Positions 1 through 64,000 of a stretch of DNA of 64,000 nt are shown one piece after another. Position numbers and translations under genes: made by a program. Position 1 is the first letter of the stretch; each line of letters begins with the position of its first letter. The notes under the pieces are model-generated. The model saw only the letters and a list, made by a program, of their open reading frames with translations. It searched no databases and was not told where the DNA came from. Source of the DNA: Octopus vulgaris (Eukaryota); assembly GCA_951406725.2 (NCBI GenBank), contig OX597815.1:27342001-27406000 (forward strand). The letters are read 5' to 3'.

Positions 1-778
1 GTAGCTTGCTCTCTTGAAGACTTGGTTGTTCTGCTATAAGTTGGCTACTCTAAGGTGAAACTCTTTTCTATTTGAAGACATGTTCCAAATTTGATACCAG
101 GAAATTTATCTATCAACATACAGACCCTTATTTTGTGTTTTATTTATTTATTTATTTTGATTCTATTTTCAGTTGTAATATTGTTTGAAATTCAGCTGGA
201 TCTCCAGAAACAAGAACTATCACATCTGCGAATCGAAAGTAAGAAATTGCCAATGATTTTAATTGCCACTTCGTTTTCTTCCAGTGTAGTTTGTAAAAGA
301 ATTTAAATAAGCTATGAATCGCCTTATCGTAAAAGAGAATTTTTTTTTTTTTTGTACTCTGTTGAATGATATGGCATGACAGTTAAGGTGTTTTAAGAGA
401 TTGAATTATGCTGGTTGTAAACTATGGTTCAATATAGTTGTTATCACGGCAGATATTTCTACAGTCTAACACATTTTGGTTATGCTCAAAAGGGTACGCA
501 GAGTTAGATATTATATTTAGATTTTTCGATTAGTTGGTTTATAACATGTAGGTGGTCAGTGGCGTAACCCCCTCTCGTTTACATGAATGGTCCTCGTCCA
601 ATTGTTTAGCAATTCTATTCGTTGTATCTATAAGAATAACAGTGGTCAAGGGAAAAACCACCAGGACTGCGGCCTGCATTCTAATTGTGACAGGGTTCTC
701 GCGTATGTAATATAAAAGGCTGAAAATCTTCGATCAACTCGGATATTCCAATAAATTAGACAAATGCACCCCCCAGGG

Positions 779-2411
779 TAGTGGTTCTTAACTTTATTGG
801 AGGTACTGAACCCTGCAAGCTTCATCAGTGCATTCACCGAACCCTTTATAATTGGAAAAATAAAATATGATTTCTTCAAAACAGGTATATATTTTATTAG
901 TGTACAAAATGAGCCATGCATCAATCGCACACAAAATCACTGTATTCAAAGAACAAAACCAACAAAACAGAAACATAACTCAATGAATATTTACTAAAAA
1001 TAAATGTTACTTTGCTGTTACCTTTCAGATACAAGTTCAGAAATGTGCGGCTTCACCCTGGCAAGTTCCACTCTCATATCATTTTCGCAACAAAGTCTGT
1101 TCCTTTCCTTAGTTTTCATGTCTACCATCCTCAAAAAGGATTGCTCGCAAAGATACGTTGTAACAGATGGTGTGAGTATCTCAAGAGTTTTCTTAGCAAT
1201 AAAAGGGTATGGTACGATTTGGTGACACCAAATGATTTCATCGAGATATTCATCGTTGACAGCTACTGTCGCAACACTCAACGTGAACGGTTGTCTCATC
1301 CATGCGAGCTGGCAGAAACGTTAGCACGCCGGGCGAAATGCTTAGCGGTATTTCGTCTGCCGCTACGTTCTGAGTTCAAATTCCGCCGAGGTCGACTTTG
1401 CCTTTCATCCTTTCGGGGTCGTTTAAATAAGTACCAGTTACGCACTGGGGTTGACATAATCGACTTAATCCGTCTGTCTGTCCTTGCGTGTCTCCTCTGT
1501 GTTTAGCCCCTTGTTTGTAGTAAAGAAATAGGTTTCTCATCCATGCTGGATATGACTCTGGTGGGGATGTCTCCGTCGAGAGACATTGCGAGCTCAACTA
1601 AGTGCATGGCAATTGCTTGCTTCAGCTCCCCAAGTACAGAAATATCGCCAGTTCCAGACGTCTTCGATCTTACTTACACAATCGTCCAGCAGGGGAAAGT
1701 TTGCGAAGTTATCATTCTCTGTTCGTCGTTTCCATAAAGGTAGCTCTTTTTTTAAATGCCTTCAGGTCTTCTGCTTCGTTGCTGTTGATTCCACCGCCCT
1801 GCATCTGTCGATTGAGTTGATTTCGAGCATCGAGGATATCGGCCATGTTCGCCAAAATGAGAACGAACTCAGAATTTTCGATGCAATCTGCGTGACAATG
1901 TTGGTACTCTCACAAAAACAGGGCTAATTTCACGCATGGCAAAAACACGATTCAGCACCTTTCCTCGGGATAACCACCGAACGTTAGAATGGTACAGAAA
2001 TACCTCGAATTCAGAGCCCATTTCATTACACAGCACTTTGAAGATGCGGTGCTTCATACCACTATTTCGCACGTAGTTCACACATTCGACTACAACTTTT
2101 AATATTTCTGCCAGTTTTGGAAGCAAGGTTTTTGTTACCTGCGCATGCCTGTACAGAATACAGAGCGTACCAATGATGTGTGGTGCACCGAATTTCACCA
2201 GCGCTCCAAAACCAGAGAGTCGTCCCAGCCCGTTGTCTCTAAAACTGTTATCCACGAATTTCTTCACATCAGCTGCCTTGGTTGTTGTTGTAAGGGGCAT
2301 ACAAAATTTAAAAAATCTCCCTTTATCACATCGTCTTTCACATAGCGCACGAATACAACAAGCTAGCTTATATCGGAAACGTTTTCTACTTACATGTTCA
2401 TTCAGTAACAC
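779..2411 (-). mobile_element. Decayed hAT (Buster/Charlie, ZBED8-like) DNA transposon, 3' part, interrupted by a SINE
   Basis: ORF pieces 1869-2411 (VNYVRNSGMKHRIFKVLCNEMGSEFEVFLYHSNVRWLSRGKVLNRVF) and 1018-1299 (TTYLCEQSF..MKTKERNRL..ENDMRV) match the Buster-type transposase core and C-terminal dimerisation domain. A Charlie-like terminus TAGTGGTTCTTAAC lies at ~779. Frameshifts and deletions are present. Confidence 0.8.
1304..1533 (+). mobile_element. tRNA-derived SINE family A
   Basis: Head GCGAGCTGGCAGAAACGTTAG, B box GAGTTCAAATTCC, central GCCTTTCATCCTTTCGGGGTCG block, AAAGAAATAGG tail. TSD TCTCATCCATGC at 1294-1305 and 1535-1546. Confidence 0.9.
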
Positions 2412-2903
2412 TGTTTCCCTCTTGTCTCTAGCTGAGTTTAAAGGTTTTTTTTTAAATATTTTGTTTCTTCATCATATCCAATATTTCTTTGTTTTCCTGT
2501 AGTATTCAGCTGTTTCGTTAAGACATTTGGCAAGATTGTAATTTAAAATTTCAATGTCATAGCCTTTTTGTTTGCTTAGTTATTGCGTTGTTAAGTCAGC
2601 TGGGAGAAGATCGATTTGGCTTTTGATGTTTCTGATTGGTTTGTTCTTCAAATGGAATAGTTTCTTTCTATCTATTTGGAGTTTGTCTCTCAGCATTCTA
2701 TAATCGCTGCCTTTGATCTTGTTAATTGTTTCAATATTCCGAACAATGACTTATTTCGTTTATTATAATGTATTCTACTTCCTTGAAGGTTTCGCGATTT
2801 AAAATCCTCCAGGTCCAGTTCTAAGGTGTTTTTGCTTATTTGAATTATACACAAACATACATTCATGCATACATACGTCCATACATACAAATATACATAA
2901 ATA

Positions 2904-3140
2904 GGGTGGTGAGCTGCAGAAACGTTAGCCCTCCGGGCCAAATGCTTAGCGGTATTTTGTCTGTCTTTGCGTTTTGAGTTCAAATTCCGTCGAGGTTGAC
3001 TTTGCCTTTCATCCTTTCGGGGTCGATAAATTAAGTACCAGTTACGCACTGGGGTCGATGTAATCGACTTAATCCGTTTGTCTGTCCTTGTTTGTCCCCT
3101 CTCTATATAGCCCCTTGTGGGTAATAAACAAATAGGTATT
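2904..3140 (+). mobile_element. SINE family A
   Basis: Full-length match to the other family A copies. Confidence 0.9.
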
Positions 3141-3254
3141 TAGTAAAGAAATAAATAATTATCGCAGCAGTTGCAAGGTAAAATATAAAATTTTTTTGTC
3201 TCTCAGTAATAATTATTGTGGGATTTACCGTTAAATTAGCAAATTAAATTATTA

Positions 3255-3432
3255 TTCAGGTCACTGCTCAGAATCGAACTCGGAATCTTGGGGTTAGTAG
3301 CCCGCGCTCTTAATCACTACGCCATATGCCGAAACGTTGTGTTAACAACAAACAAGATGAGGACAAATATCCGTCAAATGTAAATAATGTAAATAATGTA
3401 CATAATTCTTCATCTCTTAAATATAGAACTGT
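3255..3432. mobile_element. Rearranged solo Penelope pLTR: tRNA-like head on the minus strand, post-hammerhead tail on the plus strand
   Basis: 3255-3330 is the reverse complement of the GGCATATGGCGTAGTG..GAGTTCGATT head. From 3328 the sequence reads GCCGAAACGTTGTGTTAACAACAAACAAGATGAGG.., the same tail as the 48004 and 50222 copies. Confidence 0.85.
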
Positions 3433-3856
3433 ATTATATGTTACAAGTTCAACTGTTTCGTCTACAAGTTCAACTGTTTCGTTCAATATAATCGATCTTA
3501 CAACATTATGTAATAATAAATGCAACTAATGATTACCTCCTACGTGACATTCAGGTTAACCTGAAAACTTTCTGTTATGTATATGTAACAACATGAACAC
3601 TATTATAATGAAATTACTAAAACACCTATCTCTTTCTCTTACTCAGTATAGACAAATATGTTTTTTAAGAAAAAACACACACATACACTCACAAATAGCT
3701 GCAACCTCAAGAGTCTCATTATTAACCTTAAGCACTGTGATGGGTAACACAGGAGACAGTAACTGTCCCGCTCTGACCAAGTCTTATACGCCCATCTCCG
3801 CGTACATTGTCTGCTCAATCAGACCTGACTTGGGGCTACACAAACACAATATCTCA

Positions 3857-4051
3857 CGACCCCGAAAGGATGAAAGGCAAAGTCGACCTCGGAAGTTCAA
3901 ATTCCGCCGAGGTCGACTTTGCCTTTCATCCTTTCGGGGTCGATAAATTAAGTACCAGTTACGCACTGGGGTCGATGTAATCGACTTAATCCATTTGTCT
4001 GTCCTTGTTTGTCCCCTCTGTGTTTAGCCCCCTGTGGGCAATAAAGAAATA
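3857..4051 (+). mobile_element. 5'-truncated SINE A with a fold-back inverted duplication
   Basis: 3857-3892 is the exact reverse complement of 3907-3942. TSD AATATCTCACG on both sides. Confidence 0.88.
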
Positions 4052-4139
4052 AATATCTCACGCACGCACACATACACGCACACATACACACACACATACA
4101 CACACACATACACACACATTCTCTCTCTCTCTCTCACTC

Positions 4140-4386
4140 ACTCTCTCTCTCTCTCTCTCTCTCCTCTCGCTCTCCCTCCGTTCCTTCCTCTCTCCGTCTT
4201 TCACCCCCCCCCCTTTTTTTTTTGTCACTCTTTCGTATTATGTATTTCATCCTGCAGTCAGTTTCAGTCCTCGGCTCTTTTCTTCTCCATATCTTAACAA
4301 TGCTACTTCAAATCTGGAACCTATAAGTCATGAATCTTAAGAACTGGAAAAAAAAATTGTTGTTGTTGCTGCTGCTGCTGCTGTGA

Positions 4387-4424
<38 letters not shown>

Positions 4425-4635
4425 CGAAACTGAATGTCATGAGGGCCGGGAGAGAAGTATCATTATTAATGTTGCTAGGCAGTTATAAACGATACGGAGA
4501 GAGAAAGGTGTCACAAAGGAAATTAGCAGAGTTTCCGCTGTATTGTTTATCACGTTGCTTCTCTGTACTTAAGAGAGGCAACTGTTTAATAGGGGTGAAA
4601 GTGTACTATTCCTTCGACGATTGATCACAGTAAGA
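4140..4635 (+). promoter_or_regulatory. Possible promoter / non-coding first exon of a host gene
   Basis: CT-rich tract, (GCT)n, (GGC)12 at 4387-4422, then non-repetitive sequence ending at a donor-like CA|GTAAGA at 4630. No downstream coding exon was identified. Confidence 0.25.
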
Positions 4636-4734
4636 TTCGGGTAGAAAATGAGGCCGGAAATACGACAAATGCTATAAAGTTTAAGTTTACCGTTTATTTT
4701 CGCCTTCTCTTTTTGACACAAATAGACATTACCT

Positions 4735-5149
4735 GAATCTTTTCGGTTTGAACGGCAGTTTTTTTTAAATAATTTCCACGTAACTAAACACTTTTAAACT
4801 TCGTATACTGGTAGAATGTGTTTATAAAACATCTTTTTCTCTTGGCTTTATTGAGAAAATTCTATAGTCTGTAAGATATTTATTGTTATTTTTCTTCAAT
4901 TTCAACCAATCAATGACGTCTATTGAGGTGAAAATATTCTGTGCCGTATGAATATGTCCCTCGTTTAAGAAACAGATTGGGTATATTTACATTTCTGAAG
5001 AAAAAAAAGATACCCTTCCCTCACCCCTAACCCTAACCTTAAACCTAAAACAGATTGAAATGCAATAGATCGATACTCGGGTCATAATTATGGGTGACAA
5101 TTTCATATGACACCGCTAGAAAAAACTGCCGTTCAAACCGAAAAGATCC
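4735..5149. mobile_element. MITE with ~29-bp GG-terminal TIRs and 8-bp TSD (Merlin-like), family M1
   Basis: TIR G(G/A)ATCTTTTCGGTTTGAACGGCAGTTTTT at both ends. TSD CATTACCT/CAATACCT. Internal CCCTAA repeats. Confidence 0.85.
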
Positions 5150-5755
5150 CAATACCTTTCAAAATTTGTAACCCAACCAGAGTTCTCGCAATAATTTTTG
5201 CTGTGAAAAAGTATCTTTTGATAGCAAACTGACTCTCATTTCAAGTTAACTGCGACATGTTTTTTTTTTTGCACACACGCACGCGCGCGCAGATACACGT
5301 GCACACACACACACACACGCGCGCGCACACACACGCACGCATACACACCAACATCAGTGCAGCAGATGCAGTTTATCTCTTCCAGCATAATAGCAAGCCA
5401 CATTGAAGCTGAAATTGGAGTTATTTTTATGATGGCCGAAAACTATATTTTCCACAGCAAAAATTATCTTAGAGCATTCCTTTCGGTTGAATAAATCCTT
5501 TTGAAGATTTCTTTCTTTCTTTCCTTTTCTTTCTTCCTTTTTTTTCTTTCTTTTTTCTATGTATCTCCTGTAATCTCATTCTAGTGTTACTAATAACAAG
5601 AAAGAAAATAAACGATTAACAAGTTTATTAAACGATCGACGTTAGAAATCTTCTGAAACGTATTGCAATCGTGTCGACTTATTCAACATGCAATGAAAGA
5701 TAGCTGAGAAAGACTTGAATAATCTAGTTTTGTGTCACTTCATATTTACGCACTG

Positions 5756-6029
5756 GGATCTTTTCGGTTTGAACGGCGTCCTTCTGAAAGTCTATCATGT
5801 AGGAATGAAATCGAATCAGAAATTCAGCATATTGGCAACTATATGCATGTGCAACACCGGATCCTTTCGGTTTGACCGGCAGTTTTTAAAAATAATTTCC
5901 AAGAATTTTCTCAATAAAGCCAAGGGAAAAAGATGTTTTATGAACATATTCTACCAGTATACGAAGTTTAAAAGTGTTTAGTTACGTGAAAATTATTTTA
6001 AAAAACTGCCGTTCAAACCGAAAAGATCC
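5756..6029. mobile_element. Shortened/rearranged M1 MITE with a third, internal TIR copy
   Basis: TIR copies at 5756, ~5859 and (inverted) ending at 6029. The right half matches the M1 subterminal sequence. Confidence 0.75.
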
Positions 6030-6445
6030 ACGTTCTCCATCGAATTGTCCCTCTCCATTTGCTCGAATAGTAAACTACAACAGTTTACCCTTGGACATTC
6101 TATCTTCGTTAGTCATTTATTTACACTTTATTTAAATTCTTGCTGTTAGTAACCAAATAGTTCTAGCCATGCGGGAGACACATATTAATACTTATCATAT
6201 GTCTTTGTTCCTTAGGAATGTCAAATCTGCAGATCTTAGAGAATCCGTTACACTCAGTTGTTCTTCTAAAATTGTTCCCTGTAGCATTCTCTAACTTCCT
6301 TTCAACTCATACATGTATAGCTACAATAGAACAGACGTGTTTAATGCATTTAACCGTGTCATCTTCACTCAGTCTTGCCTCTATGTAGCGGATACGTACA
6401 TACATACATCTGTCTGCGTGTCTATCTATCTGTCTGTCTGTCTGC

Positions 6446-6480
<35 letters not shown>

Positions 6481-6948
6481 AACACACGCATGTATACAGA
6501 CCTTGTCTAAACTAGGCTATGACTTCAAGTAAATTAATATTTCTTTGTTACACTTCCTGCCAAGTCACGTACTGAGTTATATTTATATATACATTGTATT
6601 GGGTGTGACTAAGAGCGTGCATGTATGTGTATGTGCCCATGTATGAGCGTGTGTGTGTGTATGTGTGTGTGTGTGTGCGTGCGTGCGTGCGTGTGTGTGT
6701 GTGTGCGTGTGTGTGTAACTGCATAGCTTCAAACACACAAATAATAAATATTATGAACTGTTCTTGTTCCCTTTCTCATGTATGTATGTGTGTGTGCATG
6801 TATGTATGTATGTGTGTATGTATGTATGCATGCATGTGTGTATAGATGTATGAGTGTGTGTATATATATATATAAACAATTTTTTTCCGTAATGAGATAA
6901 AAAAAAAAACCAAGACTGTGCAGATATTAGAACATTTATAAATAGAAG

Positions 6949-6997
6949 GTCTTACAGCTGTTTCTAGGATATCTATTATATCCCTTCATCGGAGAGG
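6949..6997 (-). ncRNA. Degenerate type-I hammerhead ribozyme motif
   Basis: Minus strand TCT-CCGATGA-AGGGATAT(AATAG)ATATCCTA-GAAAC-AGCT-GTA-AGA: helix I TCT/AGA, helix II GGATAT/ATATCC, palindromic helix III ACAGCTGT. U4 of the core is changed to C. Confidence 0.6.
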
Positions 6998-7117
6998 GTG
7001 TGAGAAGATGGTTAAGCAATAGTTAATTTAAGTAAGATAGAGGAATGAAAATAGATGTGAGATATGCAGGGATATCATATTTCCTTTGGGTCTCACTGAC
7101 ACTATCACCTCTCATAA

Positions 7118-7149
<32 letters not shown>

Positions 7150-7154
<5 letters not shown>

Positions 7155-7342
7155 AAAATTCACGAAAAAAAAAACAAAAGACGAAGACAGGTGGTCTAGA
7201 AAACAAACAGATGTATTAGTATAACGCTCGGGAATTGAAAAAGTCTTTTACGTTTCGAGCCTACGCTCTTCCACAAAAAGGGACACAGAAAGAAACAAGG
7301 AGAGGAAAAAAATGTGTGTAGTGGCTACCGATCTATCATGGC
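7150..7342 (-). mobile_element. Short repeat inside a (TA)n tract carrying a hammerhead-like motif (7245-7280)
   Basis: Minus strand CTTT-TTGTGGA-A-GAGC(GTAG)GCTC-GAAAC-GTA-AAAG. Helices I and II and GAAAC-GUA are present, but the CUGANGA box is non-canonical. Confidence 0.45.
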
Positions 7343-7356
7343 GAATATATATATAC

Positions 7357-7454
<98 letters not shown>

Positions 7455-7580
7455 ATGTATGTACGTATGTATGTATGTATGTATATATAGTCTGTCAAAC
7501 GCTCACGAAACCGCCCATCAATATCAATAAACGAATCTATACATTTTTAAAGTACTATAATATATTTATTTACATTTGAA

Positions 7581-7630
7581 CCTTACAGCCGATAGACTGC
7601 TTCTCCGTGTTACTACACTTTCATCAGAGG
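7581..7630 (-). ncRNA. Degenerate type-I hammerhead ribozyme motif with a full helix III
   Basis: Minus strand CCT-CTGATGA-AA-GTGT(AGTA)ACAC-GGA-GAAG-CAGTC(TATC)GGCTG-TA-AGG. Confidence 0.55.
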
Positions 7631-7727
7631 TCACAATGTTCAGACAAACATGTTTCATCTTATCTACACAGGTCGTATTTGAATATTTGAAAGCAACAAA
7701 ATAGCACACGACACATGCAAAACACTT

Positions 7728-7890
7728 TTGACACCGACCTTCGGAAATTTTAGTCGAACGAATGACCCTCAGTACTTATACTTTTTTCAAACCTGGTACT
7801 TATTCAGTCGACTTCTTTTTCGGGACGTAAACACATTAAGACCGGTTGGGACACAAACACACGCACACACACACACACGCACGCACGCAC

Positions 7891-7930
<40 letters not shown>

Positions 7931-8088
7931 ACACATACGATATGCGACGGGCTTCTTTCAGTTTCCGTCAACCAAATCCACTCAAAAGACTTTGGTCGGC
8001 CCGATGCTATAGAATAAGGCACTCGCCCAAGGCACCATACAGTGGGACTGAACCTGAAAACATGCGGCTGGGAAACAAACTACTTACC
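7728..8088 (-). mobile_element. SINE family B (diverged, with internal (CA)n)
   Basis: Matches the 57293 and 59485 copies (ACGGGCTTCTTTCAGTTTCCGTC.ACCAAATCCACTCA..GCCCAAGG..AGTGGGACTGAACC). Confidence 0.8.
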
Positions 8089-8289
8089 AGAGACAATGTT
8101 ACCTAACAGAATATCTATGGAATATTTTTTAGTATCTATTTACAGTGGAAAAGGGAAAGAAGGGTTGATATTGTAGGTGAGTGGTATATTTTAACAGAGA
8201 GTGGTAGTGTTACTTGTATGAATGAGAATCAATCTCTCTCTTGAAATAGTTTTGCGGTTAAATTAGTTTTAACCATATCTTAATACTCC

Positions 8290-8851
8290 TGTAGCGAACT
8301 CTGGTGAGCTTCCGCCCTCATAATACATACTTACGAACGTAGCAGGTACCAGTTAACCTTCGGAGCTGTTTTTGACCCCGTTGTGTCTACCACTCTGATT
8401 GGTTGGTATTGGCGCAATTTGTCTCTTACTCTATCGCACGCCAATATGCACCCCAAGCAATCACAACCTTCAAACAAGCATTTGAGCCTACCACCAGCTA
8501 TAAAAGCTCGCCTCCTACTAGTCTCAACGTCAGTTGGTTCCAGACTTTCTAAGGTCTAACCACTGACCACATTACAGCGACCTCCATCTTCGTCGCCACC
8601 ACTGAAGTCTCTCACCAACCTCGTCAACAACATTTACACAGCACCAATGCACTGCACTGGTTCTGACATATCGCTGTTCGTAAGTTTTCCTTAACAGCTA
8701 ACATACATACAACCCACGCAGACGCATATAGATATATGAATAAATGTACATCAACCACTTCCATTCAGCTTGTGCATATATACGTTTGATAACAATGAAC
8801 GTATTTAAAGTTATCACTTTTGCTCCATGTATTTCTTTACCGGGTTACTAC
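8290..8851 (+). mobile_element. Putative solo LTR
   Basis: Begins TGTAGCG, contains GATTGGTTGG, TATAAAAG and AATAAA, and ends GGGTTACTAC. No clear TSD. Confidence 0.4.
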
Positions 8852-8949
8852 CAAACAAGATTACAAACTTCTGAGCGGAGTCACATTAGATGGAAAACCA
8901 CCTAACCATCTAAACTCCTAAATTTTATTACCGTTTACAAAATGCATTG

Positions 8950-9025
<76 letters not shown>

Positions 9026-9050
9026 ATAATAATAATAATAATAATAATAA

Positions 9051-10325
9051 CTTTCTAACTGACATAGAAAGGCTATACATACAACGTATAGAGGTGGTAG
9101 AGGCCTTATACAACTGGAAAACTATTATGAAATAACCACCATAGGACTGCAAAAATATCTACTTCAGAAGCAAGGAAAACTGATACAAATATCGGCAAAA
9201 CACGAGCAAAATAAAAAAAAACTGTTCTCAGTATTTAAGGAAGCTGACAAATACAAACAAGAAATCATACCACCTAACAAATATGAAGAAGAAGAAGAAG
9301 AAGAAGAAGAAGAAGAAGAAGAAGAAGAAGAAGAAGAAGAAGAAGAAGAAGAAGAAGAAGAAGAAGAAGAAGAAGAAGAAGAAGAAGAAGAAGAAGAAAC
9401 ACAAGCTATAAAACAAATGAAATCCAAACTAAAACTAGAACAGCAACGGACAATGATAAAACGATGGCAAGAAGAGCCCCTTCATGGCAAATACTGGACT
9501 AAACTAAATGCAAAAGAAATAGACAAAGAAAAATCCCAGCAATGGTTGAGAAGCTCAGGACTCAAAGCAGAGACAGAGGGATTTTTAATTGCAGCACAAG
9601 ACCAAAGCCTCCCACCAGAAATTACCAAAACATATAAGGAAAAGAAATATAACAAGTAACTACAGAATATGTGGAGATGGACAAGAAACAATAAATCATA
9701 TTATCTCTGGCTGCCCAGTTCTGGCTAAGAAGGAATATATTCACAGACACGACAGAGTTGGGACCTACATACACTGGAAGCTATGCCAACATTATGGAAT
9801 AACAACAGAAAAAAGATGGTGTAGGCACACGCCAGAAAAGGTAAGAAAAACGAGAAAGCAGCCATACTCTGGGATATTCCAATACACACAGATAGAGAAA
9901 TTAAGGCCAAAAGGCCAGATATAGTTGTCAGAGATCATGAAGAAAAAATGCTTTCTAATTGATGTATCAATACCAGCAGATGACAACGTCTCTGTAAAAG
10001 AAATGGAGAAACTTTCAAAATACAAAGACCTGGAAATAGAGATAACTCGAATGTGGAATCTAAAAACAGAAACAATTCCTATCATAACAGGTGTATTAGG
10101 CATGATAAAAAAATATTCAGACAAATACATAACAAAAACACCAGGACTTTACAAACACATATAACATACAGAAAATTGCACTACTAGGCACTGCACACAG
10201 TCTACGCAAAACACTTTCAATACAGTAACCATCAGAGCATCACAACAAATCACAGCACATACCTAAGGTACACAGAGCTACGCTAGGTAGTGACGTGAAA
10301 GTACGCTATAAAAATAAAACTACTG
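9051..10325 (+). mobile_element. R4/Dong-clade non-LTR retrotransposon, 3' fragment (family D1), inserted in (TAA)n
   Basis: DIERLYI..GGRG, LHGKY, ETEGFLIAAQDQ, zinc-knuckle remnant (YRICG..ETINHIISGC), RHDRV and RPD..IDVSIP restriction-like endonuclease. Frameshifted. Flanked by TAA repeats. Confidence 0.88.
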
Positions 10326-10338
10326 AATAATAATAATA

Positions 10339-10783
10339 AATGCTCTCAAGCAATACCAGGAAATGGCTCTCATGGCTTCTGATCTTAAGTGTTGGAAGTG
10401 TTATCATGTACAGTGTTTTGTCTTGGTATAAAAGATGGGCTACAGTAAATATTCTGCTCAATACCACAGATTTGCTTGTAAGTTGTTTGACTTTAACCAG
10501 TTGAGCATGTCCCTTGATGGCTGACGATATGTCCATATCTGATCACGAGCAGAAGTAGTGGGGAAGCATCATAGCCATGTACTGAGAGGAATTCTTTGAG
10601 ATTTGAATAATTCACCTCTGGAAACATGGGTGTTTCGCTCATCATCCTTAAACAAACCTTATTCAGGCACCTTTTGAGAGGGATAGGCTACTCGGCCTGA
10701 GAAAAATTCTAACTGGGCCCCACCTGCAAGGTCATGCGCTGTTTATCTTGATATAAGATCACACTGTCGTGCACATGTGATTG
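10339..10783 (+). mobile_element. Unclassified non-coding repeat X directly after a (TAA)n tract
   Basis: Clearly homologous to 13292-13761. No ORF and no tRNA boxes seen. Confidence 0.75.
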
Positions 10784-11149
10784 TACAACAGAACAACTAA
10801 ACAAAAGATTTAATAGGTATAGGTATGACGTCAGACACAATAACAGTAATTCGGCAGAGATTGCTGAATATTTTGCTTCAAACGGCTGCAATTTTGAAAA
10901 AAACCTGAAAGCGCATATTCTTAGAAAATATTCTTAATCTACTTCACTTCCACTTCTCAAAATGCACGAGGAGAAATATGTCTGCGGGTCCTTAACATTA
11001 CGCCCCGGAGGAATGAATAAAATGACGGGAGAATTTCATCAAATTTACACAAAACTGATTAAATATTCTCCTTTTTTCTTTCCTCTTTTTTTTCTATCTT
11101 TTTTTCTGTCTTCTTCTTTTCGCCTATAATAAAATTGAAACTTAAAGAC

Positions 11150-11193
<44 letters not shown>

Positions 11194-11199
11194 GTGATG

Positions 11200-11470
11200 A
11201 TATAGACGAGTTAGATTAATGCTGAAAACAGAGATCAATGCGAAAAACAAGATAATAGGTACCAACACTCTAGCCCTCCTAGTTATAAGTTACAGCTACA
11301 ATATTATTAACTGGACTCTAAATGAACTAATAAAAAAAAAAGGGAAAATATGAAAAATAATGACAGGATTTAGGATGCACCACCAAAAATCTGACATAGA
11401 AAGGCTATATATACAACGTATCAAAGGTGGTAGAGGCGTTATACAGCTAGAGGCGTTATACAGCTGGAGT
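11200..11470 (+). mobile_element. R4/Dong family D1 internal fragment (post-RT region)
   Basis: Translates YRRVRLMLKTEINAKNKI..SDIERLYIQRIKGGRGVIQL and overlaps in sequence with the start of the 9051 copy. Confidence 0.75.
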
Positions 11471-13256
11471 GTATGACCCTATTTGGTATTGAATCGAATG
11501 TTGAGCGATTGCTTAGAAAGAGTATGGCGAATTGGAGGACGAACCTGACAGCATACGGAAGAAGTTTAGGGACAGTAGAAATTAGGAGGGGCATCTTCCA
11601 AGGGGACTGCCTGTCTCCACTGAGCTTTGTACTGTGCTTGATACCACTAACACTGATTCTGAGGAAAGTAAAAGCTGGGTATGTATTCGAAAGCCGCCAA
11701 CCAAAAGTCAACCATTTGTTATTCATGGATGACCTCAAATTTTATGGTAAAGATAAAGCCCAAGTCAGTTCCCTCGTTGATACGGTGTATAACTTCAGTG
11801 CTGATATCAGAATAGAGTTCGGACTGAGAAAGTGTGATGTGTTAGTCTTAAAGAGAGACAAAATCAAATGAATGGACGGGCTAACGATACGGTCGGGAGA
11901 GGTTATGAAGCAGTTAGAAGAGACGGGCTATAAGTACTTGGGGATTTTAGAAATGGATAAATTGATGGAGAAAAAAAATGAGAGAAAGATTTAAGGTGGA
12001 ATATTTGCGCAGACTGAGACTGATCCTTAAGTCGAAATTAAATGGACGGAATAAGACCGAAGCTATCAACAGCTGAGCGGTTTCATTCCTTATATATGGA
12101 GCAGGGGTACTCGCATGGACAGTAGACGAACTAAACAGCTTAGATAGAAAGATAAGGAAGTTGCTAACTAGATATGGGTCACTCCGCCCAAAATGTGACA
12201 CAGACAGACTGTATGTACCAAGAAAAAGAGGGGGAGGAGGACTTATTGGATGCGAACACAGCATTAGAGCAGAAGAAAACAACATAGCATGGTATGTAAA
12301 AAATGCCATAGAACCGCTATTATTAGAAGTAAGAAGGTCAGGGTTGTGTAAGATGAAAGATTGCAAAGATAAAGCACTATACAAGAAATTGAAAACGAAT
12401 GAAACTGAAAATAGGTGGGTAAAGAAAATAATGCATGGCCAATTTCATAGGGATGTTGAAGATAAGACAGACAGAGTAAAAGATGGCTGTGGATGACTAA
12501 AAGTGATTTAAAACCGGAAACGAAGGCTCTAATCTGTGCTGCCCAAGAGCAAGCACTAAGAACAAACTACATAAAATACAGAATAGACAACACAGCAGAA
12601 AGTGATAAGTGCAGAATCTGTGGACAAAACGGTGAAACCGTATGGCATATAACCAGCCAATGTACGCCACTAGCCCAGAAGGAATATAAGAGACGCCACG
12701 ACAATATAGCCAAACTTATCCAATGGACACTTTGCAACAAGTATGGACTTGATAAAGCAAAAAATTGGTACGACTACAAACCTGAAGGCATCGTCGAAAA
12801 TAGAAATGCAAAGATCCCATGGGATTTTATGATTCAGTGCGACCATGAGATAGAGAATAGGAAGCCGGACATAGTTTTAATTGAGAAAGAAAACAAACTG
12901 TGCTGGATCATAGATATAGCATGCCCAGCTGACGACAAGGTATGCGATAAGGAAGAAAGAAAAGTCGGGAGGTATAACAGGTTAGCTTGGGAAGTTAAGC
13001 AGTTGTGGTCGATGAAAAAGGTAGTAGTAGTACCAATAATTGTCGGAGGCCTGGGAACAGTGAGCAAAAATCTCGAAAAGTGCGTGGAACAAATAGGGGC
13101 TGCAATAAGGGTGGAGCACTTGCAGAAAACAGCACTGCTTTGAACCGCTCGAATATTCCGAAAGGTGCTCGAAAAGTAAGAGATGTTACCTTAGTTCACT
13201 GGTAGTGAACAGCTGATACTGTAGTACATCTCCCGTGTTAGAAGCTGTGTAAAGGC
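11468..13256 (+). mobile_element. R4/Dong-clade LINE, 5'-truncated (family D2): RT C-half, CCHC and restriction-like endonuclease
   Basis: RRGIFQGDCLSP, HLLFMDDLK, CRICGQNGETVWHITSQC, RRHDNI, RKPDIV..IIDIACP. Stops are present. Ends in (TAA)n. Confidence 0.9.
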
Positions 13257-13291
13257 AATAATAATAATAATAACAATAATAATAATAATAA

Positions 13292-13761
13292 GGTATAAAA
13301 GATGGGCTACAGCAAATATTCTGCTCAATACCACAGATTTGCTTGTCAGTTGTTTGATCTTAACCAGTTGAGCATGTCCCTTAGTGGCTGACGATATGTG
13401 CATCTCTGATCACGAGCAGAAGTAGTGGGGGAGCATCATAGCCATGTGTTGAGAAGGATTCTTTGGGGTTTGAATAATTCACCTCTGGAAACATGGGTGT
13501 TTCGTTCAACGTCCTTAAACAACCCTTATTCAGGGACCATTTGAGCAGGATGGGTTACTCGATCTGAAGAAAATTCTAACTGGGCTCCACCTGCAAGGTC
13601 ATGTGCTGTTTATCTTGATATGAGATCACCATATCGCGCACATATGGTTGTGATGCATGTGCCTGGTGTACCCTTATCAGACGGGTAGTCATGATGGGTA
13701 TACTGGGCTTCGTATATTTTACCCCAGTGTCACTTTGATGGCATGCTCTGCTCGCTCACTC
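13292..13761 (+). mobile_element. Unclassified non-coding repeat X between two (TAA)n tracts
   Basis: Second copy of 10339-10783, 5'-truncated and 3'-complete. Confidence 0.75.
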
Positions 13762-14196
<435 letters not shown>

Positions 14197-14880
14197 TTTT
14201 CTTATAAAAGGGATAATATGCAACCCGGAAAGTGAATTTTCAATAAACTCAGGCAAGATGAATTTTTCTTTCAATATTGGGTAAGTTATTTCGATATGAT
14301 GTAATAAGTTTAATTTATCCATAGTCCAAGTTTATACACATTAAGTGAAAGAAAACTTATTGATTTAAAAATTAAACTTACTAGATAGAATAATTTTCGC
14401 ATTTATATACTGCTCTCTAGACCAGCTATAAACAAAATAAAAACCGGGTGTAATTTATAAATACTTTCTAGATGTATCAGCTACGTATACGTACTTTCAT
14501 GCTATCTTACAAATAAAACGACCTTGATCGAAAAAACCATTATCCATCAAGTGAATGTGTTTGAAATATTATTTTCTATAGATTATGAAAATATATCGCA
14601 GGCTGGTGTTATTTATGAAAGGGTAGCATTATTGCTAAAAATTTGAACCAACATTTCATTTAAGTGATATAACGGTTAAATGTATGTTTTTAAAATGAAA
14701 ATTAAATAGTTTTAAATTTAATTAGTTCGCAAAATGTATTAGAAATGTTATAAAGAAAAATCAATGAAAAAATAAAAGCTGAAGTTCAAATAAATGGGAT
14801 AGAACTCAAACTCACGAGTAAATCTATAAGTATTAGATTCTTGCTAAAGCGATGTATTCAGTATTGGTAATATATATATA

Positions 14881-15273
14881 CTAGCAGTATCGCCTGGTGT
14901 TGCTCGGGTTTGTAAGGGAAATAACTATATAAGCATTTTTAGAGAGTTATAGCCAAAAAATAGCAAAAATATGCATTAAAAATGGAAAAGAAATTATGGT
15001 AAATTTTTTTTAAATCGTTGACTCATCGTAGACATTTTTAGAGAGTTACTTCCCTTATATAATAGCGAAAAATGCATTAAAATGGAAAAAAATGACGGTA
15101 AATTTTTTTTTAAATCGTAGACTCATCGTAGACGCACGCTAATACCCAGAAGGGCTCGATATGAATCACGACTATAAGATACCCGCTTTTGGTTAAACTG
15201 CACCGCAAAATGTGGGAGTAGTTAGGAATCTAAATCGTAGGAGACAGACACACAACTTCACTTTTATATATAA

Positions 15274-15276
<3 letters not shown>
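14881..15276 (-). mobile_element. Non-autonomous Helitron
   Basis: 5' TC(TTTATATATAAAA), 3' hairpin CCCGAGCAACACCAGG followed by CTAG, inserted between A and T, no TSD. Confidence 0.8.
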
Positions 15277-15315
<39 letters not shown>

Positions 15316-15318
<3 letters not shown>

Positions 15319-15460
15319 GCATGGCTGTGTGGTATGAAGCATGCTTCCCAACGACATGGTCCTGCGTTCAGTTCCACTGGGCAAGTGTCTTCTACAATAG
15401 CCTCGAGTCGATTAAAGCATTGTGAGTGGATTTGGCAGACGGAAAGAAGTCCGCCATATA
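15316..15460 (+). mobile_element. SINE family B, 5' part
   Basis: CAGGCATGGCTGTGTGGT..GGGCAAGTGTCTTCTAC..GTGAGTGGATTTGG. Confidence 0.8.
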
Positions 15461-16216
15461 TAAGTGTGTGTGTGTGTGTACGTGTGTGTGTGTGTGTGTG
15501 TGCGTGCGTGCGTGCGCGCGCGCGTTTGTGTGTGAGTGTGTGTGTGTGTGTGCATATATATACATTCATATAGAATATTATTGACAGTGACTTCGAATTT
15601 TCGATTTGCTAAGCCATCATCGATCTGTGGTACATTTGAGTTCGTCTTGAATATAGTCTCTGTTAAGTTAAAATTTTTCTAGGATATATGGAGCTCCGTT
15701 GAATGATAATTAGGTTATGGGATAGGTTGTGATGGAACGATATTATGGAAGATTTTTATTGATTAAATTTGTAGTTGTGTTATTGTTCAGAATTTAATCA
15801 TGCAAGTGTTTATTTAGCTCTGCCAGCTTCAGAACACAAGGTTATCATTTAAGGATTCAAAAGAGAATGTATGTAGGTGAAAAGGTTAGTTGATCAGCAG
15901 CTATGTCACTAGGTTTAGTTGTAATTGGTTTTATATGGATACTAATGGAAAATTTAACTTTTTGCTTTGGGAGCGTGAAGGTTACAGTTTAGACTTTAGT
16001 GAAGCTTTAGAGTAAGGCGTGTTTATTGTAAATAAACACCTAGTTACAAAAGTTTAAAGGCTGGACTGAACTCTGGACAGAAATGCTTAGAGACAAGAGA
16101 TATGTATGGGTGTGTAAGTGTGCTTGTAATTGGTGTGCGATGTGTACGTGATATGTGCGTGTTGGGTGGTAGTAAGAGAAGGGTCGAGGTAATGGAGAAA
16201 AAAAGCAAGGAGGGCA

Positions 16217-16796
16217 TCATTCATCATCATCATTGTTCGACTGTGGTCGAGACAATGGAATTTACTATGCTTCGCCAGACTTCACGGTCCATCATGGCAT
16301 TACGGAGGTCCTGTTGCTTGATACCTGTATCCCTGGAGATTACATCAGGGTAGGAGAGTGTGCGCCCTCTGGTATTGCGGGTTGATGGCTTCCAGAGGAG
16401 AAGAGTAGAAATTACCTCTTTTTCAGCTCTACAACAATGTCCAGCAAACTGGACTCTCCTACCTTTCAGAAGAGATGACACAGGTGGTAGTTTCCCATAT
16501 ATTTGCATTTGGGTTGGATGGCGCTTCCACGGGAGATTTTGAGCTCTCATAAGGAGGCGAGTGTAGGTTCCATCCAACCGCCTCTCAAGCTTCTTTGATA
16601 ACGTCCAGGTTTCTGAGCCATATAGTAGAATTGGTTCGACTGTGGCTTTGAAGATTTCAAGTTTGAAGTCTCTACTTTGATTTGATGACCAGATCTTATG
16701 CATGTCATTACAGGCTGACCAGGCCATACCCTTTCTAGTTAGAAAGTCTTTTCCAGATGATGATATGTATGACCCAAGATATTTGTAATCAGAAAC
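16217..16796 (-). mobile_element. RTE-clade LINE 3' fragment
   Basis: Open 189-aa frame (YKYLGS..ILLYGSETWT..QFAGHC) with a (TGA)n tail. TSD CAAGGAG(G/A)GCA at 16206 and 16797. Confidence 0.9.
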
Positions 16797-16883
16797 CAAG
16801 GAGAGCAGGAAGGTACAGTGGAACCATATTGATCAAACAGGAACAAAATTATTAGACCAAGTCAGGTTATATAAACAACAGAT

Positions 16884-19467
16884 CACGGGTGTATCTTATA
16901 GGAATATTTCATGCAGTGAAATTTGAATTTAAAAAAATTTTTTTTATTTTTCTTTCTTTTTTCTTTTCTTTTTTTTTTTTTGAAACTGAAGAAAATATGA
17001 ACAATTATGAAAGGCAAAAGAGGAGTATTTTATAAAGGCTTTCTATCCGAAACTAAACCGGGAATATTGACAACAGATACCAAACACAGTTACTACTACA
17101 CGGGTAACAACGGAGAAAACTTCGGTTTATATCATGTATTTGAAAAGCTGTGTGTATTCATTGGATTGCATATGCAAAATATATCATTACAATAAAGCAA
17201 GTTGACAAAAACTTGAAAGGTGATTACGGAATGTCCTTTATCACATGGTTGGAGCCCCTTTAGTTTCAATCACTACTTGAATATGTCGTAACATATGGAA
17301 AACAACCTGTAATACTGTTTAGGTGTGATAGAAGTCCAGGTAATCTCGATAGCCATCTTTAGCTCTACCTGATTACTGGGAGGCAACATGGTCTTGTTCT
17401 TTTTAACGATACTCTATATACTCTCTTTAGGGGTCAAGTCAGGTAAGTCACCTGGTCAAGGAAGCATGTTTATGTATTGATTATGTAGTAACTGGGCAGC
17501 TGTTGTTTTGGTGCTGTGGATAAGTTCTATGAAATCTTTCCTTGGCTAATAACATCCATGGTTTCCAGGTCTATGAACATTAGCATTAATATACTTCGGA
17601 TATTTGATGATCCTGGCCATGCCGTTGGTAGTGGATGACTCTTTCCCCGAAACTGCTCATACGAAATACAGCTTTCTATGGTTATATCAGTAACCCTAGA
17701 CCATGTGACTGTGAGGTTCTACGCCTTATTGAAAAGTAGCCTGTGTTTGGTTCAAGGCAGCTTATTTCCATATTCGCTGGTAATTTCTTATATTCAGAGG
17801 TCATTTGATGGCCCTAGTATCATTTGGAAATCGTCGCAACAGGATTTTAAAAGAAACCTCTCTTGTGCCACTGTAAAATCATTGGTATTGAGCGAATCCA
17901 CTTCTGGGACACTCACCAAATACCTGGAGGTCACACATAATGACATTTACACCTGCACGTTACTGGTCGTTTTGATTCTCTCATGGAAAATGCTTTCGAC
18001 TAAACAAAGATAATACAGCAATCTTCATTGATGTCGTTAGAAAGCGATGCATGTGCTTGCAACACATTGCAAGAAGCTAGCAATCTGTTAGTGATACACA
18101 CTTATGGACATCATGACATGACTACACACAGGTCGTCGTCCAGCAAAAATCTTCATCAACCAGCTGTGTACAGAAACACGATATTCCCCCCACTGACCCA
18201 AATGCTAGATACGATCATCATAATGGGTGGCGAAATCGAGTCGGGAAATCCATGCAAACTGGAACATATGCGCTGGTGCCAAATCCTGCTGGAACAAAAA
18301 TTCTTCATCATTAAATAGCTTTTCAGTTGATGAAAGTATGAAGTGCTCACGTATCGTCTGGTGCACCCCGCCGCATAGACTAACCCCGAGGAAATTTATT
18401 GGCTTCGTGATTTGGTTCCTGCACATGAGACCCAAGCCTCTACTGACTGCGGGAATTGAGAGCTTAAGTTATATGCCTTTCCAAGCCTCCTTCAAATTCT
18501 GTAGTTTTGGTTTCTTATGGAAATACAAACTTGCTTTCATCGGAGAAAAAAAAAACTTTAAGCCACTACTCAATACGTTCCTGTTTGTTTCGATTCAGCA
18601 GACTTTGGCACTGCCTGTCGTTCAGAAAGTATCTCTTAAAGCCGTGGTGGCCTTTGATACAATAACTTCTGCTTCCGTTCACTTTTTATGAATCTCTTCC
18701 CACAGTAAAGCCAGCTCATTTTTTTTTACAATTATCACAAAGTGATCGTCCTTCGTGTTCGTGCCGTCGCCCAGACGAGATTCAAGAAAAATGCTTCGAA
18801 CGGAATTCTGAGAACAACCAGCTTTTTCAATGACAACCTTCGTTTCCTCCCTTCTTTGCGGACTATATCAATTATGGTCTTTTGGAAATGTTTGCGATTG
18901 CAGCGTTTTCAATGTACATACATACATACATACTTACATACATGCATACATACATACATACATACATACATACATAGATACATACATACATACATGCATA
19001 CATACATACATACATACATACATACATACATACATACATACATACATTCATACATACATACATACATACATACATTCATACATACATACATACATATATA
19101 CATACATGCATACATATATACATACATACATACATACATACATACATACATACATACATACATTCATACATACATACATACATTCATACATACATACATA
19201 CATACATTCATACATACATACATACATACATACATACATACATACATACATACATACATACATACTTACATACATACATACATACATACTTACATACATA
19301 TATACATACATACATACATACTTACATACACACATACATACATACATACATACATGCATACATACATACATTCATACGTACATACATACATACATACATA
19401 CATAAATACATACATACATACATACATACATACATACAAGCATATATATATGTGTGTGTGTGCGTAC

Positions 19468-19518
<51 letters not shown>

Positions 19519-19699
19519 AAATCACATTATTTGTATTCTTCCACATCTTAGTCACGTTGGTAATCATTCTATAATTTAGTAAGATTGCTCATGGACTGAA
19601 TTGAAGCTAACAGCTATATCTGTTATGCGTAAGAATAATAACTTCTTCCGATATTCATTTTTTCCCCTCAATATTCTAATTTTCTGAGACGCACCTGTA
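16884..19699 (-). mobile_element. Decayed Tc1-like transposon with internal insertions
   Basis: TIR TACAGGTGCGTCTCAGAAAATTAGAATATT at 19699. FLFQQDLAPAH at ~18270-18300. PGDLPDLTPKESI (a decayed SPDLNPIE motif) at ~17420-17460. Interrupted by unclassified DNA at ~17520-18255 and by (TACA)n at 18916-19516. Confidence 0.65.
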
Positions 19700-19759
<60 letters not shown>

Positions 19760-19802
19760 CGTGTGTACGTACATACATATGTGTGTGTGTTTATATAATA
19801 AT

Positions 19803-19858
<56 letters not shown>

Positions 19859-19877
19859 CAATACTAATCATGATGGC

Positions 19878-19918
<41 letters not shown>

Positions 19919-19991
19919 CGACGACGATGATGATGACGACGACGATGATGATGATGGTGATGATGATGATGATGATGATGATTAAAATAAC

Positions 19992-20038
<47 letters not shown>
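18916..20038. repeat. Compound microsatellites (TACA)n, (TA)n, (TG)n, (TAA)n, (TGA)n
   Basis: Read directly from the sequence. Confidence 0.95.
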
Positions 20039-20432
20039 GGTAGAATCAGTCGAGTGATCGTGGTAAAATACAGTTTGTTAGTCTCTAGCATAAACACGTC
20101 TTGTATAAAAAAACAAAAAAAAACAAAACAAAGAGTAAAAGAAAAATGACTCGATAATTGATCAATAAAACTTTTTAATCAATGCATCAAATACAGTTCG
20201 TCCCATATTGAGATTAGGCAGAAAATTTCCGATAATATGACAGGTGCTATATAATTCCATTTCGAAAGCCACAAGCAGTCCGTATCCTCCATTTACGGCG
20301 GACTACTTTCAACGAAACAGCTATATGTAGCAGATATAAAAAAAAAAGTACGCGGCACGGCTACAAGACATTCGTAAAGTTACTTAAGATGCAACCGACC
20401 TGCGTTTGAAACAGCTGTAGTACTCAAATATC

Positions 20433-20862
20433 GGATCTTTTCGGTTTGAATGGCAGTTTTTTCTAGCGGTGTCATATGAAATTGTCACCCATAATTATGA
20501 CCCTAGTATCGATCTATTGCATTTCAATCTATTTTAGGGTTAGGGTTAGAGTTAGAGTTAGTTAGGGTTAGGGGTGGGGGAAGGGTATCTTTTTTTCTTC
20601 AGAAATGTAAATAAACCCAATCTGTTTGAGGGAAATGTTCATACGGCACAGAATGTTTTCACCTCAATAGACGTCATTGATTGGTTGGAATTGCGGAAAT
20701 TGAAGGGAAAAAAACAACAAATATCTTACAAACTATAGAATTTTCTCAATAAAGCCGAGAAAAAGATGTTTTATAAACACATTCTACCAGTATACGAAGT
20801 TTAAAAGTGTTTAGTTACGTGGAAATTATTTTTAAAAACTGCCGTTCAAACCGAAAAGATCC
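20433..20862. mobile_element. M1 MITE, opposite orientation to the 4735 copy
   Basis: Same TIRs. Perfect 8-bp TSD CAAATATC at 20425 and 20863. Internal TTAGGG/G-rich tract. Confidence 0.9.
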
Positions 20863-20903
20863 CAAATATCACATCCCTTTTATTTACAGATATGTATGTA
20901 TAC

Positions 20904-21035
<132 letters not shown>

Positions 21036-21693
21036 GGTACAGCTTATTCACTCACGTGCGTGCTTGCATGAGTGTGTGTGTGTGTGTGTACATATCCTTA
21101 TACAAGACGGTTAAAAACGGAAGCGGAAACTTGTTGAACTTCCTTTTCACACCTCAATATCTCGAGTTTCCTGTCTATATGCGAAGAATCATTTATGTGG
21201 CGGTAGTAATGCTTAAGAAATATGCTTTCCTTGTTACTACTATGAAGTTTCATTATAGCCAAAAATAATGCGGCGACCTGGCAGAACTGTTAGCGCGTCG
21301 GACAACATGCTTAGCGTTATTACTTCCGATTCTTTACATTCTGAGTTCAAGCTCCGCCGAAATTGACTTTGCCTTGCATCCTTTCACGGGTCAATGAAGT
21401 CGACTGGCCCCATCTCCCCGCAAATTCCAGGCTGTGTGCTAAAATATGTGAAAGTATTATATTGAAATGTGGCTGCTATTACTAACACGTCGGATTGCCT
21501 CTTAGAAGTCTCTTTGTTGGCTCGTCATCTTGTTTCGTTATTCTACCTTATGGGTTCAAATCCTGATAGTGTTTATTTTTGTTTTTCGTCTCTCTACAGG
21601 AGTGATGAAATTTTCAAGTATGCAATTTACTGCATCCACTCCTCTGCAAATATGAATCATACGTTTATGGGGAGAAAATATGACGATGTTAAT

Positions 21694-22075
21694 GGAAGCA
21701 CTCCGTCGGTTACGACGACGAGGATTCCGGTTGATCCGAATCAACGGAACAGCCTGCTCGTGAAATTAACGTGTATGTGGCTGAGCACTCCACAGTCACG
21801 TGTACCCTTAACGTAGTTCTCGGGGATATTCAGCGTGACACAGAGAGTGACAAGGCTGGCCCTTTGAAATAGAGGTACAACAGAAACAGGAAGTAAGAGT
21901 GAGAGAAAGTTGTGGTGAAAGAGTACAGCAGGGATCACCACCATCCCCTGCCGGAGCCTCGTGGAGCTTTAGGTGTTTTCGCTCAATAAACACTCACAAC
22001 GCCCGGTCTGGGAATCGAAACCGCGATCCTATGACCGCGAGTCCGCTGCCCTAACCACTGGGCCATTGCGCCTCC
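21694..22075 (-). mobile_element. tRNA-derived SINE family C
   Basis: A box TGGCCCAGTGG, B box GGTTTCGATTCC. TSD TGACGATGTTAAT. Near-identical to the 27766 copy. Confidence 0.9.
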
Positions 22076-22349
22076 ACTGACGATGTTAATACTAAACCAT
22101 AGGCGGCGATCCGGCAGATTCATTAACATGCCGGACAAAATGTTTAGCCGCATTTCTTGATGTTCTGAGTTCAAATCTTGTAGACATCGACTTTCGAGAT
22201 TGATAAAATAAAGTACCAGTCAAGTGCTTGACTTGTTCCCTCCCCTCAAAATTGCAGTCCTTCATTCCTGCAACAGACCGGAGCCTCGTTCAGAGGAATG
22301 TTATGATCCCGATCATTGGCGTACTAGGACTCAAGAAAGACAAAAAAAA

Positions 22350-22521
22350 GGCGTAACTTCGGTATAGGTACCGGAAGTACCGGATACATTTCAAGAAAGT
22401 GTTTTTTTTTTATATATATATATATGGGGGGTTAGGAGTGGGAGAAAAGGGTTTCTGTTATCTTCAGAAATGTAAACAAAGCCATTTCCGGTACTTACGG
22501 TACCTATACCGAAGGATCACC
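22350..22521. mobile_element. Small MITE family M2 (GG-terminal TIRs)
   Basis: TIR CTTCGGTATAGGTACCG(G/T)AAGTACCGGA. Flanked by ACAAAAAA on both sides. Internal G-rich block shared with M1. Confidence 0.75.
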
Positions 22522-22588
22522 ACAAAAAAAAATACTAAACCGTGAGTTTCCAAGTCCTTTCAGTTCTGATTTTAATTTCATCGAAGTG

Positions 22589-23321
22589 TACGAGGGGGTG
22601 CTGAGAAGTTCCTTGTTTTAAAGGTGTCGCGAAAGGTCTGATTGGCACCCAACATTCTGAGTTCTTTTACAGGGCTTAGAAAAACTCAAGAACTGCTGCA
22701 GTAAGTGTGTGAATCTGAGAGAGGAATATCTATATATATAAAACTGTAGTTGTGTGAGAGTCTGTCCCCTTCGATTTAGATTCCTAACTACTCCCACATT
22801 TTGCGGTGCAGTTTAACCAAATTCGGGTATCTTATAGTCGTGATTCATATCGAGCCCGTCTGAGTATTAGCGCGCGTCTACGATGAGTCTACGATTTTAA
22901 AAATAATTTAACATAATTTTTTATTCCATTTTAATGCCTATTTTTTCGTGTGTCGATGGCGGCGGAGTTGGCGTCCACGCTCACATCTGCACCTGTTTGC
23001 TTCTCCCCCTTCTTCCCTCCCTCGTGAAGCTGTGAGGAAGGGAGTGTAAGGAAATCAACGTCGTAAAGCGTTGTCAAGGAGACCAGCGTTCTTTTAGAAC
23101 AACGACTTCATGGCTTGAAGACACCAAAACAGAAATGGCTAAGAAAGCCCGAATTGGCATCTATAAGGGAAGTAACTCTCTAAAAATGCTTATATAGTTA
23201 TTTCCCTTACAAACCCGAGCAACGCCGGGCGATACTGCTAGTATTGAATAGAATCATAATTAACTGATCCTCCTGTATTTTCTTTTACCCAACGCCAGGA
23301 ACTTTGCAGCAACCCTTCGTA
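22589..23321. mobile_element. Mariner-derived MITE hosting a Helitron
   Basis: TA-CGAGGGGGTGCTGAGAAGTTCC at the left end and GGAACTTTGCAGCAACCCTTCG-TA at the right end. Confidence 0.7.
22729..23241 (+). mobile_element. Non-autonomous Helitron
   Basis: A|TCTATATATATAAAA at the start and CCCGAGCAACGCCGGG-CGATACTG-CTAG|T at the end. Confidence 0.85.
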
Positions 23322-23844
23322 GATTGCTTTATACTCTTAGGAGAGCATTGACACCAAAACTTCCCGTTTCTCCCCACCTTTAACAAAAAACATGTAGCTT
23401 TATACCTCTGTAAGGAATAATTATTAAATTTATTTCCCTAGTATAGGGATTCAGTTGTTATTAATGAATCAATTAATCACCCCGAATGTTATTTTATGGA
23501 ACACGCAGCTCACCCCCGTCGCACTTCTAATAGGATTTTATTGATTCGCTTTTTGGTTATTACAGTTGAAGGGAGAACACCTTCATAAAAGGAATTGCGT
23601 TGGTGAAATTGAGGACCTGAGCTAATTATAGGAGAATTTATTGGATGAACTCCAACTGACTGTGAAAGGTGTACATACACTCATCGACTGGTGTGAGGTC
23701 ACGGGAGAAATTGGAGAATGAGAAGCAACGCAGAGGAAACGCTATAAATTCAGGAAACAAAGAAATATAAAACAAGAGATGAAAGCAAAAGATTAATATA
23801 GATATAACACACATGCGCACACACACACACACACTCCCTCTCTT

Positions 23845-23888
<44 letters not shown>

Positions 23889-23997
23889 CCACTCTCTCTT
23901 TCTCTCTCTCTCTCACACACACATTTAGGTAGATAAATATTTGTTGTATTTAGGCTGTTTTGTAATGATTTTACAGGCATATAATTTCAGTGTTCCG

Positions 23998-24099
<102 letters not shown>

Positions 24100-24360
24100 T
24101 ATGTAGAGCTTTGAACAAACCTAGCAACGATAGAAAAAGAACTGACGGGAACAGGTGTATGTTTACGCATATGAGTTGCGTCCAAAAAGTGTCTGACTTT
24201 ATTTTTTTTCCCGCCAAATATAAAGTTTTTGGCCGTGCGAGAAAAACCCTTTAGGTTGAGAAGCAACGCCATCTTTCCTGCGCATGCAACGAAAACTTTC
24301 GTGTAGGTAGGCCGCGTCAGTTCCCAGCTGTTACGCCTACGGTATAGACGTGTAGTCTAA

Positions 24361-24843
24361 GGCCGCGAGCTGGCAGAATCGTTAGCACGCCGGGCAAAAT
24401 GCTTAGCGGTATTTCGTCTGCCGTTACGTTCTGAGTTCAAATTCCGCCGAGGTTGACTTTGCCTTTCATCCTTTCGGGATCGATAAATTAAGTACCAGTT
24501 ACGCACTGGGGTCGATGTACTCGACTTAATTCGTTTGTCTGTCCTTGTTTGTCCCCTCTGTGTTTAGCCCCTTCTGGGTAGTAAAGAAATAGGTATAGAC
24601 GTGTAGTCTAAGGCGGCGAGCTGGCAGAAACGTTAGCGCGCCGGGCAAAATGCTTAGCGGTATTTCGTCTGCCGTTACGTTCTGAGTTCAAATTCCGCCG
24701 AGGTTGACTTTGCCTTTCATCCTTTCGGGGTCGATTAAATAAGTACCAGTTACGCACTGGGGTCGATATAATCGACTTAATCCCGTTTGTCTGTCCCTGT
24801 TTGTCCTCTCTGTGTTTAGCCCCTTCTGGGTAGTAAAGAAATA
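24361..24843 (+). mobile_element. Two tandem full-length SINE A copies within a mariner remnant
   Basis: GGTATAGACGTGTAGT occurs at 24341, 24592 and 24844. A mariner remnant (DPDF..GDETSVYG) lies on the minus strand at ~24917-24990. Confidence 0.9.
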
Positions 24844-25921
24844 GGTATAGACGTGTAGTGCGCGCTCGTCGGATTTCGTTTCCACGCAGGATGACCGAAC
24901 ACATTGAGCAGAGACCATAAACCGATGTCTCATCACCGCCGATGTTGGTCTTCGTGAAGTCTGGGTCGTAGTTTGCAAAGTTCAACATGTCCTTATCGAT
25001 CATGTCCTTATCGATCTTCATGCGGAGTTGAAATCATACGGTAATGACATGACAGAAACGTTAGAATATGAGACTAAACATATTTACTAATTAATTACGC
25101 TCAACTGAGTTCAAGTCCAGCCAGAGTTGATTTTATTTATTCATCTCTTAGGATTGTTAAGTTATTAGTTGAACTTTAAGTTTCGAGCTGGCTGAATCGT
25201 TAGCATGCTGGCCGAAAATTTTAACAACAGTTCATCCGTCTTTTTGCTCTGAGTTCAAATTCTACCGAGGTCGACTTTGCCTTTCATCATTTCAGGATTG
25301 ATAAAATAAGTACCAGTTGACCACTGAAATTGATGTTATCGATTGTTTCCCTTTCTCAGATTTTCAGGCCTTCTGCCTACGGTAGAAAAGATTATTAGTT
25401 GAGCCTTGCAACATTTCTTTTTTAGGGTTAAAAATTAAAATTAAAATATGATTGTGATTTACATTTTTATTGGTGTTGGTGAAGTATTATGCACTTTCGT
25501 TTAAGTATTAACACTCTAAAGAATTATATTTAAATCAAGTCTGTTCTGACATTGATCAACAACGTTTTGTCAAGGTTTTATTGACAAGCTTGCGTGTTTT
25601 ATTCCAAAACAAGGCGGATCAAGGAGCTTTAGTAAAACCTCCAATTACTGAGCCTACGTTTTTTGTCTGTTCAACTGGAACTTTAAGTTCAAATATTTCT
25701 GCGCGAGAAGATGTTTAATCTTAGGGAAAATAAACAAATGATCGTGAACTAACAAAGCATCATAAAACTGCGTTTAGTGGCGTTTATTCAAACAGTTCTT
25801 TGAAGTCGGGACTAATGTTGCCGAATAATAAATAAATAATAACGGCTTTTTTTATTGGTAAAGACCCTGACATTTCGCGGAGAGAGGAAAGAACAGGTGA
25901 TTATGTTACACAACAACAAAA

Positions 25922-25952
<31 letters not shown>

Positions 25953-26253
25953 TTGCTACTGCTGCTGCTGCTGCTGCTGTTATTACTGCTACTACTACGT
26001 TTTAAATAAGTAGAGGAAGAGAAGAAAGAACGGTTGCACGAGCTTTATCAGGCCCTCCTATATTTTCGTATTCAAAGAGGATAAAGTTTAGTTTGATGTG
26101 AATTTCTACAAGGAAAAACGATGACTGGAAAGGAATTTGAGACGCCACATTCCGGAAAGAAGAGTTGGACTAAAGTGCTTGGTGCTGGATCTGGGAAGTG
26201 AGTTTCATGAATGGATATTGTAAGCAGTTTGCTAGTTCAAAGAAACAGACGAC

Positions 26254-26670
26254 GGCAATCTTTCGTCTCTAGTAGACCTTTCCGTCGATTTCCGTAAAAA
26301 ACTTCTTTTTTTTTTACATATGGGCTTGCGGGAACTTTTGAAGTAATGAGAGCGAAAGAGACTAAGAGAAAGCGATTTTATGACGAGGGAAGTTCTTTTG
26401 AAGTTACCGTGCATGGGAAGCATTGATGTACATGTGTGTGTTTGATGGGGTGTGGGAGACAGACAGTATGTTGTGTAAGTGAAGTGCTTCTGTTAGTGTG
26501 TGTGAAGAGACAGAGTAATGTGTGAAAGAAAGAGATAACTGAAATTTTTTACTCGATGTATGTGTATATGTATGTATATTACTTCAAAAGTTCCCGCAAG
26601 CCCATATGTAAAAAAAAAATATTTTTTTACGGAAATCGACGGAAAGGTCTACTAGAGACGAAAGATCGCC
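26254..26670. mobile_element. MITE family M3 with ~93-bp TIRs and 8-bp TSD (Merlin-like)
   Basis: 26254-26347 is inverted at 26578-26670. Termini GGC(A/G)ATC. Perfect TSD CAGACGAC. Confidence 0.9.
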
Positions 26671-26960
26671 CAGACGACTTTTAGAAGTAATTTCAGAGAG
26701 GGTGAAAGAAAGTGATGGACACACAGACTATGCGCAAGCTAATGGCTGTCGCTTGTTGATGAGTAAATATCTTCGTCAGTCCTCAAACTTTGGATACTGT
26801 CGAGGAAAGTAACGGATAACCTATGACACGTGTATGAGCGTAACTGGCCGCAGGCTTTTAAATGATGCATAATGAAGGTTTTAAAAGAAAATAAAAACGC
26901 CCAGCAATATCATGTTATAGAAGTATTGAATCATCCAAGTATTTACTTGAAACTAAAATA

Positions 26961-27053
<93 letters not shown>

Positions 27054-27719
27054 GTGTTCGTGTTCGTGCGTGCGTGCGTGTGTGTGTGTGTGTTCGTGCG
27101 TGCGTGTGTGCGTGCGTGTGTGTGTGAGTGAAACAGTTGGTGTCCAGGAGTCTTAACCAGGAATCGAAACCTTAGTCTAGATTTTTCTGTCAGATTCTTT
27201 CCATTGATCTCGGCATCCGTACTTGTAAATTTACAAGAGTCAACTGTCATACCCCTCCAACTTATGCAAGTCCTATTCTTTTCCTGAACATCTTAGTGTA
27301 ATTTAGTTCTACACAGATAAACACATCCACTTCCTATGATCTCACGACCTACTTCCAGCTTTCTAACATATATAAATACAGAACCCAAGCCAAGTTCTCT
27401 CTTATTCTTTCATCCGGCACTTTGCCTCTCTCTTTTTATTACCCGGCATCTGGGTGACTTATCATGTCTCTCTTTTTTTATCCGGCACGTAATCGAAGTA
27501 ACATGGCTGCTATTCTTAGCACTGTAACCCTCTCCGAATATTTACGGACAATTCGTTTTCGCTCTTAGATGTCCACGTCTAAGAGCGAAAACGAAAGGAA
27601 ACACAAAGGGATGCAGAACTGCCACTTTGGGCGATTAAGGCATCTCCAAGAATCTGACCTCCTTTCATTCCATTTCCTTCTTTTGTCCTTGCCTTACATT
27701 AATCACCAGTCAATTGAAA

Positions 27720-28301
27720 TACTGTATTTTCCAGTATACAAATCGATGTAGGCATATAGGGTAGGCAGGCGCAATGGCCCAGTGGTTAGGGCAGCGGACT
27801 CGCGGTCATAGGATCGCGGTTTCGATTCCCAGACCGGGCGTTGTGAGTGTTTATTGAGCGAAAACACCTAAAAGCTCCACGAAGCTCCGGCAGGGGATGG
27901 TGGTGATCCCTGCTGTACTCTTTCACCACAACTTTCTCCCACTCTTACTTCCTGTTTCTGTTGTACCTGTATTTCAAGGGGCCGGCCTTGTCACTCTCTG
28001 TGTCACGCTGAATATCCCCGAGAACTACGTTAAGGGTGCACGTGTCTGTGGACTGCTCAGCCACTTACACGTTAATTTCACGAGCAGGCTGTTCCGTTGA
28101 TTCGGATCAACCGGAACCCTCATCATCGTAACCGACGGAGTGCTTCCATAGTGGAAACATTCAAACAACGTCACTAGCTTCCCAAATCCTGCTGCATTTT
28201 TTGGTCCTCCAAAGTCGTCTTGGCGTATAAGTCGACCTATTTTTTTGTTGGCTGTAAATTTTCGCATGAAAAATTCGACTTCTACGCCGGAAAATACGGT
28301 A
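27720..28301. mobile_element. pogo/Tigger-like MITE hosting a SINE C
   Basis: TAC(T/C)GTATTTTCC-type TIRs at both ends with TA termini. Confidence 0.6.
27766..28148 (+). mobile_element. SINE family C
   Basis: Reverse-orientation partner of 21694-22075. Confidence 0.9.
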
Positions 28302-29071
28302 TTGACTTTTTCCCCATTTTCGCCAAAGAATGCAGAAATGAGTATTTAGATAAGAAATTCGTTTTGCAACTATATGGTTAGGTGTTCCTATTCGTTACAC
28401 AAAAGTTTAATTCATGAAACAAAGGAAGCAGTACTTTTCTATATACTTCTAAATTTCAAAACCAGTTTCTTTTTTGTTTTTAATTTTCCATACGCAGTGC
28501 GCCAGTATTCTTTAATTTTAATTTGATATCCAACGTTCCACGAAGTCAAACCTATTGAGAGTCAGTGGGCTAAGCCGTTCCAAAATTTGGTAAAAATAAA
28601 TCATACATTACAGTGTTAATGAATATCGACAGCAAAAATATATTTAAAAGAAAACATTAAAAACACAATAATTTTCATTTAATTTACAAACCCATACATG
28701 GAAAGAAAAACGTTTATTACAAAGAATGAAGAAATTTAATTAACAAGGTTAACTGAATTATCGAAAATTGAATTAATAAGAAGTATTTATTTTTCTTTTA
28801 TGAATCTGCAAATGACAGTTCTTCCAGACCATAATGTTTGTTTTTATGATTTTCCTAGACATTTCTCCTTTTTACCACTTCTCAAAACTATTACTATGGG
28901 AAGAATGCTCTCTTCCTCTGCCCCCCTCCACACACTCACTCACACACACGCACATACACACATAAATACATACGCACATAAATACATACATACATACATA
29001 CATACATACACACATACATACACACATACATACATACATACACACATACATACATACATACATACATACAT

Positions 29072-29108
<37 letters not shown>

Positions 29109-29171
29109 TACATACATACATACATACATACATACATACATACATACACACACATACATACATACATACAT

Positions 29172-29202
<31 letters not shown>

Positions 29203-29402
29203 TACATACATACATACATACATACATACATACATACATACATACATACATACATACATACATACATACATACATGTTTCGCCGAGGCAGTGCGATACAA
29301 ACTCAATATACATATGCTTTAGAATGAAACGTCAGGTGAGTACAGAGTGTAACATTAATTATTGAATAACAAGAGAACAGGAAGTACGTAATCATCTTCC
29401 TT

Positions 29403-29482
29403 AGCTTACAACTGTTTCTGCTATAAAAACAGTGCACTCAGGGCCGAGTGCTTGTGCAAAATATTATAGCTTTCTCGGAGCC
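29403..29482 (-). ncRNA. Degenerate hammerhead-like motif with an extended helix II
   Basis: Minus strand GCT-CCGAGAA-A-GCTATAA..GCACTC(GGCCCT)GAGTGC..TTATAGC-A-GAAAC-AGTT-GTA-AGC. Two core mismatches. Confidence 0.45.
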
Positions 29483-29563
29483 AGCAAAAGTTTATGAAGC
29501 TAATGGAAGTTGATTGCGTTATTCATGCAATATTACACACACAAACACACACACACGCATACA

Positions 29564-30851
29564 TACGAGGGGCGTTCAATAAGTAATGCCCCTGACCCAC
29601 TTCCCATAGCAGTAGAGCAACGAAACTTGGAACAGTTATTAGTCTTTTTCTACATAGGAACCACCCAGAGTTACGCATTTCTCCCATCGTTTGATGCAGC
29701 TCTGAAGACCGTTTTTGTAGAAGACCCCAGCTTGGTCCTCCAACCACGACATGACTTCAGAAATCAAGGCTGCATCATCTGGGAAACGCTTTCCTTGCAA
29801 AAACAACTTCATGGCTGGGAAGAGGTGAAAATCAGAGGGTGCAAGGTCAGGAGAGTAGGGGGGATGGGGGTGAGTTCATAGCCGCACGCCTGTGCTTCTG
29901 ATCTGGCGACACGCGAGTTGTGAACCGGAGCGTTGTCCTGCAGGAGGAGGATGCCTTTGCTGATCTTGCTCCGCCTCTTGATTTTGATAGCTTCTCTTAA
30001 TTTCCTCAAAAGTGAAGCATAATAGACTCCTGTGATTGTGGCACCCTTTGCCAGGAAATCTGTCATCACTACTCCGTCCTGGTCCCAGAAGACTGTAAGC
30101 ATGACCTTGCCAGCGGAGGGCTGCACCCTTGCCTTCTTTGGAGGAGGTGAGTCACGGTGCTTCCACTGCATTGACTGGGCTTTGGTCTCTGGATCATTGT
30201 GATGGACCCAGGTTTTATCCTATGCAATCAGTCTCTTGAAAAAATTTTACTCATCTTCTTGGCACATCTCCAAATTCATCCTCGGGCAATCGACGCGTTC
30301 TTGCTTCTGGAAAGGTGTGAGCAACCTAGGAATCCATCTGGCAGACACCTTTTGCATATGCAAATGGTCATGAATGATAGTTTCCACAGACCCGGTACTA
30401 ATCTTGACCTCATGGGCTATTTGGCGAATAGTTATGCGTCGATCTTCCAAAATGGCAGCCTCAACTTGACAGACAGATGCCTCATCAATGGCAGAAGGGG
30501 GCGACCAGATCTAGGAGCTGTTTCCACAGAGTTCCGACCATGTTTGAATTCACTATGCCAGCGTTTTACAAGGTCATATTGTGGGGCATCATCACCATAA
30601 GTTAATTTCATTTCATCAAAAGTCTCCCGTGGTGTGAGTCCTTTCAAATACAAAAACCGGATCACTGCTCGCCACTCAACATGCTCCATTTCACACTTGA
30701 CTCAGTTCAAACACCTGTAAATCAAAAACCACAATTAGTTCAGAGCTGTAATTTGCCACTTAATCTATAGAGATATAAATAATTGCACATTTCAGCTAGA
30801 TCAAACAACTGCAAGTGGGTCAGAGGCATTACTTATTGAATGCCCCTCGTA
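29564..30851 (-). mobile_element. Full-length mariner (DD34D) element, frameshifted
   Basis: ~35-bp TIRs CGAGGGGC(G/A)TTCAATAAGTAATGCC(C/T)CTGACCCACTT with TA TSD. ORF pieces carry the HTH (RAVIRFLYLKG), WIPRLLT, LLQDNAPVH and, in an alternative frame, YSPDLAPSD. Confidence 0.95.
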
Positions 30852-31929
30852 TGTATCTGTATAACTGTATGTTAGTTCATGTGTATATGTTGACTTACTG
30901 CTAACATAACGTGTATGTACGTCAACACGAACTTAACTAAGGTTGTTATTTTCTCTTTTTTATGCAAATGGTAACTACGAGTAATGGTATCTACGAGTAT
31001 GACGGGCTTCCACACAGTTTCCGCCAACCAAATTCAACCACAAGGCATTGATCGGTGAGGGACTAAAAGTTGAAGACATTTGCTGAAAGTGCCGTGCCGT
31101 AGGACTGAACCCGAAACCACGAGGTTGCAAAGCGAGCTTCTAAACTCTTTATAATTTTCTTTTGAAATTTTGTTTCCCTAACAATTTTGCGTCTTGGTCA
31201 ACTGTCCCGGTGGACCTGCCCATGTTACACCACTAACTGCATTAAACATATCCACACTAACTTGCACCCAAATTGCGAAGTAACAGATTTAAAGTGATGT
31301 GTTAATCAATGCAATGTGGACCGCTGTTCCAACATAGTTGACTATACCAAGCGCACATATATAAAGTACCCGTTCTATTGCGGTATATATATATCCCGTA
31401 CCTCGCCACTTAATCTTAATTAAAGAATTGAAAATATTAAAAAATGGTGGGAGGAGTATTCGATTTCTCGTGTTTATTTGCACAAAGTTAAAAAGGAAAA
31501 TACACACTTGATAGGAAAAAATGTATTGTAATCCCGGATGATCAAAAGAAACAGAAGAACAATGCGCAAAGGAACACACACACACACACACACACATGTA
31601 CATGTGGACAAGCGACTGCAAGAAATTGCAACCAAATTCCCTTCCTAGCATCTTAAAAGGCTTTATGAGTGAAATTTATTAAATGGAAGCTTGTCGGAGT
31701 GACTGTTCCTTTTCTTGAATAGTAGGTTTGATTCGTCGCCCTCTTTAATACCACTAACCCTTTCGTGTTTTGGCTCAAGGCCAGCAATTTTGAAGTGTGA
31801 GGAAATCGATAACACCGACCCCAGTGCTCAGCTATATCAAGTACCAGTGAGTCGACTGACCACATTATTTCTGGTAGCTGAATACTTGCGAAGTTCGAAT
31901 ATATTCACAGACACCGAGTCGGTTAGCTA

Positions 31930-32310
31930 CGTCGACTGAACAATAAATATACTGACACTTCGATGTCAAAACAGATAAGAAGTGATACAACATGTACCGA
32001 GCAGAATAAGATAACAAATGAAGAGCTGTGACAGAAGGGAGGTAGGGGGTAGGTGCCAGTGGTAGAACAGATCTTGAATGACAAGCGGGGCTAGTTAGGC
32101 CACATCTTTAGGAAGCCAATAACCTGCATTATACGTTAGGCCCTTACTTGGAATCCACAAGGAAGGCGGAAGAGAGGGTGCCTTAAAAAGTAGTTGGAGG
32201 CGGGATACTGACGTAGAGCTAAAAAAAAAAAAAAGCAGGAATCCAATTTGGAGGGAAGCTGAGAAGACAGCCCAGAGCTGAGAACAGTGGAAATAAGTCA
32301 TCGATGGACC
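31930..32310 (+). mobile_element. Decayed RTE LINE 3' fragment
   Basis: KITNEEL, LGHIFRKP and ALTWNPQGRRKRG can be read across frames. Confidence 0.65.
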
Positions 32311-32527
32311 TATAAAAATAGTATCACGCTTGGTCGTATCGTATAGATTTACCATCGCACGCGATCCCATTCTTAATAATTTATTTACTGACTATATAAT
32401 ACATGCAGCGGCAATACACATAAGTTTGGAATGACAACAAGGTTTCTTTTTAAGATATATACATTATTTATTTTACATATTTTACAATCATGTGGATTCT
32501 AAGAGTTCGTAAGCGTTAGCATGTTTT

Positions 32528-33406
32528 TGTAGCCGTTTTTTCCGGGTATCGGCCTGGCAACAAGTAATAACAGATGGCTTAAGGTAGTTCTTAGAAGAAA
32601 CTAGAACCCAAGAACAGATAATTGATTTACCGTTTATGAGGTACAGCGTAAGAGTTCTATATCAAGGTTGCGTCTCGTAGTGTAGATTAATTGAATCACT
32701 CGTTGTGTTTATCTTTCTCTTGATATGAACATACTTCCAGATATGTTACTGTAGCCGTTTTTCCGTGGCGAGAATTTCACCTAACCGCTATAGCTGAATC
32801 TGTAGTTGTCTCGTGTACAAATTAAATCTTCGATGTTTGTCGATTGGTTCGTGCTGCTTCTTCATTATTTTCTGTTTGGTTATTTTTCTCTAGTTATAGA
32901 TATCCTGTAACCGTTCTTCATGGTGATATTTCACACTAACAGTATAAGAGGTATCTGTAACATCTTGTATTAATGGTGGTCGCCTGCTTTTCGAACTGGA
33001 ACTTGGTCGAGTATGCTCTGTGTGGTCAGAGACTTAGCTCTTAAAAGAACTAAAAGCCTAAAACGAGCTCTGTGTGGTCAGAGGTTCGCCCTGAGAAGGA
33101 CTGGAAGCCTAAGACGAATATTTGTCTGAGAAACCTTGTTTTATAAGCTTTACATAGCTCCCAATGAACTTCAGAAATGGAAAGCTGTGATTGGCTGCTT
33201 GGAACTATGGCGCGAAAATAAACGGAGGCAAATCGCGCCAAGTTATAACCAGCGGTGCGAGCGTAGTAGAGACCAACGTGTCAACCAATCGAATTAGTGT
33301 TTACAACAATGTTGAACTAGCCGAAGCTGTTTGTAATCTCGACCGAGGTTATTCTTAATACTCCTCTCAAACAGTGAAGATAGCAATGAGAGACGATATT
33401 GCTACA
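32528..33406 (-). mobile_element. Putative LTR-like element
   Basis: TGTAGC..GCTACA termini. The minus strand has GATTGGTT, TTGGCGC.ATTTG, CAATCACA and TATAAAA in the same order as 8290-8851. Confidence 0.35.
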
Positions 33407-33871
33407 GACCTTTTGCTTCATAAGGAGCAAAGGGCTTAAATAAGTAAGTAAACACGGAACATAACGATTCGGCCGTAAACATCTTCGACATGCCTGTCCA
33501 GACTGACAAAAGGGATTAATCTATGTAGTCTGATAAATAGCTCAATCCTTTCTTACAAAAACCTTGCCCGGATGGTGCTCAAGAAACTGTTGTTGTAAAA
33601 AGATTTGGGAACTGAAAACAGCAGGGTGCAGGGTTCGCAAATGACAACGGTACCAGTACGAACTGGAGTACTCGTTACTTATGGCAAAGAAAGTTGATAA
33701 GAAACGTAAATCTATACCAGATGAACTTTACGTCAGCTAAAACCACAAAGCACACACACACACACATAACGAAAGAACAAAAAATAAAAGATACAAGACG
33801 GTATCAGTTTGGGAGCTTAGATCGACACCCAGAGGAATTGTGACGTTTTGGACATTGACCTTCTTCAGAGT

Positions 33872-34159
<288 letters not shown>

Positions 34160-34562
34160 CCTTTCCACTGAAGGCACAATAGTGGTGGTGGCGGCGGTGT
34201 TGGTAGTGGCGATGGTGACGGTGATGGTGATGCTACTGCTGCTGCTGCTACTGCTACAAGGAACTGTTACCTTATTTAAACGTCAAGATTAGGTCAGTAG
34301 TTAGCCCATAATGTTCCACACTTTCAGTATGGTTTTATTGACGTTTTAATGGATGGAAATTAGCTTTCAACGTTGGAAATGTTGGTCGGTCTTTATGTTT
34401 TTATTTGTGATATTTATTATTCATAAACTTATGTCTCCTTTCTTCCCATAAGGACAAACTAAACATACATGTTTACACATGCACATGTACACACGTACCA
34501 CAGAAGGTGGGAAAGCGAAGGATTGTATGAAGTATGTGCGTGTATGTGTGTGTGTGTGTGTG

Positions 34563-34608
<46 letters not shown>

Positions 34609-34825
34609 GGGTGAGAGAGGGCGAGGATAATACAAAGAAGGAAATCAGAAAACACAGACTTAAAACGAATAGGACTTTTTCTTTCTTCTTTTCTTTTAAT
34701 ACTCAATGGAGTTAGTGGACAATGTTGAGTGTGCGCACGCGCATGTGTGTGTATATGCATGTATGTATGCATGTATGTATTTATGTATGTATGTATGTAT
34801 GTATGTATCAGTCTGTGTATTTATG

Positions 34826-34880
<55 letters not shown>

Positions 34881-34989
34881 GTATGTATGTATGTACATAA
34901 ACGTGTGTATGTATGCATATATATTATTTATTATTTATATTATATACTGTTGTGTCTGGGAAGAGTCATTTTCTTTTTGTGCCTTATAA

Positions 34990-37900
34990 TTTAACACACT
35001 CACCGGAAACTCAAATATCGAGGCCCAATGGAATAAGAAACCTTCGAGGAAAGAAGAAATTTGGAGTGAACTCAAAGAACTGCAAATTTTACCTGCGAGG
35101 CAAATGTTGTCATGGGGAAGACGGTACAAACTGCCGGTTTGTTCAACCGAGATCCCGCCAAAGCTACAGGGGCCTTAAGGAGAAATACTTCCCTGACGAA
35201 AGGTACCAATCGCCTCCAAAAAAAAAAAAAGACATACAAATGCAGTGCGCTCTTCAGATATTATATCCAAGGCAGCAGCTGAGCAAGAGCCTTTTTGTGC
35301 ACGGCGCAAGATTGTGTAACAGCTGACCTGCTACATTAAACGCAAACAAGGAACCTTGCCCACCACTGCGCAAGACCACCACAATCAACAGACACGAGAT
35401 GGCCTCCTCTAAAACCTGCACAGTCGTCACGCCAATATTTTTACTAAATATTGGGGGTCTGTTGCATCACAACAACAAAAGTAAATTTTTTTTCCTGAGA
35501 GACTTTGCTGCATACAATCAAGCCCAATGCGTAGCACTCGTGGAAACTCATCTGAGCCCTGATATAGAGGATGCAGAAGTACACGTACCAGAATATACCA
35601 TACTACGATCAGACAGAAGGGAGAGGAGCCATGGTGGAGTTGCTGTATGCATCCATGAAGACCTCACACCCCAGGTCTTACTGTCATACTCAGATTCAGT
35701 ATGTAACACTCTAACTGTATACATAAGACAATGCAATGTAGTCATATGCAATATATATCGCCCGCCGGATGCTCCAAACCACATAGACAAGTTTGAAGAT
35801 AGCCTCACAAGAATAAAAGAAATCTTCATGAAACTGGAACACCATGCGAGCGTATTTCTTATGGGTGATTTCAAGTTCCCCAATGTCAAATGGCCTGAAA
35901 GTCTCATGCTCTCAGGAATGACTCATTGCAAACAAGCACAGATGGAGTCTCTGCTCAATCTCACCAATACCCTATTCAGGCAACAAGTTGCTCAGACCAA
36001 CGAGAGCAAATAACATTTTGGATCTCTGCTTCACAAACAATATAGATATCGTTCATGATGTGAAAGTGACGCCGACATTAGTTTCCGATCACAACATAAT
36101 AGAGCTGTCTATGTATGGACCAAAAGTAGCCAGAGATATACAACCTAAAGGAAGCACTCAAAATCTCTCCAGTCTGAACTTCAATAAAGCAGACTGGAAA
36201 TCTATCCAAAATGAGACCCTCAGACAGGACTGGCCGAAATGTCTCTCCACACCAGACATTAGCATGAAACTAGAATACTTCATGTCTGTTATGCAAACTA
36301 TATGCCAGAAATATGTTCCAGGGCACAAGGCCAACACAAAAAGGAACAAGATCCCAAGGGAGAGGAAGATCCTCATGAGACAACGGGCGAAGTTTGCAAA
36401 TCGCTCCAACCAACATTCCAAAAGTAGTGAAAGGTCCCGCCTAAAAACAACACCAATGGAGATTGAAAAAATCCTGCAACAATCCTATGCAAGGGAGAGG
36501 GCAGACAAAGAAGCCTGGGTTATAAAAAAACATCAAGTCAAACATAAAAAGGCCTTCTTTCATTATGCCAAAGAAACAGCCCCAGCACGCTGCAAAATAG
36601 GACCCCTCTTCCAAAAGGATGGCTCTCTCACAGATAGTCCAACTAGAATTAGTGCGGTACTGAATGACCAGTTCGAAAGTGTATTTACTACTCCGTTGGA
36701 ACACAGACAAGTGAACGAACCAAGCAAGCTGGAGGAGGGAATAATACGCCCAATCCATAAAGGAGGAAGCAGAGTAGATGCCAAAACCTGTAGGCCTATC
36801 TCTCTGACTTCACACAACAGCAAAGTCATGGAATGGATAGTCAGAGGGAAACTAATCGCATCTCTTGAAGAAAACAACTTGCTGAGTGATACCCAGCATG
36901 GTATTCGACCAGGTAGGAGCTGCCTGACCCAGCTCTTACAGCACTATGACTGGGTGTTGAGGCAGTTACTCAACAAATCAAAGGTGGACGCAGTATAACT
37001 TGACTTTGCAAAAGCTTTTCATAAAGTAGATCATGAGATCATATGCCACAAACTACTTGATCTTGGTATAGCTAGCAAACTTGGAGAGTGGTTACATGAC
37101 TTTCTGAAAGTCAGGCTGTAGTGGCCAGTGGAGACACCTCAAAGAAAACAAAAATTGTGAGCGGTGTTCCACAGGGCACTGTCTTGGGACCACTGCTTTT
37201 CATTGTGGCCCTCTCAGATATGCCCTCAGCTACCTGGATAGCCACCCTTGCTAGCTACGCAGACGATACTAAAGTCTCGCAGAAAATACAAAACCCCAGC
37301 GGTGTTGCCCACCTGCAGCAGGAGTTGGACTCAATTTATAGGTGAGCTGGAGACAATAATATGCAGTTTAATGCTGAAAAATTCCAAGCCCTGCGCTACC
37401 AGCGTCCAAAACTGAATATCAAACTTACAAGTACACTGGTCCACAGGGGTTTTAAATCCCAGAGCCTAAATCAGTGAGGGACTTGGGTTTCGACATGAGT
37501 GATGATACCTCTTTCCAAGTGCACATTACCAGGATGACTACAAAGTGCAGACGACAGGCTGGCTAGATCCTGATAATGTTCAGGACCAGAGATAAGGAAA
37601 CCATCATCGTCCTCTGGAGGACATTCGTCCTCAGCCGTCTGGACTACTCCTCCCAACTATGGTCACCCAACAGTGTAAAATTAATAGCGGACCTTGAAGC
37701 AATCCAGCGAAGCTTCACAAAGAAGATCGTCTCTTTGCAACAGCTCAGCCACTGAGAAAGGCTGAAACAGCTAAGACTCTACTCCCTGGAGCAAAGGTGG
37801 GAGAGGTATGCAGTAATATACATCTGGAAGATCCTGGAAGGAATTGTGCCAAATTTTGGCATTGAAAGCTAAACTAATGCCAAAACGGGTCGACACTGCA

Positions 37901-38230
37901 CAGTACCAAAGATCCCAGCAATGTCATCGCGCTTCAGGACAAGTTACTGCAATAGCCTGGGTTTCAGAGGCCCACTGCTTTTTAATATTGTCCCAAAGAG
38001 CCTGAGGGACCTACACAAAGTAGATGTAGGTATTTTCAATTCCAAACTGGACCTCTTCCTGTCGAGAGTCCCAGATGAACCTACCTCGCGACAAGAGGTG
38101 CAAATGAGGGTAGCGACATCAAACTCCCTCATTCACCAAATGCTACATATTAAGGGAGGCTCTCAGTAACAAGAGCGTAGCAAAACCGCCGTGCCCCAAC
38201 ATGGTCGCAGCTCTTAGCTGAAACTACAAA
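34990..38230 (+). mobile_element. Decayed near-full-length CR1-group LINE (ORF1 remnant, APE endonuclease, RT)
   Basis: APE motifs ETHL, GGVA, IYRPP, MGDF.FP, LDLCFTN, SDHN. RT motifs RPISLTS, QHG.RPGRSC, DFAKAF, GVPQGTVLGP, YADDTK. Internal deletion and stops present. Confidence 0.9.
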
Positions 38231-38993
38231 AAAAGAAAAGAACAAAGAAAAGAAATTCAGATTCAGCGTCAAAAATTACATCTATATGATACATTAAAAA
38301 AATTTTCTATAGATAATTATCTCAATGTAGGCTGCCGCATTGACTTCGAAGACCTTGCGGGAAAACCTGAGGAGGCATGACGTGGTGGACCTCGTTGGTC
38401 ATGACCCAGAAGACTATTACAGACGATAGAAATTTCGTATGCTTTGCAGTAGGGACTTCTACGCAATGGGGTTGGTGTAGTCATCTATGATTCTTCCTGT
38501 TCATTTTTTGACCTTGGACAAAGTTCCTTTCATTTGCGTTAGATTCAAAGCGTACATGTTGAGGTTGAAGAAAGAGAGAAAATTTAGTTAAAATCTGGGC
38601 CACTTGTAGCTCTTAAAAAAGTATTGTTCTCAAATAGCTGACCCACTCTGTATACATATCAATGTAATCCGTACTTTATGTGTATGTGTGAGAAAGACGG
38701 AGAGAGATTTTATTTATTTTGAAAAGAAATTTCTACATGTTAACTGAACTAAAAGAAAAATGCAAACAAAATGACAAAGCAATCAAAATGCACTGACCTT
38801 GAAGCCGCCTGTTCATGACACCCTCGCTATCTTTTCTTTTTCTCTTTTCAGCTGTGTATAGATATGTATGTCCCATTATTCCATTAGCTATTCAGACGTT
38901 TTCAACTGCTTAACAGCTACTTTCTGAGTGACTTAATTCTTAAGGAATTCAACAACAGGTTATGTCCAATTCTGAACTTAAACTTCAACATTT

Positions 38994-39062
<69 letters not shown>

Positions 39063-39074
39063 GTAAACTCTCCC

Positions 39075-39185
<111 letters not shown>

Positions 39186-39189
39186 GTGT

Positions 39190-39401
39190 GTATATGTTTG
39201 TGTGTCTGCGTTTTACCCCCAACCATCGCTTGACAACCGATGTTGGTGTGTTCACGTCCCCGTAATTTAGCGGTTCGGCAAAAGAGACCAATAGAATAAG
39301 TACTAAACTTACAAAGAATAAGTCCCGGGGTCGTTTTGTTCGACTAAAGGCGGTGCTCCAGCGTGGCCGCAGTCAAATGATTGAAACAAATACAAGAATA
39401 A
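39190..39401 (+). mobile_element. SINE family B, 3' part
   Basis: CGCTTGACAACCGATG..GGCGGTGCTCCAGC.TGGCCGCAGTCAAATGA. Confidence 0.8.
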
Positions 39402-39779
39402 ACAGTTTAAAACTTTGTACATTGGTGTAAATTCTCACGCTGAACACACACACAAAAAAAACAAAGCATGTAATATGCAGCACATGCAGTAAACAAAAAT
39501 AAAATAGAACAATGTAGTGACATTTAGTAGAGATGGCCCGGAAGTTGCTCTTCGATTAAAGTAGTTGCTTTCTTCAGCTGAATATACGTCGTTGATAGGT
39601 TAAAACTACCCAAATACAACTTTAACACAAAATAACCTCTAAAATACGAAATTTTGTCAAGAATTTTGAAAGTAAACCGTGTTCAACGTGAGAAATTACA
39701 CCAGTATACGAAGTTTGAAACTGTTTAGTTGAAAAATAATAATTAAAAAATCTGTGAGCGAAACTGAAGAGATCCCTTC

Positions 39780-40543
39780 CACGTGACACGTCTTTGTTTT
39801 GCAGTGCTTCTCCCCTGTTCGTTGATTTTAGTGATGGCTGAAACGAAGGAACAGCTTGTTTCTTGAAATTATATTTTCTGCAGGGGAAAGCAGCAACCAA
39901 AACAGTTATCATGCTTCAAAGAGCTTACAAGGACGCTGATATGAGCAAAACATAAGTTTACGAGTGGTTTTCACATTTTAGGAATGGTCACTTGTCGCTT
40001 GAAAACCAATCTCGTTCAGGGCGACTGTTGACCACCCGAACAAATGAAGACATCATGAAAATTCATGAACTGATCTTGGGGGACTCTGGCAGAACAATTG
40101 ACGAAATTGTTGATACGACTGGTGTGTCCTGGAGCTCCTGCCAACGAATTTTGAGCGAGGAATTGCGGATGAAAAGGGTTGCAGCAAAATTTGTGCCTCG
40201 CTTGCTCACGGAAGATCAAAAAGAACCACGACCGAATGCGTGTCGTGAACTGAAAGAACCGTTGGAAGTTGATCCGGACCTTATTTTGAAGGTCATCACT
40301 GGTGACGAAAGCTGGTGCTACGGAATTTGCAAATGTGGAAGTGGTGAATAAAAAAACGACGGAGGTGTTAAAAGGCATCACTTCGCAAGAGTTCCAGGAC
40401 TGCTTCGAACAGTAGAAAATGCGTCTGGACCGATACGTTGCTTCAAATGGAGAACATTTTAAAGGCGATAAGTGTAAACATATAAAACTAATTGAATAAA
40501 ATAATACTTCAAAATTCCGGTTTCTTTTGGGTACCTCTTCGTA
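39780..40543 (+). mobile_element. Internally deleted mariner element
   Basis: VYEWFSHF, RSGR, KFVPRLLT and ITGDESWCYG, then a jump to the C-terminus. TIR-like end GGGTACCTCTTCGTA. Confidence 0.85.
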
Positions 40544-40545
40544 TG

Positions 40546-40936
40546 TCTATACTATAATGGAGAACGCTGCTTATTAATTAAATATGTAACAATTACTAAA
40601 AGTTCTAAAAGAAAGTAATTATTAAAGGGTTGACTGTCTGGAAATATTTTTATAAATTCATGTTCTAAGAAATTTCCTATAGCTTCGATTTCTCAAGTTT
40701 ATTGAATTTTTTAAAACTCCAATTTCTCGCAAATTTAAATATTCACTGCGTCCAATTCATCACAAATTTAATTATTCATTGCATTTACTGCGGAGTATTC
40801 CATTTTCATTTGCAAAACCTCTAACTTTCTCTTTTAAGTTTTAATTCGCTATTTATGTATATGTAATGTAAAAACATTATTTATTGAATGAAGTTTTTTT
40901 TAAACACCCGCATAATTTTTTAACGCGGGTTAGCTA
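40546..40936 (+). mobile_element. Possible second Helitron family
   Basis: TCTATACTATA start and a 3' hairpin ACCCGC..GCGGGT. The terminal CTAG is degenerate. Confidence 0.35.
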
Positions 40937-41134
40937 TGAGAAGAGCCTAGAATGTTGGGTAATTACTATTAGAAGACGAGGTGGAAAAAAAAAACGAAAA
41001 GTTACCGACAAGTACTCGAAACTTCTTCACAGTTTCCAAATACAATTTCAGCAGTGATACACACACATACACACACACACACCAACACACACTCGCGCGC
41101 ACACATAGATACACATACATAGATACACACAACA

Positions 41135-41398
41135 ACACTGAACACCTTTTTGATCTCCATGTGTCTAACACACGTGGACATGCCTACAAAGTCAGAAAAC
41201 AACACAGCTCCCATGACTTTCGGAAACATTTTTTCACGCTCAGAGTTGCTGAAGCATGGAATAAACTGCCTGCGTCAGTTGTTGACTGCCATGACACTGC
41301 ATCCTTTAAGGCTCTCATGCTTTCCGAAATCCGCCGAAACTACACCTGATTATATATACACTTTAGATGAGTTGTAGTGCACCTGAGCACTGTACACA

Positions 41399-41439
<41 letters not shown>
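41135..41439 (+). mobile_element. CR1-type LINE 3' end
   Basis: TRGHAYK..RKHFFTLRVAEAWNKLP..FK, a short 3' UTR and an (ATT)n tail. Confidence 0.85.
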
Positions 41440-41440
<1 letters not shown>

Positions 41441-41457
41441 CAAATGAAAGGCAATGA

Positions 41458-41502
<45 letters not shown>

Positions 41503-42905
41503 CGCTGACAAAACTTCGTGCTGCATCACTTTTGTAAAGTTTTGTCAGTGATCAGGTCGCGGTTTCAAAGCGACGAAAATATTATGATAGAAATGACGTG
41601 TTAATGTTGAAGTAAAACTAACGGTATTTGTGTGTTCTTCAATGGTTTACAAACATCTTCCACGCTGCAATTTTTTTTGTTTCAGTACACGACCTCAGAT
41701 TAAGTCGCTTGCTATGCAAGTACATCTTCGTATTTTTTTTTTAAATCACTGTGGATAAAAGCCAGCAATTACTTTCTCAGTCTCTCCAATATTTTAATTT
41801 CTAAACAGAGAGACAATTACAAAAAAATCATTTCTCAAATTTTCTTTTTTATAGCATATAAATGCATTTATAGGGGGTGGCGGATATTGAAAAACATTAA
41901 TATATGCGAGAGGGATAAAGAAACGAGGAGGGTTGTTTTTAGATGTGCTAGAAACAACAACCAAATCGCCCTTAAATCACTTTTCCCTCTGAAAATATTA
42001 ACATTTTTTTTTTTTATCGGAAATGCTCTTCTCATGATTTTGAAGTGCAAAAAAACTGGCCAAAATAGATCCGGAGTGGGATGATGAGGGAGGAAGGGTC
42101 TAAAAAAAAAAAGAGTTTTCAAAACTATTTTCATATAAAATGCCCCTCCCCCAACCCTATCATTTCGAAGGCTGTGATTTAAAAACAAATAGGGAAAATC
42201 CCCGAAAAAATTTTCCCCACAAGTTTCTTTATAATCATAATCTATGCTGTTTGAAAGGGATTTGTATAAATTTTCATTAAAAGATACCCATCTTCCTGAA
42301 AGTTACGAGGGAAAAAATTCAGATCGTGTGAATTCTCTGAAACTCCCCTCTCTACCCGCTCGCAAAAATTTTTCCCCATAAATCCCTATATACTTTGAAG
42401 CCATAACATTTAAGCGGTATTTGTAAAAAATTTTGTTAAAAAGTATCCATTTTTCTGGATGTTATGAGGCAACATTTGTAATAATGCCCTTTTATTTAAA
42501 CGATTTTTTCATTTCATATTAATTTCATTCATTGTTTGTAATGTTCTCTCACTCGCACGCACGCGCACACACACACACACACACACATACTGCAATGCTT
42601 ACAGATGGGTTGCTGAATTGAAATCTCTATGTTGCTTTGAGGGGAAGGTAAAACTTGACAAACTGCTTCTCCCTGTGTTGTTGGACTACCGTGATGTTTG
42701 TTTAAAAAAGAGAGATTATGACTGTGACAAAATAATGAAAACAATATTTACTAAGCAAGTGAGCACTATTATACAACGAAATAATTAGACGTAAAACTAA
42801 AAACTATTAGCAATGGGATTCAAATGTGAAAATATTATCAAGGGGCTAATAGAAAACCGCCCGAAGTGCAATCATTCTTATAGTATATATAACAAAACAT
42901 TACGA

Positions 42906-43275
42906 TATGGCTGTATGGTAAGAAGCTTGCTTCCCAATCAAATAGTTTTGGGTTCAGTTCCATTGCATGACACCTTGAACAAATGTCTTCTATAGCCCCG
43001 AGCCGATCAAATCCTCGTGAGTGGATTTGGTAATCGGAAACTAGAAGAATCCTGTCTTATTTGTGTGTGTGTGCGTGCGCGCACGTGTTTGAATCTGTTT
43101 CCCCACTACTTGACAACCAATTTTAGTTTGTTTACATTTCCCTGAGTGAATCCCCAAAAAAGCAAAACCATTAGACTTTAAAAAATGAATACTGAAGTCG
43201 ATTCGTTAAAGTAAAAGCCTTCAAGGCTGTGCCCCAGCATGGCTGCAGTCCAATGACTGAAACAAGTAAAAGATA
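42906..43275 (+). mobile_element. SINE family B (old copy)
   Basis: ATGGCTGTATGGTAAGAAGCTTGCTTCCCAA..ATGACTGAAACAAGTAAAAGA. Confidence 0.75.
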
Positions 43276-43833
43276 CAGTGTTAGTTATCTTTATGAGGGA
43301 AAAAAGTCAACTTTTATAGCCTTACAAATTTGCTTCTGTGCTGTATTTATTGAATGTCCATCATATTCATTGATTATATTCATTGATTATATAATGTCAT
43401 CGATGATGGTGACAGTTTTATTGGTTACAGAGAGAGACTGGCGAATCTGTTTAAATGAAATTAAACACATTTTTTCTTACTTTTGCAAATATGGTTCTTA
43501 TTCTACTAATTTACTGTATGTTTTTGTGTTGCGTATATACTCACACACACGCGCACATACACACACATACACACACACACACATTCATACACGCGCATAC
43601 AAACATATAAACTCACATATACACATATTCATATGTTTGTATGCATGATGATGATGAAGATGAAGCTGATGATAATAATAATTATTTTATTTGCCATAGG
43701 CGCGTCGAATAACGGGGACAGCACAAAGACAAGTTAGAGAAAATTGGTGGAGTACACAAAAAAAAAACAAGAAAAAAATCGAATGAGGTTTTTAGAAATT
43801 AACATAGTATAACATAGTATAAGTATTGATGAA

Positions 43834-44255
43834 GGCGGCGAGCTGGCAGAGTCGTTAGCACGTCAGGCGAAATGCTTGGCGGTATTTCGTCTGCCGCTAC
43901 GTTCTGAGTTCAAATTCCGCCGAGGTAGACTTTGCCTTTCATCCTTTCGGGGTCGATAAATTAAGTACCAGTTACGCACTGGGGTCGATGTAATCGACTT
44001 AATCCCTTTGTCTGTCCTTGTTTGTCCCCTCTGTGTTTAGCTCCTTGAGGGTAGTAAAGAAATATGTATTTCGTCTGCCGCTACGTTCTGAGTTCAAATT
44101 CCGCCGAGGTAGACTTTGCTTTTCATCCTTTCGGGGTCGATAAGTTAAGTACCAGTTACGCACTAGGCTCGATGTAATCGACTTAATCCGTTTGTCTGTC
44201 CTTGTTTATTCTCTCTGTGTTTATGTTTAGCCCCTTGTGGGTAGTAAAGAAATAG
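43834..44255 (+). mobile_element. SINE A with a partial tandem repeat of its 3' ~190 nt
   Basis: A second unit restarts at the internal GTATTTCGTCTGCC at 44066. One TSD, GTATAAGTATTGATGA, encloses both units. Confidence 0.9.
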
Positions 44256-44329
44256 GTATAAGTATTGATGATACAGTTCTTCTGACTCAGGATTCTGACT
44301 CAGACTTCTGACTCAGGATTGGAGCCAAT

Positions 44330-44820
44330 CAAGGAACACAAAATATTCAGGGTCACCCTGACCACCAAAACAAATACAATCTCGCAGCTGTCTTTCTCTG
44401 ACCTACAGGCGTATGTTAAGAGCAGGAAAGAAAGTTGAAGCAGTGAGATAAAGCAACCACAGAGGAAGACGGAACATATTGGATCGCAAGGTAAAGAGTA
44501 GCTGCAGAAAAGGTAAAAAAAAAAGCGTGGTTTGGAGATAAAGAAGTAGAAAATATAGCAAGCCAAATGGAAAAATATGAAGAACAGGAAAGTGTCCCTG
44601 ACAGCTGAAAAACAGAATATCCGCTGGGAAGAACACTTTCAATAAATACCGAATCAACTATCTCCAACAGCAATGTTTAACTTTGAAGATGAATCAATCA
44701 CATCAGCCACATTGGATTTGGAGAAAGGAAACAGAGAAATAAACAGAGCAATGAAGACATTAAAAAACAACAATGCCTCTGGTCTAATTCATAAACCAGC
44801 TGAGCTGCTGATGCACGAAC
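44330..44820 (+). mobile_element. Decayed LINE (RTE-like) EN-RT linker fragment
   Basis: RWEEHFQ, EINRAMKTLKNNNASG and PAELL motifs. Confidence 0.6.
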
Positions 44821-44847
44821 GCCAAAGTATTCTAACATGATTCTTAC

Positions 44848-45386
44848 TGTAGCAGAAGTATGTTTATCATTCGGTTGTCTAGACTTAAATACCCAGATAT
44901 TGGCTCATACGCGTGTTTTCTCTAAGTGGTCACATGACCTGGTCCCGTGATGGGCGAGTCTTTCTGGCCTTACGTGGGCTATCCAAACCCACCACGTGAC
45001 AGACCAGCCTAGCGCAGGCAAACTATGTTTGTTCGCTGGAGCCCCTGATAAGCTTTAAAAAGAGAAATCTTTCCCGTTATTTTTCAGTGAGGTGGGAAGT
45101 ACGATTGAGTTCGAATCTCGGTAGAGAGAAGAGAGCTATTTTGCAGATAGCCTTGACATGCTGTTGGGTTCCGTTCGGTCAAGCATACATCACTAAGTTC
45201 CAACTGCATGAGAAACCAACATGTATATTTTCTTCTAACAGTATCATGTACCAACGTTTGCTGTACCTTTCATTAGGCGTTTGAATAAAGTGTGGCAACT
45301 CCTGTCCTTGTATTTCTTTCCGCTGTGATACCTGACTCACTTGGGACCAAGAAATTGTTATTTTACCAGGGCCAGAGTTCGCTACG
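44848..45386. mobile_element. Putative solo LTR
   Basis: TGTAGC..GTTCGCTAC termini and AATAAA near 45284. The right end is the reverse complement of the start of the 8290 element (GTAGCGAACTCTGG). Confidence 0.4.
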
Positions 45387-45433
45387 CAACCTCCTAAATT
45401 GCCAATTTTCTGAACAGTAGTTGAGAGCAACAC

Positions 45434-45828
45434 ATCATCATCATTGTTCGACTGTGGTCGAGACAATGGAATTTACTATGTTACACCAGACCCCCCACGG
45501 TCCATCATAGCATTACGGAGGTCCTGTTGCTGGATGCCTGTATCCCTGGAGATGACATCAGGGTAGGAGAGTGTGCGTCCTCTGGTATCGCGAGCAGATG
45601 GCTTCCAGAGAAGAAGAGTAGAAATTACCTCGTTTTCAGCTCTACAACAATGTCCAACAAACTGGACTCTTCTACCTTTCACAAGAGATGATACAGGTGG
45701 TAATTTCCCATATATTTGTACTTTGGTTGGATGACGCTTCCACGAGAGATTTTGGGCTCTCATAAGGAGGCGAGTGTAAGTTCCATTCAACCGCTTCTCA
45801 AGCTTCTTTGATAACGTCCAGGTTTCTG
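45434..45828 (-). mobile_element. RTE LINE 3' fragment (same family as 16217)
   Basis: SETWTLSKKLE..QFVGHC with a (TGA)n tail. TSD GA(G/C)AGCAACAC. Confidence 0.9.
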
Positions 45829-45887
45829 ACAGCAACACTGTGTCCTAGATGAGTGACGATAAGGTGTGATAACGAAATTGCCGGAGA

Positions 45888-46710
<823 letters not shown>

Positions 46711-46885
46711 CCAGAAGTATTAGTTATCTGAATTATATAGTAAGCTCAACAGTATGTTGGTATTTTATTTCATATGAAACGTCTGATGTTCATCTGGTGA
46801 CATTTCATTTGTTAATCATTTAACGTTCTTAGTTCGGTTATAAAAACGAGCGGGTTTATTAAAACCGACGTTTTAGTTCAATATA

Positions 46886-47118
46886 TATTTCTTTACTACA
46901 CACAAGGGGGCTAAACATAGAGGGGACAAACAAGGACAGACAAAGGGATTAGGTCGATTATATCGACCCAGTGCGAAACTGGTATTTAATTTATCGACCC
47001 CGAGAGGATGAAAGGCAAAGTCGACCTCGGCGGAATTTGAACTCAGAACGTAACGACAGACGAAATACGGCTACGCATTTCGCCCGGCGTGCTAACGTTT
47101 CTGCCAGCTCGCCGCCTC
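46886..47118 (-). mobile_element. SINE family A
   Basis: Full copy with 21-bp TSD CCGACGTTTTAGTTCAATATA. Confidence 0.92.
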
Positions 47119-48003
47119 CCGACGTTTTAGTTCAATATAATTAAGGGAAGCTTAGTGATACTGAAATTTACGATTTAAATTCAAAATCTATAGAAGATTC
47201 GACCTTGAATATCGGGAGTTAAAATTTGATTTTATTCAGTCCTCGCTTTTTCTTTTAATCGTGTTGTCAGAAATGGCAGAGGTGTACCATCATATATAGC
47301 TAATTGTATATTTTACTTTACGTGAATATACTGTAAGAAAGCCAAAATACTGAATTATTCGTCTTGAGAAAGCACCTCATATAGACGTATACTGGTAAAA
47401 AGCACAGAAGTATCATTAGTGGACGAAAAACGTCCAGTAGCGGCGACGGAATTGAAAGATTCAGGATTTCTGCATATTTGCGTGCCATCGGTAACAAACA
47501 AGCCTGGGCATCAAACCGTTAATTCGTTAATAGTTAATTAACGAAGTTAACATTTTCGTTAACGATTTAACTTTCAAGTTAACTTTGGAAATTATTATCG
47601 GACTAATTAACTTCCGTTCACTCAAGTCCGCTTGAGTTAACTTCCGTTAACAACAAGATCCCCAAGGTCGCCAAGGTGAGAAAAAACATGGAGAGTAAGG
47701 TCGAGGAAGGCTTGGGGGAGCAGTCTGACGAAGTGAGCAGCAACAACGAAGAGGGGGATGACTTCATTGATGTCACCCAGCCAAAAGAGAGCTGCAGGAG
47801 CCACAGTTCACTCAAGGACAAGGCCCAGAATTTGATCAAGGCCTGGTTGGAGCCCCACTTCAAGGACTTGCTGACAAATGCTGCCTTCTTGGTTGAGCAA
47901 GTGTTGGTGGACTTGTTCATCAAGTTGAACACTGCCATCCTCTCCAGCGCTGCAGTGGAGCATTTTTTTTCCATGGGCAAGGACATCTCTTAACTATATG
48001 CTA

Positions 48004-48075
48004 CAGGCATATGGCGTAGTGGTTAAGAGCACGAGCTACTAACCCCATGATTCCGAGTTCGATTCCAAGCAGTGA

Positions 48076-48147
<72 letters not shown>

Positions 48148-48320
48148 TATCGAAAAATACTTTAGGTATGAGAACCCAAGAACGAAATTTCCCCAAGACA
48201 CCTGATGAAGGCTAGAGGGTATATCAGCCGAACCGTTGTGTTAACAAACAAGATGAGGACAAATATCCGTCAAATGTAAACAATGTACATAATTCCTCAT
48301 CTCTTAAATATAGAACTGTA
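48004..48320 (+). mobile_element. Solo Penelope pLTR unit: tRNA-like head, (TAA)n, hammerhead, 3' hairpin
   Basis: A box TGGCGTAGTGG, B box GAGTTCGATTCC. Collinear with the terminal repeats of the PLE at 50222-51920. Confidence 0.88.
48197..48242 (+). ncRNA. Minimal type-I hammerhead ribozyme motif
   Basis: GACAC-CTGATGA-A-GGCT(AGAGGGTATATC)AGCC-GAACC-GTT-GTGTT. This copy has GAACC; sister copies have GAAAC. Confidence 0.75.
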
Positions 48321-48751
48321 CACTTTTATTATTTGATACTAATATTGTGTTTCATTTGAGTTTTTATTATTATTATTATTATTATTTTACCCTAGTCTGG
48401 CTCTAAAAGCCATTAAAATCTAAAAATAAAAACCCAAACTATGAAATCAGTCTTTTTTAGTTCTTTTCAAAGTTAGAACTATAAAATCAGCATTTTTTAA
48501 CTCTAAAGCAAAAACAAACTCTAGTTTTTAGGTTCTAAAGCCCTCAAAAGGGCAAAAAAAAAGACTGGTTTTATAGTTTGGCACTTTTTATAGATGTTTT
48601 AAGTGATTTTAGAACAAAAACTAATTTTTTGTCTTTTTTCTATAATAAAAATTAAGGTTAACGGTTTATCGATAACTTTCGTTACATTTTTAAAGAATTA
48701 ACTGATTAACGGTTATCAAAGTTAACTTTTCAGTTAACGGTACCCATCTTT

Positions 48752-48982
48752 GGCGAGCTGGCAGAAACGTTAGCACGCCAGGCGAAACGCGTAGCCGTAT
48801 TTTGTCTGCCCTTACGTTCCGAGTTCAAATTCTGCCGAGGTCGACTTTGCCTTTCATCCTTTCGGGGTCGATAAATTAAGTACCAGTTACGCACTGAGGT
48901 CGATGTAATCGACTTAATCCGTTTGTCTGTCCTTGTTTGTCCCCTCTGTGTTTAGCCCCTTGTGGGTAGTAAAGAAATAGGT
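48752..48982 (+). mobile_element. SINE family A inserted in the hAT TIR
   Basis: TSD GGTACCCAT(C/A)TTTGG. Confidence 0.92.
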
Positions 48983-50221
48983 ACCCATATTTGGTATCAA
49001 GTATCCACAATCGTCGCATGCTTAAACAGATAAACAGACAAATAGATATGTTTCATGTGATACACAGTTAATCGTTTGGACGTTTGAGATGAGAATACAG
49101 TAGTCAACAATTATGGAGGGAAAAGAACACATCAAAAACAATACTGAAAGAAAACCATAATGCATGGCTTTGTAGTTAAGACGGTCACCTCATGGCAGCA
49201 ATAGATTTCATTTTGATGCAAGTATTCGGAAGCAGGTCTTAGATCTTATGATAAATTCTTTCTTTTCTCCCATAAACCTCAGAGGACCAGAAAAATTATC
49301 ATAGAGCTACGCTTCCTTCACTAAGTCATTAAAAAGTTTAAAAAGTAAAAGATGAAAATAGAACAGTTCAGTGCGTATGCTTGTCCTAAGTGCTGGAAGC
49401 GGAAAACAATTTCTAAGTGCATAACCTCAACATCGTAGGTCATCGCTCTACAATTTATGACTAAGAAATCTCCTATGCATTTATGCATAAAATATAGAAA
49501 ATAGAAAGCAACAAAAATGTAAATTTTGCAATGTTTGAAATTGAGGAAGGACATTAGCCGTGAGAGAATCTCCTTGAAATATCGATTTCTTTATATTGAC
49601 ACATGATGTTAAATTTTGTGGGGAAAAGAAAGATCGCTTATATTGATCCTAATACTTGATTGGTCCATATTTTATTGATCCTCCAGAAGGATATTAGGCA
49701 GGATCAGCCTCGATGGAATTTAAACTAAGTACGTAAAAGTTAGTGATTAAATAAAGGAATCTATTCAGTTACGGTCTTTTTATGTTCTGGTAAGAAGCGC
49801 TTACCAGATCAATCTGGTTTAAAGAGAAGAAATGAGAAGAAAGGTTGGTTGGGCATAGCTAGACATAATAAGAATAATGGTTTGGAGAAGACTTATATAA
49901 CCTCCAACAAAAAGTGTTTCTTACAGAAACTTTTATTATTTTTGTTTTTGAGACTACCATGATTTCTCTTGGATTTTTGAGTTTTAGTCCAAAATCTTCC
50001 AAGCAATATTATGTGGAATAACAAAAGTTTTTTTTTTAAATCTGTGTTTTAGAATTTAGCTGGATGCTTGGTATCTGGATAAATATCTAGGAGAAAGAAT
50101 ACACCCATGAACTGACAATATAAAGATTGGCAATATCTGTACTCACGTAAAAACTCAACTTATTCCAATCATCCACTGGTTGACAGGCTATGACCTATCT
50201 TCTATGCGACAAAGAATGCTT

Positions 50222-50431
50222 AGTTCTATAGTTAAGAGACGTGGAATTATGTACATTATTTACATTATTTATATTTAGCGGATATTTGTCCTCATCTTGT
50301 TTGTTGTTAACACAACGTTTCCGCTGATATACCCTCCACCCTTCATCAGGTGTCTTCGGTAAATTTTGAACCTAGGTTTTCATTCCTAAATTGTTGTTTT
50401 TTTCCGTCTTTTGATGTTGTTATTGTTGTTG

Positions 50432-50508
<77 letters not shown>

Positions 50509-51920
50509 ATCACTGCTTGGAATCGAATTCAGAATCTTGGTGTTAGTAGACCGCGCTCCTAATCACTACGCCATATGCCCACGGTCAATTATGGAGTGAG
50601 TTTTAGGACTAATATTCTCCCATCTTTCCTTAATACCTGTTCCCATATGCTATTCATATCTGTACTCGGTCTGTCCTAACATATGTGCTGCTTCTTTTAG
50701 TTTTCGTATTTTCCAGTCATGTTCTCCGTCTATTATTTTAACTTCATCCCACAGGAAGAGGTGGTTTCCATTTTCCATACATGATCAGCTATACCCAATT
50801 TATCAATAGCTCCCCGTATCACAGCTTTGCGATGTTCCTCTACCCTTATTTTGAGGGGACGGCATTTTCGCCTTTGAATAATCTACCACAGCTGCATGGG
50901 ATGGAGTACACGCAGTTCTTGGTCATATTCTCTTCTATTGGTGGTTTTACACGAAGGAGATATTTGCGAAGTGTTGTATTACTCTTGAATACTGTCCTGA
51001 TGTCATATGGACCGCATATCTTTTGCATCTTTTCGGAGAGGCCTTTCACATAGGACAGTTTATCGGTTTCATCCTCTCTTTTCTTCATAATTGGAGTAGC
51101 GAGTATGCTTTTGAGGTAGTTGTTGCTTGATAGATTGTTACTGAGCTTGATCATTTCTTCGTGACGGGTATCATGATCGCTACTTATACTCATTGTTCGA
51201 TGTTTTAGGTACTGAGCAATCTCTCTCTTTACACTGTATGGCTGGTGGGAGTTGAAGTTGAGGTATCGTCCAGTGAAGCTCGGCTTGCGGTATACGGATG
51301 TCCTGAATCCATACTTAGTGCGTGTTATTAATACGTCCAGGAATGCTAGCTGATTGTCTTTTTCTTTTTCCATTGTGTACTGTATGGATGGCTTTATTGA
51401 GTTCACATGATCTAGCAGCAATTGGACATCTTCCTGGTAGGGCCAGAGTACGAAGGTGTCATCAACATAACGCAGCCATAGGGTTGGTTTTAGTGGTGTT
51501 GATCCTAAAGCCAAATTCTCAGAGTATTACATGGAAATATTAGCTATTATCGGTGACAACGGCGAACCCATAGCTAAATCCTCTTCTTGTCGCAGTATGG
51601 ACACTGATATATATCGACAAGAAGAGGGTTTAAGGAAGGATAGGAGAATATTAGATTTATAAGCCTTAAAATTCACTCTATAATTGCCCACGGGCATATG
51701 GCGTAGTGGTTAAGAGCGCGGGCTACTAACCCCAAAATTCCGAGTTCGATTCCAGACAGTGACCTTAATAATAATAATAATAATAATAAAATAATAAAAT
51801 CAACAATATCAAAAAAATACCCAGGTTCGAAATTTCCCGAAGACACCTGATGAAGGCTGTGTTAACAACAAACAAGATGAGGACAAAAATCCGTCAAATA
51901 TAAATAATGTAAATAATGAA
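50222..51920 (-). mobile_element. 5'-truncated Penelope-like element (RT plus GIY-YIG endonuclease) with inverted pLTRs
   Basis: AMGSPLSP, WLRYVDD, FLDVLI, VYRKP, LNFNSH, CVYSIPCSCG..GE, RVEEH, IADH, RKLKEA. pLTR at 50222-50630 on the minus strand and an inverted copy at ~51630-51920 on the plus strand. Confidence 0.92.
50309..50354 (-). ncRNA. Minimal type-I hammerhead motif in the PLE 3' pLTR
   Basis: GACAC-CTGATGA-AGGGTG(GAGGGTATAT)CAGCG-GAAAC-GTT-GTGTT. The core is intact; helix II has two mismatches. Confidence 0.78.
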
Positions 51921-52000
51921 AAGAATTCTTAAGACAGTTGCACACCTTCATAATGAATGCAATATATTTTTTGTATATATACAAATTACTTATACTCTCA

Positions 52001-52385
52001 TCTCTCTCTATATAAACGGCAGTTTGTCTGTGCGTTTTCTGTGTGTCTGTTTTCTCGTACCCTCACCCTGACCACGGCTTTCAACCGATTCTGATGAAAC
52101 TTGACACACACATAGCCCAATGTCATAATTCAAAACTAACGCAGCGAAAATTTTGAAAAGTTCCCCCAGTTCTGAAAAAAATCGATAAATTCGACATGGG
52201 GTCGAGAATCAGAAACCCAAACCACAGACCGTCTAGGGGACGCAACTCCACCTTTTTTAACTCTCAAAAAAAATTTACCATCATTTTTTTTCCATTTTTT
52301 TGCTATTTTTTTGGCTATAACTCTCTAAAAATGCTTTATAGTTATTTCCCTTACAAACCTGAGCAACGCCGGGCGATACTGCTAG
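52001..52385 (+). mobile_element. Non-autonomous Helitron
   Basis: A|TC start and the same 3' end (GAGCAACGCCGGGCGATACTGCTAG|T) as the 14881 and 22729 copies. Confidence 0.82.
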
Positions 52386-53296
52386 TATAGAATATAACTA
52401 ATTCACAAATACGTAAGTAATTATTTGATAGGATCTTACACATTTCAGACTTGATATGGCTACTCTCAATTAAACTTGGGTCAAATACAATTGTATACGC
52501 GAGGTTAATATCACTGTCTTTTATCAGTTTAACAGACTGAGCAGGATTTGAAGTTCGCAATATTCTATTTAATAATATTTTGGGAACAATTACTGTTTCT
52601 CAACCTTTAGCGTTCCTAAAACTGAGTTCAAGAGTAGTTCTTACTAGTTGCTCTCTCCATATTTGCTCCAACTTTTTTGATCTCATATAGAAACAAGAGA
52701 CGCATTCTACTGTTGTTGGCAGCATATTTTGTAATATTGTGATGACGTTGTTGTTATTTAGTCCCAAGTCTACCTTGATGGATCACCCAGGCCGTAACCA
52801 AACCGACATTTTTTCAAACACTATGTTTTCCTGAACTGTATTTTCCACTCAATTTTACTTTTTTAAGGTAGTAGGTGTGATTTGAACGATATTTAACAGT
52901 GATATCTCGCAGGTTTATCAACCACATAAATGTAAAGGTTTCCTTGTCGACTCGGGGATGACACTATTATCCTGATAGACGTCAATACTAGAACGTGGTA
53001 AATGTTCACGGTTCACATATTGTTAGGTCATTGAATAACATGGATCAAAAGTTGATTATTCTTTATAAATTGTAGTCTCTATGTTCTCAGCTCACTTTTT
53101 TAATCCTATTGTTCAGCTACCAGTCATTAGAAATCGGAATCGAGCTGCCTACAGGAATCAGACGATACACAATGCAATCTAAAAATATTTCACATTGTAA
53201 GTGGCAAACTATCCCATATTACAATACGTGTCTCTTCATGCGTTGGAAAATGCCGGTGGGTTTGGGTTTTTTTTTAAAGTAGGTTAGACTTGGTCT

Positions 53297-53812
53297 ATTA
53301 GGTTGGTGCAAAAGTAATGTCCGATTTAAAGATCTAAGGTAACAATGAATAAGCCAATGACTATGGAAATATTTATTCATTAACACACTCTCCATTGCTT
53401 TCAGTGACTTCATTCCATCTTTCAGCAACCTTATAAATGTCTCGCTTGTAAAATTCTGAAGGTTTAGAACCAAAATATGAATCCAACTCATTTTCAGTCA
53501 CTTCTCTTGTTAACCTAAGTCCAGCAAAATGGTTCTGTAGTCCTCGGAACAAATGTTAATCAGAAGGAGCAAGGTCAGGAGAATATGAAGGATGAGGCAG
53601 TATTTCCCAACCAATTTCTTCCAAGAGAGTTTTGGTCAGTCGAGCTGTGTGAGGACGAGCATTATCGTGGTGGAAGATGACACCCTTTCTGTAAACCAAG
53701 GATGCTCGCTTTTGGCTCAGAACTGTTTTCAAATGACGAAGTTGCTCACAGTAAAGATTAGCATTAAGTGTCTGGTTGTTGTCCAGCATTTCATAATGGA
53801 TTACTTTGGATG
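53297..53812 (-). mobile_element. Mariner 3' fragment
   Basis: FHHDNARPH and HPSYSPDLAPSD. TIR TATTAGGTTGGTGCAAAAGTAAT. Confidence 0.88.
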
Positions 53813-53821
53813 AAGTCCTGC

Positions 53822-53892
53822 TCTTCATCAGGTGTCCTGGTAGAATTTTGAACCCAACCCTGGGTTCTTATTCCTAAGGTATTTTTTGCTGG

Positions 53893-53932
<40 letters not shown>

Positions 53933-54004
53933 TATTCAAGACACTGCCTGGAATTGAACTCGCAATCTTGGGGGTAAGTAGCCCGCGCTCTTAACCATTA
54001 CGCT
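53822..54004 (-). mobile_element. Solo PLE pLTR unit truncated inside the hammerhead
   Basis: tRNA-like head, (TAA)n, then ACACCTGATGAAG where it stops. Confidence 0.82.
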
Positions 54005-54143
54005 ATATATAAAATATAGAAAAGTAAAATATAGAACAGTATGAATGCAAGTGTCTAGATTAACTAACTGTGGATCAAAACAGAGCTACGACTGTGTCCT
54101 ACCTTACTAGGCGCCTTTTCCTCACTTCGTGCTTTCTCTACGC

Positions 54144-54343
54144 CAGTGATTCCCAACGTGGGGCATACGCCCCACCAGTGGAGACATGGGAAAATTATAG
54201 TGGGACGTAGGAGCCAATTGTTTTTACTTTTTTAGTGGGATATGGAATTATCTTTTCGCGGCTTTTTTCCAATCAGCGGTGGGGGCAAACATTTTTCTGG
54301 AAAGTTATAGTGGACCCTTAGGGAAAATAGATTGAGAAACACT
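54144..54343. mobile_element. Small hAT (Charlie-type) MITE
   Basis: CAGTGATTCCCAAC at the left end and ATTGAGAAACACTA at the right end. Confidence 0.55.
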
Positions 54344-55097
54344 ACTCTTCATCATGTGATGCGTGACCCCATTTCTAGTGTCGTGGGAATGTTCTTAACC
54401 ACTGTATTCTTCGTGTAATATCGTCTATCAGAAAAGTGCTACATCGAGAGCCCTTCTTGTATTCATGTGATTCTGTTTATATGACATACATAGAGAAAGA
54501 AACTCGCTTATAGTTTAGGGGTCATATAACGAATTCGGGAATGACAAAATTGTCAAATATTAGGGGAATTAGGGGAAGAGCTAGTTAGTTACAACCTGCA
54601 CGATATATCTCACTGGAGTATAAACATGCCCATATCTTAAAATCCCAAATAGGAAATGCACCATGACCCGACGGTATGGGCTATTTAAGAACTTATACAA
54701 AAGACTAAAAATAAATGCCTTCGAGATTTGCCTCTTCAATATTCTTTTGTGCAACAACAATGAAACCTGGACAATCCACTTACCGTGCGTAACAGTACAA
54801 ACTTAACAATGAGGGTGGGACTGAATAACCCAATCGCGCTTCCAGTAATAATTCTTTACCCTATTCTGGGAAAAAAAAAAATTGTGATCAACAACAAAAC
54901 ATTGATATTGCCGAGCTACACACTGGATCTACAACACAGAATGCAACCAAGAAGCAGCCAATGTATAAAGGTGTATAATAGAGAAAGAGCTTTGGTTTAA
55001 ATCGCAATATTCCCACACTAAGGACTCCACCCCCACAAACCACATTCTAATTATATTGTTTGGAAGAAACTTTCAAGAAATCAATGAATGTTAGTAC

Positions 55098-56823
<1,726 letters not shown>

Positions 56824-57292
56824 ATGTTAGCTAACTTCATTATCGCATATTCCTTATCCAATGTGCGTAGATTTTCTTGCACCGTTTAAACCCGTTTTCT
56901 TTAGATTACACGAGGCGTGGTAGGTGTGAAGATGAAATATTGCTGGATTAAGTAAGTGCATTTATTTTTAGGCAATTGAATTTGAATTTTTGGTTGCACT
57001 TGTAGCCATCTTCAAACAGAAACATAAGGAAAAGATTTGCATTTACCGAAAATATAGGCAGGATTGAGAATGATGTTTTAGTTACAAAGAAAAAAAAATT
57101 CTTTCTTGTTTTGGAACTAAAGGCCAGGTATTTTGAGGTGAGGGATTTAGTCGATTCTATTGATTCCAATGCCCAACTGGTACTTTCTTTATCGACGCTG
57201 AAGGGATGAAAGGTAAAGACGACCTTAGTGGAATTTGAACTGTTAAGGTTTTTGCTCGGAGTACTAACGATTCTGCCAGCTCGCCGACATAT

Positions 57293-57702
57293 TCTTACTC
57301 TCTTTTTTACTCTTTTACTTGTTTCAGTCATTTGACTGCGGCCATGCTGGAGCACTGCCTTTAGTCGAGCAAATCGACCCCAGGACTTATTCTTTGTAAG
57401 CCCAGTACTTATTCTATCGGTCTCTTTTTGCCGAACCGCTAAGTGACGGCGACGTAAATACACCAGCATCGGTTGTCAAGCAATGCTAGGGGGACAAAGA
57501 CAGACACACAAACATACACACACATATATACATATATACATATATACGACGGGCTTCTTTCACTTTCAATCTACCAAATCCACTCACAAGGCATTGGTCG
57601 GCCCGAGGCTATAATAGAAGACACTTGCCCAAGATGCCACGCAGTGGGACTGAACCCGGAACCATGTGGTTTGTAAGCAAGCTACTTACCACACAGCCAT
57701 GC
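57293..57702 (-). mobile_element. SINE family B, full length
   Basis: tRNA-like head GCATGGCTGTGTGGTAAG..CCGGGTTCAGTCCC and a (GTAAAAGA)n tail. Confidence 0.9.
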
Positions 57703-57917
57703 TTGTTTTAAATTTCTTAATAATAAAATAGCTATAACCCCAAAACTGTCTACTGATTTGTGAGGGCAGCCATACCAGTCACAGTAGATACTTCCGGAGA
57801 AAAGAAAAGAAAAGATGTGTATATTTTGAAGAAAAACCGGAGTGGGAAAGATGATTTAAAGTCCTCTGGCTGTATTCTTCTCAGACCGCATACTTGAAAA
57901 ATACGCGCGCGCGCACA

Positions 57918-58024
<107 letters not shown>

Positions 58025-58373
58025 ACATACACACACACACATGCACGCACGCACGCATGTACACAAATATATATATAACTGTGTGTTTCTTTACCGGATT
58101 AGTTTGACGCTAATCCGGCTAATCAACACAAATTCTTGTCTACATCCGTTGGAAGTTAAATAGTGAGTCTTGCCAATTAACTTTCACAGCTCGAAGCATC
58201 ATGATATTAACGAATGATTTGGCTTTCAACACAAAACTAAACCTCTAGGCCCTTCTACTAGAAGTGTGAAGAGAATTTTTTGCACGAAATTATAAACTCT
58301 GCATGTATGTATGTATGTATGTATGTATGTATGTATGTATGTATGTATGTATGTATGTATGTATGTATGTATA

Positions 58374-58606
58374 GGGCGGTGAGCTGGCAGAATCGTTAGT
58401 ACACCGGGCGAAATGTGTAGCCGTATTTCGTCTGCTGTTAAGTTCTGAGTTCAAATTCCGCCGAGGTTGACTTTGCCTTTCATCCTTTCGGGGTCGATAA
58501 ATTAAGTACCAGTTACGCACTGGGGATCGATGAAATTGACTTAATCCGCTTGTCTGTTCTTGTTTATCCCCTCTGTGTTTAGCCCCATGTGGGTAGTAAA
58601 GAAATA
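58374..58606 (+). mobile_element. SINE family A within (TATG)n
   Basis: Full-length match. Confidence 0.9.
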
Positions 58607-58640
58607 TGTATGTATGTATGTATGAATGTATGTATGTATG

Positions 58641-58704
<64 letters not shown>

Positions 58705-59048
58705 AAATATTTAGTCGCATCATCTTACATATATTTCCTTAACAAAGAGTGATTATTAGTTATATAATATTACTTTGCATAATCAAAATGCATTATCAAA
58801 TTTTCAGAGACGTGTAACCTTCAAACACAATATTACTGGGTTATTGACAGGAGTTACCATCAATGAGGTGGGGATCGCAACTATCTGACTGCTATCCCCT
58901 ATGAGGGTAACATCCGTCAATAATCCAATAATGTTACGTTTAAAAATTACACATCTCTGGAGATTTGACGATACATTTTGATTATCTAAAATAGCATTAT
59001 ATAACTGATATCCAGTCTTTGTTCGTAAGATGATGTTAGTAAATATTT
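58705..59048. repeat. ~340-bp imperfect palindrome (foldback/MITE-like)
   Basis: Symmetric pairs include CATCATCTTAC/GTAAGATGATG, AGTTATATAAT/ATTATATAACT and ATAATCAAAATG/CATTTTGATTAT. Centre near 58883. Confidence 0.85.
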
Positions 59049-59452
59049 TAAAAACAACTTTTTATGCTTTGTTTTATTTTCTACATGTATTCTGTGAAAC
59101 TTTGGATTCATTATAAATAATATAAATGCAATAACACGAATGGGAATTCACTTGGAGTTTTAAATACTGGTTATTTGTTGTGCAATCTAAATTTTAAATC
59201 AACCTGTATAAATAAATATATGTATGTAAATTACGTTGAAGAACAATTTTTAACCATTTGCAAAGAATACAAAAACTTAAATTCTCATTTCATTTATTTC
59301 TTGGTGTCAATATTGCCGTAGCACAGCTGCGACCCGGTCGCTGGCACAGTTCCAACGGTTTTGAGGTGTTTTTACACGGCTAAACTCGTTCTGTCGTGTG
59401 TATAATATATATAATGTATGCATATATAATGCTATGTATGTATGTATGTATG

Positions 59453-59483
<31 letters not shown>

Positions 59484-59484
59484 T

Positions 59485-59957
<473 letters not shown>

Positions 59958-60195
59958 ATAATTGTTCATTTCCAACTGTTTTCTACATCAATTTGTGCGT
60001 TTCTGAGGTTCACTTGATTTATAACCTTGCTTTTTTGGGGGGTTTTTTTTTGTTTTCCTTTTTTCTTGTGGTCATCAGAACTAGTCAAGTAGGGTTCACT
60101 TCCCAGCAGCACATTACTATTATTATATTTGCTATCCTTAACACTATCGTAACAGCTATAGTAATTAATGTCACTTTCGTGACCGCTTATATGTA

Positions 60196-60630
60196 TGTAA
60201 CAATATTTATTCGAATACAACCCGATCTTAAATGCAAAGCAACTACACCCTCATCCTCAGACATTTTGCATCTAAAAAGCCGTAATCTAAAAAGCTGTAC
60301 TATATTTTATTCACTTATCTTTTTTTTTTACCTGTGGGGAAACCGGCAGCCGAGTCCACAGGACTATTTACGATGTTCACTCGTGTGAGCCAAGAAGATA
60401 CGGTGTTCGTTCCCGCTTCGAAGTGAGAGCTTCTCTGTGCGTAGGGTTTTCCCTGAGAGAAGTCGAGCCACGTCCGATCGCTAGCGCTGCTCTGCCACAA
60501 AGACTGATTTAGTGGTCAAGCTTTCATGTTGCAGTTCCTGCGCATGCGCATGAGGAAACTTCCGGTGGCCAACCGGAAGTAACCCAATTCTGCACATGTA
60601 CGCTGAAACTTACACAGTAACGTCACTACA
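60196..60630 (-). promoter_or_regulatory. LTR-like segment or promoter with ETS and NRF1-type motifs and a splice donor
   Basis: Minus strand begins TGTAGTG and ends AATAAATATTGTTACA. Inverted CCGGAAGT pair at 60558-60580, TGCGCATGCGCA at 60539-60550, donor-like CAG|GTAAAA at ~60331. Confidence 0.45.
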
Positions 60631-63399
60631 AATGCTTACCCTTTTCCAGTTTTGACTCATGGTACCATATTGAATTTCTCGCGTTATACACGAGTAAATA
60701 TGTTATTCGTGTGTGTATGTGTGTGGTTGTTACCATAGAGCTGTTGTTGTTGTCGTCATCGTTTAACCCAACCTCAAGTCAGCTCTAATACAGCAAAGCT
60801 ATGACCAAAACCGCTCCCACCGTGACCATTCCGTCTTATTTAATCTTCATTATCCAATGTCTCGGTCTTTTTCTTTCCATTTTTTAAAAACATTTGAGTA
60901 TTTGAAGGAGATGAACTGCTATATTTAGCATGTTTAGTTACCCTGTAGAGGTTCACCAGTTAGCTCGTTGCAGCTGTTGTTGGGTGTAACTTTATAATTT
61001 TACTGCCGTTCTTGTTACCTGTGTAGTTATTAAAATCCCTAAACATCAGATAATTTTATTAACTTTTTATATTTTTACCAACACAGAGCAATCACTAATT
61101 TCCTCGGACTACAGTTTTCTTCTCTTTGTTGTTGTTAATTTTGTTATTATTCTTGTTATTTTTACTGTTAGTATTCTCAAATTTATTGTTCTGTTATTTC
61201 TGTATTTTTCCCAATATAGAATCGACAGCTGTCGTTACAAATATCGATTTCACGCATTGGCAAAAGACCACAGATATTTTGGGAGGGCATTAGTTGATTG
61301 ATCGACTATAATCGAACTTAATACTTGACTCGTACCTTATTTTATCGACCCCGGAAGGATGAAAGGCAAAGTTGACTTCAACAGGATTTAAACTCAGAAC
61401 GTTAAGAGCTGTAACAACTATCGATTAACGAGCTTCTAAACAAGAATGGTTCTGCGTCGATTTCCACGATGAGTATGCAGTTGTTAAATCAGCCGAACTA
61501 CCTGTTAATTGAATTAACACGTAAGTGGCTGAGTATTTCACCGACATGCGTGTCCTTAAAATAGTCCTCGAGCAGAATCAATGTGACAAGGCTGGATCTT
61601 TACATTAGAGGCACAATCCATCCGATGAGTTTCCACTTACCTAGATTTAATTATAAGGCTTGGATCGATTCGAAGCTATGTTAAAAATACCTGCCAAGAA
61701 TTACTAGCGTTGCGGTGTGGTGGGGCGGTTGGGGCGGTCTGTCTGGGGCGGTCTGCCTGTGGCAGCACTTTTGGGTCTGCTGTAGGCAATATGAATTTTT
61801 TGTGGGGTCCGAGGACGGCAAACGGAAGGGCCGGCCCGGGCGGCATACACTCTAACTGCACTTGTGCCAAGAAGCCATGTGGTGAGGTCAAGCCCTGACC
61901 TCGTGATCGCGAGACGAACTTTAAACTAACCATTCAGCCATTTTGTATCCACTAATACTCATATACACACATGCTGATAGTCACAAACATGGTTACTGTC
62001 GTCATGCTGTGTTGCTTGGAACTAATTCAAGTGTAGTTTCGTATTCTGACTGTTATTATTGAAAGGGGGCAATTTACTTCACCCTATTCCGACTGAGAAT
62101 AACATAAAACAAAGAATAAATAAATGTTTATATAAATACATGTGTATATTTTAAAATTTAATTAGTGCAAACTCGGATGTCTGTAAACAACATAGAATCA
62201 AAAGGCATGTATTCGTTGAAGCTTACATAGGATCCTCAACAAATATGAACTTAATTAAAAAAGTAAAAATAACTCTCAGTCAAAGTAGATTCTTGATGTC
62301 AGCACATTATTGCAAATGTGTTATGTATGAGACACGGCATAAATTATTTCCTTATGACTCTGCTTTTGGTAGCCAATGGATCCAATTACGACTTTACCAA
62401 AAAATTCGTTTTCAAGAACAGCAAAAACAAACCAACAACTGTGAGGCACGGTAGAGAAAATGGTAATAAGGAACAACAATTTTACTTGAAGACCTAGTTT
62501 TAATCTTGTACACCTTGCGTTCATAGCTGAGTTTGCCGGGGTATTAGAAAAGAAAATTCCAAGCATGGAAACAAAAATTATAATCAAGAGGCCTCAGTGT
62601 AAACCCAGCAAAGACTTAAGTTAGTAACTTTCCCGCTGAGTTCAGTTATCCCACACCAGCACCAATCTGGTACTATTTACTTTCGCAGTAAACACCAGAC
62701 TTGGTAAGGCGCGCTTTTTTATGAGTCACCATATCTTGAAACAGGAATGCATGAAACACCAGGTAGCGACCCAGAAGGCATCAACCGAATATATTAAAAT
62801 ATAAGCACGCATACATACATACATACATACATACATACATACATACATACATACATACATACATACATACATACATACATACATACATACATACATACAT
62901 TATTATGGCTGCCCCCTCGTTATCGAGTATGGCCATTGTACGAAGCTTCACTGTTACTGGTGCTGTGATCGAATGTGACTTTTTAGCCCAGCTAAAGATC
63001 TACAATGTCTTGTACAGAATTGGCAACTAAATCCTTTACCGGTAATAGCCGGCTGTAGTTGTAACTGGGATGTACCTTTGCATGCCGTTTAAGTATAGTA
63101 GGATAAATAATATGCAGTTCTGGGAAGTTTCCACATACAATAAATCAATATACCACAACGTTTGTTGCGTCAGAGCTCATACCAACATTTGAGCTATTTG
63201 ATTGCACACTAGATGAGATTCGAGCTATTGATTTCGAAAATTGTTAATCCATACCAGAAATTTCCACATCAACACTGATGTTGACTACCTCATCTTAAAA
63301 TGAAAGCAAGGCGGCAGAGGCTTAATCTCAAATCTAACAGCATTTGAATGTGGCATCATATCCCTTCGATATCTTTTAACCACCAAATGTTGAAGTCCA

Positions 63400-63770
63400 A
63401 TTATGGTTCAAGTCTGCGTACGTGAAGCTGATAACATTCAGAATGTTGGAAAGGAACTTCTCAGAAAGTATCCTCTGACACCCCCGAGAAGTCGCACAAT
63501 TCTAAAGCAAAAAGCCGTTGGAAGAGAAAATGTTTACATAATAAAAGGTCGTGCATGGCTATATTCCCAGAAAACTTCAAAGTGATAGCAACATTGACGA
63601 CTAAAGCAGTCCAGAAAAGTTCTGGATTAACAACTGAGATATTAGTTCTCACTTTAAAAGATACGAATTTTGCAATACGGGAGCAGGACATAAACACAAA
63701 CATGTCTGATGCTCAAAAAGGAAAGGGCAGCAGGTAAATCACCTGTATGCGACAAACCTTATCTCAACAT
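63400..63770 (+). mobile_element. Highly decayed R4/Dong-like LINE fragment
   Basis: HGY motif and FAIREQDINTN, comparable to the AAQDQ/AQEQ motif before the zinc knuckle. Confidence 0.4.
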
Positions 63771-64000
63771 TCAGTCATCGCTTCCATAAACATTCTTCTC
63801 TTCCATCACCCTCCCCCTACACCTTCACACCTCACAGACACACGCACACACACACATACAGATTCCTCATCTCTTCTACTGCCTTGTCCTCTTAACACGC
63901 CCGCGTACTCCACCACTTTCACACACACACACACACGTATTTACACACATGATCTGCTTGACTCATGCATACCCATACATATTTACTCTTCGCACACATA

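Follow-up and report, generated by a model that had tools for sequence, protein, structure and literature searches.

A tRNA-derived head opens the pseudo-LTR of a putative Poseidon-type Penelope-like element in Octopus vulgaris and coincides with most 5' ends of its head-bearing copies

Introduction

Penelope-like elements (PLEs), such as Penelope and the anole Poseidon element PAc, are described as carrying an open reading frame (ORF) for a reverse transcriptase (RT) with a C-terminal GIY-YIG-type endonuclease, and a pseudo-LTR (pLTR) that overlaps the start of this ORF and holds a minimal type I hammerhead ribozyme (PMC11167929, PMC4209133, PMC8557442). In anole Poseidon the ORF begins in the hammerhead and reverse transcription starts in vitro internally at two sites early in the ORF, giving a tail of about 30 nt (PMC11167929). 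Inverted 5'-truncated arms and tails are known from PLEs, as are pLTRs themselves (Craig 2021, PMC8557442), and most genomic PLE hammerheads are reported to be single or to lie in opposite-strand pairs, as truncated PLEs (Cervera and De la Pena 2014, PMC4209133). The minimal ribozymes of PLEs are characterized by an extra base after position 9 and a palindromic 15.2-16.2 (PMC4209133), and transcription of the Drosophila virilis Penelope has been described as starting in the pLTR from a LINE-like internal promoter (PMC2377424).

Small-RNA promoters and hammerheads also meet in other repeats. The short repeats SM-alpha and Sj-alpha of Schistosoma combine a tRNA-type Pol III promoter with a type I hammerhead (PMC6765202, PMC4918200); they are often tandem and are freed from multimers by hammerhead cleavage, and the available text of these reports names no partner. 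Non-LTR retrozymes are short hammerhead sequences from PLE pLTRs for which PLE enzymes have been proposed (bioRxiv 10.64898/2026.07.22.740005; PMC7761336); they are defined by tandem arrays and circular RNA, and a word search of the available preprint text (10.64898/2026.07.22.740005) returned neither "tRNA" nor "Pol III". The TRIMp3 elements Helenus and Cassandra carry a small-RNA-derived Pol III promoter in a terminal repeat, proposed to come from insertion of a SINE into the repeat, and are non-autonomous LTR elements with PBS, PPT and 5-bp TSDs (Kojima 2024, PMC10886601). SINEs of tRNA origin are short, interspersed and present in thousands of copies, with a tRNA head and a 3' part derived from the mobiliser (PMC3531059); the octopus SINE OR1 has been described as a CORE-SINE (PMC4824008).

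Here we describe a repeat unit from a 64-kb stretch of Octopus vulgaris DNA (the window, 64,000 nt analysed as a whole) that shares features with all of these systems. With Poseidon and other PLEs it has in common the RT and GIY-YIG-type ORF, the pLTR overlapping the ORF start with its minimal type I hammerhead, and two internal RT starts giving a tail of about 30 nt, and it differs from them in a pLTR that opens with a tRNA-derived head, bearing A and B boxes, and a (TAA)n tract, and in a sharp 5' wall at the head start. Like the Schistosoma repeats it pairs a tRNA-type promoter with a hammerhead; unlike them it is dispersed, mostly as inverted pairs, is part of an autonomous PLE and includes the ORF start of that element. 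Complete-unit arrays of the kind that define retrozymes are absent from the 89 loci inspected and from the window, the element carrying the promoter is an autonomous PLE and not a non-autonomous LTR element as in TRIMp3, and, in contrast to SINEs, the partner is a PLE with the same head, the 3' part is the 5' end of an ORF, and neither a TSD nor a separate lineage was found. The open-access literature we covered yielded no PLE with a Pol III or tRNA-derived pLTR head; a head of this kind may already be catalogued in Repbase/Dfam or among the octopus SINEs OK, OR1 and OR2. A first-pass annotation of this DNA had proposed a ribozyme-bearing SINE mobilised by PLE machinery, in contrast to the LINEs used by known SINEs; the novelty of that proposal is tempered by the hammerhead repeats with Pol III promoters known in Schistosoma and by the pLTR-derived non-autonomous retrozymes already proposed.

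Results

The unit at position 48,004

Element positions are numbered from +1, the first G of GGCATATGG at 48006, with position 0 preceding it. Examination of the window confirmed a head-(TAA)n-hammerhead unit at 48006-48320 (+), with the following parts and surroundings:

47500..48752 (approximate ends), + strand: host DNA-transposon derivative interrupted by the unit, from comparison with intact copies; presumably hAT-like
47988..48005, no strand: 5' junction, a probable degenerate inverted head-start piece followed by element positions -2..0
48006..48079, + strand: tRNA-derived head without a cloverleaf, closest to tRNA-Arg of the 30 tRNA loci compared
48012..48022 and 48057..48066, + strand: A box and B box inside the head
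48080..48149, + strand: (TAA)n tract, of a length that differs from copy to copy
48168..48320, + strand: first 51 codons of the PLE ORF, with one in-frame stop in this copy, from in-frame continuation and alignment
48198..48241, + strand: minimal type I hammerhead within the ORF start, from a motif match

A short spacer separates the (TAA)n tract from the ATG at 48168, and the 3' end at 48320 corresponds to the distal of two priming sites, the proximal one lying near 48293. The head aligned with tRNA-Arg(TCT) of the same genome at 49 of 71 columns (score 64, against a maximum of 43 in 500 shuffles); because tRNAs from only 30 genomic loci were compared and Arg-ACG was missing among them, the isotype is tentative. 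Both promoter boxes are preserved while the pairing of the tRNA stems is lost. ARAGORN and Rfam made no call for either the head or the hammerhead, so the latter is identified by its motif match to the published minimal type. In the family it comprises stem I (ACAC/GTGT), CTGATGA, an extra A, stem II, GAA and a palindromic ACGT, and the extra base and the palindrome agree with the minimal PLE ribozymes as described in PMC4209133; in the 48,004 copy the core is mutated, with A15.1 changed to C and a mismatch in stem II.

Relative to intact host copies, insertion of the unit removed about 170 nt of the host element and left no TSD, the latter in agreement with the first-pass annotation, which had also placed the first TTTT correctly at 48324, past the unit end. 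Compared by eye with intact host copies (L333-L345), 47988-48002 is likely a degenerate inverted piece of the head start.

Other copies in the window

Five heads occur in the window. The remaining copies are made up of these features:

3248..3330, - strand: head and short TAA, one arm of an inverted pair
3328..3433, + strand: 3' half of the hammerhead and tail, the partner arm
50222..50579, - strand: 3' pLTR of a PLE copy with ORF, comprising head, (TAA)n, hammerhead and tail
50587..51590, - strand: 5'-truncated PLE ORF remnant, C-terminal part of the RT and GIY-YIG-type endonuclease region
51621..51930, + strand: inverted arm with about 70 nt of the ORF end, head, (TAA)n and hammerhead
53823..54008, - strand: head-(TAA)n-ORF start, cut inside the hammerhead
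54010..54041, + strand: short duplicated piece resembling the tail end, by eye

Three copies had been noted before as solo units that begin close to the tRNA head, and their starts do lie at or near it (48003 is -2, 54008 is +4, 3330 is +1). The solo label was not confirmed: 3255-3432 consists of two opposite-strand pieces (3330-3248 on the minus and 3328-3433 on the plus strand), the copy at 53823-54008, itself cut inside the hammerhead, adjoins the short opposite-strand piece 54010-54041, likely a tiny inverted arm, and the 48,004 copy has the probable inverted head piece described above. Two copies that had been overlooked both belong to the ORF-bearing inverted insertion at 50222-51930, where an ORF remnant directly abuts the unit and the inverted arm, whose hammerhead has an internal deletion and which ends at the proximal site, lies on the opposite side. 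The sequence at 53300-53822, beside the cut hammerhead, may have truncated the 53823 copy; from its motifs we take it to be a mariner-type transposase remnant.

The window also holds repeats of other kinds. An interspersed repeat of about 230 nt with a SINE-like start, unrelated to the head, is present in about 10 copies of roughly 90% identity (among them 1304-1533, 2905-3142, 24360-24850, 43833-44260, 46880-47117, 48752-48983 and 58375-58611), some of them tandem or with short inverted arms (3857-4060). Two copies of a repeat of about 380 nt, 97% identical and on opposite strands (21692-22073 and 27767-28149), have one end that by eye resembles a different tRNA-derived head, and a LINE remnant at 35327-36998 (+) encodes an endonuclease (PF14529/PF03372) and the start of an RT (PF00078) in two frames.

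The parent element

Sequence comparison identifies the short unit as the pLTR of an autonomous Poseidon-type PLE, not a free-standing SINE. The element reads ORF, about 35 nt, head, (TAA)n, ATG, hammerhead, then two priming sites about 27 nt apart. Of 30 loci selected with a 31-mer from the end of the ORF, 29 have the head directly behind it. The last 150 nt or so of the unit, hammerhead included, are the first 51 or so codons of the ORF: at locus L137 the tail of the unit runs on in frame into the ORF, 22 loci span this junction, and P0003, an intact relative of 847 aa, matches the tail in the window over its residues 18-61 (45% identity, E 1.4e-8). The unit described in the first-pass annotation as free of ORF sequence thus carries the ORF start at 48168-48320, one in-frame stop aside, and the occurrence of the same head on an autonomous PLE (29/30 loci) speaks against a separate non-autonomous element.

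A 569-aa open frame matched RVT_1 at E 2.7e-6, just under the Pfam cut-off, and P0003 matched it with 43 bits. The ORF has 2,923 homologs, some annotated PF01541, and its relatives (P0001-P0022) are 55-68% identical; its C-terminal endonuclease motif, seen by eye, we take to be GIY-YIG-type. As in Penelope and Poseidon, a single ORF joins an RT to such an endonuclease, the pLTR overlaps the ORF start and holds a minimal type I hammerhead, and insertions have an inverted 5'-truncated arm with a tail of 30-40 nt at one end; the clade label is provisional, drawn from domain order and hammerhead position only. The hammerhead, predicted from its motif, would be an ordinary PLE ribozyme and dispensable for the short-copy route proposed below. 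Contigs of four organisms cover ORF, head and tail, and in three of them one listed piece bridges the ORF end and the head.

Insertion structure and abundance

A hammerhead 34-mer has 1,987 exact copies in the genome, of which 90 loci were taken in their order along one contig. Among the 89 distinct insertions were 56 head-to-head inverted pairs, 31 copies in a single orientation and 2 tail-to-tail pairs, with ORF sequence in 13. The 3' ends are bimodal, and 49 of 55 pairs combine one long end with one about 27 nt shorter. This geometry is PLE-type and the insertions are PLE-made, so that the earlier suggestion of PLE machinery is borne out by the inverted pairs and the two 3' priming sites. 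A random sample of 800 kb contained 5 loci, corresponding to roughly 6,000-40,000 insertions in the 2.8-Gb genome; these being too few for a histogram of ends, motif-anchored loci were used for that purpose. The ratio of solo to ORF-linked copies, a quantity called for in the first-pass annotation, came to about 8-12 short copies for each ORF-linked one.

Ten single-orientation copies had no consistent TSD, their longest shared words measuring 4-12 nt. The first-pass annotation had also called for a search for tandem arrays; no array with at least two complete hammerhead units was seen on inspection of the 89 loci, where a few partial duplications occur, or in the 64-kb window, and no unit-length back-joint indicative of circular RNA was present among the 15 listed of 103 RNA-seq joints. 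At some loci (L349, L355, L356, L363, L366) the product is a partial tandem: a fresh pLTR adjoins a piece that ends 33-226 nt within the ORF, and template jumps of the RT between RNAs are the likely cause. In L182, L199 and L190 the head is parted from the tail by other retroelements, RTE-like by eye, that lie inside the (TAA)n tract, which apparently attracts insertions.

5' ends of the copies

The 5' ends of 108 head-bearing arms from 90 hammerhead-anchored and 30 head-anchored loci were placed with the more conservative of two junction callers, looser calls having over-extended through the palindrome and AT repeats. Thirty-four arms end at +6..+60, 62 at -9..+5, one at -12 and 11 in the ORF; none of the 108 ends at -30..-16. 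Within the wall zone (-9..+5) 62 of the 74 at-risk arms stop, against 6 expected from the loss rate within the head. The count does not include 31 further arms from similarity-ranked loci; their addition gives 78 of 139 at the wall and 12 in the ORF. Exact anchors are biased to younger copies, and because of head damage at least three ORF-linked arms (L161, L225, L256) escaped them, which puts the ORF share at about 10-13%. About nine in ten head-containing copies thus stop short of the ORF, mostly at the head start, and the ends pile up there and are not spread at random into the ORF, as the first-pass annotation had predicted and as a Pol III start would give. Exact 31-mers agree genome-wide, with 145 matches just upstream of the head and 1,744 inside it.

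The wall lies 10-14 nt before the intact A box, and the B box lies 45 nt beyond the A box. A spacing of 10-14 nt between start and A box is typical of type 2 Pol III promoters. The 40-nt fold at the wall (-13.4 kcal/mol) is also the most stable hairpin in the region: the head start is itself a hairpin (TGCCC-AC-GGGCA), and -47..-3 is an imperfect, old inverted copy of the head (p 0.006 against shuffles). Because head start and inverted copy together form the strongest local fold, a real rival to any RNA start at the head is that the RT stalls or turns back at this hairpin while copying a long RNA, and so drops off. Most junctions at -7 are indeed fold-backs in genomic DNA, and loose ends at -7 in the three RNA-seq runs (413, 310 and 325 reads) match the genomic fold-back junction.

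The bases beyond the wall bear on this alternative directly. Non-ORF arms that reach -7 gave 39 rows from 28 loci, palindromic junctions appearing on both strands, and beyond -7 these carry fold-back bases in 34 rows, other bases in 5 and ORF-type bases in none, which suggests that the template did not extend past -7. The stronger hairpin needs template to -14 or beyond, and many cDNAs copied from a long RNA would be expected to fold back from there, where they pair better. No more than 2 of the 108 arms have their end in -30..-8. Moreover, 35 of the 62 wall arms have no head-bearing partner, and arms that pass the wall continue with low loss. RT drop-off on a long RNA consequently appears quite unlikely. 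Among 22 loci, two (L353 and L361) extend from an upstream head into the body of the ORF; both begin at this wall, which makes it likely that the long RNA has its start there as well. On the simplest reading, the end of the template would fall at -3..-7 and thus 10-14 nt ahead of the A box.

The 11 of 108 arms that end at position 0, the equivalent of tRNA +1, would fit a 5' end made by an RNase P-like cut at a tRNA-like fold within a longer transcript. Several of these calls reflect trimming of local alignments at decayed CpGs, the head lacks a tRNA fold, and 30 arms carry bases at -1..-8, making cleavage a very improbable origin of the wall.

Transcription of the element

We lean towards a start of the template RNA by Pol III at the wall, with the PLE RT priming within the same pLTR and so generating SINE-like short copies. 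The 2,650-nt majority sequence of the element contains 13 TTT runs and no TTTT. The first-pass annotation had advised a search for T4 depletion, and a deficit was found, a weak one: p is about 0.03 for the 618-codon main frame (synonymous shuffle), and the 21 open frames of the family contain 6 T4 runs against 25.8 expected (71 other frames, 248 against 234), the weakness being that these 21 frames share one ancestor and that several other retroelement frames are also T4-poor. Four low-scoring loci considered as a T4 control from another Poseidon family proved to belong to the same family. Open frames of PLE-like families more distant by eye (L041, L048, L075, L352) have no T4 deficit.

RNA-seq data, about 6% of the reads of each of three runs from one study, covered both strands at equal depth, with 79-81% of reads continuing into unrelated sequence; neither a pile of starts nor a discrete transcript was seen in the three runs. 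Since such libraries would miss short Pol III RNA, these data bear neither way on Pol III. The depth ratio of head to ORF was about 3-4 in RNA-seq and about 8-12 in DNA.

A fixed start could also be made by Pol II, as the LINE-like promoter of D. virilis Penelope illustrates (PMC2377424), in which case the usual internal pLTR promoter would be at work and the tRNA head would be a mere passenger that descends from an ancient insertion of a SINE or tRNA. The ORF requires a translatable RNA and is relatively richer in RNA-seq than in DNA, as expected under this alternative, which we nevertheless regard as unlikely, given that the wall sits 10-14 nt before the A box with the B box 45 nt on, that the boxes were kept and the stems were not, and that the T4 deficit, weak as it is, extends over the whole element. 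The B box is damaged in 10 of 79 short and 20 of 59 ORF-linked copies, a comparison confounded as a test of Pol III because tails differ as well (24 of 75 against 30 of 55 damaged), through ascertainment and age. ORF-linked heads at L271-L300 often have small, differing deletions around the end of the B box, several of them between short repeats.

A bolder version of the Pol III start, in which transcription of the whole PLE has been handed to the captured tRNA promoter, so that Pol III makes both short pLTR RNAs and a T4-free 2.65-kb template and thereby breeds a SINE-like parasite, is possible but doubtful.

Sources of the short copies

The short copies might alternatively form a separate non-autonomous SINE-like lineage, in which they are themselves the main sources and are mobilised in trans by the PLE. 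Several observations fit such a lineage: the 8-12 fold excess of short copies, their slightly less diverged heads (7.0% against 9.5%, under differing ascertainment), the occurrence of T4 at a median of 88 nt beyond the 3' end, and a skew of tail variants (126G in 14 short and 2 ORF-linked copies, 128T in 2 and 10, p 0.0003). The skew implies that sources differ in output, and short copies could be among them. Yet neither head nor tail has a variant confined to short copies, the autonomous element has the same head, and short and ORF-linked labels intermix on a tree of 120 tails (35 changes against 36.5 when shuffled, p 0.34, at low power). We therefore hold a separate lineage to be improbable, and this intermixing, together with the ORF start within the unit, counts further against the free-standing element of the first-pass annotation. 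Short copies can arise without it, by first-pLTR priming on the element's own RNA.

Seven of the 30 head-anchored arms lack a tail and were considered as a stand-alone head-(TAA)n SINE donor; most appear to be broken within the TAA tract and one is linked to an ORF, so that such a donor is not supported. Measured against SINEBase, the unit is under 1 kb, interspersed and present in at least 100 copies (1,744 and 1,987 exact matches; 5 loci in 800 kb), with at least 60% tRNA identity over at least 60 nt (49/71 columns); in place of a LINE partner, its 3' part is a PLE ORF start and its insertion geometry is PLE-type.

Discussion

The reading we favour, of a Pol III start at the wall, can be set out as a sequence of steps. 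Pol III would start the element RNA at the captured tRNA-derived promoter of the head, and the PLE protein would bind the region of the ORF start and prime reverse transcription internally at two sites, by analogy with the in vitro result for anole Poseidon. From a start in the first pLTR, the RT would run off the 5' end of the RNA after about 300 nt, where the end of the cDNA would often fold back on the TGCCC-AC-GGGCA hairpin to give short, mostly inverted copies, while priming in the second pLTR of a pLTR-ORF-pLTR RNA would give the roughly 10-13% of copies that are ORF-linked. By a SINE-like route, short Pol III transcripts of lone pLTRs would be used likewise.

In repeat libraries this family would probably appear as two entries, a "tRNA SINE" and a "Penelope". 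With a fixed 5' end and thousands of copies, its fold-back junctions and paired long and short 3' ends offer a direct genomic read-out of how the inverted repeats of PLEs form. If the Pol III start is true, capture of a tRNA promoter by an autonomous element itself would be a route to the birth of a SINE, and SINE-like parasitism would extend to the machinery of PLEs rather than that of LINEs.
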